Shown piece by piece: positions 1-64,000 of a stretch of DNA of 64,000 nucleotides. Within the stretch, counting starts at the first letter, position 1. Each line of letters starts with the position of its first letter. The DNA lies in NCBI GenBank assembly GCA_038141355.1, contig JAYQHX010000002.1, positions 613,073 to 677,072 on the forward strand. Direction: 5' to 3'. The notes below the pieces were generated by a model, which saw only the letters and a program-made list of their open reading frames with translations, did no database searches and had not been told where the DNA came from. Position numbers and translations under genes: made by a program. Source of the stretch: Methanobacteriota archaeon (GTDB taxonomy: Archaea; Thermoplasmatota; Poseidoniia; Poseidoniales; Poseidoniaceae).

Positions 1-1
1 A

Positions 2-2068
2 CTTCACTGTTTAGTGACAAATAATGGGTACCAACATGCTCAATTTAGAGTACAATCCAACGTTTCCAACTTATCTTGGATGAATCCGAGTCTACCGATG
101 ATTAGGATCGATAGCGCTAATCCAAACCAACATGGAACTACCGTACTAATTCCTCCAATTCCAGGAGGAAATGTCACTGAAATGTGGATTAATCTGTCAA
201 TCCCAGCAGGATCCGATGTCCAACAACAGGTTTGGGAAATTTGGTGGACAGATGCTGGGGGAACTCAGTTAGGAGAACTTGGAAGAATCACAGCAGACAT
301 TGCGGTAACGGAGCAATATGGTGTCCATTTATCTTCAACTGCTCCTTTGATTGCTGCTACAATGATGCCTGGGGAGACAACAAACATTCCTTTCAAATTG
401 CAAAATGCAGGAAACAGAGTGGCTTCCTATGCGGTTACAGCAAATTTCCAAGATACTGAATGGTCCTATTTCATTACAGACAATAATGATTCAATCGTGC
501 AAATGCCGATACCACTCAACCGTGGAGAAGAAATCGAACTCAGATTGAATGTCACAGCACCATCCGACTCCTCACCTGGAGAAATGCCCTTCTCCCTTAG
601 AGCAGTTTGTCCGTCATGTGGGCAATCATTATTTGGAAACGATGTGATATCAAAGAAAATCGTAGTTCCAATTTATCGTTCAGTTGAGTTATCTGCTGAA
701 GAAACGGAACTTACTGCCCTATCAAATGGAGTGGCACGAGTAGTTTACATCGATTTGTTCAATAAAGGCAATTCTGATGAATCTTACACATTGGAATTGA
801 TGCAATCTAATTGGAGGCTTGAATCATATCTTTCAAGCGGAGAAACCTCTGTACTAGATGCCTGTGATGGAGAGACCACAATTGCATTGAACTTGCCAAT
901 GCCTATCGGTTTGGCACCAGGCCTTTACACTGCCACAATAGTTGCTAAGAATGTAGATGATGACCTTGTTAGAGACCAGATTGTAATATACATCGATGTT
1001 CAAGATACATCTGCAGTTTCAGTGTCTGACCAAGAAGCAGACCAATCATACATTCCAGGAGATGTAGCACAATCCATGAGATTCGAAGTCTTCAATCAAG
1101 GAAATAAGGCGGATAGATTCACTATGTCGATGAATTTGCCTGCTGGGATGAATGCTATGTTTGAACAACTTTCAGAAGGTAATGTTACCCCAATATTAGA
1201 GCCTGGTGAATCATACAACGTCACTGTTAAGTTTTCGTTTGAAGATGGAACAAATGGTCAACTATTGCTCAATGTAATCGCAACTAGTGTAAATGACCCG
1301 TCGGTCTCTAATTCAGGAAAGTGTACCTATCGAGTTGGTTCACAGAATTGGTTAAGGTTGATTTCGACAGAATCGACAATTATCGATGAAGCAGGTAGAT
1401 ACGAGGTAGTTGTGACTCTAAGGAATCAATACACAGAAGGCCAATCTGTTTCAATGTCTATCGACCAAAATGGGACAAACCGCTGGTATGGTTCATCAAT
1501 TGCTTCAACCGACAGAGAATTTTGGTTGACAGTTAATGGAGATCGTGAAGTGACAGTGATATTCGAAGTTCAAAGTTCAAGCTTGAAGAATCTTGAATCT
1601 GAATTCGTAGAAACTAGAGTCACTCTTTGGGCGATTTCAAATTCAGTTGAAGATGCCGCTTCCTTGGACATTCCAGTCACGCTAAAGAGAACATCTTCAG
1701 ATTCTCAGGATAATGTTCAATCCGATAGCTCAACCGATTGGGTTGGAATTGCTATTTGGGTTGTTGGTGGAGGAGTAATAGTAGCACTTCTTGGTGTTCT
1801 ATTAGTCGTGCTTAACTCCGGTGAAGAAGAAGAAGAAACCAATTGGCTGCAGGATGGCTATGAAGACAATATTTCTGCGACTTATGGTGCTGTAGCAGCA
1901 GCGCCTACGATTCCGGCCGCTGAGCCGATGAAATTTGTGCCTGAAATTGTTGAGCCGGCTCCTGTTCAGGCCAGTGGCCCACCACTACCCGCAAGTGGCC
2001 TACCAGAAGGATGGACTATGGAGCAGTGGCAACACTACGGGCAACAATGGTTGGACAGCCAGAACTGA
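2..2068 (+). CDS. Cell-surface (S-layer/adhesin-like) glycoprotein, 5' end probably outside the window. It has repeated Ig-like CARDB/NEW3-like modules, a C-terminal TM anchor and a cytoplasmic tail.
   Basis: The frame is open to the window edge (no in-frame stop before the GTG at 14). It has recurring beta-rich modules with N-x-G-N motifs (FKLQNAGNRVASY, DLFNKGNSDESY, FEVFNQGNKADRF) and many N-x-S/T sequons. The hydrophobic helix WVGIAIWVVGGGVIVALLGVLLVVL is followed by EEEEE and a Pro/Trp-rich tail. Confidence 0.6.
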   Translation, partial: LHCLVTNNGYQHAQFRVQSNVSNLSWMNPSLPMIRIDSANPNQHGTTVLIPPIPGGNVTEMWINLSIPAGSDVQQQVWEIWWTDAGGTQLGELGRITADIAVTEQYGVHLSSTAPLIAATMMPGETTNIPFKLQNAGNRVASYAVTANFQDTEWSYFITDNNDSIVQMPIPLNRGEEIELRLNVTAPSDSSPGEMPFSLRAVCPSCGQSLFGNDVISKKIVVPIYRSVELSAEETELTALSNGVARVVYIDLFNKGNSDESYTLELMQSNWRLESYLSSGETSVLDACDGETTIALNLPMPIGLAPGLYTATIVAKNVDDDLVRDQIVIYIDVQDTSAVSVSDQEADQSYIPGDVAQSMRFEVFNQGNKADRFTMSMNLPAGMNAMFEQLSEGNVTPILEPGESYNVTVKFSFEDGTNGQLLLNVIATSVNDPSVSNSGKCTYRVGSQNWLRLISTESTIIDEAGRYEVVVTLRNQYTEGQSVSMSIDQNGTNRWYGSSIASTDREFWLTVNGDREVTVIFEVQSSSLKNLESEFVETRVTLWAISNSVEDAASLDIPVTLKRTSSDSQDNVQSDSSTDWVGIAIWVVGGGVIVALLGVLLVVLNSGEEEEETNWLQDGYEDNISATYGAVAAAPTIPAAEPMKFVPEIVEPAPVQASGPPLPASGLPEGWTMEQWQHYGQQWLDSQN

Positions 2069-2129
2069 ATTTCTCTAACGATGGTTTGAAGAAACACCGC
2101 CCTTGCGGTTAACTTGCTGAGGTATCACA

Positions 2130-3752
2130 ATGTATGGTAATGGACAAGCCCCGATTTTCATTTTGAAAGAAGGAGTTCAAAGAACAAGAGGCAGAACTGC
2201 TCAATCCAACAATATAGCTGCTGCAAAGGCTGTTGCAGACGCTGTAAGAAGCACTCTCGGTCCAAAAGGAATGGACAAGATGCTTGTCGATAGTATGGGG
2301 GATGTCGTAATTACAAATGATGGTGCTACAATCCTAAAGGAAATGGACATCGAGCATCCGGCTGCAAAGATGATTATCGAAGTTGCAAAAACCCAGGAAC
2401 AGCACTGCTACGATGGCACTACATCAGCCGTCGTTCTTGCTGGAGAATTGCTGAAAAAATCCGAAGACTTGATCGAACAAAATGTACACCCCACTCTAAT
2501 CTGTGAAGGATTTAGATTAGCCGCAGAAAAAGCAGTAGGCTGTCTTAACGAACACGGAATTTCAACTCAAGGTGATGATGATGTTCTCATGGAAGTCGCA
2601 AAGACCTCCCTCACCGGTAAATCCGCTGGTGCAGTAAAGTCATTCTTGGCAGATATCTGCGTAAGAGCAGTAAATGCAGTTGGGCGCGTAGAAGATGGCG
2701 AACGATTGGTTGACTTGTCAGACATTAAAGTAGAAAAGAGACAAGGTGGTTCAATCAAGGATAGCACTCTTGTAGACGGAATTATTCTTGACAAAGAAAG
2801 AGTACATGCAGGAATGCCTCGTTCTATTTCGGATTGTAAAATCGCTCTAATCAACAGTGCGATAGAAGTCAAGAAAACTGAAGTTGATGCTAAAATTCAG
2901 ATTACAGACCCTTCAATGCTAGCTTCTTTCTTAGAAGAGGAAGAAGGATACATTAGAGGACTTGTTGAGAAAATTAAAGCAAGTGGTGCAAATGTAATTA
3001 TTTGCCAAAAGGGCATAGATGACCTTGCACAGCATTACATGGCGAAAGCAGGAATGTTCGCTATTAGAAGGGCAAAGAAAAGCGATATGGAAGCCCTTTC
3101 GAAGGCTACAGGAGGCAAAATTGTCACCAATATCGATGACCTGTCTGATTCAGACTTGGGACAAGCATCCAAAGTTGAAGAAAGAAAAATCGGCGAATCT
3201 GACATGACTTTCGTCACAGGTTGTCCGGAAGCAAAATCGGTTTCTGTTCTATTGCGAGGCGGTACAGAGCACGTAGTTGATGAAATTCGACGAGCCTTCG
3301 ATGACGCAGTAGGTGTAGTTTCTGTAGCCTGGGAAGACGGATATGTACTAACTGGTGGAGGAAGTGTTCTTGCAGCATTGTCACGCGATTTGAGAGCGTT
3401 CGCAGAATCTGTCGGCGGCAGAGAACAAATGGCGATTGAAGCCTTTGCAAGTGCTTTAGAAATCATCCCGAGAACACTAGCGGAAAATGCGGGTCTGGAC
3501 CCTGTAACAACTATTATCGAACTAAGGAAATCTCATGCTGATGGAAATTCAACTTCTGGAATAAATGTCGAAGATGGAGGAGTTATGGATATGAGGAAAG
3601 CAAATGTTTTGGAGCCTCAAAGAGTTGTTGAACAAGCAATTCAATCCGCTACAGAAACTGCGACGATGATCTTGAGAATCGATGATGTAATTTCATCCAA
3701 AGGCGTTTCCGACCAAGGAATGATGGATGGAATGGATGATTTCCACATGTGA
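2130..3752 (+). CDS. ths: Thermosome subunit (group II chaperonin, Cpn60/TCP-1 family)
   Basis: 540 aa with the group II chaperonin signatures GPKGMDKML and ITNDGATIL, and a Gly/Met-rich C-terminal tail. Confidence 0.95.
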
Positions 3753-3781
3753 TTTTTCAAAAACAAAAAATTCCATAATTT

Positions 3782-3801
3782 TCTATCCCTTTAGGGATAG
3801 A
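3782..3801 (+). terminator. Hairpin downstream of the thermosome gene (tctatccc-ttta-gggataga) in a T-rich context
   Basis: Perfect 8-bp inverted repeat with a 4-nt loop, about 30 nt after the stop codon and flanked by A/T runs. Confidence 0.4.
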
Positions 3802-3865
3802 CAACAAACCTTCAAAGACTAAGTCTATGTCGTATAGATTGCTCAGCGTGAGCACTGGTGATATC

Positions 3866-4147
3866 ATGCCTACGGTCGCAAAGGTTTGGATTGAAGAAGA
3901 CTGTATCACGTGTGATGCATGTCAGGACATTTTGCCGGAAGTTTTCGAGGTCACTGATGACACTAGCAAAATCAAGGCTGAAGTCAGGGAAGACGGCTCT
4001 TTTGACAGGAACATTAGCCATTCTGCAATCAAGGCAGAGTTTAGAGTTGAATACAGCGAACTAATCGAAGAAGCAGCAGATGCATGTCCGGTTGAAATTA
4101 TCAAATTTGAATACGATGGGGGCAGTAACTGCCGAAGCACCAGTTGA
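3866..4147 (+). CDS. Small single-cluster ferredoxin (3Fe-4S/4Fe-4S type). The start is 3827 or, more likely, the ATG at 3866.
   Basis: It has the motif CITCDAC near the N-terminus and a distal C-P (ADACPVEII), typical of single-cluster ferredoxins. Confidence 0.7.
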   Translation: MPTVAKVWIEEDCITCDACQDILPEVFEVTDDTSKIKAEVREDGSFDRNISHSAIKAEFRVEYSELIEEAADACPVEIIKFEYDGGSNCRSTS

Positions 4148-5831
4148 AGCAGCAACAGAGGAAGTAGCTCCAGCAGCAGTGGTTGCATCTGTACCGAGCG
4201 CCGATGATGGAGTTCTTGCTGAGTTATTATCGGGCGATAGAAGCCTTGCAGTATTCTTTGGCTCACAAACAGGCAATGCCGCAGGACTCGCTGAAAAGAC
4301 GGCAAAGAAAGCTGCATCATATGGCTTGGATGCAAAAGTAATCGACATGGATGGATACGACCCAGCAAGTTTTGCTTCCAACAAGAGAGTGCTAATTATT
4401 ACCTCAACATGGGGAGAAGGCGAAATGCCGGATAATGCTGATAATTTATGGAATCAGACAGTCAGTGCAAAACCTGCTCTAGGCGGAGTGCATTACTCGG
4501 TATGTGCAATTGGGGATTCTTCCTATGATGAATTCTGTAAGGCCGGAACAGACTGGGATGGCAAGTTTTCAGAACTTGGCGCTAAATCGATTCAAGCCAT
4601 TCAATTGTGTGACGTTGATTATGAGCCACCTTGGCAGATTTGGGTCAATGAAGTCCTTCCAAGAATTGCATGTGTAGATTCTTCAGGTACTTTCCAAGAA
4701 GAACTACTTGAAGCAATGATTGCGTATGGAGTAGGAGATGTTGATGATGGTGCTGACACGGGTGACTTCACCCCGGGCATGATTGAGCAGCCAAATCTTT
4801 CAATGACATTGAGAATTTTCAGATACGATCCAATCAAGGCAGAATCAGGATACGATACAGTTGCAGTAGTACTCCCAGGTCATGCAACTCTAGAAGATGC
4901 ATTGTTAGCAGTGAAAAGAGATGTAGATGGCTCACTTGCATTCAGGAGCGGCGGCTCATGTGGTCAAAATCCGCTAACTGGTGTAAAGGCGAACGGCAGA
5001 ATCTTGCCTGCTGATACAACAAGGGTATGCGATTTAGTCAGCGAAGGTGGAACCTTAACAATAGAACCACTTCCAGGTTATGAAGTTCTCAAAGACCTAA
5101 TGGTTTCATACGAAAGGTTTGATGTTGCAAGGTCGAATTCTAAGCCTTGGATGGTAGCCGACCCAAGACAAGGAGAAAAGTTGCCAAACGGCTCACCTAT
5201 GGGAGTTATGAGTTCTGACGAAGCAACTTTCCTTCACTCACTAGCGGATGTAGGCTCTCTTCAGTTGGTAAATTCCATGTCTGATACATTCGATATAAAC
5301 GACGAATACAGTGGTCCAGGCATTGCTTTACAAAGATGGGTCAGAAGCCAAGATTCTCGTGCCGGTGATTCTCATATCAAGCAAATGTATGAATTGATGC
5401 AAGGCAAAGGTGGAGTTTGGGACGAAGCCGATATTTCTTCTATTGCTCGCCATGGAATCGATGGCTCACAAGCAGCGGATTCACTTTATGCAGCAAGATC
5501 TAGGCTACTTGCCGAATTCAAATTCTCAGGTAAATCTGGAAGACTAGTAAAGAATTATTCAAGGTCTGTCAAAATGTCAGGTAATGTGAATGAAACCACA
5601 TTATATCGTTCAGTTCTAGGTCCACTCGGGCTCGGTTCAAACCTGTTGAACGGTGTTTCATTGCGTATGATGTTAGGATTTACAAGAAATGGTGGCCCAA
5701 TGATGAGAGGATTCCAAGGCATGTTGGTTCCGCCAGCCGGTATTGGGAAGATTCCGGATATGTTCAATTCAAAGATTCACAATCATCATGAAGTTGTAGC
5801 AATCTTCAACGAATTGGATAGTAGGTTTTAG
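4116..5831 (+). CDS. Flavodoxin domain fused to an SdhB/FrdB-like domain that lacks the Fe-S cysteine ligands. The start is uncertain (4080/4116, or a fusion to the upstream ferredoxin).
   Basis: The FMN loop VFFGSQTGNAAGLAEK is present. The SdhB-like blocks are LRIFRYDP, LEDALLAVKRDVDGSLAFRSGGSCGQN, IEPLPGYEVLKDLMVSYERF, YSGPGIALQRWVRSQDSR. Confidence 0.7.
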   Translation: MGAVTAEAPVEAATEEVAPAAVVASVPSADDGVLAELLSGDRSLAVFFGSQTGNAAGLAEKTAKKAASYGLDAKVIDMDGYDPASFASNKRVLIITSTWGEGEMPDNADNLWNQTVSAKPALGGVHYSVCAIGDSSYDEFCKAGTDWDGKFSELGAKSIQAIQLCDVDYEPPWQIWVNEVLPRIACVDSSGTFQEELLEAMIAYGVGDVDDGADTGDFTPGMIEQPNLSMTLRIFRYDPIKAESGYDTVAVVLPGHATLEDALLAVKRDVDGSLAFRSGGSCGQNPLTGVKANGRILPADTTRVCDLVSEGGTLTIEPLPGYEVLKDLMVSYERFDVARSNSKPWMVADPRQGEKLPNGSPMGVMSSDEATFLHSLADVGSLQLVNSMSDTFDINDEYSGPGIALQRWVRSQDSRAGDSHIKQMYELMQGKGGVWDEADISSIARHGIDGSQAADSLYAARSRLLAEFKFSGKSGRLVKNYSRSVKMSGNVNETTLYRSVLGPLGLGSNLLNGVSLRMMLGFTRNGGPMMRGFQGMLVPPAGIGKIPDMFNSKIHNHHEVVAIFNELDSRF

Positions 5832-6701
5832 GTGATTAAGGTGGTCAAATATTCGTATTATCCAGGAAATGTGGCAAGACAATCTTCTAGAGAAGTAGAA
5901 GATACAATTCAGCCCCTCTGTAAAACTCTTGGAATCGAATTGATTGAAATCGTTGGATATAGCAGTGATGGAGGAAATATCATCCGCCAAGGAAACAGAG
6001 ATTTACAACTAGCACTGAATGCTAGAAATTTGGCACTAGCACAAGAAAACGGTCATGATATTATCACACCATGTGCATCAGCACAAGGAATTCTCTATGA
6101 ATCACTGAAAACATTTAGAGAAGACCCAATTGCTCTTGCTAAAGCAAATACAGTTATTTCAAAAACATCTAATCTAAGTCTAAATGCTAACGAAATTAGT
6201 ACTAGTCATCTACTTCACGTATTGGTAGATGAAATTGGTCTAGATAAAATCGAAGCTGCGGTTGTCAATCCATTGGATATGGATATAGCGTGCTACTACG
6301 GTCCACACATGCAGAGGGATGGAGCCTGTGGTGCTGACGATGCATGGAATCCAACCTACATGGAACAATTGATCACTGCTCTTGGAGGCAGACCTGTAGA
6401 ATACTCCTCCAAATGTGCAAGTGTTGGAAATCCATCTCTGCTATCATTAGGAGATTCTGTCATGAAAATGACTGCTAGAGTACTAAATGACGCAAAGAAA
6501 GCTGGGGCGCAAGTACTAGTATCCGCATGTACTCTATCACATTCCAATCTTGATTCCTATCAAAGCAAAGCAGGTAGAGTTGCAGGAAAAGATACTAATT
6601 TGCCAGTTGTTAACCTAACAGAAATAATCGCATTCGCTTTAGGACATTTCACTGATAGATTTGCACAGTTGCGAACCAGAGCAGTAATCATTGGGTCTTG
6701 A
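5832..6701 (+). CDS. HdrB/SdhE-like protein with two degenerate CCG-type cysteine-rich domains. The likely start is the GTG at 5841, after an AGGTGA.
   Basis: It has the two-repeat architecture of CCG proteins (YSYYPGN..., GYSSDGG, ITPCASAQ; then ACYYGPHM, KCASVG, SACTLSHSNL). Most motif cysteines are substituted. Confidence 0.6.
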   Translation: MIKVVKYSYYPGNVARQSSREVEDTIQPLCKTLGIELIEIVGYSSDGGNIIRQGNRDLQLALNARNLALAQENGHDIITPCASAQGILYESLKTFREDPIALAKANTVISKTSNLSLNANEISTSHLLHVLVDEIGLDKIEAAVVNPLDMDIACYYGPHMQRDGACGADDAWNPTYMEQLITALGGRPVEYSSKCASVGNPSLLSLGDSVMKMTARVLNDAKKAGAQVLVSACTLSHSNLDSYQSKAGRVAGKDTNLPVVNLTEIIAFALGHFTDRFAQLRTRAVIIGS

Positions 6702-9344
6702 TTACCCATGAAGGAATTTGAATAATTCGCTTGCTTGGCTTGAAGATACTCCTTCAATAGCAATCAATTCATCCAAGCCAAGCATACATAACCCCATGAT
6801 ATCATTGCAGTGATTCATAATGGATTTCGCAGTTTTAGGCCCAATACCTGGAAGGTTTGCAAGTATTTTCTCTCTACTTAATTTGACCTCATTTTCCCAT
6901 CTGTCAAGTAAATATCCAGCATTTTTTGATTCGCTAATCATAGCATTAATCTCTGATGCAGCAGCCCGAATACTATCTAATTCTGGATTTCTATTTTTGG
7001 CAGAAAACTTGTCCAATAATAGTTTCAAAATTTTTGCTTCACGTTTTGCAGCAACTGAAACAAATCTTGCAGTTTCTTCAATACCATTAGTCATCAATAC
7101 AGGCAACCCCAAATCTAGAGTTATCCAAGCCATAGCCCCCATTACAGCGTTTGGATGAATTCTGTCGCTTTCTATGGATTCGACAATCAATAAAGGGCGA
7201 ATTGCTGATGAAAATAATCCCTTAGCTTGTTTCAAAATTCTACCGTCGATGATTGAATCGATGAAATCGCGAGAACTTTTTCTTTCAATCAAGACACGGT
7301 CGCCTATTTTTATGTCCCCATATCTGAGGTGTTCAAATTTAATATCGTGGCCATTTAACTTGATTAACGATGGTAAAGTCGAATTAGATTCCCTATTGTC
7401 TATTACAATCAATTCTGATAATTTTGTACTAGTATCAATCTCATCGATTTCTAGATTAGTTTTTTCGATTATTCTGATTTCATCTAATCTATCGTTTTTT
7501 TTTGACCCATCCAAAACTGGATTCCACCAATCATCCTTTTGCTGTGGAATAAATTCGGCCAGTGATTTCTGATTTTGAGGGCGATTTGATGGTGTGTATT
7601 TTTCTTTTTTTGTCGCGTTTTCTGATTTTTCATCGCGCTTTTCAGAGATTTCTTTCTTAACTTCTAATCGAGCAGTTTCAGACAAGATGAATTCTTCTGC
7701 AGAAAGATTGTCAATTGAAAAATTAGCAAGCACATTTTCTTTAGGAGTAGACCTTTTTGGGAGTCTAGATTGACCTCGTAGTGTCTTTAGGGTTTTGTGC
7801 ATCGCAATCTCTCTATTCCGGGCAGCCATCTGAACATACTCGTCTCTAGTGTTTTGAGCAATTAGAACTTTGACCGAGCCATCGGTCTTCCTAGCGGTTC
7901 TCCCTCTTCTTTGAATAGACCTAATCGCACTAGGTACAGGCTCATAGAGTACCACGCAATCAGCAGCGGGCACATCTAATCCTTCTTCTCCGACACTTGT
8001 TGCTACAAGAACATTAATTTCACCTTCTCGAAATCTGTCCAATTGTTCAATTTGTTCTGATTGTTTCATTCCAAGTTGTGTTCCTTTACTTGCTTGGCCA
8101 ACAAATCTTCCGGGTTTGATTTTTTCATGTTTCAAACTGAAAATCAGGTTGTCAACAGTATCTCTATACTCTGTGAAAATTATTACTTTTCCATCATCTT
8201 CTAGACTCTCAAAGACTAATTGTTCTACTATTGAGGGTTTAGGATGTAATTCCTCCATTTCTTTACAGGTTTTGTAAAATTCTGAGACTTGAGGAAGGGA
8301 CAAGAATCTCTTAGTTTTACGATCTTTATCTTGTCTTGCCCTATCTAGGTACATTATTGCACATCGAAGTCCTTGTGTTTCTAGTAGGTCAATCAATCGG
8401 GTCAATCTTCGTAAGTCACTAATCCTTTTTGCAGCATCAAATCCTCTGACATCCCCTCTGTTTATTGCAGCACTAACCCTTCTCTGTGCTTCCTCGAGGG
8501 CAGCCGAAGTAACTCTTCCAGTATAAATTAAAAATCCAGCTCTTCGAAGGAACTCAACCTCTTCTTCTAACAATATTTTCAGTGGCATAATTATGTCAGA
8601 TAATGTATCTGGAATCATAATCCTATGTTCCTCAATCGACATCTCAGTGACATAGGGCTTTACCATCTCATCTTCTCTTTTTGTAATGTGAAGTCTTTCA
8701 ATTCCCAACCTTTGAACTATTTCAAGAACACTCGCTGCCTTTACACCAGGGGATGCGGTTGCAGCCAATACCTTACCGTGGTTTGAGGCTTGAAGGTACA
8801 AATCACCCAACTGAGCCATAGAGTTAGAACCTGTGGCATGATGTGCTTCATCACAGATCAATAGATCTATTTCAGAAAGTAAAATTCTACCACTCAATGC
8901 ATCATTCCGAATTACATGTGGCGTAGCCATTATTATCTTAGCATCCTTCCACAATGTTTCTCTTTTTTCAGGTCTTATCTGGCCTGTTAGTGTGATAATT
9001 TTCCCATCTTCTACATCAATAAATTCCTCAGCCATTCTTGCCTGTTGAGAGACAAGTCCTATTGTGGGAGCAACAAGGACAATTTTCCCATTACCTTCTA
9101 AATTCTCAGCCATAGCCATCCACTGAACAGCGGTTTTACCAAGGCCTGTTGGCATTACTAAGAGAGTAGATCCACTAAGGCATTCCTTTGCAGCGTCTAA
9201 CTGATATGCCCTAGCCTCGACTCCTGATTTGAGTCTTGGATGGCTTACAATCGGCTGCATGAAGTTAAAGTAAAGTCGGGGGTCAAGAGGATTTGCATTT
9301 TTTTTGACAATGAAACTGTTATGAAATAGTATAGAATTTAGCAA
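6702..9344 (-). CDS. hef: Hef: helicase-associated endonuclease for fork-structured DNA (SF2 DEAH helicase + ERCC4/XPF nuclease + HhH)
   Basis: It has Walker A-like MPTGLGKT, the DEAH box (LICDEAHHATG), helicase motif VI QRRGRTAR, the ERCC4 motif LIERKSSRDFIDSI and a C-terminal HhH (LPGIGPKTAKSI). Confidence 0.9.
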   Translation of the reverse strand: MLNSILFHNSFIVKKNANPLDPRLYFNFMQPIVSHPRLKSGVEARAYQLDAAKECLSGSTLLVMPTGLGKTAVQWMAMAENLEGNGKIVLVAPTIGLVSQQARMAEEFIDVEDGKIITLTGQIRPEKRETLWKDAKIIMATPHVIRNDALSGRILLSEIDLLICDEAHHATGSNSMAQLGDLYLQASNHGKVLAATASPGVKAASVLEIVQRLGIERLHITKREDEMVKPYVTEMSIEEHRIMIPDTLSDIIMPLKILLEEEVEFLRRAGFLIYTGRVTSAALEEAQRRVSAAINRGDVRGFDAAKRISDLRRLTRLIDLLETQGLRCAIMYLDRARQDKDRKTKRFLSLPQVSEFYKTCKEMEELHPKPSIVEQLVFESLEDDGKVIIFTEYRDTVDNLIFSLKHEKIKPGRFVGQASKGTQLGMKQSEQIEQLDRFREGEINVLVATSVGEEGLDVPAADCVVLYEPVPSAIRSIQRRGRTARKTDGSVKVLIAQNTRDEYVQMAARNREIAMHKTLKTLRGQSRLPKRSTPKENVLANFSIDNLSAEEFILSETARLEVKKEISEKRDEKSENATKKEKYTPSNRPQNQKSLAEFIPQQKDDWWNPVLDGSKKNDRLDEIRIIEKTNLEIDEIDTSTKLSELIVIDNRESNSTLPSLIKLNGHDIKFEHLRYGDIKIGDRVLIERKSSRDFIDSIIDGRILKQAKGLFSSAIRPLLIVESIESDRIHPNAVMGAMAWITLDLGLPVLMTNGIEETARFVSVAAKREAKILKLLLDKFSAKNRNPELDSIRAAASEINAMISESKNAGYLLDRWENEVKLSREKILANLPGIGPKTAKSIMNHCNDIMGLCMLGLDELIAIEGVSSSQASELFKFLHG

Positions 9345-9390
9345 TTGCCCCGTCCGCTCTATACAGCGTTCTCAACCGAACCACTCATAT

Positions 9391-9551
9391 ATGGGAGGTA
9401 AGTCGAAGGCCTGCTCAGATGGTGCGCGGCCAGACACTGTGCGCAATGCACAGCCCCCCATCACTTGCGGTCACAATCGTGGACTGCGCGCCGGTGTCAC
9501 GGCAACTCCCCTACCAAACGAGCCTCTGAATGCCCCTTATCGGGGGGCCAC
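9391..9551. ncRNA. Unassigned GC-rich structured element: a candidate ncRNA or a structured 5' leader of the r-protein operon
   Basis: It is a sharp GC-rich island in a divergent intergenic region. There is a long-range helix (ggtgcgc 9421-9427 with gcgcgcc 9486-9492). Hairpins lie at 9437-9453, 9470-9484 and 9532-9548. The overlapping 78-aa ORF is Arg/Gly/Pro-rich and runs into rpl3. Confidence 0.35.
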
Positions 9552-9583
9552 TTTAGAGTATGAAAACATAGGAGGCCGAAAAT

Positions 9584-10660
9584 ATGGCAAAGAGAAGTCA
9601 CCCAAGACGTGGAAGTATGGCGTTTAGCCCGCGCAAGCGGTCTGTACGACACTTCGGACATGTTAAGTCGTGGCCAGAAACCGATGCGAGCGAGGTCCGT
9701 GTACAAGGATTTGCAGGCTGGAAAGCAGGCATGACCCATGTAATGGCTCGTGATTTAAACCCTAAATCTACTAGTGCAGGGCAGGAGATCAGAATTCCTG
9801 TCACAGTAGTAGAAGTGCCAAAAATGCGTGTTCTCGGTGTCAGAGGATACAAGATGACACCATATGGAAAGCAAGCAGTAGGCGAAGCATGGGTTTCAGC
9901 AGAACAAATCGAAGAAGCATTCCCACAATTGTTCCAAAGAAAACTTCACAAGAACTCACTAAAGAATCACAGCACTGATAAGCACTTTGAGGCTTTGAAA
10001 GCAGAAGACTTGGTCGAAGTTAGAGCAATTGTAGCTACACAACCACATTCAATCACAGGTACTCCGTCAAAAACTCCTGAAGTAATGGAATTAGGCTTAG
10101 TTGGTGGAGACTCAGAAGCAAAACTCGACTGGGCTAAAGAAAAGATGGGAGAAGAACTTTCCATATCTGATGTATTCGAAGAAGGAGTCTATGTCGACGC
10201 AGTAGGTGTCACCAAAGGATACGGATGGCAAGGTGTTATCAGAAGATTTGGTGGTAAATTACAATCACACAAGAACTCAAAGAAGAGAAGGCAACATGGA
10301 AATATGGGTGACTTCGGTACCGGTTATGTCAGGAAGACTATCAGACAAGGTGGTCAAACTGGATACCATCAGAGAACTGAATACAATAAGAGAATACTTT
10401 CAATCGCTTCCGCAGAAGATAAGGCAATCACACCTGCTGGTGGATTCCTACACTACGGCGAAGTTAATTCAGAATATGTGCTAATTAAGGGAAGCATCCC
10501 AGGGCCATCCAAGAGATTGGTTAGATTCAGAGATGCAACTAGAGCAGATAACAAGGCTGCACATCCTTACGAAATCACTTACGTAAGTACTGCAAGTAAG
10601 CAGGGGTATGATGATGAAGGTAGCAGTTCACAATATCAACAACAAGATCGAACAAGATGA
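9584..10660 (+). CDS. rpl3: 50S ribosomal protein uL3
   Basis: GGAGG lies 9 nt upstream. The N-terminus HPRRGSMAFSPRKR is conserved, and the gene sits first in the S10-like cluster. The last ~17 aa overlap rpl4 and may be artefactual. Confidence 0.93.
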   Translation: MAKRSHPRRGSMAFSPRKRSVRHFGHVKSWPETDASEVRVQGFAGWKAGMTHVMARDLNPKSTSAGQEIRIPVTVVEVPKMRVLGVRGYKMTPYGKQAVGEAWVSAEQIEEAFPQLFQRKLHKNSLKNHSTDKHFEALKAEDLVEVRAIVATQPHSITGTPSKTPEVMELGLVGGDSEAKLDWAKEKMGEELSISDVFEEGVYVDAVGVTKGYGWQGVIRRFGGKLQSHKNSKKRRQHGNMGDFGTGYVRKTIRQGGQTGYHQRTEYNKRILSIASAEDKAITPAGGFLHYGEVNSEYVLIKGSIPGPSKRLVRFRDATRADNKAAHPYEITYVSTASKQGYDDEGSSSQYQQQDRTR

Positions 10661-11483
10661 GTTAGATGCAGGAAGATTGCAAGAATTCTATGAAATCGAA
10701 GTTGAACTTGGAAAGAAGATCGATCTACCAGATTCATTCTCCGCAGAAGTTAGGACTGATTTGGTAAAACTTGCTGTTGCAAGTGCAAGAGCAAACAGAA
10801 GACAAGCATACGGTTCAAACCCACACGATGGAAAGAAGAAGCCAATGAGCGGTATGAAGCATTCAGTAGAATGGTGGGGTAAGGGAAGAGGTGTTTCCCG
10901 TATCATGAGAAGAACTGGTCAAAGAAGAGCAGCCCAGAACCCTCACACTCTAGGTGGAAGAAGAGCTCATGGTCCAAAAGTCGAGAAGGATTGGTCTAGA
11001 AAACTAAACCGTTCAGAAAGAAGACTCGCTAGAAACTCAGCACTTACAGCAACTACTGACATAGAAACCGTATCTAACAGAGGCCACAGATTCGCTGAAG
11101 AAATTTCATCTCTTCCTATCATTCTTGGAGATTATTCCGAAAACGGAAAGAAAATGGATTTCGAAGAATTCAATCTAAACGGTGGAACTCGTAAGGTTTC
11201 AGCAATATTCGAAGCATTAGGTCTTGGAGATGACCTAAGAAGAGCAAAATCCGGTCGGAAGATCAGAGCAGGTAAAGCAACTATGAGAGGAAGAGTTCAC
11301 AAAACTCCAAAGAGCATACTACTAGTTGTAGCAAACAAAGACGGCTTGGCAAAGGCTGCACGAAACCTTCCAGGTGTCGATGTAGTTGCTGCTAAGGACC
11401 TATCTGCAGAACACCTTGCTCCTGGTGGCGACCTAGGAAGATTGACTGTTTTCACTAAAGCAGCGGTGGAGGCTCTTAACTGA
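10608..11483 (+). CDS. rpl4: 50S ribosomal protein uL4
   Basis: The gene follows uL3, and the sequence has a basic loop (WGKGRGVSRIMRRTGQRRAAQ). Confidence 0.9.
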   Translation: MMMKVAVHNINNKIEQDELDAGRLQEFYEIEVELGKKIDLPDSFSAEVRTDLVKLAVASARANRRQAYGSNPHDGKKKPMSGMKHSVEWWGKGRGVSRIMRRTGQRRAAQNPHTLGGRRAHGPKVEKDWSRKLNRSERRLARNSALTATTDIETVSNRGHRFAEEISSLPIILGDYSENGKKMDFEEFNLNGGTRKVSAIFEALGLGDDLRRAKSGRKIRAGKATMRGRVHKTPKSILLVVANKDGLAKAARNLPGVDVVAAKDLSAEHLAPGGDLGRLTVFTKAAVEALN

Positions 11484-11496
11484 GGAGGTGTGAAGT

Positions 11497-11757
11497 ATGG
11501 TAAATCCCTATGACATAATTATGATGCCTTGGATTACAGAAAAGGCAATGGAAGCAAGATCTGTTGATAACAGACTAGAATTCATCGTGAGAAGGTCCGC
11601 TACAAAACAAGACATCGCAGCAGCGGTGGAGGCCCTTTTCGATGCTGAGGTTGACAAAGTCAATGTCAGAAACACAAAGAATGGCAAAGTGGCTAGTGTA
11701 AGGCTTGCTGAAGGATATGATGCAGATGAGGCTGCAATGCGACTTGGCGCATTCTGA
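11497..11757 (+). CDS. rpl23: 50S ribosomal protein uL23
   Basis: 86 aa, in the conserved operon position, with uL23-like sequence. Confidence 0.9.
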   Translation: MVNPYDIIMMPWITEKAMEARSVDNRLEFIVRRSATKQDIAAAVEALFDAEVDKVNVRNTKNGKVASVRLAEGYDADEAAMRLGAF

Positions 11758-11769
11758 TGAGGTGATAAT

Positions 11770-12489
11770 ATGGGTAAGAGAATTCGTGCACAGCGTAAGG
11801 GAAGTTCACCTAGGTACCGTGTATCTAGTCACAGATTCCCTGGAGCAAACAGAATGCCTAGAGTAAGTGAAGTTGTAGGGGAAGTCACAGAACTTGTCCA
11901 CAGCCCAGTTCACACAGCACCTCTAGCAAGAATGAAGCTACCAGATGGTCAAACCACTCTAGTTGTTGCAACTGAGGGTATTTCAATTGGATCATCTGTA
12001 GCAATAGGAGACAATGTTTCCCTAAGACCTGGAAACATTACAACAATTTCAAACATACCCGAAGGAACCGCAATCAACAACCTCGAATTGAGACCAGGAG
12101 ATGGCGGAAAAGTTGCAAGAACTGCAGGTAATTCCGCATATGTTGAAGCACACCTTGACAATGGAAGCGTCAGAGTTAGACTTCCATCAGGTACAAGCAG
12201 AGACATGTCTGGTAAATGTAGAGCAACAATCGGTGTGCTAGCAGGGCATGGAAGAGGCGAAATGCCATTGAGAACTGCTGGTGCTGCACATTACAAGGCT
12301 AAGGCAAGAGGAAAATTGTATCCACATGTTAGTGGAGTAGCAATGAACCCTGTTGCTCACCCACACAGTGGAGGTAACCATCAAGCAGTTCACGGACCAA
12401 ACTCCGTAGCAAGAGGAACCTCTCCTGGTGCAAAGGTAGGAAACATTGCACCGAGCCGAACTGGTAGAGGAAGAGGAAAGAAAATTTGA
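11770..12489 (+). CDS. rpl2: 50S ribosomal protein uL2
   Basis: It has GKRIRAQRKG at the N-terminus and AMNPVAHPHSGG near the C-terminus. GAGGTGA lies upstream. Confidence 0.95.
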   Translation: MGKRIRAQRKGSSPRYRVSSHRFPGANRMPRVSEVVGEVTELVHSPVHTAPLARMKLPDGQTTLVVATEGISIGSSVAIGDNVSLRPGNITTISNIPEGTAINNLELRPGDGGKVARTAGNSAYVEAHLDNGSVRVRLPSGTSRDMSGKCRATIGVLAGHGRGEMPLRTAGAAHYKAKARGKLYPHVSGVAMNPVAHPHSGGNHQAVHGPNSVARGTSPGAKVGNIAPSRTGRGRGKKI

Positions 12490-12500
12490 GGTGAGATAAG

Positions 12501-12989
12501 ATGGCAAAGAAGAAGAAGTCATTCATGACACCAAAAGCAAGCAGAAGAAAAGCTCGTAAGAAGCGCTCAAGCGTAACTGGCCGTAAGAAGAAAGAGTTTA
12601 CCTACAGAGGGTATGAACTTGAAGAATTGAAGGCTATGCCAATTTGGCCATCAGAAGATGGTGGTCCATCTGTAATTACTTTACTTACAAGCAGAGCAAG
12701 AAGGTCTATCGCAAGAGGTCTATCACCTGAAAATGAACATTTCATCGATAGAGTACGAAGATCTTCATCAAAGACCGTGAGAACTCACAGAAGAGATGTT
12801 CCTATCTTACCAGAATTCGTAGGAAAGAGAATCGCAGTTCACAACGGTCAAAATTTCGTTGAAATAGATATCAAACCAGAGATGATTGGACATTATTTGG
12901 GAGAGTTCGCAGTTACCAGGAAGGGTGTAACACACTCCGGACCTGGTGTTGGTGCGACGCGCTCTTCCTCGCACGTAGCATTGAAGTGA
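12501..12989 (+). CDS. rps19: 30S ribosomal protein uS19
   Basis: It contains [29 protein letters not shown] and sits in the conserved order. Confidence 0.93.
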
Positions 12990-12999
12990 GGTGAAAAGT

Positions 13000-13599
13000 A
13001 TGGGTTGGAAAAAATCAGAAATGGATCGCAGGTCCAAGAAGAGAGAATTGCCACAAAAAGGCTACACTCAATTGTTACAGGGAAGCAGATTGGCTTCAGC
13101 AAGAGCTGTTGGAATCGATGTCCACGTCAAGCACTGTTTTGAAATTGCTAGGGCAATAAAGCACAGAACTGCAGGAGATGCAGTTGAGTATCTGAATAAC
13201 GTTCTAAAAATCGACAGTGACAGACCAGATATCAGACGAAAGGCTACAGCAGTACCTTTCAGATTAGGGTCTGGAAACAAAAGAAGAAAGCGATCTGGTC
13301 CATCTATGGTTGGTCACAGAAAGGGCGGTATCGGTCCTGGACGATATCCGGTAAAGGCAAGCAGAGCTATGTTGAAGTTAATTCAGAGCTGTATGGAAAA
13401 TGCAAGACATCAATACGAAGATATAGACCCTGAAGAAATGGTCATCACTCATTGTGCTGCACACCGCGGCCAAATCAAGAGAGGTTGGACTCCTCGTGCT
13501 CGAGGACGTGCATCTCCAAAGAACCACTACAGAGTCAACATGGAAATATTCCTTGAAGACTTTAACAGTGAAGTAGACGAGTTGGAGGACGACTTCTGA
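13000..13599 (+). CDS. rpl22: 50S ribosomal protein uL22. The ATG at 13000 is preferred over the GTG at 12991.
   Basis: uL22-like core, acidic C-terminal tail, GAGGTGA at 12988-12994. Confidence 0.9.
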   Translation: MGWKKSEMDRRSKKRELPQKGYTQLLQGSRLASARAVGIDVHVKHCFEIARAIKHRTAGDAVEYLNNVLKIDSDRPDIRRKATAVPFRLGSGNKRRKRSGPSMVGHRKGGIGPGRYPVKASRAMLKLIQSCMENARHQYEDIDPEEMVITHCAAHRGQIKRGWTPRARGRASPKNHYRVNMEIFLEDFNSEVDELEDDF

Positions 13600-13609
13600 G
13601 GTGACCATC

Positions 13610-14281
13610 ATGAATGAAAATAGCAGTACACTAAGAAAGATAATTGACAGGAATGTCGAGAGACATCTAGTCAAAGAATTCTTGATGGAGAATACAAAGA
13701 AAGCGGGATTCGGTGGTTTAGATATCAGAAGAACACCAAATGGAACCGAAGTGACCGTACATGCTGAGAGGCCAGGAATGGTTATCGGTAGAAAGGGTAA
13801 GATCATCAACGACTTACAGAAACAACTCGATGAAAGATTCAGCATCGAAAACCCAAGACTAAAAGTTGACGAAGTAGAAAATCCAGCACTTAACGCACAA
13901 GTTATGGCTGAAAAGATTGCTTCCGCAATGGAGAGAGGTTGGTATTACAGAAGAGCAGGTCATTCAGCTGCACTGAACATCATGGAAGCTGGTGCAAGAG
14001 GAGTTATCATAACCCTAGCAGGAAAGATAACAGGTGCAAGACACCGAACTCAAAAGTTCATCAAGGGTCACGTGAAGTATTGTGGTGAAACCGCTCTTGA
14101 GCACATGGAAACAGGATACGCTGTTTGTATCAAGAAATTAGGTGTCATCGGTGTGACAGTAGCAATCATGAGAAAAGGAACAAAACTTCCTCATGAAATA
14201 TCAATTTTCTCAGATGAAGAACTGAAAATTCGTGCTGCTGAGCAAGCGGCGGAAGAACCTCAAGAGGAGGGATCGGAGTGA
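13610..14281 (+). CDS. rps3: 30S ribosomal protein uS3. The ATG at 13610 is preferred; the track ORF starts at 13601.
   Basis: It has a KH-domain sequence (ERPGMVIGRKGKIINDL) and sits in the conserved order. Confidence 0.93.
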   Translation: MNENSSTLRKIIDRNVERHLVKEFLMENTKKAGFGGLDIRRTPNGTEVTVHAERPGMVIGRKGKIINDLQKQLDERFSIENPRLKVDEVENPALNAQVMAEKIASAMERGWYYRRAGHSAALNIMEAGARGVIITLAGKITGARHRTQKFIKGHVKYCGETALEHMETGYAVCIKKLGVIGVTVAIMRKGTKLPHEISIFSDEELKIRAAEQAAEEPQEEGSE

Positions 14282-14478
14282 CACACGTTTCCAACAGAGA
14301 AATCGCTTCCATGAGTGCAGAGAAACTCTCTGAGAGACTCACTGAATTACAGGAAGAATTACTGCAATTAAGAGCAGAACAGTCCCTAGGCGGAAATCCA
14401 TCAAACATGGGTGCTTACAAGGCTGTTAGAAGGTCTATTGCTAGAATCAAAACTAAACTAAACACAAACAACAACTAA
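14278..14478 (+). CDS. rpl29: 50S ribosomal protein uL29
   Basis: 66 aa with the coiled-coil LSERLTELQEELLQLRAE. There is a GTGA start/stop overlap with rps3. Confidence 0.88.
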   Translation: MTHVSNREIASMSAEKLSERLTELQEELLQLRAEQSLGGNPSNMGAYKAVRRSIARIKTKLNTNNN

Positions 14479-14494
14479 ATCTGGAGGTGAAAAA

Positions 14495-14794
14495 ATGGCT
14501 GCTATGTGTAATGTTTGCGGATTACCTGACGAATTATGTATTTGTCAAGAAATCGCTAAAGAACAGCAGAAGGCAACCATTAGCACTGACAGAAGAAGAT
14601 ATGGAAAGATTGTGACCAAGGTTGAAGGAATCGAAGATTCTGCAATCGATATCAATCAACTAGCTAAGTTGTTGAAAAACAGATGTGCTGCTGGTGGGAC
14701 TGTAAAGGGTCGAGTGATCGAATTACAGGGAGACCACAAGAAAAAAGCTGCAGCTGTTTTGGCAAACAACGGATTCAATGTGGAGGTGCGATAA
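14495..14794 (+). CDS. Translation initiation factor aSUI1 (eIF1 homologue)
   Basis: 99 aa with an N-terminal CxxC...CxC knuckle and a SUI1 core (RRYGKIVTKVEG, AAGGTVKGRVIELQGDH). This is the usual archaeal position after uL29. Confidence 0.9.
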   Translation: MAAMCNVCGLPDELCICQEIAKEQQKATISTDRRRYGKIVTKVEGIEDSAIDINQLAKLLKNRCAAGGTVKGRVIELQGDHKKKAAAVLANNGFNVEVR

Positions 14795-15058
14795 ATGGCT
14801 AACACAGTATTGAATCAATCTTGGATTGGAAGAGAGGCAACCATTGTCTCTTCAACCGACCCGACTCAAATCGGTAGAACCGGTTTGATATCAGATGAAT
14901 CTCGAGAAACCATAACTATGCTAGAAGACAACAAGCAGGTTGTATTTGGAAAGAGAAATATCGAATTCACTTTGGGTGGCAGCGATGTCACCATCATCGG
15001 CTCGTTGATGCGGCAACGTGCTGAGGATAGAATTTACCGCAACCACAGGAGTGAGTGA
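14795..15058 (+). CDS. rnp1: RNase P protein component 1 (Rpp29/Pop4 family)
   Basis: 87 aa with an Sm-like fold sequence (GREATIVSSTDPTQIGRTGLISDESRETI). It lies in the conserved position between aSUI1 and uS17. Confidence 0.85.
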   Translation: MANTVLNQSWIGREATIVSSTDPTQIGRTGLISDESRETITMLEDNKQVVFGKRNIEFTLGGSDVTIIGSLMRQRAEDRIYRNHRSE

Positions 15059-15399
15059 TGACCATGCGTGACATCGGAGTAGATGTAAGACCACCAGAAG
15101 GTGATTGGGATGGAGATGAGAACTGCCCGTTTTACGGAACATTGCGCCTAAGAGGCCAGGTTCTAGAAGGAACGGTGTCAAGTTTAGGAATGCAGAGAAC
15201 AGTAGTTATCGAAAGAAACAACGTTCGCTACATGAAGAAGTATGAAAGGTACGAGAAGAGGACAAGTGCTCTTTCTGCTCATTTACCAAGTTGTATTGGT
15301 AATATCAATGTCGGTGATAGAGTGAAGGTTATGGAATGTAGGCCATTATCCAAGACAGTTTCATTCTGTGTAATTGAAAACAGTGGAGGGGATGCTTGA
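15055..15399 (+). CDS. rps17: 30S ribosomal protein uS17
   Basis: It contains CPFYGTLRLRG and KKYERYEKRTSALSAH...ECRPLSKT. Confidence 0.93.
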   Translation: MMTMRDIGVDVRPPEGDWDGDENCPFYGTLRLRGQVLEGTVSSLGMQRTVVIERNNVRYMKKYERYEKRTSALSAHLPSCIGNINVGDRVKVMECRPLSKTVSFCVIENSGGDA

Positions 15400-15797
15400 T
15401 GCGTGGTATCGCAGGAAATCAAACACGTGGATTGCCAACTATGGCAAGATTACAGGTAGCAGATAACACAGGTGCAAAGATTGTTCAAATTATCAACGTT
15501 AGAAAACTCGGTGGAACAATGAGAAGATTGCCAGCAGCAGGTGTTGGCGATTTGATCAAAGTTTCAGTAAAGAGAGGTACTCCTGAAACAAGAAGACAGA
15601 TGTACAATGCAGTTGTAATCAGACAGAAGAGACCTTTCAGAAGAGTCGATGGAACATGGGTTCAGTTTGAAGACAACGCATGTGTAATTACAAACGAAAA
15701 GGGTGATGTTCAAGGTTCTGATATCAAAGGACCAGTTTCAAGAGAGGCTGCTGAAAGATGGCCTCGTATCGCAGCAACAGCGAAACAGATTGTATGA
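15396..15797 (+). CDS. rpl14: 50S ribosomal protein uL14
   Basis: It contains LQVADNTGAK and sits in the conserved order. Confidence 0.95.
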   Translation: MMRGIAGNQTRGLPTMARLQVADNTGAKIVQIINVRKLGGTMRRLPAAGVGDLIKVSVKRGTPETRRQMYNAVVIRQKRPFRRVDGTWVQFEDNACVITNEKGDVQGSDIKGPVSREAAERWPRIAATAKQIV

Positions 15798-15808
15798 GGT
15801 GATTAAGA

Positions 15809-16216
15809 ATGGTAAAAAGTAGCAAACCTGGCAAGCAGCGCAAGGAACAAGCTAATGCTCCAAGTCACGTAAAGAGAAAGAGGATGCGAGCTCGCCTCCA
15901 ACTAAAGAACCCAGATACAAGACTAGCAGGCGTAAGGTCTGTGACCGTCAGAGTTGGAGACACAGTTCGCGTTGTTAGAGGAGATTACGCTCACGGAGGA
16001 AAGAGAGTTGGTGGAAAGAGAAATGCCAATGCTCTAGAAGGTAATGTAATCAATGTAGATTCAAACACTGGTAGATTGTTCATTGAAGGAGCAACCGCTA
16101 CCAAATCAGACAACAAGGAAGAAGCAGTGCCGGTCCACTGTTCCAATGTAGTTGTAGTTAAGTTGGATGAAACCGATAAACTACGAATGCAGAAATTGAC
16201 CGCAGACAGGAGTTGA
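15809..16216 (+). CDS. rpl24: 50S ribosomal protein uL24
   Basis: It has a KOW motif (VRVGDTVRVVRGDYAHGG). GAGGTGA lies upstream. Confidence 0.92.
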   Translation: MVKSSKPGKQRKEQANAPSHVKRKRMRARLQLKNPDTRLAGVRSVTVRVGDTVRVVRGDYAHGGKRVGGKRNANALEGNVINVDSNTGRLFIEGATATKSDNKEEAVPVHCSNVVVVKLDETDKLRMQKLTADRS

Positions 16217-16221
16217 AGATA

Positions 16222-16923
16222 ATGGGAAGCAGCAGTCACTTGAAGAGATTGGCAATACCAAGAAGTTGGCCACTTCCAAGAAAGACCACAGTTTGGGTCA
16301 CAAGACAAAGAGCAGGAGCTCACAGTCTTGAAAGATCAATGCCATTGAACATCATCGTCAGAGATGTCTTGGGAATGGCTAGGTCAACCCGTGAAGTGAA
16401 GAGAATTCTACACCAAGGATTAGTGAAGGTCGATGGAAGGGTCGTCAGAGATTCAAGAAGAGGTGTAGGTCTTATGGATGTTCTAACACTTGGAGAAGAA
16501 AATTACCGATGTGTTCTTGATACCAATGGAAGACTAAGATACCGTGTTATTTCTGACGAGGAAGCAAAATGGAAGGTTTGCCGAATCGAAGGAAAGTCCA
16601 CTGTTCGTGGAGGAATGACACAGGTTCACCTTCATGATGGAAGAAACATTCTCGTTGAAGATGCTTCTGAACACAAGACAGGAGATTCATTGAAGATTTC
16701 ACTACCAGAACAAGACATTCTTGAGCACATCAAATTCGGTGAAGGCACAAGATGTATGTTGGTTGGAGGAGTTCACGTTGGTAAGTTAGCTGATGTCACA
16801 AAATATATTGTGAAGCGCTCCAGTATGCCAAACGAAGTTGAATTCGAGGGATTCGGAACAACTTCCCCTAACGTATTCTCTGTAGGCGACTGCAGTCTAC
16901 CTGGTCTGGAGGTGAGCCAATGA
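16222..16923 (+). CDS. rps4e: 30S ribosomal protein eS4. The ATG at 16222 is preferred; the track ORF starts at the TTG at 16213.
   Basis: It contains HLKRLAIPRSWPLPRK, and S4 and KOW-like regions. Confidence 0.93.
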   Translation: MGSSSHLKRLAIPRSWPLPRKTTVWVTRQRAGAHSLERSMPLNIIVRDVLGMARSTREVKRILHQGLVKVDGRVVRDSRRGVGLMDVLTLGEENYRCVLDTNGRLRYRVISDEEAKWKVCRIEGKSTVRGGMTQVHLHDGRNILVEDASEHKTGDSLKISLPEQDILEHIKFGEGTRCMLVGGVHVGKLADVTKYIVKRSSMPNEVEFEGFGTTSPNVFSVGDCSLPGLEVSQ

Positions 16924-17447
16924 GCGAGACAGCAAATCCTATGTCAATGCCAAGAATTTCTAAGGTAGTAGTCAACATTGGTGTCGGCGAAGGCGGAGAC
17001 CGTTTATCCAACGCTGAAAAAGTTCTGGAAATGGTCACTGGAGTCACTCCAATCAGAACCCTTGGTAAGCAACAAAATCGAGACTTGAAAGTAAGAGTCG
17101 GATTCCCTATCGGATGTAAAGTGACCATGAGAAATCCAGAATCAATCAAGAAATTCTTGACCGATGCATTTTGGGTACGTGAAAATATCATTCCTAGATG
17201 GAACTTCGATAAATCAGGAAACCTATCATTCGGTATTAGCGATTATACCGACTTCCCAGAACAAAAATACGATCCGGATATCGGAATTTTTGGAATGGAT
17301 ATCAATATCGTTCTTGAAAGACCTGGGCACAGAGTTAGCAGAAGACGCCGACGAAGTGCAAAGGTTCCACAAAGCCACCGAACCAATGCTGATGATGCCA
17401 GAGCATGGTTTGTTGAGAACTATGGCATTACAATCTTGGAGGAGTGA
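16920..17447 (+). CDS. rpl5: 50S ribosomal protein uL5
   Basis: It contains [21 protein letters not shown] and sits in the conserved order. Confidence 0.94.
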
Positions 17448-17449
17448 AA

Positions 17450-17602
17450 ATGGCACGAGACCACGGTGAAGAAATTGGAAGAACAAACGGATGCCGCAGA
17501 TGCGGTAGAAGAAGAGGTATGATTAGAAGACACGGTCTTAGATTGTGCCGCCAATGTTTCAGGGACATCGCTCCAGAGATTGGATTTAAGAAAATGAATT
17601 GA
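17450..17602 (+). CDS. rps14: 30S ribosomal protein uS14 (zinc-binding type Z). This 50-aa ORF is not in the supplied ORF track.
   Basis: My own translation is [50 protein letters not shown]. It has CxxC...CxxC and lies in the conserved slot between uL5 and uS8. Confidence 0.92.
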
Positions 17603-17613
17603 GGTGAAGAAGA

Positions 17614-18003
17614 ATGCAATTTGACCCCCTTAATGACGCACTAGCAAAACTATTCAATGCTGAACAAGCAGGTAAGTTCGACGTACAATTATCCCCAGCA
17701 TCCAAATTGCTAGGATCTGTTCTACAGATTATGCAATCCTCCGGATACGTTGGTGAGATTGAAAGAAATGATGACGGAAGAGGTGGAAGTTTCAGCGTCC
17801 AACTACGCGGAGCTATCAACCAATGTGGTGTTGTAAAACCACGATACTCAGTCAGAAGACAAGAATTCGACAAGTGGGAAGGAAGATTCCTGCCAGCACA
17901 GGATTTTGGTCTTCTTATTCTAACTACAAACAGTGGTGTTATGCATCACAAAGACGCAAAGGAGAACCGAATTGGTGGTAAGTTATTGGCTTACGTGTAC
18001 TGA
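17614..18003 (+). CDS. rps8: 30S ribosomal protein uS8
   Basis: It contains DPLNDALAKLFNAEQAG. GAGGTGA lies upstream. Confidence 0.94.
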   Translation: MQFDPLNDALAKLFNAEQAGKFDVQLSPASKLLGSVLQIMQSSGYVGEIERNDDGRGGSFSVQLRGAINQCGVVKPRYSVRRQEFDKWEGRFLPAQDFGLLILTTNSGVMHHKDAKENRIGGKLLAYVY

Positions 18004-18008
18004 GGTGA
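18002..18008 (+). promoter_or_regulatory. Shine-Dalgarno GAGGTGA overlapping the rps8 stop codon and serving rpl6
   Basis: The TGAGGTGA motif lies 5 nt before the ATG at 18013. It is complementary to the 16S 3' end TCACCTC at 25809-25815 in this window. Confidence 0.8.
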
Positions 18009-18012
18009 TAAG

Positions 18013-18552
18013 ATGGTAAAACTAGATAGAATTGAACACACAGTAGAGATTCCAGAAGGAGTCACTGCAACACTAGATGGTAATATGGTCACCATCTCAG
18101 GTCCAAATGGTTCCATTTCACGAGAATTCGTAAGTCCTAGACACGATATTTTCCAAGAAGGTGGCGCTCTTTTAGTAAGAGTCGACATGCCAAGGAGCAA
18201 AGAAAAGGCTCTAGCAGGAACCTGGAATGCACATCTTAACAACATGGTAAAGGGAGTCACTGAAGGATTTACTTACACATTAAAAGTACTATATTCTCAC
18301 TTCCCTATGACTGTTGAAGTTAAGGGAAGAGAATTCGTTGTAAACAATTACTTTGGTGAAAGAGTTCCAAGACGTGCAGACATCCTAGAAGGTGTCGATG
18401 TTAAAGTCCAAAACAAGACTGAAGTTGTAGTTTCAGGAATAAACAAGGAAAGCGTTGGCCAAACAGCTGCTAACATTGAACGTTCCACTACTGTAAAGAA
18501 CAGAGATAGAAGAGTATTCCAAGATGGAATCTATCTCATCAGTAAAGCATGA
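18013..18552 (+). CDS. rpl6: 50S ribosomal protein uL6
   Basis: 179 aa with uL6-like two-domain sequence, in the conserved order. Confidence 0.93.
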   Translation: MVKLDRIEHTVEIPEGVTATLDGNMVTISGPNGSISREFVSPRHDIFQEGGALLVRVDMPRSKEKALAGTWNAHLNNMVKGVTEGFTYTLKVLYSHFPMTVEVKGREFVVNNYFGERVPRRADILEGVDVKVQNKTEVVVSGINKESVGQTAANIERSTTVKNRDRRVFQDGIYLISKA

Positions 18553-18565
18553 TGGGGGTTATTGA

Positions 18566-19210
18566 ATGAGTGATTACGAAAATATGACAGTCGCTGAATT
18601 AAAGGAACTTCTGAAAGAAGCAGGATTACCTGTTGCTGGAAAGAAGGCCGATCTAATCGCAAGACTACAAGAAAACGATGGCTCCTCAGCAGTATCTGAA
18701 GAGGTAGAGGAAACAGTCGAAGATGTTGAAGAAGATTCTTACGAAGATGATTACGAAGATGAAGACTGGGATGACGAGGATTTAGTCGAAGAGCATGTTG
18801 CAAGACAAAAGCCAGTTCTATCTGAAGAGATTAAGGAAGCATTAGCACTAAGAGCAGCTCAGAAGAAAGCAACACCAACTTTCAGACGAACCGAATGGTT
18901 CCGCTACAAGAGATTATCACGCTCCGGTTGGAGAAAGCCACACGGTATGGATAACAAGCAGAGACGCAATTTCAAGTATCGTGGTTCACTAGTTCGAATT
19001 GGACATGGTAAAGTCAACACAGCAAGCGGTCTTCATCCATCTGGATTCGAGGAAGTAATGGTTCACAATCCTGCGGATTTGGATCAAATTGATGCTGAAA
19101 CTCAAGCAGCAAGAGTAGGTTCAAATGTTGGCGGAAGAAAGAGAGAAGTCATTCACTCAAGAGCTGATGAACTAGGAATTAGGGTCCTTAACAGAAGGAG
19201 GGAGCGCTAA
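18566..19210 (+). CDS. rpl32e: 50S ribosomal protein eL32 with an N-terminal SAP/HeH-like motif and an acidic linker
   Basis: The C-terminal ~130 aa are eL32 (WRKPHGMDNKQRRNFKYRG, HPSGFEEVMVHN). The N-terminus is MTVAELKELLKEAGLPVAGKKADLIARLQE, followed by a D/E-rich stretch. Confidence 0.9.
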   Translation: MSDYENMTVAELKELLKEAGLPVAGKKADLIARLQENDGSSAVSEEVEETVEDVEEDSYEDDYEDEDWDDEDLVEEHVARQKPVLSEEIKEALALRAAQKKATPTFRRTEWFRYKRLSRSGWRKPHGMDNKQRRNFKYRGSLVRIGHGKVNTASGLHPSGFEEVMVHNPADLDQIDAETQAARVGSNVGGRKREVIHSRADELGIRVLNRRRER

Positions 19211-19668
19211 TGCAGATTACTAACCAAAAGAAAATGGCAGCTCAGATTTTGAACTGTGGTGTCCACAGAGTTTGGATTAATCCATCTTACTTAGACCAGG
19301 TCGCTCAGTCTGTACAAAAGGAAGATATCAGAGAAGCAATAGATAATGGCTGGATAAAAGCCAAAGCGGTTCAAGGAACTTCTAGAGTACGAGCAAAGAA
19401 GATCAAGGAACAGAAGATGAAAGGTCGCAGAAAAGGACAAGGAAAGAGGTCTGGAACTGCGAACGCTCGAAATCCTAGAAAACAACAATGGATGTCTACA
19501 ATAAGAGCTCAAAGAAGAACTCTAAAGGACATGAGAGAAGATGGAACGTTGGATAGGTCCCAATACCGCCACTATTACCTTAAGGCAAAAGGTGGATCAT
19601 ACAGGTCAGTTTCTCACATGAGATCCCAGATGGGTGTTGAGGGAATTAAATTAGGAGGTGACCAATGA
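19210..19668 (+). CDS. rpl19e: 50S ribosomal protein eL19
   Basis: It contains QKKMAAQILNCGVHRVWINP and a basic C-terminal half. Confidence 0.93.
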   Translation: MQITNQKKMAAQILNCGVHRVWINPSYLDQVAQSVQKEDIREAIDNGWIKAKAVQGTSRVRAKKIKEQKMKGRRKGQGKRSGTANARNPRKQQWMSTIRAQRRTLKDMREDGTLDRSQYRHYYLKAKGGSYRSVSHMRSQMGVEGIKLGGDQ

Positions 19669-20180
19669 TGGCACAAGGTCCTAGACAGAGAAACCAATAC
19701 AGAAGAAGAAAATCCGGTGAAACCGATTACAGAAGGCGCTTGAAACTTCTCAAGAGCGGTCAAGCAAGAGCTGTTGTCAGAGTATCAAACACCAGAGTCA
19801 CATGTCAGATTGTCACGTACGAAAAAGCGGGAGACAGTGTTTCCGTATCATCAACTGGTGATGATTTGGTGGCAAAATATGGATGGCCAGAAGGAAATTC
19901 AAGAAAGAATATTCCTGCATCATATCTAACTGGTTTCGCACTCGGTAAATCTGCAATTGCTTCAGGTGTTGATGAGGCAGTCCTTGATATTGGACTTGCG
20001 GCAAGTTCAGCAGGAAGCAGAGTTTTCGCAGCACTGAAAGGAATGATTGACGCTGGATTGGAAATCCCACATGGAGATGACATTCTACCTTCAGAAGACA
20101 GAATCAACGGAGAACACATCGATAGTTCATACGGCAAGGCAATTGAAGCATGCAAGAAAAAAATAGAGGAGGCGTTCTGA
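19665..20180 (+). CDS. rpl18: 50S ribosomal protein uL18
   Basis: It contains RRRKSGETDYRRRLKLL...RVSNTRVTCQIV. Confidence 0.93.
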   Translation: MMAQGPRQRNQYRRRKSGETDYRRRLKLLKSGQARAVVRVSNTRVTCQIVTYEKAGDSVSVSSTGDDLVAKYGWPEGNSRKNIPASYLTGFALGKSAIASGVDEAVLDIGLAASSAGSRVFAALKGMIDAGLEIPHGDDILPSEDRINGEHIDSSYGKAIEACKKKIEEAF

Positions 20181-20181
20181 A

Positions 20182-20943
20182 ATGACTGACGAATTAACAA
20201 ATATGGCTCCAGGATTAATCCAAGCATTCGCTCCTAAGGAAGAAACTCCTAGAGAATCTGGAAGAAGAAACAATTCAAACGATGAATCAATTTCTGCTCT
20301 CAGATCTTGGACACCAAGAACAAGATTAGGAAGAGAAGTAATGGCTGGCCGCATAATCACTTACGAGCAAGCTATGGCATCTGGGCTACCAATCAGAGAA
20401 GTTGAAATCGTTGATGCTCTAATTCCAAATCTTGAAGATGAAATAATCAAGGTTAACATGGTTCAAAGAATGACTGACTCTGGTAGACGTGTTAGATTCA
20501 ACGTAATGGCTTGTGTTGGAAACAAAGATGGCTATGTAGGTCTAGCAATGGCAAAAGGAAAAGAAGTTTCTCAGACTATCAGGAAAGCACTAACTGCAGC
20601 AAAGTTGAACATTATCCAAATTCAGAGAGGTAACGGTTCATGGGAATCCAGCGTAGGTCCGGGAACATCAGTGCCTTTCAAGGTACAAGGTCAAGCAGGT
20701 TCTACAAAAGTGACACTTATGCCAGCACCTGCTGGAAAAGGCCTAGTTATTGGAGAAACTGGAAAGAAAGTATTGGTTTTGGCCGGTGTTACAGACGTTC
20801 TTTCAAGAACAAAAGGTCAAACCAGAACAACGATCAATTACGCAGCGGCAACATTCAATGCTCTGGCTGAAATTAACAGAACAAGAGTGAGTCAATCGCA
20901 AAAAGAACAACTGTTCATCCATAAGGGGAGGTTGTTAGAATGA
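20182..20943 (+). CDS. rps5: 30S ribosomal protein uS5
   Basis: It contains WTPRTRLGREV and VGNKDGYVGLAMAKGKEV, and sits in the conserved order. Confidence 0.93.
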   Translation: MTDELTNMAPGLIQAFAPKEETPRESGRRNNSNDESISALRSWTPRTRLGREVMAGRIITYEQAMASGLPIREVEIVDALIPNLEDEIIKVNMVQRMTDSGRRVRFNVMACVGNKDGYVGLAMAKGKEVSQTIRKALTAAKLNIIQIQRGNGSWESSVGPGTSVPFKVQGQAGSTKVTLMPAPAGKGLVIGETGKKVLVLAGVTDVLSRTKGQTRTTINYAAATFNALAEINRTRVSQSQKEQLFIHKGRLLE

Positions 20944-21410
20944 GTTGGATTGTTGTAAGAGCACGTTCAGATGTCAAAGTCGAAAGGTCAATCAAAGAAA
21001 CGATGGGCATGCTGAACTTGACAAGGGTAAACCACGCTGTAATTATTCCAGAAAACCCACAATACAAGGGTATGCTTCAGAAGGCTAAAGATTACATCAC
21101 ATGGGGAGATGCTGATGCAGAAATGATTGAAAAAATGATTTCTGAAAGAGGCCGACTAGTTGGCGATTTACCGATCACTGATGAAGTCGTCAAGGAAGGA
21201 ACAGAATATTCTTCAATCAAAGAATTTGCAGCAGCTATCGCATCTGGCGATGCTACTGTCAAGGATTTGCCTAACATGAAGAGAGTTTTCAGACTACATC
21301 CACCAAGAGGCCCAAAGGGCTGGGGTGGTATCAAGCGAACCTACGTTGTAGGTGGCGCTTTAGGTCCTCGTGGAGAGGATATCTCAGCATTGGTTGAGAG
21401 AATGATTTGA
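20940..21410 (+). CDS. rpl30: 50S ribosomal protein uL30
   Basis: 156 aa of the archaeal long form (TMGMLNLTRVNHAVII). Confidence 0.9.
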   Translation: MSWIVVRARSDVKVERSIKETMGMLNLTRVNHAVIIPENPQYKGMLQKAKDYITWGDADAEMIEKMISERGRLVGDLPITDEVVKEGTEYSSIKEFAAAIASGDATVKDLPNMKRVFRLHPPRGPKGWGGIKRTYVVGGALGPRGEDISALVERMI

Positions 21411-21419
21411 GGTGATTAA

Positions 21420-21833
21420 ATGAGCAAAGCAAACAAACATCGTGGACGATGCCGAACTCACGGAAGAGGTCACAAGGCTGGCCGTGGGGCAGGTAAGCGT
21501 GGAGGACGTGGTAACGCCGGTATCAACAAACACCGAGTTATGACTAGAATCAAATACATGCCTAACCATTGGGGAATGCATGGATTCAACAGAAATCCTG
21601 GGCTAAGAACCGTTTACGTCACTTGCAATGTAGGAGATCTAGAAGGTCTCGCTGCTGGTGGCGACTCCGTTGATTTAACAGAAATGGGAATTGACAAATT
21701 ACTGGGTTCAGGTCAATTGAAGAAGGCTCTAACAGTCACAGTCGAAGAATGGTCAGCAAAAGCTGCGGAAAAGGTATCCGCTGCTGGTGGCTCAATCGAA
21801 GGCGACGACGAAGAAGAGGAAGAGTGGGAGTGA
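21420..21833 (+). CDS. rpl15: 50S ribosomal protein uL15
   Basis: Gly/Arg-rich N-terminus (HGRGHKAGRGAGKRGGRGNAG), with GAGGTGA at 21409-21415. Confidence 0.92.
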   Translation: MSKANKHRGRCRTHGRGHKAGRGAGKRGGRGNAGINKHRVMTRIKYMPNHWGMHGFNRNPGLRTVYVTCNVGDLEGLAAGGDSVDLTEMGIDKLLGSGQLKKALTVTVEEWSAKAAEKVSAAGGSIEGDDEEEEEWE

Positions 21834-21903
21834 GCATCTTTAGGGATTAAACTCCGCTAAGTTCTTTACCAAATGAAATTGAAATAATAAATGAGGGAAC
21901 AAA

Positions 21904-23865
21904 ATGGGCAAACAATCTATCCCTTGGGCAGTTGGATTAACTGGAATCCTGTACTTTGGAATGTTAATCTACTGGGAGTTTGAAGCATTCGAAGCAGCGT
22001 TAGGCCTAGGTGGGACTGCAAGCCAGAATGCAATTGACGGGGCTATTTTTGGTCTCGGAATGTCAATTGCCTATGTCGCTTACCTGATTCTTTGTTTCAC
22101 TAAAGATATGCCAGAAGGCCTCAAAGAGGTTCCAATTGTTGGAAGATATGGTAAATTGCTTGGTTGGCTTGCTTTCTTAGGTGTCGCAACCTACTACTGC
22201 CGTCCAAATGCTTGGGCGAATGGAACTCATGAAGACCTTGTAGGATACCTGTTGGTTGGAGTTATTCTCCTTGGTTTCGCTGCTTCTGCTGCACTCACAT
22301 GTTTCATGTACAGCGGCGATAAAAACAGCAGATTGTATGCTCTTCACAGGTTCGTCGATACATATCCTACAATTACAAAACCAGATCGACACGTTAGATT
22401 TAATGAAAAATTGTGGACTACAACTCTTGTTTTGATAATCTATTTCGCAATGACCAATGTCATGCTTTGGGGTCTATCTGGACAGGCACTTGACTTGTTC
22501 AGTGGTTTCAGGTCAATCATGGCTGGTGCTTCTGGTACAATCATGCACTTGGGAATTGGACCGATTGTTACTGGTTCGATTATCATGCAGTTATTCGCTG
22601 GTGCTAAAATCATCAAACTAGATTTAACCGACTCAAGAGATAAAGCAATGTATCAAGGTGTTCAGAAATTATTGGTTCTAATTATGATTCCAATTGAATC
22701 AATACCTCAAACATATGGTTTCTTGGATCCTATGCCAAACCTGGTTTCTACCTATGGTATGGGATGGGCTAACTTTGTAATCGTGGCTCAATTATTTGCT
22801 GGTTCTTATCTTGTATTCTTGCTTGACGAACTTGTGTCAAAGTGGGGTATCGGGTCAGGTATTTCCCTGTTTATCGCTGCGGGTGTAGCACAATCGACAT
22901 TCGTTGGAACTCTATCTCCTCTACCAACAACCACAGGTGTTGGGTACAGCATTCAAAACCCACCTTCTGGAACGCTTCCGATGATATTCTACATGTTTAG
23001 GGAGTCAACGAATAGCCAAATGATTTCTCAGAATGGTTTCGAAACGATTTTACTGACCCACGTTAATCCAGTAGTGGCTTTGTTCTCATCGGTTGTTGTA
23101 TTCTTGATTGTCGCATATGCGGAATCAAGTAAGTTGGAATTACCACTTACACACGGAAAGGTCAGAGGCCACCGTGGTAAGTATCCAATCCGATTGGTCT
23201 ATGCATCGAACATTCCGGTTATTTTGATGGCTGCTCTATTGGCAAACATCAACATGTTTACCCTGCTATTCTGGAACCACCCTACACTGCAGAAAACGCC
23301 TATCCTCGGTAAAGAAGGATGGGGTAGTATGTCCGAGTATATCGGTACCTATGAACCAGGTTCATCTACGCCTAGTGGAGGTTTCGCATGGTACTCTTCA
23401 ATGGTTAACGGTGTAAACGATTGGCTGATACCACTATTGAATCAACAGGGAGATATCTATGGGCACTCATTATGGCAGATAGGTGGTCACGTATTCTTCT
23501 ATGTCACATTGATGACAGTAGGTTCTATGGTCTTCGCTAAGTTCTGGATCGATACCACAAACATGGGTTCGAAAGATGTTGCAAAACAAATTGAGAGAAC
23601 AGGAATGCAAATTCCTGGATTCAGAAAGAACCCTCTAGTTCTTGAGAGAATCCTTGAGAGATATATTCCACCAATAACCTACTTCTCAGGGGCTTTCGTA
23701 GGATTGTTAGCTGCTGGAGCAGACTTACTTGGAACGGTCGGAAACGCAACCGGAACGGGTCTGTTGCTAGCCGTAGGTATCATTCTAAGGACATACGAAC
23801 AGATCCAAAAAGAGCAAGCTATGGAAATGCATCCAATGTTAAGGCAGTTCTTCGGCGCTGAGTGA
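21904..23865 (+). CDS. secY: Preprotein translocase SecY with a ~145-aa N-terminal membrane extension
   Basis: From about residue 150 the sequence is canonical archaeal SecY (KPDRHVRFNEKLWTT, LGIGPIVTGSIIMQL, YGIGSGISLFIAAGV, GKYPIRLVYASNIPVIL, IPGFRK). At 653 aa it is longer than the roughly 450-490 aa I recall as typical. Confidence 0.92.
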   Translation: MGKQSIPWAVGLTGILYFGMLIYWEFEAFEAALGLGGTASQNAIDGAIFGLGMSIAYVAYLILCFTKDMPEGLKEVPIVGRYGKLLGWLAFLGVATYYCRPNAWANGTHEDLVGYLLVGVILLGFAASAALTCFMYSGDKNSRLYALHRFVDTYPTITKPDRHVRFNEKLWTTTLVLIIYFAMTNVMLWGLSGQALDLFSGFRSIMAGASGTIMHLGIGPIVTGSIIMQLFAGAKIIKLDLTDSRDKAMYQGVQKLLVLIMIPIESIPQTYGFLDPMPNLVSTYGMGWANFVIVAQLFAGSYLVFLLDELVSKWGIGSGISLFIAAGVAQSTFVGTLSPLPTTTGVGYSIQNPPSGTLPMIFYMFRESTNSQMISQNGFETILLTHVNPVVALFSSVVVFLIVAYAESSKLELPLTHGKVRGHRGKYPIRLVYASNIPVILMAALLANINMFTLLFWNHPTLQKTPILGKEGWGSMSEYIGTYEPGSSTPSGGFAWYSSMVNGVNDWLIPLLNQQGDIYGHSLWQIGGHVFFYVTLMTVGSMVFAKFWIDTTNMGSKDVAKQIERTGMQIPGFRKNPLVLERILERYIPPITYFSGAFVGLLAAGADLLGTVGNATGTGLLLAVGIILRTYEQIQKEQAMEMHPMLRQFFGAE

Positions 23866-23879
23866 TTCGCATCACTGCA

Positions 23880-24030
23880 CGACATTTTTGGAAAAAGTCT
23901 TTTGAAAAATAGACTAAATCACATTAAATTTGTTAAAAATCTGCGAAAATATCTAAGTATTTTATACTAAAATATGGCTCGCAGTAATTCGTTTTACATT
24001 TTTTGTAAATAGTCACCTTGATATACAGGT
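23880..24030 (+). promoter_or_regulatory. AT-rich region likely to contain the 16S rRNA promoter (TATA-like ttttatac / tttgtaaata elements)
   Basis: This is the only strongly AT-rich stretch between secY and the GC-rich 16S leader. The exact TATA/BRE cannot be fixed by eye. Confidence 0.3.
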
Positions 24031-24349
24031 GGGAGTTGGGCAAGATGCTTGCGTCATTCGGAATGGCGTTGGCGGATGAGTCGAAAGACGATGATATCCG
24101 CTATCTTCCGGATGCAAGCCGAAGCATATTGCGGTCTCAAGAAACCACGCCCTTCCCGGGGATTTGTGAAAGCTTGGGGCCAGGTAGGTGATCAGTGTTC
24201 ACGACACAATTTTGTATTGTGTGCAAATTAAGAGCAACTCTAGTGCAACGTGAACCTGTCAATTCAAATTTTAGGTCAGCAAAAAATAACACAAAAGCGA
24301 CAAGTAGCCTAAGGATCGAGACAAGAGAGGTGCAAATCTAGCATCACGA

Positions 24350-25817
<1,468 letters not shown>

Positions 25818-25827
25818 AAGAAAACCC

Positions 25828-25864
25828 GGAAGCGGGGGACTTCGGTCCCCGTTTCCACTTTTTT
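25828..25864 (+). terminator. Hairpin with a UUCG loop followed by T6, immediately after the 16S 3' end
   Basis: ggaagcgggggac-ttcg-gtccccgtttcc (25828-25856) is followed by tttttt at 25859-25864. The convergent minus-strand gene ends at 25895. Confidence 0.6.
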
Positions 25865-25894
25865 ATCGCTCGCGCGGTTTACTTTTTACACCGC

Positions 25895-28627
25895 TTACTT
25901 TTCATCGACGTACCAATATTTCTTGTTAGGCGATAATGGGCGCTTCATCCATAGAGGCCTTCTTTCACCTCGTGGATGGGTTTCTCTTTCTTTAGCCCAA
26001 GAATTCCACTTCTTGTAATATTCATGAGACTTATTCGTATCAACTTCTACGTCACCATATTCTTCGCCTTCCGCTGGAAGAGACAACTTGACTTTTTGCA
26101 ACCAGCAATGAGCTCCACTAATTGGATCTGGTTGAACAGCATGTGTGATGTTTTGATGTACACCGCCATCTCTCCAGAATAGGCGGTTTGTATCAGGGTC
26201 ATTTGATTCAAATGGTGTTACTCCTTCTATAGTCCTCATTCTCCATTTGCCATCGCCTCTGTCTTCAATAGACACTGTATTGGTCATCATGCGATTTCCA
26301 GCATCTTGTTTTCTTCTCCAGCGGCCAATGTGGTGAGAACATCCCACGATACCAGGTTTAATCGCCTCAGTCACCCAGACTTTATCGATAAACCAGCCAA
26401 TTTCCGTTTCAATTTTGATTAATCCTCCCTCAGTCACACCTAGTTTTTTGGCATCTGATGGATGGAGCCAAATAGGATTTTTATGTGCGATTTCCACCAG
26501 CCATTTTGCGTTAGCTGACCTCGAGTGTATATGCATTGGCAGTCTGAAATTCGGCAGCAAGCAGAATTCGTTTTCCCCAGTCAAATTTTCTGGGTGGACA
26601 TGAGATTTTATTTTGTAATGTGGTATTGCGTGTTCGGGATAACCGAATTCAATCATCGTAGGCGAATAGAATTCTTGTTTCCCTGAAGGAGTTGGCCATC
26701 CTTCTTTTTCGTATTTTTTATATGTACTTTCTTCAATCAAAAAAGCACCGTGTCTTCTCATGTATTCTAACTCGGAGAGTTCTTCTTCCTTGGCTTTCTC
26801 AGTTAAACCAGGTACTCTCTCAAAGATGTACTGATAGTAATCATCGAGATTCATAGTATCTCCATCTCTGTATGGTGACATGAAATATTGCTTGATTCCT
26901 AGGCTTCCATCAGGATCTATTCTAAGGCTCAGTTCATTCCAGAACTCGTCTTCTTCCCAGACTTCTCCAGGGTTTACCTCGTGAGTGAATTCTACTTCCT
27001 TGCCTTGTCTTCTTTGGAACTCTCGCAAAACCGGTTGTCTGAATGCAACCCACTTCCCTGATGAAGTCGCGTATGAGTTGATATCGTGCCTTTCGCTTGC
27101 GTGTCCCATAGGAATAACGTAATCTGCAAAGAATGCAGTCTCGTTCCAAGTCGGAGTCATTGCGATATGGCATCCGACCGCTTCTTCGTTTTGCAACATT
27201 TCAATCCACGAAAAGCCATCCGGATAAGTCCAAACCGGATTAAACACCCTCGTAAAATAAACATCCATAGTTCCTCTTCCTTCCTTAACAAGATGTGGAA
27301 GAATATGGCTCATTTCGAAATGAGCAAGAGTATATTCCGGTGGGAAATGCAATTCATTCCAGCCTTCCGGAGCCGGAGGCTCATTTGGCAATTCAGGCTT
27401 GAATTTTGACCATGAATTAGGTGCAGTGCCACCTTCAGTTCCAACTGAACCGGTTAGTACATTTAGGAAATGGAGACTTCTAGAGACCTGCCATCCACCT
27501 AAATTGCCGATAGATGCAGCCCTCCATACGTGTGATGATAATCTACTTCCAGCATTTGCGACGATTCTTCCAGTTTCGATGACCTGTTCTACAGGAATTC
27601 TGCATTCTTTTGATGCGAATTCAGGAGTATATTGAGCATATTCTTGTTTCAGGATTCCTATGAAGTTGTCAAAAGTTTCCTCTGAATTTGGATGAACTTC
27701 TTGTAAGTACTGTTGCCAATTTACTTGTGTTTCCATGAATTCTCTATCATATAGCCCTTCATCCAAGATAATCTTGGCCCAACTCAGGAAAAGTGCAGTT
27801 TCACTACCTGGCCAGGTTGGAATCCAGTGGTCAGCCATAGATGCAGTGTTAGATAGTCTAGGGTCAACAACAATCAATTTAGCGCCATCCATCATTCCTT
27901 CGAGAATTCTTTGTGCGTGAGGATTGAAGTAATGACCGGTTTCAAGGTGAGATGAACATAGTAGGATTACCTTTGCATTACTATGGTCGGGACTTGGTCT
28001 GTCATGGTGATGCCAGATTGCATAACCTGTTCTAGCTCCTGCACTACATATGTTGGTATGTGAATTATGTCCGTCTACTCCCCACGCTTTGAGTACACGA
28101 TTCGTATACCCTTCATGACCAGGTCTTCCAACGTGGTAAACTACTCTATCTCGAGCGCCAGTTTCTAGCGATGCTCTGATTTTGTTTGCTATATCATCGA
28201 GAACTTCTTCCCAAGAAACTCTCTCCCAGCCACCTTCACCTCTTTTTCCAACTCGCTTTAGCGGGTAAAGAATTCTCTCAGTATCATTAATTTGGTTAAT
28301 TGTAGCAGGTCCTTTAGCACAGTTTCTTCCTCTACTTCCGGGGTGGTTAGGATTTCCCTCAAAACGAGACACTTCGCCGGTTTCTTTATCTACATATGCT
28401 AGTAAACCACATGCGGATTCACAATTAAAACAAGTAGTAGGGACCAAGGAGAAGTTTCTTTCAACCTGCTTGGGCCATGCTTGAGCATCTAGTTCTGTGT
28501 GATTATCCCAATCATCCATGGTTGGGTATTTTCTCAAAGGCCCATCTGCGCCTTTGTGAGGCTTTTTATCGATATTTGGAATAATTCGCAATTTCTGTGC
28601 TATATTTTCAATAAATGTCCTTGCCAT
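25895..28627 (-). CDS. Molybdopterin (bis-MGD) oxidoreductase catalytic subunit, DMSO-reductase superfamily (Psr/Phs/Ttr-like). The substrate is unknown.
   Basis: 910 aa with the N-terminal 4Fe-4S motif CFNCESAC...RNCAKG and a candidate Mo-ligand Cys in HTNICSAGARTG. No RR twin-arginine motif is visible. GAGGTGA lies upstream. Confidence 0.85.
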   Translation of the reverse strand: MARTFIENIAQKLRIIPNIDKKPHKGADGPLRKYPTMDDWDNHTELDAQAWPKQVERNFSLVPTTCFNCESACGLLAYVDKETGEVSRFEGNPNHPGSRGRNCAKGPATINQINDTERILYPLKRVGKRGEGGWERVSWEEVLDDIANKIRASLETGARDRVVYHVGRPGHEGYTNRVLKAWGVDGHNSHTNICSAGARTGYAIWHHHDRPSPDHSNAKVILLCSSHLETGHYFNPHAQRILEGMMDGAKLIVVDPRLSNTASMADHWIPTWPGSETALFLSWAKIILDEGLYDREFMETQVNWQQYLQEVHPNSEETFDNFIGILKQEYAQYTPEFASKECRIPVEQVIETGRIVANAGSRLSSHVWRAASIGNLGGWQVSRSLHFLNVLTGSVGTEGGTAPNSWSKFKPELPNEPPAPEGWNELHFPPEYTLAHFEMSHILPHLVKEGRGTMDVYFTRVFNPVWTYPDGFSWIEMLQNEEAVGCHIAMTPTWNETAFFADYVIPMGHASERHDINSYATSSGKWVAFRQPVLREFQRRQGKEVEFTHEVNPGEVWEEDEFWNELSLRIDPDGSLGIKQYFMSPYRDGDTMNLDDYYQYIFERVPGLTEKAKEEELSELEYMRRHGAFLIEESTYKKYEKEGWPTPSGKQEFYSPTMIEFGYPEHAIPHYKIKSHVHPENLTGENEFCLLPNFRLPMHIHSRSANAKWLVEIAHKNPIWLHPSDAKKLGVTEGGLIKIETEIGWFIDKVWVTEAIKPGIVGCSHHIGRWRRKQDAGNRMMTNTVSIEDRGDGKWRMRTIEGVTPFESNDPDTNRLFWRDGGVHQNITHAVQPDPISGAHCWLQKVKLSLPAEGEEYGDVEVDTNKSHEYYKKWNSWAKERETHPRGERRPLWMKRPLSPNKKYWYVDEK

Positions 28628-28636
28628 AAAATCACC

Positions 28637-30046
28637 TCACAACAATGGCTCCAATTGAGGTCTTTCAATAACGTGATGCCCATGGACTAGAATAATTATC
28701 AAACCGATAATTCCAGTCATTATAGGTAATAGTCCGCCAACGATTATCGCTAGAGTAGCACCGCCAATTAAGGCGGTCTCGATTAAAAATTTGAGGGGAA
28801 GTAATCTATCTTTAGACCACGATCGTCCCTTTGCTTGCTGTAGCAACCAAGCGGTGTAGACACCGGTTAATGCTGCAATTGGTATTCCTGCGTAAGCCAA
28901 GTATTTCAGATAAGTTTCATCTAAATCCAGTATAACTACTGCGAGAGATACCGCTAGAATTCCACCGTATGCTGCAAGAATATATGCTCCTTTTACAAGC
29001 CAAGAATTCCAATTGGGTCGTAGCATCACATACAGGAATCGTTCAGGTCTATCTAAGTCCTTGATTAGAAGTAATCCAGTTATAGTCATGAAACCTAATC
29101 CAACTCCTATGACTGGAATCCATAATTCGTCCATATTAGGTAAATATCCTGTGAGCCACATAATCATAGCAACCATGTATGTTCCTGCTGCAATTCCTTT
29201 GGTCCAGATGTATGCGCTGACTTCCCATCCCCATAGAATACCTTTGGATGGTGCATCGTATGCTCTCTTCGCATTCGGTGAGTTGTCAGCTAATTTTTGA
29301 GCAACGTCACGAATTATTGCTTGGTCTCGAGGATTTGCATCTTTTGCTTTCATCTCCAAGGCTAATTGAACTAGCATTGAGTGTTCATCGGCAGCTCCCA
29401 TCCTTTCGCTGGCATATTTTGCATAATGTCCAACACCTGCTGCTTGTTCATTCCACATTCCTTCAGCGGTTTTATCAGTGGCTAGAGGATTTAACATATC
29501 GTCAGATGTATCTAGATAGAATACATTTGGTATAGTTCCAGCTTCGGGCTTACGAACCTTTGTTTCATTTTCTGAAATTAGAATTGACAGATTAGAGGTT
29601 TCATCATCTAAATCTCCACTAACAATTGCTTCAACTGGACAAACAATTACGCAAGCAGGTTCATACGAATTTTCGATTCTATGTGCACAATAATTACACT
29701 TTGCGGCAGTACCTGAATCTGGATTGATGTATAGAGCGTCATATGGACATGCTTGCATGCAAGATTTACATCCAATACATCTGTCATCGTCGAAATCTAC
29801 AATTCCATCATCTCTTGTGAATAGGGCTGTTGTTGGACAAATTGTCGTGCATGGTGCATCTTCACAGTGATTACATCTATGAACACTAAATTCTCGATTC
29901 GAATTTGGATATTCTCCAGTTTCGATATATTTTACGTGAGTTCTATTTACTCCGACAGGAACATCATGCTCAGATTTACAGGCAACTGTACAGGCGTGAC
30001 ATCCAATACATTTTCTGTTATCGATGGCAAAGCCATAATTTACCAT
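28637..30046 (-). CDS. Fusion of a four-cluster 4Fe-4S ferredoxin subunit (DmsB/PsrB/NrfC-like) to a polytopic NrfD/PsrC-like membrane domain
   Basis: Four Cys groups are present (CIGCHACTVAC, CNHCEDAPCTTICP, CIGCKSCMQACP, CNYC...CVIVCP). A ~100-aa linker follows, then about 5-6 hydrophobic helices beginning with WGWEVSAYIWTKGIAAG. Confidence 0.8.
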   Translation of the reverse strand: MVNYGFAIDNRKCIGCHACTVACKSEHDVPVGVNRTHVKYIETGEYPNSNREFSVHRCNHCEDAPCTTICPTTALFTRDDGIVDFDDDRCIGCKSCMQACPYDALYINPDSGTAAKCNYCAHRIENSYEPACVIVCPVEAIVSGDLDDETSNLSILISENETKVRKPEAGTIPNVFYLDTSDDMLNPLATDKTAEGMWNEQAAGVGHYAKYASERMGAADEHSMLVQLALEMKAKDANPRDQAIIRDVAQKLADNSPNAKRAYDAPSKGILWGWEVSAYIWTKGIAAGTYMVAMIMWLTGYLPNMDELWIPVIGVGLGFMTITGLLLIKDLDRPERFLYVMLRPNWNSWLVKGAYILAAYGGILAVSLAVVILDLDETYLKYLAYAGIPIAALTGVYTAWLLQQAKGRSWSKDRLLPLKFLIETALIGGATLAIIVGGLLPIMTGIIGLIIILVHGHHVIERPQLEPLL

Positions 30047-30135
30047 AACCCATGCTCGTTATCGAATTACATTAACTTATCTTACTTGTGTAATTATTCT
30101 TGGCAAGCGGTAAAAGATTAATTGAATTATTTTGG

Positions 30136-30708
30136 TTAGTCTAATACTACGACTTTTGATCCGTTCATCTCAATTCTAACTAGGCTATTCAATGGCCATT
30201 CTCCCTGGCTTCTAACAAAATTCATGCCGTTTCCTTTCTCAAAGACTATCCAGCAGTCGGATACCGTTGCTCCAATTCTGTCAACTGCTTGCAGTATTGG
30301 TAAAAGGGTTCCACCAGTAGATACAACATCATCTACAATAAAGACGCCATCTCCTTCTCGGATGTCGTTTAGGTAAATTTCACCCTTAGAGTAACCAGTT
30401 GATTGGTCAATCGCAGTTTCGCCCGGAAGGCCATATTCTCTCTTTCTTCCTATCACTAACGGTTTACCAGACTTGAGACATAATGCGGCAGCAAGAGGAA
30501 TTCCCATTGCTTCAATACCTAGAATGATATCTACTGAATCCCAATCTACCTTTTCAAAAATCAAATCCCTAGCGGCTGCCAATAATTCAGAGGTTTGACT
30601 TGGAACACCATCTGTCAAGGGGTGGATAAAGTACGGGTAATCTCCCCTCATTACTACTGGAGCATTGATTACGCTTTGTCTGAGAATTTCGAATTTTTCA
30701 TCGGACAT
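30136..30708 (-). CDS. hpt: Hypoxanthine/guanine phosphoribosyltransferase, archaeal type. The ATG at 30708 is preferred over the track start at 30813.
   Basis: It has the N-terminus MSDEKFEILRQSV...YPYFIHPLTDGVP and the PRPP motif VFIVDDVVSTGGT. The upstream 35 codons of the track ORF cover a GC hairpin. Confidence 0.8.
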   Translation of the reverse strand: MSDEKFEILRQSVINAPVVMRGDYPYFIHPLTDGVPSQTSELLAAARDLIFEKVDWDSVDIILGIEAMGIPLAAALCLKSGKPLVIGRKREYGLPGETAIDQSTGYSKGEIYLNDIREGDGVFIVDDVVSTGGTLLPILQAVDRIGATVSDCWIVFEKGNGMNFVRSQGEWPLNSLVRIEMNGSKVVVLD

Positions 30709-30768
30709 GGGTCTCCCACGCTGGAGCGACAAATGAACTATTCCTAAAAGTTGGATAAGAAGAATTGG

Positions 30769-30801
30769 GGCAGCGACTGGGGTCGAAACCCCAGTCGCCG
30801 C
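30769..30801 (-). promoter_or_regulatory. 13-bp GC-rich hairpin between the permease stop and the hpt start (terminator or cis-regulatory structure)
   Basis: ggcagcgactgggg-tcgaaa-ccccagtcgccgc has one mismatch. A second 5-bp hairpin lies at 30807-30820. Pyrimidine-rich sequence follows on the minus strand. Confidence 0.45.
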
Positions 30802-30855
30802 GGCTTCTGTCATTCGACAGTAAATCTCATCTAATTTACATCATTCAATGCAATC

Positions 30856-32328
30856 TCAGAAGATCATGTTGATGAGCCATTCGAATGTAGTCTCATCCCC
30901 TGGTCCGAGATAGAACATTATCATCAATGCACAAAGGGTTCCCATTACTGGGTTAATTTGGTCGGCCTTGCTGGTTCCCAACTTCATAAGAACATAAGCA
31001 ATGATACCCCAAGCAATTCCATCTGCAATTGAATATGTCAATGGCATCATTACGATTGTAATGAATGCAGGAATAACTATTTCTTTGTCATTCCAATCAA
31101 TTTCAGCAGCACCACGCATCATCATTGCACCTACGACTACTAGCGCCGGAGCAACAGCGAATGCAGGTATTGCTTGCAAAAGTCCAGAAAGGAATAGTCC
31201 CATAAGCATCAATACACCAACTACAACAGATACTAATCCGGTCTTTCCACCTTCTTCGATTCCAGCAGCAGATTCAATGTACGTTGTTGTTGTGCTTGTA
31301 CCACAAAGTGCACCAGCTATTGTTGCAACAGCATCTGACATGAACGCTTCATCTGCACCCTCTAAGTTGTCGTCTTCGTCGACCTTTCCTGCCATTTTAC
31401 CGACACCATAGAGTGTTCCTGCTGTATCAAAGATATCCACGAATAGGAAGGTGATCATAACAAGCAAAAATGCTCCAATAGTTTCAGAGTCAAGGTCAGC
31501 CAATGCTCCTAATGCGGCTCCTACAGCTCCGGTATCGAACCCATCAGTTGAGAAAATGTCTCCTAATGCAGGTGCAGCCACTTCAACACCACCGTTGTAT
31601 GCGTCAGCAACATGCATGTCCATAGCGCCCAGGATCCATGCAATTCCAGTAATTCCTGCAATTCCATAGATAATCGCTCCTTTGTATCCTCGAGCCATCA
31701 TGATACCAATTGCTAATAATCCTACCATTGCCCACAATTCGCCAGATTGGTGCGTCCAACTTGCATGTAAACCGATATCAACTAATGTAGCACCACCAAT
31801 GACCCATCCCATTTCTTGCAGTCCGATGTGGGCAAGGAACATTCCGATACCTGCCATCGTAGCGATTTTCAGTTCTTTTGGAATTGAATTGATCATTTTC
31901 GTTCTCCAACCAACCTGTGGTAAAGATATAATCAAGAAGATAATACCCTCAACCAATACAGCAGCAAGAGCTAATTCCCATGGAATGCCCATGCCAAGAA
32001 CTACGGTGAATGCAAAGTATGCATTCAATCCCATTCCTGGAGCCATTGCATATGGCTGGTTTGCCCAAAGCCCCATTATCGTACAACCTACAAAGGCTGC
32101 AATTGCGGTTGCAAACAATGCTTGGTTGAATGGGATACCCAATCCTACACCGGTAGCAGGATCTATTGTAAATCCTAATTCTAGGAATGACGGGTTAACC
32201 ACTAAGATATATGCCATCGTCAAAAACGTGGTTATACCTGCTCGTATTTCGCCTTGCATGTTCGTTCCATTTTCTTCAAATTTGAAGAAGTCAGCCATTT
32301 TTTGTTCTAAACTCATTTTTCTTTTCAC
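30856..32328 (-). CDS. Purine (adenine/guanine/hypoxanthine) permease, NCS2/AzgA family
   Basis: 490 aa and polytopic, with the N-terminus FFKFEENGTNMQGEIRAGITTFLTMAYILVVNP typical of AzgA/PbuG-type transporters. Confidence 0.85.
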   Translation of the reverse strand: MKRKMSLEQKMADFFKFEENGTNMQGEIRAGITTFLTMAYILVVNPSFLELGFTIDPATGVGLGIPFNQALFATAIAAFVGCTIMGLWANQPYAMAPGMGLNAYFAFTVVLGMGIPWELALAAVLVEGIIFLIISLPQVGWRTKMINSIPKELKIATMAGIGMFLAHIGLQEMGWVIGGATLVDIGLHASWTHQSGELWAMVGLLAIGIMMARGYKGAIIYGIAGITGIAWILGAMDMHVADAYNGGVEVAAPALGDIFSTDGFDTGAVGAALGALADLDSETIGAFLLVMITFLFVDIFDTAGTLYGVGKMAGKVDEDDNLEGADEAFMSDAVATIAGALCGTSTTTTYIESAAGIEEGGKTGLVSVVVGVLMLMGLFLSGLLQAIPAFAVAPALVVVGAMMMRGAAEIDWNDKEIVIPAFITIVMMPLTYSIADGIAWGIIAYVLMKLGTSKADQINPVMGTLCALMIMFYLGPGDETTFEWLINMIF

Positions 32329-32430
32329 CCTCCTTGGGTTACAATCTCGACAGTTCAGAGAGGTTATGATGTTTTTTGTGAAAATAAAATCACAAACGGT
32401 GTTTTTACAAACACTTCCTTAGTGCCGTGT

Positions 32431-32943
32431 TTAGGAATATGAAACTAACGATTTGAGAGAAAAAGAAAAGTTTTCTTTACCTTTTAAGAAGTCTAATTCT
32501 ATGATGACAGCGCATCCAATAATGTCAGCCCCTACGCTCTTTAGAAGTTCTCCTGATGCTGCCAAAGTCCCTCCTGTAGCAAGCAAATCATCTAGAATTA
32601 CAACCCGTTGTCCAGGTTTGATTGCATCCGATTGAATTTCTATTGTATCGGTTCCGTACTCTAATTCATACTCATGAGATATTACTTCACCAGGTAATTT
32701 CCCTTTTTTCCTGATCATAGTCATTGGAATATTCATTCTATCCGCCAAAGCCGAACTCAATAAAAATCCACGACTTTCAATTCCAGCAAGAATATCTGGT
32801 TTCCATTCAGAAACGATTTTTTCAAGTTCATTTAGTGTGTAACTCCATGCTTTAGGGTTTGATAAAACAGTCGAAATATCATAAAACAATATTCCCGGAA
32901 TTGGGAAATCTGGAATGCCACGAATATGGTCTTTTAGATTCAT
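32431..32943 (-). CDS. apt: Adenine phosphoribosyltransferase
   Basis: It contains [18 protein letters not shown] and the PRPP loop [13 protein letters not shown]. Confidence 0.9.
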
Positions 32944-33166
32944 TTAGATGCCTCGAATTTTTCGCTCATTGTAGACCTGAAAGTTAGTAATTTCAAAACC
33001 GGTCCCGACAGGTCAACAGTTATTGTGGCTCCTCTATTGAATTGGTACTCATCCCAGCCATCAGGAACCACATATCCTCTATGCATGTCGCTTGTAATTA
33101 CAGTGGGAGTATCAGTCCATTCGCAATATCTTCCATCTTGGATGGAAGCGTCAATTTCTCTCGCAA
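32940..33166 (-). pseudogene. ppnK: C-terminal segment of NAD kinase in a different frame from the 33167-33790 ORF
   Basis: My own translation of the shifted frame is ...IAREIDASIQDGRYCEWTDTPTVITSDMHRGYVVPDGWDEYQFNRGATITVDLSGPVLKLLTF... Its TGA overlaps the apt ATG (ATGA). Confidence 0.6.
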
Positions 33167-33790
33167 TTACGAGATAATGAGAGCTGGATTCTTCTCTTTG
33201 TTGCCAAGACCTGAATTTCTTGCGATGTGGTTAAACCAAGCCCCTTGTCCTAACCACGTAGAAAATACCAAACCACTGGATTGTTGTTGAGTTTCTAAAT
33301 CACCTCTTCTTAGGTGATATTTAGATGGCGCATATTGGTGAGTATTTGCGATTAATAGGTCGTTTAGTGCGGGGTCGGTCTTGATTTTATTCCCACTTGT
33401 TGTTTCGATTGTAGCCTGCAGTCTAGGTAGGTCGTTGACAATCGCTTTACCTGATAAAGCTAAATCAATATCATGAGCGAAGGTTTCTACTGAACTATCC
33501 ATATAGAAACCTAATGAGCCATCATTGTCATCATTTCTTGGATGTGAGTTTACTCCCATTACTGGTGTGTGAGAATCAATATTATGAGAAATCGAGGTCA
33601 ATGTTCCATCTCCTCCAAGAACGATAACTAAGTCACGCCCAATAAAATCGGCTCTCCTTACCTTTTCTCTCGCTCTAATTTCTACTCTCAAGGTGTCTGA
33701 CCTTTCTTGAAGGACCTGTTTTAGAGAATTCAAAGATTCGTCATGGACCTCTTCGAAATTCTTCTTGTATACCAGAAGAACATCGGCCAT
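33167..33790 (-). CDS. ppnK: NAD kinase, N-terminal and central part (reading frame interrupted near 33170-33230)
   Basis: It has the GGDGT motif (VIVLGGDGTLTS) and a degenerate STAY-type motif region (FSTWLGQGAW). At 207 aa it appears to lack the C-terminal region expected of a full-length NAD kinase. Confidence 0.75.
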   Translation of the reverse strand: MADVLLVYKKNFEEVHDESLNSLKQVLQERSDTLRVEIRAREKVRRADFIGRDLVIVLGGDGTLTSISHNIDSHTPVMGVNSHPRNDDNDGSLGFYMDSSVETFAHDIDLALSGKAIVNDLPRLQATIETTSGNKIKTDPALNDLLIANTHQYAPSKYHLRRGDLETQQQSSGLVFSTWLGQGAWFNHIARNSGLGNKEKNPALIIS

Positions 33791-33869
33791 GTTTATTCCA
33801 AGAGGCTATCCTTCTTGAGCGTGATTATTTGTAGGGAGTTTCATTAACTTCCGTTTTACACTGAGATTC

Positions 33870-34418
33870 ATGCAACCAAATCCTGCACCAGAACCGGTAA
33901 TTTTTGGTGAACCTCAACAAGTGATGATAGACCCAAGTACCGGATTACCACAAAATGTCATAATTATTCAATCGCCCTCTGCCGCCCCAAAAGTGATTGG
34001 AATCCTAGTAATAATCTATGGCGCCATAGTCGCATTAGGGTCAATATTGGGATTGGTAGGTACATCATTACTTGCATCCGTTGAGATTGATGATGATTTG
34101 ATAACTGAATATGCAACTCATATAATGATTTTTTCTTTTTTATCATTGATACTATCAGTTGGCACAATAGTTTCAGGTGTATGGATTAATCAACGAAGAA
34201 CAAAGGGAATACATCTTGCTTTAATCGTCATAGCTGCGACCTTCGTAATCTCTGTAATACAACAATTCACACTCCCACCTGAATTAGTTGAGACTTTCGG
34301 CGGAACAGCTGCTGATTTGGGGATAGAACTTGTTTGTAATGCAATATGTGGATTGATAGTAGCGATTCCGCTAATGATTTCCAATAATGGTCTAGACGAT
34401 TCAAAATTATTTGGATGA
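33870..34418 (+). CDS. Hypothetical integral membrane protein (about 4 TM helices)
   Basis: Hydrophobic segments only. I recognise no family. Confidence 0.5.
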   Translation: MQPNPAPEPVIFGEPQQVMIDPSTGLPQNVIIIQSPSAAPKVIGILVIIYGAIVALGSILGLVGTSLLASVEIDDDLITEYATHIMIFSFLSLILSVGTIVSGVWINQRRTKGIHLALIVIAATFVISVIQQFTLPPELVETFGGTAADLGIELVCNAICGLIVAIPLMISNNGLDDSKLFG

Positions 34419-34421
34419 TGA

Positions 34422-34889
34422 TTGAGCATGGGCGAATTGATCACAGGTCAAGCGGCAACCTATGTCGAAGAATTATGGGTCGAAACCGAGGAGCGTTATC
34501 AAATAATTTGCATAACTAGAGATGTTCAAAAAGTAGTATCTGAAAGCGGGATTAAAGATGGATTAGTACTTGTAAATCCTATGCATATTACCGCATCTTG
34601 CTACGTGAATGACTTGGAATATGGCTTGCATCATGACATAATGAAATGGTTAGAAAAATTAGCTCCGTTCTATGGCTCTGATGGTAAGGATGGTGAAGAA
34701 TATCACCACCATAATACTGGAGAAGACAACGGTGATGCGCATCTAAAGAGGCAACTACTCGGTCAGCAAGTGACTATGCCTGTAAAGGAAGGTCGATTAC
34801 ACCTAGGAAACTGGGAACAAATCCATTATGCCGAATTCGATGGCCAAAGACGAAAAAGAATCCTTGTAAAAGTGGTCGGAGTGATTTGA
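34422..34889 (+). CDS. YjbQ/UPF0047 family protein (secondary thiamine-phosphate synthase-like)
   Basis: It contains [53 protein letters not shown], which matches the family pattern. Confidence 0.75.
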
Positions 34890-35305
34890 TGTCTGATTTG
34901 TCAGAACCAGATCACATGACTGATATGGCTGTTGAATTGGGAATTGAGAGAGGTCATTGGGGTTCTGGAAAAGCATCATTCTCTCTCCAAGTTTCACAAA
35001 GGCATTGCAACAAAGCAGGCGTGGCTCACGGTGGCTTATACACGTTGATGCTAGATATGGCTCTAGGAGGTAGTCTAGTTTGCACATTGAAAAAAGAAGA
35101 ATGGTGCGCTACTACCCAACTAAATGTTTCATTCATCAATGCCGCTAGGCCAGATGAGAAAATCATCGCTGAAGGAAATCTAGAGAAACGTGGCAAGCAT
35201 GTAGCCCACCTATCTGGAAAAATAACAACTCAAAGTGGAAGATTAATCGCAACAGCCACAGGCGTATGGGCAATTTGGAATCATAAACCAGCAAGCCAAT
35301 CCTAG
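34886..35305 (+). CDS. Hotdog-fold acyl-CoA thioesterase (PaaI/4HBT-like)
   Basis: 139 aa containing [21 protein letters not shown]. Confidence 0.7.
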
Positions 35306-35340
35306 AAAATATTCATTATGTCTACAACTTACCGCCACTC

Positions 35341-36678
35341 ATGGAGATTAGTGAAATTGACCTAGATGGTGGCACATTCAAATTTACATTGCCTTATCAT
35401 TGGATTAGTTGGATATTGTGGGTGCTTGGACTATTGATGACTCTTGTAAGCATCTTCGCTTTCCTTGGAGGAGGTGGGGAGACGCTGTTGCTTGGAACAT
35501 TTGGATTATTGCTTATGGCATTTGCATCTCCGGGCTCTCTCGAGGGTCAATTGAAGAAAGTTAGAGAGAATGCAATCGACCCAGCAGAACTTGAAGCAAA
35601 GGCTGAAGCAAGTGGATTAACTGTAGATAGTTGGTTGATGCAACAAACAACATATGTTCCAACCAATGACCCAAATGATTGGATTCTTCCTGCACCAGGT
35701 CCTTCAACTTGGAACAATGAAGATAGATATGGGCCACACGGTGATGGTTCTGCACTTGCTGAGCACCCAACTAAAGTTGGTACTCCAAGACCTTCTACAA
35801 TGACCTCATTTACGGTATTCTCGGTATTGTCTGTGTTATTCGCACTTGTTGGAGTTGCTTCTTTGATGTCAAGTCAAGAATCTGGAAATTCAATGATTAT
35901 GCCAGCAATTATTATCGTAGTAGGTCTGATTTTGTCGCTTGTCGGTTATTTCAGGTCAAAGATGCTTAGCCAAATGATGGACACTCCAACATCTCTTGTG
36001 AGGTCAGCACCGGTAGGATATCCCGAATTAGTGGGCCAAGTTAGGCCGATTGCAGATGGATGTCTTACTGTAGTAGTCGATGGAAATCAGAACATGGTAA
36101 TGCATAACATGGTTGGATACAGATGGGAATATGAACAATACCAGTGTAGAACTGTAAAAACTGATAACGGTACTAGAGAAGAATGTAATTGGGTGACCAT
36201 ACGCTCAGATGCAGGGGGTTGTCCTTTCATTTTACATGACGGTACTGGAGGAATTAGAGTAAATGCACAATCATTCAAGAGATCAAATTACGGCCAATAC
36301 TTGAAACGCTGGGATGGTGCCTTCGCTCAAACTCTTGGAAAACAATTGATGGCATCTGCTGTAGCGGGACTGCTTGGTGGCGCAACGGTAAAGAAACACC
36401 GCTGGACCCTTTATGGTCTAAAACTAGGGAATCCTGTGTATGTATTAGGTGAAACTAAACCACGTCCTTCTGGGCAAATAACCGCAGAAGGATTAGATGG
36501 CACCTTAGGAAATAGCATAATCGAAGTCTGGGGTAATGAAGATGCACCAGGAGTAAAGGTCACACTTCAAAGAGGAACCGAGTTGTCCAATGTCGGAGGT
36601 TCTAGGTCTGGATTTGAAATGCTATTTCCTCCATTGATGTTAATGCTGGGAGGAATCGCTCTCCTCGGATTAGCGTGA
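35341..36678 (+). CDS. Membrane protein with a possible GIDE-like domain between TM segments
   Basis: There are two N-terminal TM helices, two central TM helices, a soluble domain (PELVGQVRP...CPFILHDGTGGIRV...GNPVYVLGE) and a C-terminal TM helix. Confidence 0.45.
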   Translation: MEISEIDLDGGTFKFTLPYHWISWILWVLGLLMTLVSIFAFLGGGGETLLLGTFGLLLMAFASPGSLEGQLKKVRENAIDPAELEAKAEASGLTVDSWLMQQTTYVPTNDPNDWILPAPGPSTWNNEDRYGPHGDGSALAEHPTKVGTPRPSTMTSFTVFSVLSVLFALVGVASLMSSQESGNSMIMPAIIIVVGLILSLVGYFRSKMLSQMMDTPTSLVRSAPVGYPELVGQVRPIADGCLTVVVDGNQNMVMHNMVGYRWEYEQYQCRTVKTDNGTREECNWVTIRSDAGGCPFILHDGTGGIRVNAQSFKRSNYGQYLKRWDGAFAQTLGKQLMASAVAGLLGGATVKKHRWTLYGLKLGNPVYVLGETKPRPSGQITAEGLDGTLGNSIIEVWGNEDAPGVKVTLQRGTELSNVGGSRSGFEMLFPPLMLMLGGIALLGLA

Positions 36679-36710
36679 ATATGATTAGTCGGGAACTTTT
36701 CGGCTGATTC

Positions 36711-37931
36711 ATGGCAGAAGATGTCGTGATTGTAAATGGTGCGAGAACTCCATTTTGTGAGTGGCAAGGCGGGAAGCGTGGCGACGGTAATCCAGGTGGA
36801 CTACTAAAGGATGTAAGTGCAATAAAATTGGGTGAAATCGCAATAAAGGGAGCACTTAAAAAATCTAACACTGCTGCTGAAAATGTAGACCATGTTGTAA
36901 TGGGCTATGCATTACAAACATGCGACCAAGCGATATTTGGTGCTAGGCATGCTGGACTTGGTGCGGGGATCCCACAAGAAGTTCCAATGCTAACATTATC
37001 AAGAATTTGTGGAAGTGGCGTACAATCTATTGTCACAGGTGCACAGATGATCATGCTAGGGGAAGCAAATACAGTCGTTGCGGGTGGTATGGAAAATCTA
37101 TCACAAGCACCTCATGTTCTCAGAGGAATGCGAGATACATACAAATTAGCAAGACCACCTCGAGCTGGAACCGAACTTGAAAAAGATATGGAGGATTACC
37201 TTTTCACAAATTTGCTCGACGGTTTCTGTGGCTCATTTATGGCTCAGACAAGCGATGAAATCTGCAAGAGGAAAGGAGTGACCAGGGAAGAAACAGATGA
37301 GTTTGCGGCCCTATCTCATAGCAGGACTGCTAATTCTATAGAAAACGGCACTTGGGAGCAAGAAATAGTCTCTGTCAATGATATCACCTTCAAAGATGAA
37401 GACCATGTGGTAAAGGGAAGCACCCCTGAAACTTTGGCAGAATTGAGAACAGCATTCGGTCCTGAGAGTTTAGTCACAGCAGGCAATGCATCAGGAGTAG
37501 TCGATGGTGCTGCTGCTGTAGTAATCAAATCAGCATCACAAGCAGAATCAGATGGCGATAAACCACTCGCTAGAATCGTTTCTTGGGGTATAGTAGGATT
37601 AGAACCAGCGATAATGGCGTATGGTCCCGTACCTAGTAGCAGGTTGGCTCTTGAAAAGGCTGGTTTGACAATTGATGATATCGATAGATGGGAAATAAAC
37701 GAAGCATTCGCCGGCCAAGCAGTCGCTTGTGTCAAAGATCTCGGACTTGATATCGAGAAGGTTAACGTAAACGGTGGTGCTGTTGGATTGGGTCATCCTT
37801 TGGCAGCAACTGGCACTCGCCTTGTTCTTACCTTAGCACATGAACTGCAACGTTGTGGTGGAAAATACGGTGTTGCAACTGCATGTATTGGAGGCGGTCA
37901 AGGTATCGCTATGGTAATCGAATCTCTGTGA
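36711..37931 (+). CDS. Acetyl-CoA C-acetyltransferase (thiolase II)
   Basis: It has the active-site regions RICGSGVQS, NVNGGAVGLGHPLAATG and CIGGGQGIA. Confidence 0.9.
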   Translation: MAEDVVIVNGARTPFCEWQGGKRGDGNPGGLLKDVSAIKLGEIAIKGALKKSNTAAENVDHVVMGYALQTCDQAIFGARHAGLGAGIPQEVPMLTLSRICGSGVQSIVTGAQMIMLGEANTVVAGGMENLSQAPHVLRGMRDTYKLARPPRAGTELEKDMEDYLFTNLLDGFCGSFMAQTSDEICKRKGVTREETDEFAALSHSRTANSIENGTWEQEIVSVNDITFKDEDHVVKGSTPETLAELRTAFGPESLVTAGNASGVVDGAAAVVIKSASQAESDGDKPLARIVSWGIVGLEPAIMAYGPVPSSRLALEKAGLTIDDIDRWEINEAFAGQAVACVKDLGLDIEKVNVNGGAVGLGHPLAATGTRLVLTLAHELQRCGGKYGVATACIGGGQGIAMVIESL

Positions 37932-38001
37932 TATTACCTGTATTTTTTTAAGGGATTCAATCTAAGATAACTTGAATAGTTAAATTCACCACGCTACACA
38001 C

Positions 38002-38577
38002 ATGAGCACCACAATGGTAGTCGGAGCAATCGCTGCAGTAGTAGCATTGATTGTCCTAATTTGGTTTATCAGCACTTGGAACAGATTAGTGAGATCAGAA
38101 GAAAATGTAAACAAATCCTGGGCAGATATCGACGTTTTACTAAAACAAAGATATGATATGATTCCAAATTTGGTAAACATTGTAAAGGGATATGCGGACC
38201 ATGAAAGAGAAATTTTCGAGCAGTTCGCAGTAGCAAGACAAGCAGCTGCTGGTGCTTTGTCAAGTGGAGACGTTAAGGCTGTAGGTGCAGCAGAAGGCAC
38301 GCTTGCAGGATTGATGCCAAGAATCAACATGGTTGCAGAACAATATCCTGAACTGAAGGCTGACACATCTTTCGTAAATCTTCAAAACAAATTTGTCGCA
38401 CTTGAGAACAGTGTTTCTGACAGAAGAGAATTCTACAACTCTAGCGCAACAAATTTCAATACTTTGATTCAAATGATTCCAACAAGCATTGTTGCTGGAA
38501 TGAAGGGTTGCGTGCGAAAAGACCTATTCGAAGTGACAGACCCTGTCCAGAGAGAAGCGGTCCAGATTCAATTCTAA
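38002..38577 (+). CDS. LemA family membrane protein
   Basis: N-terminal TM helix plus WNRLV...WADIDVLLKQRYDMIPNLVNIVKGYADHE. Confidence 0.85.
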   Translation: MSTTMVVGAIAAVVALIVLIWFISTWNRLVRSEENVNKSWADIDVLLKQRYDMIPNLVNIVKGYADHEREIFEQFAVARQAAAGALSSGDVKAVGAAEGTLAGLMPRINMVAEQYPELKADTSFVNLQNKFVALENSVSDRREFYNSSATNFNTLIQMIPTSIVAGMKGCVRKDLFEVTDPVQREAVQIQF

Positions 38578-39732
38578 TCACAAACCAGTTGCAATTAAGG
38601 CAACTGATATCCATGCACCAAGCATAGATCCAAGGTTAGTTAACGCAGTGACTAGTAAAACCCTGCCAGCCTTATTCGACCAAAACACACTAGCAGAATC
38701 TAATTTCAAAAACTCTGCTAAATCCTCTCCAGTTGGTTCTCTAACCTTTAGTTGAGCATAACCTGCAAACCATCCAGCGGCTAGCGCCGGATTCAATGAA
38801 GTGATAGGAGAGGCTAGGGCAGCAACCAAAATCGCCAACGGGTGTCCTCCTGCAATCGCACACATGACTGCAGCGCCTAGGAAATTTCCAAGGAACCAAT
38901 AAATTCCGTTTTCTTTTATTGAGGAGATATCTCCGTTGTAAGCAAACCATCCGAGTAAAGCAGCAAGCAATATAGGGATTGAATACGCAATCGTCTTGAT
39001 TAATCGTCCTCCTTTTGGTATGGTAGATAATTCTGTAATTTTCTCATCATTTCCTGACAATTTAGAGTCAAGTAATTTCGATACTCCATCTAAATGCCCT
39101 GCTCCCAGAACTGCCAATACCTTACCTTGGTTTCTAATGTTTGAAATCTTTCTAGCAATATATTCGTCTCTTTCGTCGATTAATGCTTTCCCCGCCCCGG
39201 GTGAAACTTCTCTCAACTCTTCCATTAGGGATGTGAGTAAATCTTTGTCTTCTAGAACCTCACTCAATGATATGTCCTCATTAGGTTCTTCGTCTGACAT
39301 TAGTGCCCAAAGTAGGCCAGTTTTTTCTTTAAATTTCATATTCTTCCATGCTCTTCTTAGAGTGGTTTGAATGTCTCTATCAACTAATTCAACACGCAAA
39401 CCAGCATCTTTGGCAGCATTAACAGCAGCAAGTAATTCTGCTCCTGGTTGTTGTCCCTCATCCATCCCCATCTTTCTTTGTTCGGCTGAAAGTAAAGATT
39501 GCAGCAATACCATGGGGGCTTTGCCTTCTTTGATGACTTTCAACAGTCCTTCTTTGTCAAGACGTCTTTCATTGGTCAGAGCAGCATATCGACTTTCACA
39601 AAGTTCTACTGCAACAATATCTGGTTTCCATTCCTCTATATTTTCAATTACTGCCTCAACTGAAGACGTTGCTACATGCGCAGTACCCAGTAGGCGGAGA
39701 TTATCATCGACATCAACAATTGGAGCAGACAT
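38578..39732 (-). CDS. TraB/PrgY-like family protein with a C-terminal membrane domain
   Basis: It contains LRLLGTAHVATSSVEAV...PDIVAVELCESR and C-terminal TM helices. Confidence 0.75.
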   Translation of the reverse strand: MSAPIVDVDDNLRLLGTAHVATSSVEAVIENIEEWKPDIVAVELCESRYAALTNERRLDKEGLLKVIKEGKAPMVLLQSLLSAEQRKMGMDEGQQPGAELLAAVNAAKDAGLRVELVDRDIQTTLRRAWKNMKFKEKTGLLWALMSDEEPNEDISLSEVLEDKDLLTSLMEELREVSPGAGKALIDERDEYIARKISNIRNQGKVLAVLGAGHLDGVSKLLDSKLSGNDEKITELSTIPKGGRLIKTIAYSIPILLAALLGWFAYNGDISSIKENGIYWFLGNFLGAAVMCAIAGGHPLAILVAALASPITSLNPALAAGWFAGYAQLKVREPTGEDLAEFLKLDSASVFWSNKAGRVLLVTALTNLGSMLGAWISVALIATGL

Positions 39733-39736
39733 AAAA

Positions 39737-41086
39737 TCACCTCACAAATATTTCAGATAAAATATTCTCAATTTTATCCATTGCTTCTTTTTCAGAATCA
39801 GCCGACAAATCATCGATTGGAATTTGGCCTCCCGCCATTACTTTGTGTCCACCTGCCGTTCCTTCAGGGAATGTTTCGGCAAGTATCTTTCCAATATTGA
39901 TTGAATTATCTGATGATCTCGCAGATAGTATTACTTTGTTTCTTCTTATTCCATATGCAACGACAATTGTGACACCTTCTGTAGGAAGAAGGAAATCAGC
40001 AACTTGTGATAAAGCGTCTCTATTTGCCATTTCATAAATTGGTGCTAAAGCGAGATTTCCAATAATTTTCAAATCGTTCAATCCATTTTTGAAAATTTCC
40101 AACACTTCAAGAGTTCTGGGAGGGCTTTCGAATGAACGCAATAACTCCCAGTCTACATGTTTGTTCAACCATGAAAGTGCTTTCAAATCAACTTCGTTGA
40201 ATGACCTAGTAAATCCAAGCGTATCAGTCCTAATCCCAAATGCTAGAGCCGTTGCGATTTCTGGACTAATCTCAATATTAGAATTCATTGCTATTGTTGC
40301 TACTAGTGAGGATGTAGCAGCAAACTCAGGTCTTACCAGTACAAGTTCTCCCGGGGGCCTAGTCTCTGAAAGATGATGGTCGATTATTATTGTTGGAATA
40401 AAGTACTCTGGTAAGACATTATTTGCTCCAGACTTGTTGAAATCTACACAGATTACAATATCAGAGGTTTGTAAAAGATCATCAATTTCCCATGAAAGTA
40501 TTATCCTTCTCAAATCTAGTTCCAATAACTTGACCATTCCAATGTTTTGTTGGTGCTCGATAAGACCACCATGGGCGATTGTCACCTTCTGTCCAATCGA
40601 GTCACAGATTTGCTTTATTGCCATGGCGCTTGCTAGTGAATCGGGGTCCGGATTATCATGACAGACTATCAATACATTAGCGTCAGGATTCATCTTTAAT
40701 CTTCTTACTACATCTGTTGCTCCCTGATTTCTATCGATGCTTTTTAGTTTATTTTTTAATAATTGAATCATTAAATTATTTACCGAAATAAATTCAGAAT
40801 TTTCTATTTCTATTGTTGATAAAATAGGCGTATTGGGCCAAATTTCTTTCAATTCCTTTCCAGGATTGTCGTCACAGATTATTTCCTCCAAAATAACGAC
40901 AGCAGTAGGTTCTAGGTCGGGTAAAGGCATCTCATTCAATTCCATTTCAGTGGGTAAAGTCACAATTTCTACATTTGGAATACCTTTCAGTTGGTCTGCT
41001 AATCCAATAAGCCTAACACGTGATGTTGTTCCAATCCATTCTGCTAACTCAATAGCAACATCATCAGAGCCAAAGATCACAAACAT
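39737..41086 (-). CDS. DHH/DHHA1 phosphoesterase (NrnA-like) with an extra N-terminal domain
   Basis: It has the motifs CHDNPDPDSLAS, IIIDHH and GGHKVMAGGQ. Confidence 0.8.
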   Translation of the reverse strand: MFVIFGSDDVAIELAEWIGTTSRVRLIGLADQLKGIPNVEIVTLPTEMELNEMPLPDLEPTAVVILEEIICDDNPGKELKEIWPNTPILSTIEIENSEFISVNNLMIQLLKNKLKSIDRNQGATDVVRRLKMNPDANVLIVCHDNPDPDSLASAMAIKQICDSIGQKVTIAHGGLIEHQQNIGMVKLLELDLRRIILSWEIDDLLQTSDIVICVDFNKSGANNVLPEYFIPTIIIDHHLSETRPPGELVLVRPEFAATSSLVATIAMNSNIEISPEIATALAFGIRTDTLGFTRSFNEVDLKALSWLNKHVDWELLRSFESPPRTLEVLEIFKNGLNDLKIIGNLALAPIYEMANRDALSQVADFLLPTEGVTIVVAYGIRRNKVILSARSSDNSINIGKILAETFPEGTAGGHKVMAGGQIPIDDLSADSEKEAMDKIENILSEIFVR

Positions 41087-41087
41087 T

Positions 41088-41882
41088 TCAGTTCACCATT
41101 TTATCTAGGACAGCAAATAAATCGTGATGTTCTCTTACATCGTGAACTCGTATCACATCGATGCCTTTTGAAAATGCTTCAGATGCAATGGCTAGGGTTC
41201 CAGCGAGACGATTTTCAGTTTGTTCCTGTTCGCATATTTGACCAATCATAGATTTTCTTGAAACTCCCCATAAAATCTGATACGGTCTGAGTTCAAGGCT
41301 GTTCTTCAATAAGTCAACATTGTGTTGTAATAATTTACCAAAACCAATTCCTGGGTCAAGAAAAATCTTCTCAATAGGATGACCTCGGTCAACTAACTCA
41401 TCAGCTTTGTTTTTCAAAAAAGAAAACACTTCAGAACATACATCATCATAATTTGGATTGTTTTGCATATTTCCCGGTTCTCCAAGCATATGCATTATGC
41501 AAACACTGCATCCCTTTTCCAATACCAGGTCGGCCATTCTGCTGTCCCGTAAGCCACTGACATCATTTAGCATCTTTGCACCGTTTTCGATTGCTATTTT
41601 TGCGACATCATAATTTCTTGTGTCAACTGAAACATTGGTATATTTTGAAATCTCTTGGATGATTGGTAAAATCCTCCTTATCTCTTCTTCTATAGAAATA
41701 GGTTCAGACCCTGGGCGTGTCGATTCTCCGCCAATATCGATCCAATCAGCACCATTTTCAATCATGGATTTGGCCATTTGGATAGTTCCGTTTCGAGAGT
41801 CTGAATGAAAAGAGTCTGGGGTCGCATTAATGATCCCCATTATCGACGGCCGGCAATTCTCACGACCTCCATAGACTGCCAT
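41088..41882 (-). CDS. folP: Dihydropteroate synthase. The ATG at 41882 is preferred; the track ORF extends to 41969.
   Basis: It contains IMGIINATPDSFHSDSR, DIGGESTRPG, DPGIGFGK and RVHDV. Confidence 0.88.
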   Translation of the reverse strand: MAVYGGRENCRPSIMGIINATPDSFHSDSRNGTIQMAKSMIENGADWIDIGGESTRPGSEPISIEEEIRRILPIIQEISKYTNVSVDTRNYDVAKIAIENGAKMLNDVSGLRDSRMADLVLEKGCSVCIMHMLGEPGNMQNNPNYDDVCSEVFSFLKNKADELVDRGHPIEKIFLDPGIGFGKLLQHNVDLLKNSLELRPYQILWGVSRKSMIGQICEQEQTENRLAGTLAIASEAFSKGIDVIRVHDVREHHDLFAVLDKMVN

Positions 41883-41937
41883 GTTGAACCCCGTGGCTGC
41901 GAGAGGTTTTATGACATGTGGGGTGTCAGGTGTCGCT

Positions 41938-42579
41938 ATGTCTGAGGATTTACTCGCGGATAATGACACCGTGGGTCACATCTCAGATGGCCAGTTAGAA
42001 GAGCCATCTGAGGAATCATTGGAGTTAGCTGAACGTATTATTGTAAGGCTGAGGCCACCTTCTAGAGTAGCAATATCGAAGATGATACATACCAAAGCAA
42101 AAATGGTTGGTGGGATTTTAGCAGGCTATGCTGTGTTTTGGTGGTTAGCTGTTCTACAAATTGACGATGAAACAGTATTTACCTCGATATTTTTCGGGCC
42201 AGATTTCTTAGCAATAACAATCATTGCACCTGCCCTGATATTCCTTGGTTCATTATTTGAGAACATTAGTCGTGAATTGGGGCAGTTATTCCCCGGTTTA
42301 GCCCACGGAATAATGTTCGTAATGGCTGTGCTGTATACCTTTGAGCCACTAATTAGAGGCGTAGTCATGAGCGACCTTGATTCTGGTGATGCTATTTGGA
42401 AGACAACAAGGCTAGCGATTCTTTGTTTGACTATCCTAATTGCTGCTAGAATGTTGATTGATGCTTGGTTGCTTAGATGGGTCAAGGTGTTTATGGAAAA
42501 CAATCCTGACCTTGATTTCTCTGATGCCGGACACGATTTAATCGAAGCCGAAGATGCATCTTTAGAAACCGAGAGTTGA
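41938..42579 (+). CDS. Hypothetical membrane protein (start uncertain, 41881 or 41938)
   Basis: Acidic N- and C-termini flank about 4 TM helices. The antisense 288-aa ORF is Ser-rich and judged spurious. Confidence 0.5.
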   Translation: MSEDLLADNDTVGHISDGQLEEPSEESLELAERIIVRLRPPSRVAISKMIHTKAKMVGGILAGYAVFWWLAVLQIDDETVFTSIFFGPDFLAITIIAPALIFLGSLFENISRELGQLFPGLAHGIMFVMAVLYTFEPLIRGVVMSDLDSGDAIWKTTRLAILCLTILIAARMLIDAWLLRWVKVFMENNPDLDFSDAGHDLIEAEDASLETES

Positions 42580-42603
42580 AACCCAATATACCCTCGGATA
42601 AAT

Positions 42604-43134
42604 ATGGCCGAAAGGTTTGATGTGCTTAGATTAGGATATCGAAAAGGAAGAGATCCTAGAATTACAACGCATCTAGCTCTGGTTTCAAGAGCACTAGGGG
42701 CCGACGGTTTTTTCTTATCTGGCGATGAAGATGAAGATTTATTTTCAAACCTTTCATCAGTTTCAGAGCGGTTCGGAGGAAGTATCGAAACTAAACATGT
42801 CAAAGGAATGTCTGCATTAAAAAACCATATTGACAAGGGAGGGGTAGCGGTCCACCTGACTATGTATGGCGAGCCATATCGAAACGCCATTCCAACGATA
42901 AGAAGGGACAAACCAATCATGATTGTTGTTGGCGGTGCAAAAGTTCCAGGGGAGGTATTCAAGTTGTGCCAACACAATGTTGCAGTGGGCAATCAACCAC
43001 ATTCTGAAGTAGCCGCTTTAGCACTGTTTATGGAGGCTTGGTTTGGCGATTCAGGAACGGACAGAAACTTCGAAAATGCTCGGCTTGTTATCGAAGGAAC
43101 TAACAAAGGCAAGATAGTCCACGAAAACGAGTGA
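42604..43134 (+). CDS. trm56: tRNA (cytidine56-2'-O)-methyltransferase aTrm56 (SPOUT)
   Basis: It contains LRLGYRKGRDPRITTHLALVSRALGADG and VHLTMYG...VAVGNQPHSEVAALALF. Confidence 0.88.
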   Translation: MAERFDVLRLGYRKGRDPRITTHLALVSRALGADGFFLSGDEDEDLFSNLSSVSERFGGSIETKHVKGMSALKNHIDKGGVAVHLTMYGEPYRNAIPTIRRDKPIMIVVGGAKVPGEVFKLCQHNVAVGNQPHSEVAALALFMEAWFGDSGTDRNFENARLVIEGTNKGKIVHENE

Positions 43135-43198
43135 TTTTTCTTTTGGTAATCAATTACTTACTAAAAATACATCGTCACAATTTTTCTTATGATTAAGG

Positions 43199-44554
43199 TT
43201 GATTCGTCCATTTGTATGGAAATATGCATCTTTGCCAATAATTATGACCCCTATAGAATCAGCAAAATTGATGTCAGGGGTGTGGTCACAGAAAGGCGAT
43301 ACCTCATTGGGCGACAAAATATCTCTCGTTGATGCCACCGATGGGATTGCACATGGGGGCGAAATCCCTGAATCTGCTTCCGGTGAAGGAGTTCTTTTAT
43401 TGGCAGATGGTAGCCGTTTTGTTGGTCGATTATTCGGAGCAAAAGCGTGGGGCCAAGGAGAATTGGTTTTCACAACTGGGATGACAGGTTATCAAGAATC
43501 TCTAACAGATCCATCATTTGCTGGCCAAGTACTAACCTTCACTTATCCATTGATTGGAAATTACGGGATTCATGCAGATACAAGTGAATCAGCAGCGGTT
43601 TGGCCGAGAGGTGTTGTAGTTAGGCAAGCGATGAAGAATCCAGACCATCGCGATTCAATTGCTAGCATTAGTGATTTTCTTGCCTTCCATAATGTTCCGG
43701 GTATTGAAGAAATAGATACTCGTGCAATCACGAAGAAAGTTAGAGAATATGGGTGTTTACTCTGCGTATTTGGCCCCGTCGAAGAAGAAGCTCAAATGGC
43801 ATCTTATCTCAACGACATGAAATCTCCTGAATTAGATGATTTAGTCGATGAAGTGTCAATAAATGAGCCAGTAATTGTAAATCAAGGAGCAACCGATAAT
43901 TTGGGCCGCCCACTACCTCGAATAGCAGCGATTGATTGTGGGATTAAATACAATATTTTGCGAAGTTTATGCAATTATTTCGAAGTAGTTTGGTGCCCTC
44001 CTAGTATGAGTTTTGACCAGGTAAAATCGTATGACATCGTTGCATTATTTTGCTCAAATGGTCCAGGTGACCCAGCACACCCCGGTAAAGCAACAAACGC
44101 TAGAAACACTCTCGCAGCAGCCGTTAAGGATGATTTGCCGGTGATGGGTATCTGTTTAGGTCATCAATTGCTAGGTTTGGCGAGTGGTTTACAGACGTAC
44201 AAAATGAGATACGGACATAGAGGTGCGAATCAACCCTGTGTGGATTTACAATCTGGCCGAGTTTGGATTACTAGCCAGAACCATGGTTTCGCTGTTGCAG
44301 ACCCTGAAGCGGGAATGCTTGCAGCTCACCCTTCAGGAGCATGCTCTCCAAAGGGTGAAAATCTTCACGGGGCTTCACCTATTGTCAGATTTGTAAATGC
44401 AAATGATAGAACAGTCGAAGGTTTAGATTTGGAAAACAAATCTGTTTTCACGGTCCAATTCCACCCTGAAGCCGCTCCAGGGCCTCACGATGCCTATCCC
44501 CTATTTTCGAGATTCAGAGAAATGGTTGATGCTCATTATGGAGGTGGTAGATAA
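43199..44554 (+). CDS. carA: Carbamoyl-phosphate synthase small (glutaminase) subunit; the start is uncertain
   Basis: It contains VFTTGMTGYQESLTDPSFAGQ, GICLGHQLL and FHPEA. Confidence 0.92.
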   Translation: MIRPFVWKYASLPIIMTPIESAKLMSGVWSQKGDTSLGDKISLVDATDGIAHGGEIPESASGEGVLLLADGSRFVGRLFGAKAWGQGELVFTTGMTGYQESLTDPSFAGQVLTFTYPLIGNYGIHADTSESAAVWPRGVVVRQAMKNPDHRDSIASISDFLAFHNVPGIEEIDTRAITKKVREYGCLLCVFGPVEEEAQMASYLNDMKSPELDDLVDEVSINEPVIVNQGATDNLGRPLPRIAAIDCGIKYNILRSLCNYFEVVWCPPSMSFDQVKSYDIVALFCSNGPGDPAHPGKATNARNTLAAAVKDDLPVMGICLGHQLLGLASGLQTYKMRYGHRGANQPCVDLQSGRVWITSQNHGFAVADPEAGMLAAHPSGACSPKGENLHGASPIVRFVNANDRTVEGLDLENKSVFTVQFHPEAAPGPHDAYPLFSRFREMVDAHYGGGR

Positions 44555-47500
44555 TGCCAAGAAGAGATGACCTTGAAACAATCATGGTTCTTGGTTCTGG
44601 TCCAATTAAGATAGGTCAAGCGGCTGAATTCGATTTCAGTGGTTCTCAAGCAGTTCAGGCACTACGAGAAGATGGATACAAAGTTATACTTGTAAATTCG
44701 AATCCCGCAACTATACAAAACGACCCTGAAATGGCGGATAAGGTGTACATAGAGCCTTTACTCCCTGATACTATCAAGCGAATTTTGGAAGTTGAAAGGC
44801 CAGATGCACTGCTTGCTGGTATGGGCGGTCAGACTGCACTAAACATCGCAAGTGAATTAGCACATGCTGGAGTTTTGGATGAGTTGAATGTTGAGTTGAT
44901 AGGTTCTGATTTGGATGCTATTGACAAAGCCGAAGATAGAGATTTATTCAATCAAGTATGTTTGGAAATAGGCTTGCCAATCTCTGAAGCATTGGCATGT
45001 AATTCAATGGATGAAGTATTAGCAGCAGCTGATGCGATTGGTAGCTGGCCAATCTTGATCAGACCTGCCTTCACATTGGGTGGTTTAGGAGGAGGTACTG
45101 CATGGAATACAGGCGAGTTAGTAGAAATAGCGACCCTTGGATTGAGAAATAGCAGAATTGGGCAGGTCTTAATCGAAGAGAGTATCCTTGGCTGGCAGGA
45201 GTATGAATACGAAGTAATGAGAGATACTGCAGACAATGCAACTATCGTATGTACCATGGAAAATATCGACCCTATGGGAGTTCACACAGGGGAATCCACA
45301 GTTGTTGCACCCGTTCAATCACTGTCTGATAGAGATCACATGGAACTAAGGGATATGTCTCTTTCATTGATTAGAAAACTGAATATCAAAGGCGGTTGCA
45401 ATGTTCAATTTGCTGTAAATCAATCAACAGGAGAAGTTAGAGTTATCGAAGTAAATCCTCGTGTATCTCGTTCTTCTGCATTAGCATCCAAAGCAACAGG
45501 ATATCCAATTGCTAGAATGGCTGCGAAAATTGCTGTTGGCTATACCTTAGATGAATTGCCTAATCCTATCACCGGTGAAGGTACAACTGCGGCATTTGAA
45601 CCAACATTGGATTATTGCGTTGTAAAGATACCTAGATGGCCTTTCGATAAATTCAGAACTGCCAATAGAACATTGGGTACATCAATGAAGTCAACAGGTG
45701 AAGTAATGGCTATCGGTAGATGCTTTGAAGAGGCTTTCTTGAAGGCTTGGGCATCACTTGAACAAGGCTCACACTATCCGAGGCCACTAACCAGAGCCGA
45801 CGAATCTGAAGGAGAAGGAATGGTCGAAAGAGCTCTGGAAATTCTTCCAGATGAAACTCTCATCAATTGGCTTAGAATTGCCACCGATAGAAGAATGGGT
45901 GCAGTAATTGAAGCGTTCAGAAGAGGGTGGAGTATTGAAAATGTATATGAAATTACGAGAATTACAAGGTGGTTCTTGTATGGATTTGAGAAAATAGCAA
46001 AAACAGAGTTAGAAATTGTAAATGCTTCATGTCTTCCTCAGCACTTAACTTCTGACCAGTTGAGAAGATGGAAAAGCCTAGGATTCTCTGACGCACACAT
46101 TGCAGATGCTTTGCTATCATTCCCTTCAGACAAATTAAAATCTGCAGGAACTGATGAAAATGAGCAGGCTGTTATGAAGGCTAGGCACATGCATTCAGTC
46201 CATCCGATTTTTAGGATGGTAGATTCATGTGCTGCAGAATTTGCTGCAAAAACACCTTATTATTATTCTACATATGAGCCAAACGGACATTCTGGAATAG
46301 ATTATCTTCCGAATCTGGAAAAGCGAACTAAGACAAGACAAGTAGTGATTGGATCTGGACCAATTAGAATCGGTCAAGGAATTGAATTTGATTACGGATG
46401 CGTACACGCTGTAAAAGCGATTAGAGAAGCAGGCATGGATGCAGTATTGATGAACAATAACCCCGAAACGGTTTCTACTGACTTTGATACATCTGACAGG
46501 CTATATTTCGAACCTCTGACGATTGAGTATGTCACTGAGGTTTTACTTAGAGAACAAGCACACGGTATATTGTTGCAATTCGGAGGTCAAACCGCGATAA
46601 ATCTTGCATTACCTTTGGAGAAGAGATTAACAGTTTTGGATTTGAGTTTGCAGATTTTAGGAACTACTTGTGATGCTATTGATGAGGCAAGTGATAGAGA
46701 AAGGTTTGAAGAATTTGCTTCCAAACATGGAATTAGAATGCCAAAAGGTTCGACGGGCACTTCTCCTGATGATGTAAGGAATATCGTTGAGGAAATAGGA
46801 TATCCAGTTTTGATTAGACCGTCTTACGTTTTAGGCGGTCGAGGTATGGAAATCTTGTCAAATGAAAAACAACTCAATGCTTATTTGGCTGAGGCGTTTT
46901 TAGCGCCCGATAAGCCATTGTTGGTTGACGAATACTTAGGTCATGCAATTGAATTGGATGTTGATGCTGCGGCCGATGGGGAAAATGTACTGATTGGTGC
47001 TATTATGGAGCACCTAGAAGAAGCAGGAATTCATTCTGGAGACTCGACTTGCTTTATTCCAACTCAAAATATATCTAAACCTATGTTGGAAAGAGTCAGA
47101 GAACAAACCAAGAAAATAGGTTTGGGATTGAAAATAAAGGGATGCTTCAATATTCAATTCGCAATACAGGGAGATGACCTTTATTGTCTTGAAGTAAATC
47201 CTAGGTCAAGCAGAACCGTTCCATTCGTTGCAAAGGCAACAGGAGTTCCGATGGCAAGGATTGCTGCTAGAGTGACACTAGGAATAAAATTGAATGAACA
47301 AATTATTCCTAAGGCAACATCGGGCCATATTTCAGTGAAAGCTCCAGTTTTCCCATTCATCAAATTGCAAGGATTAGATCCCGCGCCAGGACCCGAAATG
47401 AAGTCTACTGGGGAAGTTTATGGTTCTGACACAAGAGCAGATGTTGCTTATTTGAAAGCAAGACTAGCTACTGAAATACCTGTGGCATCAGAAGGTGGTG

Positions 47501-47889
47501 CATATCTAACGGTTAGAGATGGTGACAAAGATGGCATTATCGAAGTTGCCAGAGAACTGGATAATATGGGCTTCAAATTGTATGATACACCAGGCACGGC
47601 TGATTCGATCAGAAATTCCGGCATTGACGTAATGACTGTTTATCTAATTTCTGAAAGAAAGCATCCTGATGCTTTAGATTTGATGAGAAACGGTGAAGTA
47701 TCATTCATTGTAAATGTGCCAACAGTTTCTGGTGGTGCAGTCAGGGATGGAAATATGATGAGGAGATTAGCCGTTGAAATGAACATACCATTTGTAACTA
47801 CTATGTCAGGTGCAAGAATGGAAGTCGCAGCGATTAGAGCGATTAGAGAAGTAGATTTACAGCCAATGCGTCTGAAAGTAAACTATTGA
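44554..47889 (+). CDS. carB: Carbamoyl-phosphate synthase large subunit
   Basis: 1111 aa with duplicated ATP-grasp halves (GSGPIKIGQAAEFDFSG / GSGPIRIGQGIEFDYG) and a C-terminal MGS-like domain. There is an ATGA overlap with carA. Confidence 0.96.
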   Translation: MPRRDDLETIMVLGSGPIKIGQAAEFDFSGSQAVQALREDGYKVILVNSNPATIQNDPEMADKVYIEPLLPDTIKRILEVERPDALLAGMGGQTALNIASELAHAGVLDELNVELIGSDLDAIDKAEDRDLFNQVCLEIGLPISEALACNSMDEVLAAADAIGSWPILIRPAFTLGGLGGGTAWNTGELVEIATLGLRNSRIGQVLIEESILGWQEYEYEVMRDTADNATIVCTMENIDPMGVHTGESTVVAPVQSLSDRDHMELRDMSLSLIRKLNIKGGCNVQFAVNQSTGEVRVIEVNPRVSRSSALASKATGYPIARMAAKIAVGYTLDELPNPITGEGTTAAFEPTLDYCVVKIPRWPFDKFRTANRTLGTSMKSTGEVMAIGRCFEEAFLKAWASLEQGSHYPRPLTRADESEGEGMVERALEILPDETLINWLRIATDRRMGAVIEAFRRGWSIENVYEITRITRWFLYGFEKIAKTELEIVNASCLPQHLTSDQLRRWKSLGFSDAHIADALLSFPSDKLKSAGTDENEQAVMKARHMHSVHPIFRMVDSCAAEFAAKTPYYYSTYEPNGHSGIDYLPNLEKRTKTRQVVIGSGPIRIGQGIEFDYGCVHAVKAIREAGMDAVLMNNNPETVSTDFDTSDRLYFEPLTIEYVTEVLLREQAHGILLQFGGQTAINLALPLEKRLTVLDLSLQILGTTCDAIDEASDRERFEEFASKHGIRMPKGSTGTSPDDVRNIVEEIGYPVLIRPSYVLGGRGMEILSNEKQLNAYLAEAFLAPDKPLLVDEYLGHAIELDVDAAADGENVLIGAIMEHLEEAGIHSGDSTCFIPTQNISKPMLERVREQTKKIGLGLKIKGCFNIQFAIQGDDLYCLEVNPRSSRTVPFVAKATGVPMARIAARVTLGIKLNEQIIPKATSGHISVKAPVFPFIKLQGLDPAPGPEMKSTGEVYGSDTRADVAYLKARLATEIPVASEGGAYLTVRDGDKDGIIEVARELDNMGFKLYDTPGTADSIRNSGIDVMTVYLISERKHPDALDLMRNGEVSFIVNVPTVSGGAVRDGNMMRRLAVEMNIPFVTTMSGARMEVAAIRAIREVDLQPMRLKVNY

Positions 47890-49104
47890 TCAACAAGCGT
47901 CATACGCTTCAATAATGTACTCAGTTAATGGGCTGGTCCAGGCTAGTTCACTGATACCATCTCTTCCTTCAGCAGAATAAACTCTAACAATATCTTGTAC
48001 GCGGACATTTCCTTCACTAGACCTTGCTACGATTGTCTTTGGTTTCAACGCCTTGCCAGTTCCATGAGGGTCGTAAATAGTGTCTAAGGCTTCGGCTAAG
48101 AACCAATCTGGTTTATCTGCAGCATCACCTTCAAAGGTTTTCTTAGGTCGTTTTGCTCCACCGAACAAGCCACCTCCTCCACCGGTTTTCTTTGGTTTAT
48201 CCTTCTTCACTGGCTCGGATTTTGTTTTTGCTTCTATCTTAGGAGCGCTAGTTTCTTTCTTTGCAACACTTTGGCCCTTCATTTCAGCCTCTAGTTCTGC
48301 ACGAATTTCCTTCTCTAAATTCTTCCTCAAAGCATCCTCGTCAACGCTAGATTCGCCTTTCTTCATATTTTCAATAACGGTTAGGTAATGTGAGGCAACC
48401 TGGATAAGTGCAGTTTCCATACTCGCCTCGAGTTGCATTGAAACCACATCACCAGAGGAATCGCGCCATTTTCTCCATTGAAGCATAGTATTTGCGTGGA
48501 TGTCTGAACCACATTTTGGACAGAATGACCTCTTCGGAGGTTTCAAAACAGGAATTGAACGCATTGCTTCGGGGTCTATGCCTTCATGTTCTCCGCTTGA
48601 AACATCATGAATGTGAGTACTCGCTTTCATGCCCAACTCCATCGCATCTCTGAACATTCCTTCTTTCAAATCAAGTGTGCCTTGTTGGACTAATACCCAA
48701 CCATCTGTGCCTCGGACAGTCGCTCTTACTGCCGCAGCAGCAGCTTCAGATTCCCCAAACTTATAATCAGTGAAAACTGAACTAGTGGGGGCTTCAACAT
48801 CTTCTTCATCGATACCTCCTGAGTCATCATCATCTGCTGGAGCAGCGATTCCGAGTAAAATTGGATTAGCTCCCTCTTCTACCTTTGCAATCATATCGAA
48901 TTTTTCTGCCATAGAAAGGTCGTCTCTAGCCCTTATTACATCTTTGAGTTGATTTAGATCGTGACCTGTTGCCGTAATTGGACCTCTGACCGTTAAGTCA
49001 TTGCCACATGATAAACAGAACTTTGTCGCAGGTTCGACTGCTGACTCACAACTTGGACAATACACCCCGCCCATGATTGGGCAGCGAGGGTAGGACCCTT
49101 TCAA
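47890..49104 (-). CDS. Hypothetical protein with two zinc-ribbon motifs and a Lys/Gly-rich linker
   Basis: It contains CPSCES...CLSCGN and CPKCGS. I recognise no family. Confidence 0.5.
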   Translation of the reverse strand: MKGSYPRCPIMGGVYCPSCESAVEPATKFCLSCGNDLTVRGPITATGHDLNQLKDVIRARDDLSMAEKFDMIAKVEEGANPILLGIAAPADDDDSGGIDEEDVEAPTSSVFTDYKFGESEAAAAAVRATVRGTDGWVLVQQGTLDLKEGMFRDAMELGMKASTHIHDVSSGEHEGIDPEAMRSIPVLKPPKRSFCPKCGSDIHANTMLQWRKWRDSSGDVVSMQLEASMETALIQVASHYLTVIENMKKGESSVDEDALRKNLEKEIRAELEAEMKGQSVAKKETSAPKIEAKTKSEPVKKDKPKKTGGGGGLFGGAKRPKKTFEGDAADKPDWFLAEALDTIYDPHGTGKALKPKTIVARSSEGNVRVQDIVRVYSAEGRDGISELAWTSPLTEYIIEAYDAC

Positions 49105-49150
49105 TCGTGCGGTTCAGATACTACGTATCTGTACTAGTTTAGAGACTAAC

Positions 49151-50656
49151 CTATTCGAGCAAAGACAAAACTTTCTCTCTTGGTAATTCGCTCAAAATCG
49201 GGGCTAATTTAGGGCCTTTCTCCTTTCCTAATGTAGCAAGGTATAATGTTCTATAGCAATCTCTCGCTGAAAATTCATTATCTGCAATTGCAAGATTAAT
49301 TGCGGCAGAAATCGAATCTGAACCCCAATCGCAAGTTGACAATGTGGTCTTTAGTGCAATTACGATTTGTGAATCGAGGCTAGAATTAGGTTCTTCTAGA
49401 ATTTGAATTTTCAATTCCTCAGGGAAATGTGGGCCACTGATCCAATTCTTCATTCTCTCTAGTTTGCCGATATTTTCATTTCCAATAACGGTTAAAATCT
49501 CCTCGTCACTCTTTATCTGTGCTAAAAGGGCAAGATGTCTAAATGAAGTATTAGATGATTCATGATGTGAAATTTTACTCATTCTTAGTGCTCCTTCAAC
49601 GTCTTCTATCGCGACTTTCTGCCTTCTTGATAGTGATGCATCCAATAACTCAGTCTCCAAATCCCTAGAAATTTCTCTTTCGTATTCATCTGCTAATTCG
49701 ACCAAAGACATTCCAGCATCAAAGGTAATTGCTTTCTTAGGTTTTGTTGAAGCGATTAGATATCGGAGAATTTCTGGGGGAACTAAATCTAAAGCTTCTA
49801 GTGGCCCAATCGTGTTTCCACTAGAGGAAGACATAGCGCCCTGTCCTCTCAAAGAAATCCATTCGTACACTAGAGGTTCAACAGGAATATCACCAAATAA
49901 TTTTGAGATTTCAATGCCTGTGTCATAAGACCCACCTGCTGCACCATGGTCTTTCCCAAATGGTTCACAAGTTATACCAATCCATCCCCATCTTGCTGGC
50001 CAATCGATGCGCCATGGTAGTTTCCCTTGGGCTGTGTTGAGGTCAGATTTACCTGGGACTCCATTTTGTTCCCAATGAACAAAAGGCCACTCATAACCAG
50101 TTACCGTCACACCGTCTAAACTTCCATCGTGACCAAATGGATTGTATGGGAACCAATTTTCAGGTAATTCTCTTCCACTGACTCTTTCTATGATTTCCCG
50201 TATGGTGTCTGCATTTTCACACGCAATTCTTGATTTCTCAGCAAATTTACCATCTGAATAGGATTGATAATTATCGATAATTCTGGGATTAACATCAATC
50301 TGTTCTAAGGCTTTTAGAAATGGTTCGAGAAAATGTTGGGCATATGACCTTCCATCATCACTTGGATTTCCATTTTCGTCTGGGGCAGGAATTAATGCCA
50401 AAGGACATCCAATGTACTTTTCATATTCGTCTGATAGAAATGGATACACCTTCCTTAGTGGGTCTGCTGAATCGACGATGAACACAGACTCCGCTTCCAT
50501 TCCTGCATCTCTACATGCTCTAGCAACCATGTCACCGGTTAGGATTTCTCTGAGGTGGCCGATGTGGAACTCACCACTCGGAGTTATTCCTGATGCGATG
50601 ATGTGTTTATTGCCGCGCTGCGCAAGTTTTTGCGCAGCAAAATCCGCCCAGTGCAT
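49151..50656 (-). CDS. lysK: Lysyl-tRNA synthetase, class I
   Basis: It begins MHWADFAAQKL and has the HIGH-type motif SGEFHIGHLRE. Length and architecture fit class I LysRS. Confidence 0.9.
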   Translation of the reverse strand: MHWADFAAQKLAQRGNKHIIASGITPSGEFHIGHLREILTGDMVARACRDAGMEAESVFIVDSADPLRKVYPFLSDEYEKYIGCPLALIPAPDENGNPSDDGRSYAQHFLEPFLKALEQIDVNPRIIDNYQSYSDGKFAEKSRIACENADTIREIIERVSGRELPENWFPYNPFGHDGSLDGVTVTGYEWPFVHWEQNGVPGKSDLNTAQGKLPWRIDWPARWGWIGITCEPFGKDHGAAGGSYDTGIEISKLFGDIPVEPLVYEWISLRGQGAMSSSSGNTIGPLEALDLVPPEILRYLIASTKPKKAITFDAGMSLVELADEYEREISRDLETELLDASLSRRQKVAIEDVEGALRMSKISHHESSNTSFRHLALLAQIKSDEEILTVIGNENIGKLERMKNWISGPHFPEELKIQILEEPNSSLDSQIVIALKTTLSTCDWGSDSISAAINLAIADNEFSARDCYRTLYLATLGKEKGPKLAPILSELPREKVLSLLE

Positions 50657-50664
50657 CCAATCAC

Positions 50665-51324
50665 CTAAACAACTGCAGCCCTAATTATGCCTCTCAAGGG
50701 GACACCATCTACTTCATTTCTCACGGTTTTGTTAACTAAAACCAAGCAAAGAACTACTTCAGCACCTGCTTCTCTCATCGATTGTATAGTTTTTGACATT
50801 GTTAAGCCGGAGGATAATACATCGTCAACAATTGCTATTCTTTTACCGGCTACCTGTCCATATTTATTTGACAAAGAGCCCTGTCCTGGCTCACCATCTA
50901 CATTTCTGTGAATTGCTACTTCGCATTCTAAATCCGATGCAAGAGCATTTGCAAACAATATACCGTTGATAGAGATTCCAACTACTGTGTCGATGGTTTC
51001 TCCACATTCTTCAAATGCTACATCAGCCATAATTGATCCTATTGCCGATATTCTTTGTGGTCTAACTCCGATAGTTCTCCAACCGATTCTGATGTCTGAA
51101 GGTTTTTCAGCAACTTCACTACCAGCTAATAGCCATGAAATTGTATCATGTGATAGTGATAATTCATCAGCAATTTGTTGAGAATTCAATCCCTTTTTCC
51201 TCAACCCAGATGCGAAACTTCTCAGTTCTTCGATACTCATTCCACTTTCCATGAGTTTACTCGTATCATCGATATGAAATGAATGCATCGTTTTTTTTGA
51301 TTGAATCTGTGTGGTAAACCTCAA
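50665..51324 (-). CDS. Orotate phosphoribosyltransferase-like protein with an N-terminal HTH (PyrE-like putative regulator)
   Basis: It has an HTH-like segment (GLNSQQIADELSLSHDTISWLL) and a PRPP loop (IAIVDDVLSSGLT). Confidence 0.7.
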   Translation of the reverse strand: MRFTTQIQSKKTMHSFHIDDTSKLMESGMSIEELRSFASGLRKKGLNSQQIADELSLSHDTISWLLAGSEVAEKPSDIRIGWRTIGVRPQRISAIGSIMADVAFEECGETIDTVVGISINGILFANALASDLECEVAIHRNVDGEPGQGSLSNKYGQVAGKRIAIVDDVLSSGLTMSKTIQSMREAGAEVVLCLVLVNKTVRNEVDGVPLRGIIRAAVV

Positions 51325-51350
51325 ATGTGGGCGTCACGGGGGTTGGATTG

Positions 51351-51761
51351 ATGTCAGACTTTGAGTACGAGTCTCTTTTGGATAGAGCGAGAGCAAATAT
51401 TCCTGAAGAAATTTCGAACAGAGCCAGGTGGACACTTCCTGAACCTCAAATTCTAATCGAGGGTTCAAACACTATTCTTCGTAATTTTACTGATATTGTT
51501 AACCACATGGAGAGGGATGAAAATCACGTGTATCAATTCATGCTAAATGAGTTGGGTACTGCAGGTTCAAGAGATGGGCCACGAGCCAGATTCAAAGGTC
51601 GAATTGTTCCAAAAAGAATCAAGAAGACTATTGTTAACTACGTTAACACTTACATTAAATGTGGCCAATGTAATGCTCCAGATACTAATTTCATCAAGCA
51701 AGAGAGAACCACTCTTCTCAAATGTCAGGCTTGTGGTGCAACTCGACCTGTCAAGTTGTGA
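51351..51761 (+). CDS. eif2b: Translation initiation factor aIF2 beta subunit. The ATG at 51351 is preferred over the GTG at 51327.
   Basis: It contains YESLLDRA, FMLNELGTAG and the C-terminal zinc ribbon CGQCNAPDT...CQACGA. Confidence 0.9.
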   Translation: MSDFEYESLLDRARANIPEEISNRARWTLPEPQILIEGSNTILRNFTDIVNHMERDENHVYQFMLNELGTAGSRDGPRARFKGRIVPKRIKKTIVNYVNTYIKCGQCNAPDTNFIKQERTTLLKCQACGATRPVKL

Positions 51762-52074
51762 TGTCAAGTAGACACTCATCAGGAATTATGCCATCTTTGA
51801 GGTAATTTGCTATTGATTCGATTGATGATTCATCTAATTTGAACCAAACACCTTCTGGATAGACGACACACGTAGGTCCATGTTCACAATAATCCAAACA
51901 TCCAGATTTTTGGACACGAACATTCTCTAATCCTATTTGTTTTGACTTCGATTTGAGTAATTTCAAAAGTTCCAAAGAACCCTTTTCAAAACAACAACCT
52001 CTCGCTGAATTATCCGGTCTTTCATGACCACAAACAAACACGTGTTTTGAATAACCTGGTTCGTTGTTGCCCAT
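51751..52074 (-). CDS. Thioredoxin-like [2Fe-2S] ferredoxin
   Basis: It contains HVFVCGHERPD...RGCC...SGCLDYCEHGPTCVVYPEGVWF. Confidence 0.7.
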   Translation of the reverse strand: MGNNEPGYSKHVFVCGHERPDNSARGCCFEKGSLELLKLLKSKSKQIGLENVRVQKSGCLDYCEHGPTCVVYPEGVWFKLDESSIESIANYLKDGIIPDECLLDITT

Positions 52075-52320
52075 TCAATACACCTTGTCAATAGCATCTG
52101 CTAATTTTAGGTCTCTATCCGTAATGCCGCCTACATCGTGACTCCATGTTTTTACCACTACTAGTCCCCAAGAAAGCACAAATTCAGCATGATGTTCTTG
52201 TTGTTCACATATTTCGCCTGCTGAGTTTAGAAATACTAGAGCTTCAGCAAAGTTCTCAAATTTGAATTCCCTAGTGAGATATTCATCATTTACATTTTCC
52301 CAAGACATAACTATCCCCAC
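52075..52320 (-). CDS. Pterin-4-alpha-carbinolamine dehydratase (PCD/DCoH); the start is possibly 52308
   Basis: 81 aa containing REFKFENFAEALVFLN...QEHHAEF...W...D..LA pattern. Confidence 0.8.
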   Translation of the reverse strand: MGIVMSWENVNDEYLTREFKFENFAEALVFLNSAGEICEQQEHHAEFVLSWGLVVVKTWSHDVGGITDRDLKLADAIDKVY

Positions 52321-52736
52321 AGGTGTGAATCATCAGATCCTTTACTCTCTTTCTCAACTTTTTCATGAAGGTTAGACCGGCGTTTATGGTCGTCTCTCTC
52401 GAACTCAAGTAATTCTTTGTCATCTATGTAAGCAGGCCTAGTGTGGGCTACAAGAATTACCTTAACAATTACATCTCTTGCTAAGTATACGTGTTGTCCT
52501 TCCTCCGTTAAAATCTCTATAGAAGACTTGCCTGAAGACAATAGCCTACCTCTAAGCCATGTGTCATCATCATCCCTTAATGCTCTAGCATCAACCTGAA
52601 TTTCAACAAAATCGTCCTTTCTTAATCCATGTCTTCTTTCGAGTAATTCGCCAGTATGCTTACTTTCTAATTCCTCGATATTAGGTGAACCTAGTTCTTC
52701 CCACATACTCTTTGCCCAGTCTGGAAGGTCTGACAT
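52311..52736 (-). CDS. Hypothetical acidic protein
   Basis: The composition looks coding and it is co-directional with its neighbours. I recognise no family. Confidence 0.45.
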   Translation of the reverse strand: MSDLPDWAKSMWEELGSPNIEELESKHTGELLERRHGLRKDDFVEIQVDARALRDDDDTWLRGRLLSSGKSSIEILTEEGQHVYLARDVIVKVILVAHTRPAYIDDKELLEFERDDHKRRSNLHEKVEKESKGSDDSHLWG

Positions 52737-52803
52737 GATGGGTGCTCGTCGGTCCTCCTTCTAAGGTCTGACGCTTTGAAAATCAACCTACGACTTCAAG
52801 AAT

Positions 52804-53937
52804 ATGATGCCTCCCCCTAATTGGGGCATGACCATGAAGGTGATATGGAGAGAGTTATCTACCGTATTAACCGAAGATGAAGTTTTGGACAAAGGTTTCA
52901 GTCGTGCGAAGAAATCTGCAGAAAAAGTAGATGACCCAGTTAAAGTTTTCAGAGTAAGAAAACAACTAACAAGAATGGTACAAACCGCATCTGATGTAAT
53001 GTCTCAGTATCTAGAAGATACCGAAAAATCATGGCCAAGTTTAGACCAAATGCCGACATTTGACAAAGCGATGGTCGATGCTTGCGTTGGGTGTGATGAT
53101 TACAGACATCACCTCTCAATGTTAGGCTGGGGCGCAAAACAAATGCGAAAAATCGCTAAACAGAATGTCGCAAAAATAACCAAAAGTGGAAGGTTAGAAA
53201 TCATGCACGATGCACGAAAAGAAGCATATGGCCGTCTTTCTAGCATAATGAATAGAGTTGGCTCATCACTAGATTGGCTTCATGAAAGCAGGCAGATTCT
53301 CCGTAAATTACCGGAGATAGATCAAGCAAATCCAACAATTGTCGTATGCGGCGCTCCCAATGTTGGGAAGAGCGCCTTTATTTCGTCACTTTCAAGCGGT
53401 AAAATGGAAGTGAATCATTATCCATTTACTACTAAGCAGCTCCACGTAGGGCATTTTGAACATCGCAGGTTACAACATCAAATGGTTGACACCCCAGGTT
53501 TACTTGACAGACCAATGGATAACCGTAATGCTATTGAGTTGCAAGCAATAGCAGCAATACAACATATTGGAAGTCTTTGTATATTTTTAATGGACATTAC
53601 AGAAGACTGTGGCACCTCATTAGAAGAGCAACACAATCTATTGGAAGAAGTAAAGAAATTATTACCTGAAATCGACATGATGGTCGTTGTTTCTAAAGCA
53701 GACTTAATGGAACCAAGACCGGAAAATTGGGATGAGGTCTCATCCGCAGAAAAAGAGTGGGATGGCGAAGGAGAGCCAGAAATACCCGTTTTACTTGATG
53801 AGGAAGGTTGTGTTACCATCTCCTCGGTTGAAGATGTCGGGGTCACATCATTACGTCTAGAAATAGTAAGAAGGTGTAAAGAAAATATGTCTACAGACCC
53901 TCTTCTCCTACCTGAAGGTTGGCATAGAAGGGACTAG
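52804..53937 (+). CDS. NOG1-like GTP-binding protein
   Basis: It has G1 GAPNVGKS, G2 FTT and G3 DTPG, an N-terminal helical domain and an acidic C-terminus. Confidence 0.8.
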   Translation: MMPPPNWGMTMKVIWRELSTVLTEDEVLDKGFSRAKKSAEKVDDPVKVFRVRKQLTRMVQTASDVMSQYLEDTEKSWPSLDQMPTFDKAMVDACVGCDDYRHHLSMLGWGAKQMRKIAKQNVAKITKSGRLEIMHDARKEAYGRLSSIMNRVGSSLDWLHESRQILRKLPEIDQANPTIVVCGAPNVGKSAFISSLSSGKMEVNHYPFTTKQLHVGHFEHRRLQHQMVDTPGLLDRPMDNRNAIELQAIAAIQHIGSLCIFLMDITEDCGTSLEEQHNLLEEVKKLLPEIDMMVVVSKADLMEPRPENWDEVSSAEKEWDGEGEPEIPVLLDEEGCVTISSVEDVGVTSLRLEIVRRCKENMSTDPLLLPEGWHRRD

Positions 53938-54206
53938 TTTATCGAAAATAATCTCAAAACGATTGGAATCACAAATGCGATGAAAAACACTCCAAACATT
54001 ATTCTCATCATTTTGTCATTTCTTTCCTGTTTTTCTAATTGTTCAATACATTCTTGACTATTGCATATTCTAGGGTCTGATTTGATATTGATGTCAATTC
54101 CACACATTCTGCAATGTTTGTGAGCTGGCAAATTGTGTGTGATCTTTGACTTTGTTTTGTTAATTTGTTTCCCAATCTTATCTTTGATTGCTTTTGCATC
54201 GACCAT
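53934..54206 (-). CDS. Small zinc-ribbon protein with a C-terminal TM helix
   Basis: It contains HKHCRMCG...CNSQEC and the hydrophobic tail FGVFFIAFVIPIVL. Confidence 0.5.
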   Translation of the reverse strand: MVDAKAIKDKIGKQINKTKSKITHNLPAHKHCRMCGIDINIKSDPRICNSQECIEQLEKQERNDKMMRIMFGVFFIAFVIPIVLRLFSIN

Positions 54207-54210
54207 AATA

Positions 54211-54939
54211 TCAACTCCTAATCAACGTTCCAGAAAAAGGTCTTCCTTCAATAGCGTCCTCAAGATTTGCTAAATCCCTACCGTCTACAACTGCTAATCT
54301 AATATTTGATGTCAGTGCCCACTTAGTGGCAATTGGGTCAACAGCCGCCGATTGACCTGGTTCAAGAGGTCCCTCTCCGGTTATTTTCAATAAACCTGAA
54401 TGTGTTAACTCATCTATTGGTTTTGCATCAGGATTTTGTTTAGGGTCGCTGTCATAAACGTGAGAAACATTAGTTGCGATGACACAGTATGCGGCACCAG
54501 AATCTCTAGCAAATGCTACTGCAACTGCATCAGTTGTGTGACCAGGAGTGGTTCCTCCCATTACTACGATGCTGTGCGAATCAAATAACTCAGCGGCCTC
54601 GTCTGTGGTGTGAGGGATAATAGGTGAGACATTGCAACCGATTTCCATTAACATTTGCTGAATGATTGTAGCATTAAGTCTTGTAGCAGCAATTCCGATA
54701 TTGTCTAATCTGTGTGGCGCAGAGATATTCACTTTGGCTAAGTTGATTGCTTCTCTTGCCGGAAGGCCGCCACCAACAACGATTCCCAATTTCCTATCAT
54801 TGCCTTCCATCAATACGGCCATTTGCCTCAACTGACCAAACCATTGGACTCTTTTTTCAGCCTCTTCAGGTCGAAGAAGAGAACCTCCTAGCGCAATGAT
54901 GTGAGTCGTCATCAACCACGCCAACAGTTCGCCATTCAT
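54211..54939 (-). CDS. pyrH: Uridylate (UMP) kinase, archaeal type; the start is possibly 54912
   Basis: Amino-acid kinase fold motifs IIALGGSLL, VVGGG and VVMGGTTPGHTTD. Confidence 0.85.
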   Translation of the reverse strand: MNGELLAWLMTTHIIALGGSLLRPEEAEKRVQWFGQLRQMAVLMEGNDRKLGIVVGGGLPAREAINLAKVNISAPHRLDNIGIAATRLNATIIQQMLMEIGCNVSPIIPHTTDEAAELFDSHSIVVMGGTTPGHTTDAVAVAFARDSGAAYCVIATNVSHVYDSDPKQNPDAKPIDELTHSGLLKITGEGPLEPGQSAAVDPIATKWALTSNIRLAVVDGRDLANLEDAIEGRPFSGTLIRS

Positions 54940-55003
54940 GATGCTTACTTATCAGAAGCCTTCAAAGTCCTCGCCTAAGCCCTACAGTACAGGGGGCGCT
55001 TGT

Positions 55004-56251
55004 GTGAGTGAGGAAGCAGAGCATGCCACCCGTCGCCTAAAACTAAAATTGGCTCTAGAAGACCTTAGAGAAATGAAAGGTTCTGGAACTGAATTAGTAA
55101 CGGTGATAATCCCACCGGATAGACAGGTTTCCGATGCTCGTCAGATGTTGCAAAACGAACACGGACAAGCAGCTAATATCAAATCCAAGTCAACTAAAAA
55201 GAACGTACAAGCAGCCATCGAATCTGCTATTTCTGCGCTTTCAAAATACCGAGATGCAGGTGAGAGAGGTATTGCGTTGTTCACCGGTGCAATAATTGTG
55301 GGGAATAACAAAACAAGGCACACTACAATTGTAATCGAAGACCCTCCGCAATCCTTGGTATCGTTTAGATATCGTTGTGATTCAAAGTTTGAACTAACAC
55401 AGTTGGAAGAAATGCTGATTGATAAGAAATCATATGGGCTTTTTGTTATTGATAGATCAGAAGCAGCATACGGGATTGCTAGTGGAAAAAGAATTCACGT
55501 TCAAGAGCATCTTGTCTCCAACATTATGGGTAAACACAGGCAAGGAGGTCAATCTGCACAAAGGTTCGAGAGATTGATTGAAGAGGCAGCACATAATTTC
55601 TTCAAGAGAGCAACAGAGCATGCATGTTCTTACTGGCTTCCTGAATTAGAAAACATACAGGCAATAATAATTGGAGGCCCAGGTGCTACCAAAGATTTCG
55701 TTGTAAAAAATGAATATTTCCATCATGAAATCGCAAAAATAATCGCTGGTACAACATTCGACGTAGGTTATTCAAACGAAAGTGGCGTCAGGGAATTAGT
55801 AGACAATGCTGGAGGTTTGATGGGAGAAATTGAACTCGACGCAGAAAGGCAATCAATGACCGAGTTCTTGGAGGAGTTAGTCAAAACTCATCCAAAGGCA
55901 ACGTACGGTGAAATGATGATTAGGCAAGCGCTTGACCAAGGCGCTGTTGCTAAATTATTGATCAGTGAAGGCCTGAAGAAGAATGTTGTAGAGATTTCAT
56001 GTGGCTCTTGTTCAAATGAATGGTCAGCAAGTGTTGGTAGGATGGAAGAACTACCCGCATGCCCGCAATGCAAAGCAGATGGAGATGATTTGAAAGAAAT
56101 ATCTTCAATCTCTTTAATTGATGAGTTATCCATAATGGCTGCAAAAGGCCGAGCAGAAGTTAAATTCATTTCAGTTGATTCTGAAGAAGGCGCCCAGTTA
56201 AAGTCAGGCTTTGGCGGTCTAGCGGCAGTATTGCGATATCCGATGATGTGA
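55004..56251 (+). CDS. prf1: Peptide chain release factor aRF1. The GTG at 55004 is preferred; the track ORF starts at 54938.
   Basis: It has the NIKS motif (AANIKSKS), the GGQ motif (HRQGGQSAQRF) and a C-terminal zinc-ribbon insertion. Confidence 0.92.
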   Translation: MSEEAEHATRRLKLKLALEDLREMKGSGTELVTVIIPPDRQVSDARQMLQNEHGQAANIKSKSTKKNVQAAIESAISALSKYRDAGERGIALFTGAIIVGNNKTRHTTIVIEDPPQSLVSFRYRCDSKFELTQLEEMLIDKKSYGLFVIDRSEAAYGIASGKRIHVQEHLVSNIMGKHRQGGQSAQRFERLIEEAAHNFFKRATEHACSYWLPELENIQAIIIGGPGATKDFVVKNEYFHHEIAKIIAGTTFDVGYSNESGVRELVDNAGGLMGEIELDAERQSMTEFLEELVKTHPKATYGEMMIRQALDQGAVAKLLISEGLKKNVVEISCGSCSNEWSASVGRMEELPACPQCKADGDDLKEISSISLIDELSIMAAKGRAEVKFISVDSEEGAQLKSGFGGLAAVLRYPMM

Positions 56252-56260
56252 GGTGAAAGT

Positions 56261-57967
56261 TTGAAATTTCTAAAAGAAATTGTCGAGCAATCACTCGAGT
56301 CAGCATTTGCTAACTTAGATTTGTCTGATGCTTGGAAGTCTGCTTTAGGCCCTAGTAGAGAGCGAGAACAAGCCGATATTACCCTACCTTGTTTTGTCCT
56401 TGCTAAAGAACTAGGAAGAAACCCAATGGAATTGGCTCAAGAACTTGCAGAACTAATCCAAGGGCAATTCGAAGTTAGTGCAGTGGGTGGTTATCTAAAT
56501 TTCAAGGCGGAACCTGAATGGTTAATTGAAAAGGTACTATCATCAGAAAATAAAGGTTCTAAGAATTCAATTTTGATTGAACATACGAGCGCTAATCCGA
56601 ACGGTCCTTTCCATGTGGGTAGGGCAAGAAATGCGATCTTAGGTGATGCTCTAGTAAGGTTGAATCGATTATACGGCAATCAAGTCAGAGCCGAGTATTA
56701 TGTTGACGATATGGGCAAACAGGTTGCAGTGCTTGCCTGGGCGCTGGAGAACTTGTCCGGGGATGAAGTAGAGAATATTCTGCAAGATAGAGAACCTGTT
56801 AATGAAAGATGGACTGGTAAATTAGACCATGAAATAGTTAGATGGTATCAAGCCGCACAAGTCCTAAGGGCTGATGGAAATGATGAAATTGAACAAGCAA
56901 TCGCTAAACTTGTCCATGAGTCTGAGACGGGTAATGATGCTATTTTACAGCAATTTGAGAAAGCTTACCAACCAGTCCTTGACGGAATGCTGGAAACTCT
57001 ATCTCGTTTGGGAATCCAATTTGATACGTTTACTAAAGAATCAAAATTCGTGGTAGATGGTTCGGTTTCTAAAATAATGGATGAGTTAAGTTCGCTTGAA
57101 ATAAACGGTATTGCAGATAATGGTGCACAATTTCTTGACCTAGGTCAAAGAGGACTAAAGGGGAAGACTGAATTCTTCTATAGAAGAGGAGATGGCTCTT
57201 CACTTTATGCAACTAGAGATATTGCTTATCACATTTGGAAATGGAGTCAGTGCGATCGACTGATTAATGTTCTAGGCGAAGACCACAAATTACAAGCGAA
57301 ACAAGTCGGTCTTACTCTCGCTGAATTAGGTCATGCCATACCAGATGTGTTGTTTTATGCATTCATCAAATTACCAGAAGGTAAAATGAGTACCAGAAAA
57401 GGAAACGTAGTATTTATGGATGATTTGCTAGAAGAAGCTAAGCACCATGCTGAAGAAGTAGTCAAAGGCCTTCGAGATGATTTGAGTGAGGAAAAAATCG
57501 CTCATATAGCAGAGGCGGTTGGAGTATCTGCGGTTCGTTTCAATATCACAAAAGTAAGTCCTGACAAGGGATTCACATTTAGATGGGAAGATGCGTTATC
57601 ATTTGATGGAGAGAGTGCTCCATTCGTAATGTATTCCCACACAAGAGCATGTTCAATTGCAAAAAGGGTAGGTGAAGAAGCAAATTTTGATTCAAGGGGC
57701 CAAATCTCTTCTTCAGTTTACGAACTTGCTAGAACAATTGCATTATTCGACGACCGCTTAGAAAATTCAGTACAAGAGAATAAGCCACACATTTTTACAA
57801 ATTATCTGCTAGAATTAGCGACATCCTACAATGCGTTTTACAGAGACTGCCACATCTTTTCAGATTATGGAATAAATGAGTTCTACTTCGCACTCAGCGA
57901 GAAAACAAGGATACTACTAAAATCCGGTATGGAAGGAATTGGTGTTATTCCTCTGGAAGAGATGTGA
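56261..57967 (+). CDS. argS: Arginyl-tRNA synthetase (TTG start after GAGGTGA)
   Basis: It has the HIGH region SANPNGPFHVGRARN, KMSTRKG and a C-terminal anticodon-binding domain. Confidence 0.93.
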   Translation: MKFLKEIVEQSLESAFANLDLSDAWKSALGPSREREQADITLPCFVLAKELGRNPMELAQELAELIQGQFEVSAVGGYLNFKAEPEWLIEKVLSSENKGSKNSILIEHTSANPNGPFHVGRARNAILGDALVRLNRLYGNQVRAEYYVDDMGKQVAVLAWALENLSGDEVENILQDREPVNERWTGKLDHEIVRWYQAAQVLRADGNDEIEQAIAKLVHESETGNDAILQQFEKAYQPVLDGMLETLSRLGIQFDTFTKESKFVVDGSVSKIMDELSSLEINGIADNGAQFLDLGQRGLKGKTEFFYRRGDGSSLYATRDIAYHIWKWSQCDRLINVLGEDHKLQAKQVGLTLAELGHAIPDVLFYAFIKLPEGKMSTRKGNVVFMDDLLEEAKHHAEEVVKGLRDDLSEEKIAHIAEAVGVSAVRFNITKVSPDKGFTFRWEDALSFDGESAPFVMYSHTRACSIAKRVGEEANFDSRGQISSSVYELARTIALFDDRLENSVQENKPHIFTNYLLELATSYNAFYRDCHIFSDYGINEFYFALSEKTRILLKSGMEGIGVIPLEEM

Positions 57968-58472
57968 AGGCATCCTCTGGGACTCTGCCTGCAGCCTCAA
58001 TTTCTGCACCAATTGAATTCAGTTCAGAAAACGCTTCATCAATAGATTCTGTCTGTTTTAGAAACCTAGTTGGGGGCCAGCCCAAGTCAATTTTTCCAGG
58101 CTCTACAGTGGACTCTTCTATCCATGCTTCGCAAGATACTCCAGAACATATTGCGGAAAGGGTTTCTAGGTCGACCCAAAATGTTCTCCTTTTGCAAACA
58201 GGACAATCTCTGCAATGCATTGAGGATAAAACAGTCATTGCCTCATCGCCCACTATGTCGATTTCCCAAATGACAATATCTGAACGTTTCAGTTTCATCA
58301 AATGGGATTTTTTGATGAATTGTCGTAAAACAGTCCAAGCAATCTCTTCCGAAGAGAACATTCCGAGACCAATGGTGCTTCCATCCTCTTCTGTGACTGA
58401 CGGAACGAAAACTCTCTGGTTGTCCGTCATATTACACCGGTTGGTGATTAAGTCCTTCAATCCCTCGTCCAA
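57945..58472 (-). CDS. Hypothetical protein with a Cys-rich putative zinc site
   Basis: It contains CRDCPVCK...CSGVSC. Its composition looks better than that of the Ser-rich antisense ORF 57964-58521. Confidence 0.5.
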   Translation of the reverse strand: MDEGLKDLITNRCNMTDNQRVFVPSVTEEDGSTIGLGMFSSEEIAWTVLRQFIKKSHLMKLKRSDIVIWEIDIVGDEAMTVLSSMHCRDCPVCKRRTFWVDLETLSAICSGVSCEAWIEESTVEPGKIDLGWPPTRFLKQTESIDEAFSELNSIGAEIEAAGRVPEDAFTSLPEE

Positions 58473-58840
58473 ATTAGTTCAACAAATGCTAATCCGCCTG
58501 GCATTGGTAAGGGTGCGTTAGGTTTCTCCACCCTGATTTCAATTTTAGCGATTAGATCATTTGATTTTAATTCATCAATAATACTTGAACACAATGTTTC
58601 CATCAAATTTACTGGCTCTGAGTTAACTGCTACTTTTGATATTGCATTTTGGAGGTCTGCATAATTCAGAGTTCTATTCAAATCATCATTAATCTCATCA
58701 TTTACGAGAGTAGCAGAAATTGAAAATATAAATGGCTGTGGCTCGGTTTTTTCAAAATCATAAGCACCATGACAGGCAATTACTTCGTACCTGTCAAGAC
58801 CGACAATGGTAGGCATTGAATCAAGCCTCTTCTCTTTCAT
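58457..58840 (-). CDS. folB: Dihydroneopterin aldolase (FolB-like); the start is possibly 58816
   Basis: About 120 aa with the pattern ...ACHGAYDFEKTEPQPFIFSISATL...DDLNRTLNYADL... Confidence 0.7.
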   Translation of the reverse strand: MKEKRLDSMPTIVGLDRYEVIACHGAYDFEKTEPQPFIFSISATLVNDEINDDLNRTLNYADLQNAISKVAVNSEPVNLMETLCSSIIDELKSNDLIAKIEIRVEKPNAPLPMPGGLAFVELIWTRD

Positions 58841-59111
58841 GGACCCAAATTAGATGATATCCAAATGTTGTTTTTATTGGTCCTGTGACGGTCTTTAGAG
58901 GAGTGGACCAAACTGCTTCTTCGAATTCTCGAACCATTTGCCCCTTCCTAAACCAACCAAGGTCACCACCCTTTTGTCCCGAAGGACAATCTGATTTTTT
59001 CCTTGCAATTTTTTGAAAATCTTTGTATTTTTTTATGTTATCAACTAATTGTGTAGCCTCGCCTTTACTCTTGACAAGGATATGGCTTGCATGGGCACTT
59101 GGATTGACCAT
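58821..59111 (-). CDS. Parvulin-type peptidyl-prolyl cis-trans isomerase
   Basis: It contains ASHILV...SDCPSGQKGGDLGWF..GQMVREFEEA...TTFGYHLIWV. Confidence 0.88.
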   Translation of the reverse strand: MVNPSAHASHILVKSKGEATQLVDNIKKYKDFQKIARKKSDCPSGQKGGDLGWFRKGQMVREFEEAVWSTPLKTVTGPIKTTFGYHLIWVHEREEA

Positions 59112-59120
59112 CTTGCTCCC

Positions 59121-59609
59121 TCAAGAGTTGCTGGTATATGCGAGGTATTTGACATAATTGCCGTAAATTGTGACTGAAATTCCTAGGCTTTCTTCGTTGA
59201 ATCTGTCCATTGTATCAAGGTATGTGTGATATTCCCAAGATCCACTACCATAACATACAGCGGCTCTACCATTGGTATTACTGTTCAAATTGTATACGAA
59301 TGGGCAATGGTCAGAATTACAAGGCATGCCATCAGAGTCGCCCTTTTTGCCGTCATAAAGGCCTAGATTGATTGTATATTTTGACGCCATTTCGGGATTC
59401 GCTTTCTTGTATTCTGCAGTTAGGTTTGATATGTGGTTGTAATCAACTGGGTGATTTGCAAATAATGTGACCGAATCTGCTCTGCTCTGGTCGATATCGA
59501 CGTGATTCATATCCAGATTCACATACAGTCTAAGGTTCTCAGATAATTCTGCATTCATCTCCTCAACATATGCATTTGAACCCCACAAGCCTTCTTCTTC
59601 GCCCCCCAT
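59121..59609 (-). CDS. M28 family aminopeptidase, C-terminal fragment (frame broken at a C6/G6 run)
   Basis: It begins GGEEEGLWGSNAYVEE, the conserved EE-GL-GS metal/catalytic motif of M28 enzymes. Confidence 0.8.
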   Translation of the reverse strand: MGGEEEGLWGSNAYVEEMNAELSENLRLYVNLDMNHVDIDQSRADSVTLFANHPVDYNHISNLTAEYKKANPEMASKYTINLGLYDGKKGDSDGMPCNSDHCPFVYNLNSNTNGRAAVCYGSGSWEYHTYLDTMDRFNEESLGISVTIYGNYVKYLAYTSNS

Positions 59610-60736
59610 GTGCAGAATCTAACCGTTCGCTCAGGCTCACCTTTTTCCTTAATCAAGTCAGAAAAAATAGTCGCCATCTCAAGTACTGACGCTGTTCCTG
59701 ATGTATCATCAACAGCTCCTGCACCGTGGTAAACAGTGTCGTGATGCCCACCGATGATGATTATTTCTTCGGTTTTACCATAGTAGGTTCCGCATGGCAC
59801 CCGAATTGTCAAATCTTGGTCATTCGTGACATCTATTCTCATCTCAATTCTGTTATTCTCGCTTCCATTAATCATAACTTCTTCAAGAATTTCTCCCGCA
59901 TCTTTGGACATTGCAATGAACGCCATTTGTGAAGGTATAGTTCCTCCATTAGCATCAATCATTGCTTGGATACTAGTGCCTTTGAAGATTGGAACGCAGT
60001 CGTTGCCCTCAATTTTGCCACAATTGTAGTCTTTGTTTACTCTGATAATTGATGATAAGCCATTTTCAATTGCTCGAGTCATTATTCCTGTATTTCCTGA
60101 GATTGAACCTCCTCCAACAACATATCCAATCTTGCCTTCTGCCGATGCCCAAAGTGCATCGTCTGTTCCATCTCCTAGGTGTACTACTTCCATTCCGTCG
60201 GCAAAAGTAAACGCTGATTCACCGCTGAATCCCTGAATAACGTAGTCAATTCTATGATTGAAGAGTGTAATTTCTTGACCCAAATCACCAGGTCCGCATG
60301 GCACAAAATTTGCTACCACACTTTGCCCAGCCTTACAGACTCTTAGACTTGGTTCGCTATTGATGCTGTGCATAGGAACGTCGTAAGTGTGCAGGGTTGA
60401 CTGATATCCTAATTCTTCGAATAGGTCAGCGATATATTCGGCAGTTGCCTGTTCTTCAGCGGAACCACTCATTCTTCCTTCCCATACAGGATGTCCTAAA
60501 TCAACAAGATCTTGGGCATATCCTCGTGCCCTATCTTGGTCAAACTCAACAGAAGCTCCGTACTCAACAGGTTCCTCATCCAAGTAAAAATACAAAACAG
60601 TAGATGTGATGAATATCAGTGATAATCCAATGGCGAGCAAGACTTTGTCTTGCAAAATGTTCAGACCGGTTCTACCAATATCTGCTTCCTGCCAGTTCTC
60701 CACGACCTCTGCTGAAAGGATTTCATCATCTGTCAT
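59555..60736 (-). CDS. M28 family aminopeptidase, N-terminal fragment (TM anchor, PA-like domain, first metal ligands)
   Basis: It contains IIGGHHDTVYHGAGAVDDTSGTASVLE...RTVRFCTWG, after which the frame runs out. Confidence 0.8.
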   Translation of the reverse strand: MTDDEILSAEVVENWQEADIGRTGLNILQDKVLLAIGLSLIFITSTVLYFYLDEEPVEYGASVEFDQDRARGYAQDLVDLGHPVWEGRMSGSAEEQATAEYIADLFEELGYQSTLHTYDVPMHSINSEPSLRVCKAGQSVVANFVPCGPGDLGQEITLFNHRIDYVIQGFSGESAFTFADGMEVVHLGDGTDDALWASAEGKIGYVVGGGSISGNTGIMTRAIENGLSSIIRVNKDYNCGKIEGNDCVPIFKGTSIQAMIDANGGTIPSQMAFIAMSKDAGEILEEVMINGSENNRIEMRIDVTNDQDLTIRVPCGTYYGKTEEIIIIGGHHDTVYHGAGAVDDTSGTASVLEMATIFSDLIKEKGEPERTVRFCTWGAKKKACGVQMHMLRR

Positions 60737-61323
60737 GGTATTTCATCTCCAGTCCAGCGCTTGGTTAGGTCGTTGTCTACTCCAAGGTGGTCAAGTACAC
60801 GAGATACTACGAAGTCAATTAAATCATCCATTGTTTTAGGATGATTGTAAAAACCTGGTGATGCAGGTATGACAATAGTTCCCCAATTGGACAACTTGGC
60901 CATATTTTCGAGATGGACAGTTGCATATGGTGCCTCTCTAGGGACTATGATAAGTTTCCTTCTCTCTTTCATAGCAACAATTGCGGAACGGGTTGCGAGA
61001 TTATCTCCAATTCCCGCTGTGAGTTTGCCAAGTGTCGACCCGCTACATGGGCAGATAACAACAGCATCGATGGCCGCAGAGCCAGATGCGGATTTAGCAC
61101 CAACATTGTCGTTGTTTTCCAGTAGTGCCCCCGATTCTTCAGCCAACTTTTCTGGAGTCAATCCGTTGCATTCATGAGCCAGGGTTAACTTCCCAGATTC
61201 AGTGATTACGAGTCTAGCTCTATTTCCTAAAATATGGGCTAATCGCACACCATAAATGGCACCTGAGGCGCCAGAAATCGCTAGGACAACTTCTCCCATC
61301 GTATCTCTGTTGTTCAATATCAT
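60733..61323 (-). CDS. ubiX: Flavin prenyltransferase UbiX
   Basis: It contains LAISGASGAIYGVRL, CPCSGSTLGKLTAGIGDNLATRS and a C-terminal LDHLGV. Confidence 0.88.
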   Translation of the reverse strand: MILNNRDTMGEVVLAISGASGAIYGVRLAHILGNRARLVITESGKLTLAHECNGLTPEKLAEESGALLENNDNVGAKSASGSAAIDAVVICPCSGSTLGKLTAGIGDNLATRSAIVAMKERRKLIIVPREAPYATVHLENMAKLSNWGTIVIPASPGFYNHPKTMDDLIDFVVSRVLDHLGVDNDLTKRWTGDEIP

Positions 61324-61326
61324 GTA

Positions 61327-62439
61327 TCAAGTTATGTTAACTGCTGTGCGTATCACTTTCTCCAATACATCAACGGCCTCAGCAAATGATTTAGGCTCTA
61401 TAGACCAACCTACTCTAAGCCATTCTGTTAAAGTCGAATCAAACATACATCCCGGTACCGCAAGTAAATCATGTTCCTTTCCAATGGTGTCAATCATTTC
61501 TAGCGTATTTACTCCTGGAATCCTAAAGGCTCCAAAAACGCCGTATTGCGGTGGCACCCATTCTATCCCTAGTCTTGTTAATGCGTCTTGTAGTATCGGT
61601 AAATTTTCTTCTCTGTATCTTTCAATTAATTCAATCGGCTCGTGTAATCTATGCTTTATTTGTTCAGCGATTCTAATAGTGGGTGAAGCCATCATGCCTT
61701 CCATATTGTGGAATGCGTTATTGACATTTGCAATTATTTCTGAATTTGCTAAGATCCATCCATATCTTATCACCCCGAGTCCGTGTACTTTTGTTAGGGA
61801 AGAAATCGAAACGCAATGGTCACCATCCTTGAAGAATGGTTTCCAATTTTTGTCTGCCGCAGAATATACTTCGTCACTTATTATTCGAACATCTAACTTT
61901 TTACAGGTTTGGACAAGCCAATTCCTGTCATCCTCTGTATATGTGCAACCTACCGGATTTAGTTGAGGTGAAATCATCAATAGGTCGACTTGTTTGAGAA
62001 CTCGTAGCCAATTTTCTCTGTCAATGGTCCAGATTTCAGAGGTAGGATTTCGTCGAACTTCCATGGTCTCAAGACCCAAAATCCTTGCAGTTTGCGAAAC
62101 AGGCCCGTATGACGGCATTTCTACCGCTACCTTCCCACCTCTTGATGCTGCAGATATTGCTAGACTAATCGCCTGTGTTGCACCCATTGCAAGATGTATG
62201 TTCTCCAATGGAGTATCACATAATTCACTGACTAATCCTCTTTCGTCAAAACCTGGTCCTCTGTGATCTTTCCAAACGTTCTCTACTTCTCCAAGTTCCC
62301 ATGGAAATTGGAGCCCTGAAAAGGATAGGTTGTGCTTCCTTTGTTCTCTAAGTCTAGGAATATACCATTGAAGATAAGCTACAGGTGGCAAATCATCGCC
62401 CTTTGCAGGTCCTCCTGGCTTTGGAAAATAATCTGCCAT
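61327..62439 (-). CDS. Class I/II PLP-dependent aminotransferase
   Basis: 370 aa with a PLP-lysine region (SSLTKVHGLGVIRYGW). Confidence 0.75.
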   Translation of the reverse strand: MADYFPKPGGPAKGDDLPPVAYLQWYIPRLREQRKHNLSFSGLQFPWELGEVENVWKDHRGPGFDERGLVSELCDTPLENIHLAMGATQAISLAISAASRGGKVAVEMPSYGPVSQTARILGLETMEVRRNPTSEIWTIDRENWLRVLKQVDLLMISPQLNPVGCTYTEDDRNWLVQTCKKLDVRIISDEVYSAADKNWKPFFKDGDHCVSISSLTKVHGLGVIRYGWILANSEIIANVNNAFHNMEGMMASPTIRIAEQIKHRLHEPIELIERYREENLPILQDALTRLGIEWVPPQYGVFGAFRIPGVNTLEMIDTIGKEHDLLAVPGCMFDSTLTEWLRVGWSIEPKSFAEAVDVLEKVIRTAVNIT

Positions 62440-62477
62440 GGAATAATCACGTCCTTCTTTCGATTTAATCCCATTAG

Positions 62478-62984
62478 TTAATTTGAAATTTCTCTATCTA
62501 GAACAGATAGGTTAGAGAAAAGAGCATTGAGTATGTCTTCTCGATTTAATTCATATCCAAGTCTCGAAAGTGATGTTGTTGTATCTGCTCCTAAACCACA
62601 ACCACTCACCATTTCTACACGGCCTTCTGGAGTATCATAATTGATGGTAAGGCCATGTCTGCTAGTCCATCTTAGAAAAGACAGACCTATCGAGCAGAAT
62701 TTATTTTCTCCAACCCAAACTCCTTGCATTCTTTCATCACGATTACAACTTACTCCTAATTCGGCAAGAGATGAGATGACCCATTCTTCCAGTTTGTAAA
62801 TTATCGCTTTTACGTTGCTCTCACCTTCTAAGTCCCACTTGAATATAGGATAGATTACTATCTGGCCTGGTCCATGCCAAGTCAAACCTCCACCTCTATC
62901 AACATCGGTTAAGGCATATCCTGCCGGTGGCTGAATTCCATCATTTCTTGCACGGGCCGATAGTGACAATCTCAGGGTGTTCAC
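62478..62984 (-). CDS. lipB: Octanoyltransferase LipB, C-terminal fragment
   Basis: It contains DRGGGLTWHGPGQIVIYP and ...CSIGL...HGL. Confidence 0.8.
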   Translation of the reverse strand: MNTLRLSLSARARNDGIQPPAGYALTDVDRGGGLTWHGPGQIVIYPIFKWDLEGESNVKAIIYKLEEWVISSLAELGVSCNRDERMQGVWVGENKFCSIGLSFLRWTSRHGLTINYDTPEGRVEMVSGCGLGADTTTSLSRLGYELNREDILNALFSNLSVLDREISN

Positions 62985-63108
62985 AAATCAACATAGTGTC
63001 ATCTATCTTGTCATCAATCCTCATTTTTTGTAAATCCTTCATCAAAGAATCGGCGTTGTTGTGGTCGACTACGCCGAGGTTCTGAGTGGTAACAATTCGC
63101 AAATTCAT
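62941..63108 (-). CDS. lipB: Octanoyltransferase LipB, N-terminal fragment in a different frame (not in the ORF track)
   Basis: My own translation is MNLRIVTTQNLGVVDHNNADSLMKDLQKMRIDDKIDDTMLICEHPEIVTIGPCKK*. The EHP..VT.G motif precedes the frame break at ggccc (62953-62958). Confidence 0.7.
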   Translation of the reverse strand: MNLRIVTTQNLGVVDHNNADSLMKDLQKMRIDDKIDDTMLICEHPEIVTIGPCKK

Positions 63109-63111
63109 CCC

Positions 63112-63342
63112 TCAGAATCTTCCGCTACTTCCAAATCCACCCTCGCCTCTCTCGGTTTTTGATAACTGGTCATAGGTGACTTCGGTGAATGTTGTTTCCG
63201 GCACAGGAGAGATTAGTAATTGAGCAATTCTCTCTCCTTTTTCTAATGTAATATTGTCGCCTTCTCCAATCCATGTTGCTAACACCATCAATTCACCACG
63301 ATAATCTGAATCGATTGTTCCGATTCCATTCGGCATAATCAT
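63112..63342 (-). CDS. dut: dUTP diphosphatase, C-terminal fragment (the frame is open upstream to about 63449)
   Basis: It contains GIGTIDSDYRGE and the C-terminal RGEGGFGSSG. Upstream in the same frame is TKIRTGLAVAIPEGWEGQIRSRSSLGAKG. Confidence 0.85.
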   Translation of the reverse strand: MIMPNGIGTIDSDYRGELMVLATWIGEGDNITLEKGERIAQLLISPVPETTFTEVTYDQLSKTERGEGGFGSSGRF

Positions 63343-63407
63343 TCCTTTCGCTCCGAGGGACGATCTTGAACGAATTTGTCCTTCCCAACCTTCGGGAATT
63401 GCAACCG

Positions 63408-63590
63408 CTAGTCCGGTTCTAATTTTAGTCGAAACCCCTTGCTTACAACCGTTTTTTCAAGCGCTCTCAAATCCCATCCTGCAGCAGATTTTGTTCCTTG
63501 CGTAGGTGGTTCAGCACCTTCTTCTAACTTTGCGAAATTGACTTCGACTTGGCTGCGCATTGTGTGGTGCGATGCAGACCAATCACTCAA
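63408..63590 (-). CDS. dut: dUTP diphosphatase, N-terminal fragment
   Basis: It contains KSAAGWDLRALEKTVV (dUTPase motif 1/2 region). The frame is lost at the cccc run at 63435-63438. Confidence 0.75.
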   Translation of the reverse strand: MSDWSASHHTMRSQVEVNFAKLEEGAEPPTQGTKSAAGWDLRALEKTVVSKGFRLKLEPD

Positions 63591-63607
63591 TATCTTTGGT
63601 CTTTAGA

Positions 63608-63632
63608 TATTTATTTGTGTTATTTATTTGTG
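63608..63632. repeat. Tandem direct repeat tatttatttgtg x2 (period 13) in the dut/nrdB divergent intergenic region
   Basis: The copies at 63608-63619 and 63621-63632 are identical. Confidence 0.8.
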
Positions 63633-63786
63633 ATAAGTTGATATTCTTTTGACAATACATTGTAAAATCTCGGAAGTTCAAACAGGGTAAGAAATGGGGC
63701 CGTTAACAACTACTCCATCAATCAATATTATAGGCTACTTTGAACGGCCAACAAAATCCACCAAACCGGAATAATGGGAGGTTAAC

Positions 63787-64000
63787 ATGATGCAACCAGA
63801 GTCACCTAATAAAGACGGATTCGAATTAGACCTTTCTTCTGAGTTTATTGAGCCAATGCTGAAGGAGTCATTAGACCGATTTGTGTTATTCCCAATCGAG
63901 CATGGTGAGATTTGGGACATGTACAAAAAACATGCAGCTTCTTTTTGGACTGCTGAAGAAATCGACCTTGCAGAAGATGGAAAAGACTGGGAATCATTGT
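63787..64000 (+). CDS. nrdB: Ribonucleotide reductase class I small subunit (R2), 3' partial at the window end; not in the ORF track
   Basis: GGGAGG lies upstream of the ATG at 63787. The translation is [71 protein letters not shown], with the hallmark FVLFPI...[15 protein letters not shown]. Confidence 0.85.

What the first reader, a model, noticed from the sequence alone, without database searches (positions are those of the whole stretch)
3827..6701. Ferredoxin + flavodoxin::SdhB-like + HdrB/SdhE-like module in which nearly all Fe-S cysteine ligands are missing
Three co-directional, tightly packed ORFs look like the electron-transfer half of a type-E (archaeal SdhABEF-like) succinate:quinone oxidoreductase. 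The redox-cofactor ligands, however, are gone.
- The 583-aa protein has a canonical flavodoxin FMN loop (FFGSQTGNAAG) followed by blocks that align with SdhB/FrdB: LRIFRYDP, LEDALLAVKRDVDGSLAFRSGG-SCGQN, IEPLPGYEVLKDLMVSYERF, KPWM, YSGPGIALQRWVRSQDSR.
- Where SdhB has CxxxxCxxC...C, CxxCxxCxxxCP and CxxxxxCxxxCP, this protein has SGGSCGQN, SLADVGSLQLVNSMSDTF and GVWDEADISSIARHGIDG. At most 1-2 of about 11 ligand cysteines remain.
- The next ORF has the two-repeat layout of CCG-domain proteins (HdrB/SdhE/GlpC). Its motifs read PGN, SSDGG, PCASAQ / GPH, KCASVG, ACTLSHS in place of PGC, CCG, CxxC.

A cofactor-stripped SdhB/SdhE pair wired to a flavodoxin and a real ferredoxin is not an arrangement I know to be described. 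It could be a pseudo-enzyme scaffold or a repurposed FMN-dependent redox module.
Basis: partly seen in the sequence, partly recalled or inferred. Interest (0 to 1): 0.8.

Follow-up and report, generated by a model that had tools for sequence, protein, structure and literature searches.

The report
Cluster-less SdhB/HdrB pair with tethered carriers
All marine group II archaea examined carry a strongly conserved two-gene module, descended from the iron-sulfur half of a succinate dehydrogenase, that has lost nearly every iron-sulfur binding cysteine and carries fused ferredoxin/flavodoxin domains instead; its function is unknown and undescribed.

Summary

**Homology.** Residues 240-583 of the 583-aa ORF match long (type-E) SdhB proteins end to end (hhalign E 1.6e-41). 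All 12 Fe-S ligand columns are non-Cys in 83/83 orthologues. The next gene has the HdrB/SdhE fold (phmmer 9e-32, TM 0.78). It keeps only 2 invariant Cys of 10.

**Correction.** The "ferredoxin ORF" is not a separate gene. The window has G5 at 4118-4122, where 99%-identical genomes have 7 nt. Every orthologue encodes one Fdx-Fld-SdhB* protein of about 660 aa.

**Conservation.** The pair was found in 318 GTDB species genomes. The best 80 are almost all labelled Poseidoniales or unresolved archaea. Synteny is fixed: thermosome > fusion > HdrB* > Hef. dN/dS is about 0.03.

**Other findings.**
- The N-terminal carrier is a swappable cassette (57 Fdx-Fld, 17 Fld-Fld).
- Sister lineages still keep one complete CCG motif, so cluster loss was stepwise.
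- No sdhA lies within reach in any family locus.

**Best reading.** This is a functional, iron-economised redox module. The SdhB*/HdrB* core acts as a cofactor-free docking platform, and the tethered carriers move the electrons. The partner and substrate are unknown.

**Verdict.** New variant of a known kind; interest 0.7.

The parts
3827..4117 (+). N-terminal single-cluster [4Fe-4S] ferredoxin domain of the fusion gene (residues 1-97 of the restored 668-aa protein). It carries CITCDAC...ACP.
   Evidence: Pfam Fer4_13, 41.6 bits against cut-off 24.5. The motif is invariant in orthologues. In P0001 and 57 other loci it is in frame with the flavodoxin domain.
4118..4122 (+). G5 homopolymer, 2 nt shorter than in near-identical genomes. 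It causes the apparent split into a 'ferredoxin ORF' and a '583-aa ORF'.
   Evidence: L001 and L083 have G7 and L082 has GGAGGGG at this site, all with an intact 668-aa ORF. The other indels between these genomes are also homopolymer-length differences.
4123..4250 (+). Ala/Glu/Val/Pro-rich linker between the ferredoxin and flavodoxin domains. The sequence suggests a flexible tether.
   Evidence: Sequence AVTAEAPVEAATEEVAPAAVVASVPSADDG. pLDDT is below 50 in the model. Length and sequence vary among orthologues.
4251..4625 (+). CysJ/CPR-type flavodoxin (FMN) domain with intact FMN loops FGSQTGNA, STWGEGEMP and GDSSYDEFC.
   Evidence: Pfam Flavodoxin_1, 105 bits, E 4e-30. CysJ FMN domain 1ykg_A, 8e-19. 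The three loops are near-invariant across 98 domains.
4797..5120 (+). SdhB* N-terminal domain (2Fe-2S ferredoxin-like fold). The four cluster ligands are replaced by G292, N297, T300 and D312.
   Evidence: Pfam Fer2_3, 40 bits against cut-off 27. Alignment to real SdhBs. Ligand columns are non-Cys in 83/83 orthologues.
5121..5828 (+). SdhB* C-terminal (HdrC-like) domain plus the type-E C-terminal extension. Eight ligand columns are replaced (V391, L394, V397, S401, E449, I452, I455, G459). The last ~110 residues are the most conserved part of the SdhB*-derived region and contain a family-specific 22-24-aa Gly/Pro-rich insertion (nt 5673-5744).
   Evidence: hhalign E 1.6e-41 to real long SdhBs, to the last residues, with an unaligned insertion. 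Invariant columns. Ligand table.
5830..5836 (+). Shine-Dalgarno-like AGGTGAT overlapping the TAG stop (5829-5831) of the fusion gene, 4 nt upstream of GTG 5841. This suggests translational coupling of the two genes.
   Evidence: Sequence read. Most listed orthologues are 286 aa and start MVKYSYYPGN, which corresponds to the GTG at 5841.
5841..6701 (+). HdrB*/SdhE*: a two-CCG-domain protein with the HdrB fold that has lost 7-8 of 10 cluster cysteines. C81 and C233 are invariant. The longest ORF starts at 5832; the likely true start is 5841.
   Evidence: phmmer to HdrB 9sfi_C, 8.8e-32. NCBIfam MFR SdhE, 4.5e-35, below cut-off. Foldseek TM 0.78. Column counts in 84 orthologues. dN/dS 0.032.

Best explanation
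**Shown.** The locus is a two-gene operon.
- Gene 1 encodes one protein: [4Fe-4S] ferredoxin, a linker, an FMN flavodoxin, a second linker, and an SdhB-derived body (SdhB*) with no Fe-S ligand cysteine. In this window it is split by a 2-nt homopolymer indel, most likely technical.
- Gene 2 encodes an HdrB/SdhE-fold protein (HdrB*) that keeps 2 invariant Cys of 10.
- Both descend from the SdhB/SdhE pair of a type-E succinate:quinone oxidoreductase.
- Both are core genes of Poseidoniales under strong purifying selection.
- The carrier domains keep their cofactor motifs intact.

**Inferred.**
- SdhB* and HdrB* still form the tight SdhB-SdhE (HdrC-HdrB-like) heterodimer, but as a cofactor-free platform. 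Both are peripheral proteins with no TM helix.
- Electrons no longer run through a buried Fe-S wire. The flexibly tethered ferredoxin and flavodoxin domains carry them, swinging like the FMN domain of CysJ/CPR.
- They would shuttle between an external donor (for example a 2-oxoacid:ferredoxin oxidoreductase or an SdhA-like flavoprotein) and an acceptor site. That site would be formed by the remodelled HdrB* pocket (N13, D46, C81, C233, S236, H237) and the hyper-conserved SdhB* C-terminal arm.
- The acceptor is most likely a quinone or a disulfide.
- The history is stepwise iron economy:
  1. Five clusters in the type-E ancestor.
  2. One or two ferredoxin clusters plus one CCG cluster in sister lineages.
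  3. One cluster in the Fdx-Fld forms.
  4. None in the Fld-Fld forms.
For: - **Homology and Cys loss:**
- **Single fused gene:**
- **Distribution:** 318 GTDB species genomes carry it. Order is invariant across 85 loci: thermosome > fusion > HdrB* > Hef.
- **Selection:** dN/dS 0.03.
- **Carrier motifs:** invariant CxxCxxC..CP and three FMN loops.
- **Linkers:** low complexity and low pLDDT.
- **Coupling:** the stop codon overlaps the SD of gene 2.
- **No TM helix:** maximum Kyte-Doolittle 19-aa window 1.35.
- **Stepwise loss:** L086, L087 and L088 (ribosomal protein L3 only 55-56% identical) have Fdx-SdhB* or Fdx-Fdx-SdhB* with no SdhB ligands. The CCG proteins of L086 and L087 (L088 encodes the same SdhB* protein as L087) keep the full first motif FPGC..AACCGAG..TPCATCQG and a degenerate second motif.
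- **Carrier swapping:** 57 Fdx-Fld, 17 Fld-Fld, 2 Fdx-Fdx, 1 Fdx. Fld-Fld is scattered over the SdhB* tree, and the Fld1 modules are each other's nearest relatives across deep clades.
- **Ancestry:** the nearest real SdhBs lie in sdhA-sdhB-CCG operons.
Against: - No partner, donor or acceptor is identified.
- No sdhA or other redox enzyme is in the 64-kb window or in any flank of up to 10 kb.
- The heterodimer and the swinging-carrier model are analogy, not data. The full-length AlphaFold model is poor (pLDDT 46), and no multimer prediction was possible.
- A platform without cofactors is not obviously needed for electron transfer. The extreme conservation of the C-terminal arm could reflect a different, non-redox role.
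- The iron-economy narrative is correlative. No link between Fld-Fld alleles and low-iron habitats was tested.
Confidence: 0.5

Rival explanations
1. It is the working electron-transfer arm of MGII complex II. SdhB*/HdrB* dock on SdhA as in a type-E SQR. The tethered FMN (and Fdx) replace the three SdhB clusters and the SdhE clusters as the path from FAD to quinone, giving a nearly iron-free succinate dehydrogenase.
For: - Ancestry from type-E SdhB/SdhE, with the SdhB fold retained end to end.
- IMG names HdrB* 'succinate dehydrogenase cytochrome b subunit'.
- The MGII core-function table of Tully 2019 lists sdhA, sdhB and a single sdhC cluster. A search of the paper's held supplementary files for 'sdhD' found nothing. 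HdrB* may therefore be the only 'anchor' MGII has.
Against: - The same table lists a separate single sdhB gene cluster in 90-92% of genomes, besides 'cysJ' (probably this fusion) in 99-100%. A conventional SdhB therefore probably exists.
- sdhA is never adjacent in the 89 family loci, whereas real type-E operons are sdhA-sdhB-CCG.
- I could not retrieve the MGII sdhA/sdhB locus.
Confidence: 0.15
2. It is a non-catalytic pseudoenzyme. The SdhB*/HdrB* body has a structural, regulatory or assembly role, for example tethering ferredoxin/flavodoxin near the membrane or near another complex, or sensing redox state. It has no substrate chemistry of its own.
For: - Complete ligand loss with the fold preserved.
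- Strong conservation of surface-forming C-terminal segments rather than of a recognisable active site.
- Housekeeping neighbourhood: thermosome, Hef, ribosomal-protein operon.
Against: - Two symmetric cysteines (the first Cys of each CxxC) and the polar replacements at former ligand positions are invariant in 84 orthologues. This suggests a maintained pocket rather than a mere scaffold.
- The basal relatives still keep one full cluster motif, implying catalysis was ancestral.
Confidence: 0.15
3. HdrB* still binds a metal or cofactor of another kind in the remodelled pocket. Candidates are a mononuclear Zn/Fe site or a small cluster using C81, C233, H237 and D46, or C30 and C166. The module would then be less 'cofactor-stripped' than the sequence suggests.
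For: - C81 and C233 are invariant; C30 is Cys in 77/84 and C166 in 71/84; H237 and D46 are invariant.
- Sulfolobus SdhE was reported to hold an isolated Zn site with S3(O/N)1 coordination besides its cluster (PMC2754724).
Against: - Only two Cys are invariant, too few for a cubane or non-cubane cluster.
- C30 and C166 are replaced in 7 and 13 orthologues.
- No model coordinates were available to test the geometry.
Confidence: 0.1
4. It is a decaying pseudogene pair, or the cysteine loss is a sequencing artefact.
For: The window carries a frameshift inside gene 1.
Against: - The frameshift is a 2-nt homopolymer difference unique to this assembly.
- The Cys-less state is identical in 83-84 independent assemblies.
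- dN/dS is 0.03, comparable to the flavodoxin domain and approaching the thermosome.
- The family is present in 318 species genomes.
Confidence: 0.02

Closest known systems
Type-E succinate:quinone oxidoreductase SdhB/SdhE (Sulfolobus/Acidianus SdhABEF; Campylobacter/Wolinella MFR SdhABE)
   Same: - Same two folds in the same gene order (SdhB then CCG protein).
- SdhB* aligns with long SdhBs to the last residue, including the C-terminal extension.
- HdrB* matches the MFR SdhE model over 265 of 282 positions.
- Both proteins lack TM helices, like the monotopic type-E anchor (PMC2754724).
   Different: - 0 of 12 SdhB ligand Cys and 2-3 of 10 CCG Cys remain.
- No adjacent sdhA and no sdhF.
- Ferredoxin and flavodoxin domains are fused N-terminally.
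- There is a 22-24-aa insertion in the C-terminal arm.
- Scores are far below NCBIfam cut-offs (121.6 against 500; 43.3 against 88).
Heterodisulfide reductase HdrC/HdrB
   Same: - Best solved-structure match of HdrB* (9e-32; TM 0.78).
- From family knowledge, the SdhB C-domain is HdrC-like and wraps the CCG subunit.
   Different: - HdrB holds two non-cubane [4Fe-4S] clusters on 10 Cys. Here 7-8 of them are gone.
- There is no HdrA.
- The organism is an aerobic heterotroph.
Thiol:fumarate reductase TfrB (SdhB-like plus CCG domains in one chain)
   Same: It combines an SdhB-like and an HdrB-like module. There is a weak hit to PRK06259.
   Different: - TfrB keeps all clusters and works with TfrA.
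- Here the modules are separate genes, cluster-less, and fused to carrier domains.
CysJ / cytochrome P450 reductase FMN domain
   Same: - Best matches of the flavodoxin domain (TIGR01931 3e-36; 1ykg_A 8e-19).
- In those enzymes the FMN domain is a tethered shuttle. This is the analogy used for the proposed mechanism.
   Different: - There is no FAD/NADPH (FNR-like) domain.
- The KEGG/RAST names 'cysJ' and 'sulfite reductase flavoprotein' given to this gene are misannotations.
Ferredoxin/flavodoxin (petF/isiB) iron-sparing substitution in marine microbes
   Same: Alternative use of an Fe-S carrier or an FMN carrier in the same role: 57 Fdx-Fld against 17 Fld-Fld architectures.
   Different: The alternatives are here allelic 5' cassettes of one fusion gene, not two regulated genes. 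No link to iron supply has been shown.

Membership tests
SdhB/FrdB iron-sulfur subunit (TIGR00384; PF13085 plus Fer4 C-domain) | Sequence/profile homology over both domains | tested here: met
   hhalign probability 100%, E 1.6e-41, 308 columns. Fer2_3 scores 40 bits against cut-off 27.
SdhB/FrdB iron-sulfur subunit (TIGR00384; PF13085 plus Fer4 C-domain) | 11-12 cysteine ligands for [2Fe-2S], [4Fe-4S] and [3Fe-4S]/[4Fe-4S] | tested here: not met
   0 of 12 ligand columns are Cys in the window and in 83/83 orthologues.
SdhB/FrdB iron-sulfur subunit (TIGR00384; PF13085 plus Fer4 C-domain) | Reaches the curated family score | tested here: not met
   TIGR00384 scores 43.3 bits against 88. PRK12576 scores 51.6 against 344.
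Type-E SQR (SdhABEF) | Encoded with, and working with, an SdhA flavoprotein | tested here: not met
   No FAD_binding_2/Succ_DH_flav_C gene lies in the 64-kb window or in the flanks of the 89 family loci. Real long SdhBs do sit next to sdhA. An SdhA elsewhere in the genome could not be examined.
CCG-domain proteins HdrB/SdhE (PF02754; TIGR03288; NF042965) | HdrB fold and full-length sequence homology | tested here: met
   phmmer 8.8e-32 to 9sfi_C. Foldseek TM 0.78, E 1e-18. Pfam CCG scores 24.5 against 20.6.
CCG-domain proteins HdrB/SdhE (PF02754; TIGR03288; NF042965) | Two CX(31-39)CCX(35-36)CXXC motifs | tested here: not met
   3 of 10 Cys remain in the window and 2 of 10 are invariant in 84 orthologues. 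Scores are 121.6 against 500 and 115.3 against 345.
Flavodoxin (PF00258) | Family score and FMN-binding loops | tested here: met
   105.2 bits against 25. FGSQTGNA, STWGEGEMP and GDxSYDEFC are near-invariant in 98 domains. FMN binding itself was not tested.
Single-cluster [4Fe-4S] ferredoxin (PF13370) | Family score and CxxCxxC...CP | tested here: met
   41.6 bits against 24.5. CITCDAC and ACP are invariant.
CysJ / diflavin reductase | FMN domain plus FAD/NADPH-binding FNR-like domain | tested here: not met
   TIGR01931 matches only profile positions 58-203, with 125 bits against cut-off 668. Pfam finds no FAD_binding_1 or NAD_binding_1.
Pseudogene | Disrupted frame shared by relatives, and relaxed selection | tested here: not met
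   The frameshift occurs only in this assembly. dN/dS is 0.030-0.032.

The most novel reading that the evidence does not exclude
Poseidoniales replaced the buried five-cluster Fe-S wire of a type-E complex-II-like enzyme by tethered mobile carriers, one [4Fe-4S] plus FMN, or two FMN and no iron at all. The module is still a respiratory oxidoreductase: either succinate:quinone together with SdhA, or ferredoxin/flavodoxin:quinone. The Fdx or Fld 5' cassette is exchanged between lineages as an adaptation to iron scarcity.
Probability: 0.2. Interest if true: 0.9.

Novelty: new variant of a known kind. Interest (0 to 1): 0.7.

Why it matters
Marine group II archaea are among the most abundant archaea in the surface ocean and have no cultured member.

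This gene pair appears to be part of their core genome. It was found in 318 GTDB species genomes and is under selection approaching that on the thermosome. Yet databases call it 'cysJ', 'SDH cytochrome b', 'HdrB iron-sulfur subunit' or 'hypothetical'. Some of these names imply cofactors it cannot bind, and metabolic reconstructions that count it as sulfite reductase or as an SDH anchor are wrong.

If the module is a redox enzyme, it would be a natural case of an Fe-S electron wire replaced by swinging flavodoxin/ferredoxin domains. Intermediates are preserved in sister lineages, which gives a direct handle on how enzymes shed iron in an iron-poor ocean.

It might also bear on two open points:
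- how aerobic archaea return ferredoxin electrons to the respiratory chain;
- what anchors MGII complex II.

If it is a pseudoenzyme, it is an unusually well-conserved one derived from respiratory Fe-S proteins.

Tried and rejected
- **Full-length AlphaFold model of the 668-aa fusion.** pLDDT was 46 and the SdhB* part was unusable, so no fold search was run on it.
- **First genome scan with a 9-sequence alignment.** It failed because no stretch was conserved enough. It was repeated with 4 sequences.
- **Finding the canonical MGII sdhA/sdhB locus.**
  - I looked up 20 clusters: 14 real SdhB representatives and 6 family members.
  - I fetched two contexts. One is a 31%-GC non-MGII organism (its pterin-binding enzyme is 41% identical to the window's). 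The other is bacterial (trigger factor, ClpXP).
  - The question stays open and rests on the Tully 2019 supplement only.
- **Metagenome scan with the half-degenerate CCG protein.** It found only one more member of the basal lineage. The other hits were ordinary sdhA-sdhB-sdhE or hdrC-like/CCG operons. No new context appeared.
- **Literature searches.** Six searches for a prior description found none. A seventh, aimed at the MGII sdh genes, was badly posed and returned only human SDH papers.
- **Programmed frameshift or phase variation at the G-run.** Rejected, because the run is not conserved (L082 has GGAGGGG) and all relatives are in frame.
- **Pseudogene and sequencing-error readings.** Rejected.
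- **Membrane-integral anchor.** Rejected, because there is no hydrophobic 19-aa window above 1.35.

Full report
**1. What is in the window**

Three + strand ORFs are present as described: 3827-4147 (106 aa), 4080-5831 (583 aa) and 5832-6701 (289 aa).

Family assignments:
- The first ORF is a single-cluster ferredoxin (Pfam Fer4_13, E 2e-10).
- The second has a flavodoxin domain (E 4e-30, residues 58-182) and an SdhB N-terminal Fer2_3 domain (E 4e-10, residues 243-347).
- The third has a CCG domain.
- NCBIfam SdhB models match residues 241-448 (E 1e-13). MFR SdhE and HdrB models match the third ORF over its whole length (E 4.5e-35 and 3e-33). All are far below the curated cut-offs.
- Solved HdrB chains match the third ORF at 9e-32.
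- An AlphaFold model of it (pLDDT 74) superposes on HdrB with TM 0.78.

**2. The ferredoxin is not a separate gene**

The closest homologue (P0001, 99% identical) is a single 668-aa protein containing ferredoxin, flavodoxin and the SdhB-like part.

- The window has G5 at 4118-4122.
- Genomes 98.8-99.2% identical at the DNA level have G7 (L001, L083) or GGAGGGG (L082) there, with an uninterrupted ORF.
- The other indels among these genomes are also homopolymer-length differences: G5/G6 at 9277 and T9/T8 at 7495.
- The split is therefore most probably technical. The run is not conserved, so a programmed slip is unlikely.
- The HdrB-like gene probably starts at GTG 5841 (most listed orthologues are 286 aa and begin MVKY). 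An AGGTGAT Shine-Dalgarno sequence overlaps the upstream stop codon.
- The locus is thus a tightly coupled two-gene operon.

**3. Cysteine loss**

*SdhB-like part.* A search of 1.84 billion representative proteins found about a dozen full-length family clusters. After a wide E-value gap came real SdhBs of 300-350 aa.

- Alignment with those, and a profile-profile comparison (probability 100%, E 1.6e-41, 308 columns), shows residues 240-583 are colinear with long SdhBs to the last residue.
- This includes the C-terminal extension typical of SdhBs that pair with CCG subunits. There is one family-specific Gly/Pro-rich insertion.
- All 12 ligand columns are non-Cys in the window and in 83/83 orthologues. 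No column of this region is Cys in even half of them.
- Several replacements are themselves invariant: D312, S401, E449, G459.

*HdrB-like protein.* Of its ten cysteines only C81 and C233 are invariant. Each is the first Cys of a CxxC motif. N13, D46, S236 and H237 are invariant replacements or neighbours.

**4. Functional, not decaying**

- A scan of one genome per GTDB species found relatives in 318 genomes. The 80 best are nearly all labelled Poseidoniales, Poseidoniaceae, Thalassarchaeaceae or unresolved (Methanobacteriota, Euryarchaeota, Thermoplasmatota) archaea. One record is titled Rhodobiaceae bacterium but has the same archaeal synteny. The set includes the original MG-II chromosome CM001443.1.
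- Gene order is invariant: S-layer-like protein > thermosome > fusion gene > HdrB* > Hef (opposite strand) > L3 ribosomal operon.
- Median pairwise dN/dS (Nei-Gojobori, pairs with 0.1<dS<1.5) is 0.030 for SdhB*, 0.032 for HdrB*, 0.048 for the flavodoxin domain and 0.015 for the thermosome.
- The carrier domains keep their cofactor motifs without exception: CITCDAC...ACP, FGSQTGNA, STWGEGEMP, GDxSYDEFC.

**5. Evolutionary trajectory**

- The nearest cluster-bearing SdhBs sit in sdhA-sdhB-CCG operons, that is type-E SQR operons.
- Three loci from lineages outside Poseidoniales (L086-L088) show the same synteny. Their ribosomal protein L3 is 55-56% identical to the window's, against 73-83% within the order.
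- These loci carry Fdx-SdhB* or Fdx-Fdx-SdhB*, with no flavodoxin.
- In them SdhB* is already Cys-less. Yet the CCG proteins of L086 and L087 keep a complete first motif (FPGC...AACCGAG...TPCATCQG) and a degenerate second one (YYGAPM, RSVGFPS, SACPLSH). L088 encodes the same SdhB* protein as L087.
- Such flavodoxin-less forms are rare.
- Cluster loss was therefore stepwise, and the flavodoxin was added in Poseidoniales.

**6. A swappable carrier cassette**

Among complete loci the architectures are:

| Architecture | Loci |
|---|---|
| Fdx-Fld-SdhB* | 57 |
| Fld-Fld-SdhB* | 17 |
| Fdx-Fdx-SdhB* | 2 |
| Fdx-SdhB* | 1 |

- Fld-Fld forms are scattered through the SdhB* tree.
- Their N-terminal Fld modules are each other's nearest relatives across deep clades, rather than relatives of the internal Fld of the same protein.
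- The 5' module thus behaves as an exchangeable Fdx-or-Fld cassette. Predicted iron content would be 4 Fe or 0 Fe per heterodimer.

**7. Partner and function**

- No SdhA-like gene is in the 64-kb window or in the flanks (up to 10 kb) of the 89 family loci.
- Both proteins lack TM helices.
- In the core-function table of Tully 2019, sdhA, one sdhB cluster (90-92% of genomes), one sdhC cluster and 'cysJ' (99-100%) are listed. A search of the paper's held supplementary files for 'sdhD' found nothing.
- IMG names HdrB* with the sdhC term, and RAST-style annotation calls the fusion 'sulfite reductase flavoprotein'. The fusion is therefore probably the 'cysJ' and HdrB* probably the 'sdhC' of those tables, and a conventional SdhB probably exists elsewhere. 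This is inference. I could not retrieve that locus.

**8. Mechanism**

Best-supported reading (confidence 0.5):
- SdhB* and HdrB* form a cofactor-free heterodimeric platform inherited from SdhB-SdhE / HdrC-HdrB.
- The tethered Fdx and Fld domains do the electron transfer, as the FMN domain does in CysJ/CPR.
- The acceptor site is formed by the remodelled HdrB* pocket and the hyper-conserved C-terminal arm of SdhB*.

Shown: ancestry, ligand loss, fusion, conservation, selection, and intact carrier motifs.

Inferred: the heterodimer, carrier mobility, the donor and the acceptor.

Rivals:
- It is the iron-free electron arm of MGII complex II (0.15).
- It is a non-catalytic scaffold (0.15).
- HdrB* holds another metal site (0.10).
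- It is a pseudogene or artefact (refuted).

**9. Novelty**

- Pereira et al. 2019 (PMC6741140) noted these two genes as conserved neighbours of the ribosomal-protein operon, under wrong names.
- No paper in the searched library mentions the fusion architecture, the cysteine loss or a function.
- No Pfam or NCBIfam model covers residues 350-583.
- I class it as a new variant of a known kind: a cluster-less derivative of type-E SdhB/SdhE with fused carriers.

Noticed in passing
window 4118-4122, 7495, 9277: All indels between this window and 98.8-99.2%-identical genomes are homopolymer-length differences (G5 against G7, T9 against T8, G5 against G6). The one at 9277 lies near the 5' end of the Hef-like gene (880-aa ORF here, 865 aa in L082). 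The assembly may carry homopolymer errors elsewhere.
   Followed up: partly
window 24350-25817 (+): A complete archaeal 16S rRNA gene (Rfam SSU_rRNA_archaea, 1478 bits). It stands alone between secY and a molybdopterin oxidoreductase and explains the GC spike at 24-26 kb. No 23S or 5S rRNA was reported in the window.
   Followed up: partly
window 25895-30046 (-): A molybdopterin oxidoreductase (910 aa, with a Fe4S4 domain) followed by a fused 4Fe-4S dicluster/NrfD-like membrane protein (469 aa). This is a Psr/DMSO-reductase-like respiratory module. The organism therefore keeps other iron-rich enzymes.
   Followed up: no
L004, L010, L015, L018-L021, L026, L039, L041, L044, L053, L057, L060, L071, L078, L080 (about nt 8850-9350 in most): In 17 species genomes the ferredoxin domain is replaced by a second flavodoxin domain. 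These Fld1 modules are most similar to one another across deep clades, which suggests recombinational exchange of the 5' cassette.
   Followed up: partly
L086 7490-9943: In the 3.0-Mb, 69%-GC basal lineage a PLDc_2 (phospholipase-D-like) gene of 817 aa is inserted between the thermosome and the Fdx-SdhB* gene. It is the only break of the otherwise fixed synteny.
   Followed up: no
window 14-2068 (+): A 684-aa protein with no Pfam hit and a C-terminal hydrophobic segment. It is conserved in position upstream of the thermosome in nearly all loci but evolves fast (39-85% identity). It may be a surface or S-layer-like protein.
   Followed up: no
L089 8107-11634: A 31%-GC marine contig carries a complete type-E sdhA-sdhB-sdhE operon next to malate dehydrogenase. 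Its first CCG motif reads SCTG (one Cys of the CC pair missing), so partial CCG degeneration also occurs in otherwise canonical operons.
   Followed up: no

Follow-up and report, generated by a model that had tools for sequence, protein, structure and literature searches.

The window analysed here, a stretch of 64 kb from a marine group II (MGII) archaeon, carries two adjacent genes on its minus strand. The upstream one is a psrBC-type fusion gene (28637..30046, minus strand, 469 aa) whose open reading frame contains the Pfam domains Fer4_11 and NrfD, and the downstream one is a psrA-type catalytic subunit gene (25895..28627, minus strand, 910 aa) whose three-domain Pfam architecture is that of a Mo/W-bisPGD enzyme with an FS0 cluster; we refer to the products as BC and A. 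As read directly from the sequence, the TGA stop codon of BC and the ATG start codon of A are separated by 9 nt (GGTGATTTT, 28628..28636, minus strand) that include a Shine-Dalgarno-like GGTGA, and the longer GAGGTGA overlaps the BC stop codon. An archaeal SSU rRNA gene at 24350-25817 on the plus strand lies 77 nt from the stop codon of A. The first-pass annotation had reported a two-gene minus-strand operon with this gap and the GAGGTGA site, next to the 16S gene, and every one of these details holds. The 64-kb window contains no sulfur genes, and all the partner genes found at related loci are absent from it.

BC is built, as had been proposed, from a four-[4Fe-4S] B domain, a linker and an NrfD/PsrC-type anchor in a single open reading frame. 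The B domain (aa 1-180, 29507..30046, minus strand) has no signal peptide and includes the Fer4_11 match at residues 53-145; its 16 cysteines, in four cluster motifs (C13/16/19/23, C58/61/66/70, C90/93/96/100, C117/120/132/136), are invariant in our alignments, and the best PDB sequence match of BC is PsrB (2vpw_B, E=1.6e-48). The linker of about 90 aa (aa 181-267, 29246..29506, minus strand) has low pLDDT in the AlphaFold model, and its WxxQxxGVGH and RxYDxPxKG motifs form invariant columns in both alignments. For the membrane domain (aa 268-469, 28637..29245, minus strand), which has an NrfD match at 268-436, the AlphaFold (AF2) model gives six TM helices at 268-299, 309-330, 349-372, 377-403, 416-436 and 439-464 (pLDDT 85-95) and a short amphipathic helix at 334-342; a near-invariant WGWEVSAYIWTKGIAAG motif stands at the start of TM1. 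Foldseek matches the anchor to PsrC (2vpw_C, probability 1.0, TMt 0.53) and also to ActC (6lod_C).

MGII lack the TM7-8 segment that every bacterial, haloarchaeal and Chlorobium homologue has. The corresponding alignment columns hold 4-5 residues in 12 of 12 MGII sequences versus 61-70 in 64 of 64 others, and the C-terminal PQxEPL tail is kept in the MGII anchor despite the loss; BC is 467-498 aa long across 120 MGII clusters. A six-helix anchor without TM7-8 is MGII-specific, and this is a small new point.

A contains the Pfam domains Molybdop_Fe4S4 (61-114), Molybdopterin (118-519) and Molydop_binding (693-781). The FS0 [4Fe-4S] motif, C66-x2-C69-x3-C73...C103 (28319..28432, minus strand), belongs to the first of these and is invariant in the alignment. 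The predicted Mo ligand is Cys194 in HTNICSAG (codon 28046..28048, minus strand), which aligns with the Mo-ligand cysteine of Cys-type FdhA (9vap_A) and lies about 20 residues ahead of the segment aligned to PsrA 194-240, near PsrA Cys173. These data bear out the description of A as a 910-aa bis-MGD subunit with a cysteine ligand. Its best PDB matches are Thermus PsrA (2vpw_A, 1.4e-38) and ArrA, and none of the NCBIfam models compared with A attains its cut-off.

Neither A, whose maximum 19-residue hydropathy is 1.1, nor the N-terminal part of BC contains an RR motif or a hydrophobic stretch. The longest open reading frames were taken for both, leaving no longer upstream start, and a Tat-like motif is absent from the in-frame upstream region at all 70 family loci whose N-terminus is complete. 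The earlier statement that neither protein has a Tat or Sec signal therefore stands, and a corrected start codon that would reveal a Tat motif does not exist. Because both signals are lacking, the active site is predicted to face the cytoplasm, and a comparison of loop charges supports this independently. In the fused family, the FeS-docking loops of the anchor carry 7-10 K+R residues versus 0-1 on the opposite loops, whereas the separate NrfD proteins of the Tat-dependent Azoarcus and Sulfurovum operons carry 2 on the B side versus 2-9 opposite. This inversion relative to Tat-exported relatives supports the cytoplasm-facing enzyme that had been predicted.

The N-terminal 20 aa of A (MARTFIENIAQKLRIIPNID, 28568..28627, minus strand) probably represent a vestigial Tat motif, a further small point that is new. 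In a MAFFT alignment of N-termini, ARTFIE of A falls below the RRxFLK of Tat-bearing outgroups with the hydrophobic h-region deleted; the family-wide consensus is [KA]R[ST][FW]IE[KN], and the 'YPPxExW' N-terminal region of A is common to the nearest Tat-bearing outgroups (P0290, P0343, P0308). A non-exported catalytic subunit that keeps a degenerate Tat-like N-terminus resembles NarGHI, which faces the cytoplasm and reportedly bears a remnant Tat signal. NarG differs in its Asp ligand and in having a dihaem cytochrome b anchor (NarI) instead of NrfD, and it is phylogenetically remote, A scoring only 31 bits against the narG model.

We found the family in at least 593 GTDB species. Among the 72 loci with enough upstream sequence, which span many phyla, 69 have a single-ORF BC upstream of A, and split B and C genes were found at no family locus among those examined. 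Orthologues with separate genes, which would imply a missed stop or a frameshift in the window, were thus looked for without success, and we reject the fusion as a sequencing or frameshift artefact.

The first-pass annotation had called the B-C fusion and the BC-then-A order atypical. Both features are real, but the layout is not new, having been published for this family, MGII included, in 2008-2014. Wright et al. 2014 (ISME J, PMC3906813) reported a psrBCA gene order, fused psrBC and a Tat-less PsrA in Marinimicrobia (Marine Group A) and covered MGII fosmids too, while PSRLC3 of green sulfur bacteria (Frigaard & Bryant 2008; Gregersen et al. 2011) is a two-gene system 'inferred to be sulfite oxidase'. 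BC-A shares with these the gene order, the fusion, a Tat-less and predicted-cytoplasmic PsrA-like subunit and membership of one clade; it differs in that the MGII anchor lacks TM7-8 and the window copy is detached from sulfur genes. The enzyme does fall inside a clade of the same topology in the NJ tree, a described rather than a biochemically characterised one; we found no purified or knocked-out family member in the literature.

Among solved structures, A, B and C are matched best by PsrABC (Thermus thermophilus 2VPZ; Wolinella succinogenes) and PhsABC, which have the same cofactor set but are Tat-exported and periplasm-facing; B and C are separate there, the gene order is A-B-C, and PsrC has 8 TM helices. 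A is only about 24-25% identical to them, and the loop charge bias is opposite. The operons of Azoarcus sp. KH32C (pAZKH) and Sulfurovum mangrovi share the gene order B, NrfD, A but differ in having a canonical RRxFLK signal on A, a TorD-family chaperone, and B and C that are not fused. These Tat-dependent B-C-A relatives are 30-44% identical, and the ttrBCA gene order is likewise B-C-A.

The NJ tree recovers the family as monophyletic at 77% and MGII at 100%, with MGII and Marinimicrobia as sisters at 100%; a single MGII clade in this position points to an old horizontal transfer. Over its full length, the window A is 66-68% identical to its Marinimicrobia orthologues and 56-57% to those of Chlorobium. 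The BC-A pair of the window is still under strong purifying selection, with dN/dS of 0.011 for A and 0.020 for BC (dS >1) against L006, a locus of the same 16S-adjacent lineage.

The substrate had been considered unreadable from the sequence. That is so for the window alone, but genes conserved beside BC-A in other MGII and in bacteria (TusA, DsrE2, rhodanese-MBL, TauE, SulP) restrict the candidates to sulfur compounds. Three MGII lineages have an ArsR-TusA-DsrE2-RhdMBL-BC-A cluster with TauE, and the DsrE2 neighbour clears its NCBIfam cut-off. Marinimicrobia have the same gene order plus two DASS carriers, and in Chlorobium BC-A is followed by DsrE2 and TusA, in agreement with PSRLC3. Other neighbours include SulP, rhodaneses and MBL-rhodanese fusions in Lewinellaceae; three MBL-fold genes, Trx, ArsR, DsrE and TusA in Rhodococcus jostii; rhodanese-MBL and a TauE/SafE sulfite exporter in Natrinema; and a CsoR-type regulator in Thermomicrobium. 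In a scan of 80 loci, MBL(-rhodanese) occurs at 23 and SulP at 21, and 36 show one or more sulfur-linked neighbours. The window lineage has a bare BC-A pair, detached from TusA, DsrE2, Rhd-MBL and TauE; homology to the full-cluster MGII loci ends exactly at the BC-A boundaries, and the bare arrangement is seen again in several MGII species.

Taken as a guide, the family neighbours suggest intracellular oxidation of sulfite or of a related sulfur compound. Our best guess, with a probability of roughly one half, is that BC-A is a cytoplasmic sulfite:quinone oxidoreductase, a membrane-bound CISM of the psrBCA / PSRLC3 type, for which we infer the substrate, the coupling to quinone and the direction in which electrons flow. 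The Tat-less A (Mo-bisPGD on Cys194, FS0) and the four-cluster B domain would be located in the cytoplasm, where sulfite would most likely be converted to sulfate and two electrons would pass from FS0 through FS1-4 to quinone and into the aerobic respiratory chain. Sulfite may come from persulfide oxidation by the persulfide-dioxygenase-like rhodanese-MBL protein encoded beside BC-A in other MGII, or alternatively from organosulfur catabolism, and sulfate or sulfite could leave via TauE, SulP or DASS-type carriers. The cluster may have passed from a Marinimicrobia-like bacterium to the MGII ancestor, in which the anchor then lost TM7-8, the window lineage retaining BC-A alone and relocating it beside the 16S gene.

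SoeABC of Allochromatium vinosum and Aquifex aeolicus (Dahl et al. 2013, Boughanemi et al. 2020), a cytoplasm-facing sulfite:quinone oxidoreductase, shares the N-side catalytic dimer, the Cys-type Mo-bisPGD with FS0, the four-cluster FeS subunit, an NrfD-like anchor with a predicted inverted membrane orientation, and the link to cytoplasmic sulfur oxidation. It differs in its three separate genes, A-B-C order and 8-TM SoeC. Wells et al. 2023 report only 5 archaeal bSreA/SoeA matches, so the MGII proteins were not classed there. Several observations count against sulfite: the nearest characterised relatives are polysulfide/thiosulfate and arsenate reductases, with no sulfite dehydrogenase among them; a Soe-like Tat-less A-B-C operon from Burkholderia (not authenticated) lies outside the family in the NJ tree, at 27% identity over the N-terminal third; and sulfur neighbours are missing from the window, with none detected at about half of the loci in the family.

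A persulfide, polysulfide or thiosulfate would suit the gene context almost equally well as a substrate, since TusA, DsrE2 and rhodanese are carriers of sulfane sulfur. A cytoplasm-facing enzyme supplied by these carriers might be a persulfide/polysulfide reductase releasing H2S, an oxidative sulfide/persulfide:quinone oxidoreductase, or a thiosulfate-cleaving or -oxidising enzyme, a possibility that we consider real if rather unlikely. Rhodanese-dioxygenase fusions (CstB/Blh-type enzymes) are able to make thiosulfate, which counts in its favour, as does the identity of the nearest solved or named relatives, Thermus PsrA/PsrB and PhsA. Polysulfide reduction or sulfide oxidation is also what Wright et al. 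2014 (PMC3906813) proposed. However, an N-side reductase that oxidises quinol would conserve no energy, while an N-side dehydrogenase that reduces quinone would add to a redox loop; the family is frequent among aerobes (surface-ocean MGII, Flavobacteriaceae, Rhodococcus); and its neighbours include an O2-dependent dioxygenase-type gene and the oxyanion carriers TauE, SulP and DASS. In Chlorobium, moreover, rDsr handles sulfane sulfur, and the literature credits PSRLC3 with the cytoplasmic sulfite step that is missing.

Anaerobic respiration of DMSO, another oxyanion or an N-/S-oxide in low-oxygen particles is improbable. A passage of Pereira et al. 2019, citing Martin-Cuadrado 2008, takes an MGII molybdopterin oxidoreductase with a 4Fe-4S protein as possible DMSO respiration, and there are partial matches to the NCBIfam DmsA/YnfE and DmsB models, but all score far under the cut-offs (188 versus 778 bits), the Mo ligand is Cys where DmsA enzymes have Ser (table in PMC10100899), no sequence in the NJ tree is more distant than DmsA, there is neither a Tat signal nor a DmsD/TorD chaperone gene nearby, and the neighbours are sulfur-related, not DMSO-related. 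That the bare pair is a decaying or redundant remnant of a larger cluster, or its fusion an artefact of assembly or frameshift, is largely refuted and very improbable: the absence of every partner gene within 64 kb and the abrupt end of homology would fit a remnant, but selection on both genes is strong, the cofactor-binding cysteines are all intact, the bare arrangement recurs, and the fusion is spread over many phyla. Public databases give these proteins generic names: molybdopterin oxidoreductase, formate dehydrogenase and polysulfide reductase.

The two genes lie as the first-pass annotation had described them, in a minus-strand operon in which a 469-aa fusion protein (BC; 28637-30046) precedes a 910-aa catalytic subunit (A; 25895-28627). 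Reading of the sequence places 9 nt, GGTGATTTT, between the TGA stop of BC and the ATG of A, and a GAGGTGA site runs across the BC stop codon. Residues 53-145 of BC form a four-cluster ferredoxin domain (Pfam Fer4_11) whose 16 cysteines show no variation in our alignments, and residues 268-436 match Pfam NrfD, covering only positions 7-194 of the 313 in that profile. A contains the Pfam domains Molybdop_Fe4S4, Molybdopterin and Molydop_binding. The cysteines of FS0, its N-terminal [4Fe-4S] cluster (C66/C69/C73/C103), are invariant in the alignment, and Cys194, within the motif HTNICSAG, aligns to the molybdenum-ligand cysteine of Cys-type formate dehydrogenase (FdhA), in agreement with the cysteine ligand that had been thought likely. 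Curated models could not be used to name either protein: every NCBIfam model scored below its own cut-off, and the cluster names were generic.

Conservation of BC in Marine Group II (MGII) clusters and its single-ORF form in the loci of relatives rule out a frameshift artefact as the source of the fusion. BC measures 467-498 aa in 120 of 120 MGII clusters among the matches listed. A check of orthologues for separate B and C genes had been proposed; none of the 72 loci with enough upstream sequence has split genes, and in 69 a single-ORF BC precedes A on its strand, directly in 66 and with a 2-kb insert in three. No BC was found nearby in three of the 72, one of which is interrupted by an assembly gap. 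Two loci, on a 1.1-Mb bacterial contig (L026) and in a Pyrinomonadaceae MAG (L083), have an A gene without BC within 8 kb upstream and are exceptions to an otherwise fixed pairing.

Among GTDB species representatives, a pattern scan confirmed the family in at least 593 species. The nearest homologues with names are from Poseidonia, Poseidoniaceae and Thalassarchaeaceae. A is 62-68% identical to its homologues in Marinimicrobia and Lewinellaceae (66-68% for Marinimicrobia), and 53-57% identical to those of haloarchaea, Thermomicrobium roseum, Rhodococcus jostii RHA1, Flavobacteriaceae, Planctomycetota, Acidobacteriota, Chloroflexota and Chlorobium. For Chlorobium sp. N1 and two Chlorobiaceae MAGs the full-length identity is 56-57% and the architecture is the same.

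The fusion and the BC-then-A order, both regarded as atypical by the first-pass annotation, are indeed present, but they have been published for the same family, MGII included. Fosmids of Marine Group A (Marinimicrobia) were reported to carry the genes in psrBCA order, with psrB and psrC fused and with a PsrA that lacks a Tat signal and was predicted to be cytoplasmic; the same format and fusion were noted in MGII fosmids, green sulfur bacteria (Frigaard & Bryant 2008), Haladaptatus and Caldilinea, and MGII supplied the closest relatives of the Marine Group A proteins (Wright et al. 2014, PMC3906813). The window shares with these psrBCA/PSRLC3 systems a PsrBC fusion with a PsrA-like gene after it, and a PsrA-like subunit with no Tat or other signal peptide beyond a vestigial motif. 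Thus, the window's BC-A is of psrBCA/PSRLC3 type, and the three features that had been flagged are already known for this family and taxon. As a discovery the locus has limited value, since the literature already has the layout, its presence in MGII fosmids and its ties with Marinimicrobia and green sulfur bacteria. What we add is incremental: the sulfur-gene context in MGII (TauE/ArsR/TusA/DsrE2/Rhd-MBL), an MGII-specific loss of TM7-8, charge-bias evidence for inversion, a vestigial Tat motif, and the breadth of the family.

The suggested phylogenetic placement was carried out as a bootstrapped neighbour-joining tree of 757 columns, drawn from sequences other than authenticated SoeA, TtrA and PsrA. 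A falls in the described psrBCA/PSRLC3 clade, with the Marinimicrobia and Chlorobium proteins, PSRLC3 being matched by its published description. The family is monophyletic (77%), MGII is monophyletic within it (100%) with Marinimicrobia as its sister group (100%), and Natrinema is nested separately among bacteria. PhsA, DmsA and a Tat-less A-B-C operon from Burkholderia all lie outside, with DmsA the most distant branch, and the nearest outgroups are a mixture of Tat-bearing and Tat-less proteins. Two loci, L013 (Azoarcus sp. KH32C pAZKH, 4245-9405) and L015 (Sulfurovum mangrovi), represent a Tat-dependent sister group in which B, NrfD and A are separate genes in B-C-A order, accompanied by a TorD-family chaperone and additional FeS proteins. 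The GC content of the window's operon (0.40-0.43) equals that of its flanks; this comparison gives no sign of recent transfer, so the transfer of BC-A into MGII appears to be old.

SoeABC shares with the window a Tat-less, cytoplasm-facing A subunit, FS0, a Cys-ligated Mo-bisPGD and a four-cluster B subunit (PMC8076601, PMC10100899). SoeABC, however, has separate soeA-soeB-soeC genes and an 8-TM SoeC, whereas the window has a fused BC, BC-A order and six helices. PDB entries include no authenticated SoeA, and Sulfitobacter plasmid matches considered as SoeA proved to be formate dehydrogenases. The Burkholderia operon that served as an unauthenticated surrogate for Soe, and that was found by plasmid tblastn, unannotated and with generic names, is the one outside the family in the tree. 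Only five archaeal bSreA/SoeA members have been counted (Wells et al. 2023). Judged by its fusion, gene order, 6-TM anchor and lack of affinity to this Soe-like operon, the window's BC-A is not SoeABC as defined. Nor is it a member of Psr/Phs or Dms. PsrABC and PhsABC have a Tat signal and a periplasm-facing active site, neither of which is a feature of BC-A, and A scores 188 bits against the NCBIfam PhsA model (PRK15488), whose cut-off is 694. DmsABC has a Ser ligand, Tat export and a DmsC anchor, as opposed to Cys, no Tat and NrfD (Pfam) here; the DmsA/YnfE model gives 188 bits against a threshold of 778. FqoABC (CT0494), considered as another candidate for this complex, is described as an 8-TM anchor joined to an FdnGH-like AB pair, three subunits in all (Calisto & Pereira).

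No export signal is visible on either protein, as had been claimed. Because each ORF was called from the earliest start codon that follows a stop, neither BC nor A can be extended upstream, and we found no twin arginine or hydrophobic segment at either N-terminus; A has no 19-residue stretch exceeding a hydropathy of 1.1. The possibility that a corrected upstream start or a frameshift would restore a Tat signal was checked in relatives as well and is ruled out: the ORFs are maximal, and none of the 70 related loci with a complete N-terminus has a Tat-like motif in the in-frame region upstream of FS0. The FeS domain joins helix 1 at its N-terminus and carries no signal, so its docking face must lie in the cytoplasm. 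An independent test is the charge of the loops. In seven family members, 7-10 Lys+Arg lie on loops of the FeS-docking side and 0-1 on the opposite loops, while two Tat-dependent relatives, whose NrfD is a separate subunit, show the opposite bias in that subunit (2 versus 2-9); in one of these relatives, Azoarcus, the A subunit begins MEFPKITRRTFLK. The missing signals, the fusion geometry and the inverted charge bias thus support the prediction, made initially from the absence of signals, that the catalytic site faces the cytoplasm.

The N-terminus of A (28568-28627, minus strand) reads MARTFIENIAQKL, with a family consensus of [KA]R[ST][FW]IE[KN]. Its ARTFIE (KRSWIEK in bacteria) aligns beneath the RRxFLK of the nearest Tat-bearing outgroups, with deletion of the hydrophobic h-region. 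This resembles a vestigial Tat signal, comparable to the one for which NarG is known, and the remnant is possibly a chaperone-binding site.

In an AlphaFold model (pLDDT 85-95) the membrane domain consists of six transmembrane helices and a short amphipathic helix, which together with the Pfam matches bears out the proposed fusion of an FeS domain to a 5-6 helix NrfD-like domain; the FeS domain was modelled poorly (pLDDT <50) and was left uninterpreted. By Foldseek the membrane domain matches PsrC of Thermus polysulfide reductase (probability 1.0, target TM-score 0.53) and also ActC of alternative complex III. The link to PsrC and ActC comes from the fold search only, as phmmer with the membrane domain alone found no match in the PDB. 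NrfD-like subunits have 8-10 TM helices in two four-helix bundles (Calisto & Pereira 2021). The alignment shows that the TM7-8 segment, 61-70 residues long in 64 of 64 other sequences, is absent from 12 of 12 MGII anchors; it is kept in all bacterial, haloarchaeal (Natrinema) and Chlorobium homologues compared. The C-terminal PQxEPL tail is retained in MGII despite the loss. Since PsrC and ActC match the part of the fold that is kept, the modelled MGII anchor (window 28637-29245, minus strand; compare L001:6333-7943 in Marinimicrobia and L003:6346-7971 in another homologous locus) is a truncated member of the NrfD family, with six helices in a family described as having 8-10 throughout.

The operon does lie beside the 16S rRNA gene. 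This archaeal 16S gene (24350-25817, plus strand) is convergent with A, 77 nt from its stop, and a strong GC-rich hairpin of 11 pairs followed by a T-run (25828-25856, plus strand) occupies the gap directly past 16S. Upstream of the operon are two phosphoribosyltransferases and a xanthine/uracil permease, and elsewhere in the window are a thermosome, a ribosomal protein cluster, SecY, carbamoyl-phosphate synthase and class I LysRS, a gene content that marks the genome as MGII (Poseidoniales); no sulfur genes were found within the 64 kb. The 16S-adjacent arrangement is confined to the window's own lineage, and homology to other MGII loci ends exactly at the borders of BC-A. Judged by dN/dS values of 0.011 (A) and 0.020 (BC), the genes are maintained in this bare lineage. 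The first-pass annotation held that the substrate cannot be read from the sequence; this stands for the window, whose neighbours are uninformative; in its relatives the neighbours point to sulfur compounds.

Context was taken from close relatives of A, the window's own A being absent from the records. In three other MGII lineages, an ArsR-type regulator, TusA, a DsrE2-like protein, a rhodanese-MBL fold gene (Rhd-MBL, 380-384 aa), BC and A follow one another on the same strand, with TauE first or last (L098:7974-15330, L101:7967-15334, L106:8895-16177). These clusters are collinear with Marinimicrobia L001, where the same gene order is followed by two DASS anion carriers. None of the papers found describes a cluster for sulfur oxidation in MGII. 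Further MGII arrangements are Rhd-MBL-BC-A, BC-A-TauE or bare BC-A. Neighbours include SulP carriers, rhodaneses and MBL-rhodanese fusions in Lewinellaceae; three MBL-fold genes, thioredoxin, ArsR, DsrE, TusA and Mrp/NBP35 in R. jostii; a rhodanese-MBL gene, a TauE/SafE sulfite exporter, Mrp and MobA in Natrinema; a CsoR-type regulator in T. roseum; and DsrE2 and TusA downstream of BC-A in Chlorobium. In a BLAST search with a limited query set, 36 of 80 scan loci had at least one sulfur-linked neighbour (MBL or MBL-rhodanese in 23, SulP in 21) and about half had none detected. The MBL neighbours resemble glyoxalase-II and Blh-type persulfide dioxygenases at scores below curated cut-offs; the DsrE2 neighbour exceeds its cut-off. 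The common thread is that sulfane sulfur is handled in the cytoplasm, after which come an oxyanion step and export.

We predict, with a probability of about one half, that BC-A is a sulfite:quinone oxidoreductase. This reading is favoured because of the neighbours, the literature assignment of PSRLC3, a two-gene system to which the green-sulfur literature attributes the missing cytoplasmic sulfite oxidation, and the precedent of SoeABC, a cytoplasm-facing complex iron-sulfur molybdoenzyme with an inverted NrfD anchor that oxidises sulfite (PMC8076601). The same BC-A module is kept with two different sulfite-generating systems: green sulfur bacteria have rDsr, and aerobes have an O2-dependent enzyme of dioxygenase type. 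In the MGII cytoplasm, sulfane sulfur would be carried by TusA and DsrE2 and converted to sulfite by the rhodanese-MBL dioxygenase, and BC-A would oxidise sulfite to sulfate, reducing quinone via a minimal, non-pumping anchor of six helices. That BC-A instead acts on sulfane sulfur or thiosulfate agrees with the carrier genes nearby and with the Psr/Phs affinity of its sequence, but we rank it second, as the less likely reading; it is bioenergetically awkward if the enzyme is a reductase and leaves the oxyanion exporters unexplained. The DMSO respiration proposed in MGII papers is unlikely given the Cys at the ligand position, a score far under the DmsA cut-off, the remoteness of DmsA in the tree, the Tat-less A and the sulfur genes beside its relatives.

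If the family is a sulfite:quinone oxidoreductase, it closes a gap seen in sediment MAGs, where persulfide dioxygenase occurs in ~39% and potential sulfite-oxidising enzymes in ~12% (PMC12345210). Tentatively, we suggest that MGII may run a complete cytoplasmic sulfur-oxidation route whose gene cluster was acquired from Marinimicrobia-like bacteria, and that the family, present in at least 593 species, may be the 'missing' sulfite dehydrogenase of the many heterotrophs in which a persulfide dioxygenase occurs without any known sulfite oxidiser. With sulfite:quinone activity, the genes of MGII, among the most abundant archaea of the surface ocean, would be read as aerobic, sulfur-driven energy supplementation and not as anaerobic DMSO or polysulfide respiration. 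Function is directly testable in cultured carriers: Rhodococcus jostii RHA1, Thermomicrobium roseum, Lutibacter, Natrinema and Chlorobium.

Several other features of the window deserve mention. The 16S gene is solitary, with no 23S, 5S or tRNA genes detected in the 64 kb; because neither 23S nor 5S lies around it, the rRNA genes are unlinked. A 445-aa ORF (35341-36678, plus strand) without a Pfam match is conserved in the related MGII contigs L006 and L008. In the 653-aa SecY ORF (21904-23865, plus strand) the Plug and SecY domains do not begin until residue 178, with the SecY match spread across 420 residues, so that either the protein has a long N-terminal extension with insertions or the ORF call is over-long. 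A fusion of flavodoxin and an SdhB-like 2Fe-2S domain (Fer2_3; 4080-5831, plus strand) is followed immediately by a cysteine-rich, HdrB/SdhE-like CCG protein (5832-6701, plus strand), an unusual pairing for which MGII papers have used the names 'sulfite reductase flavoprotein' and 'succinate dehydrogenase subunit'.
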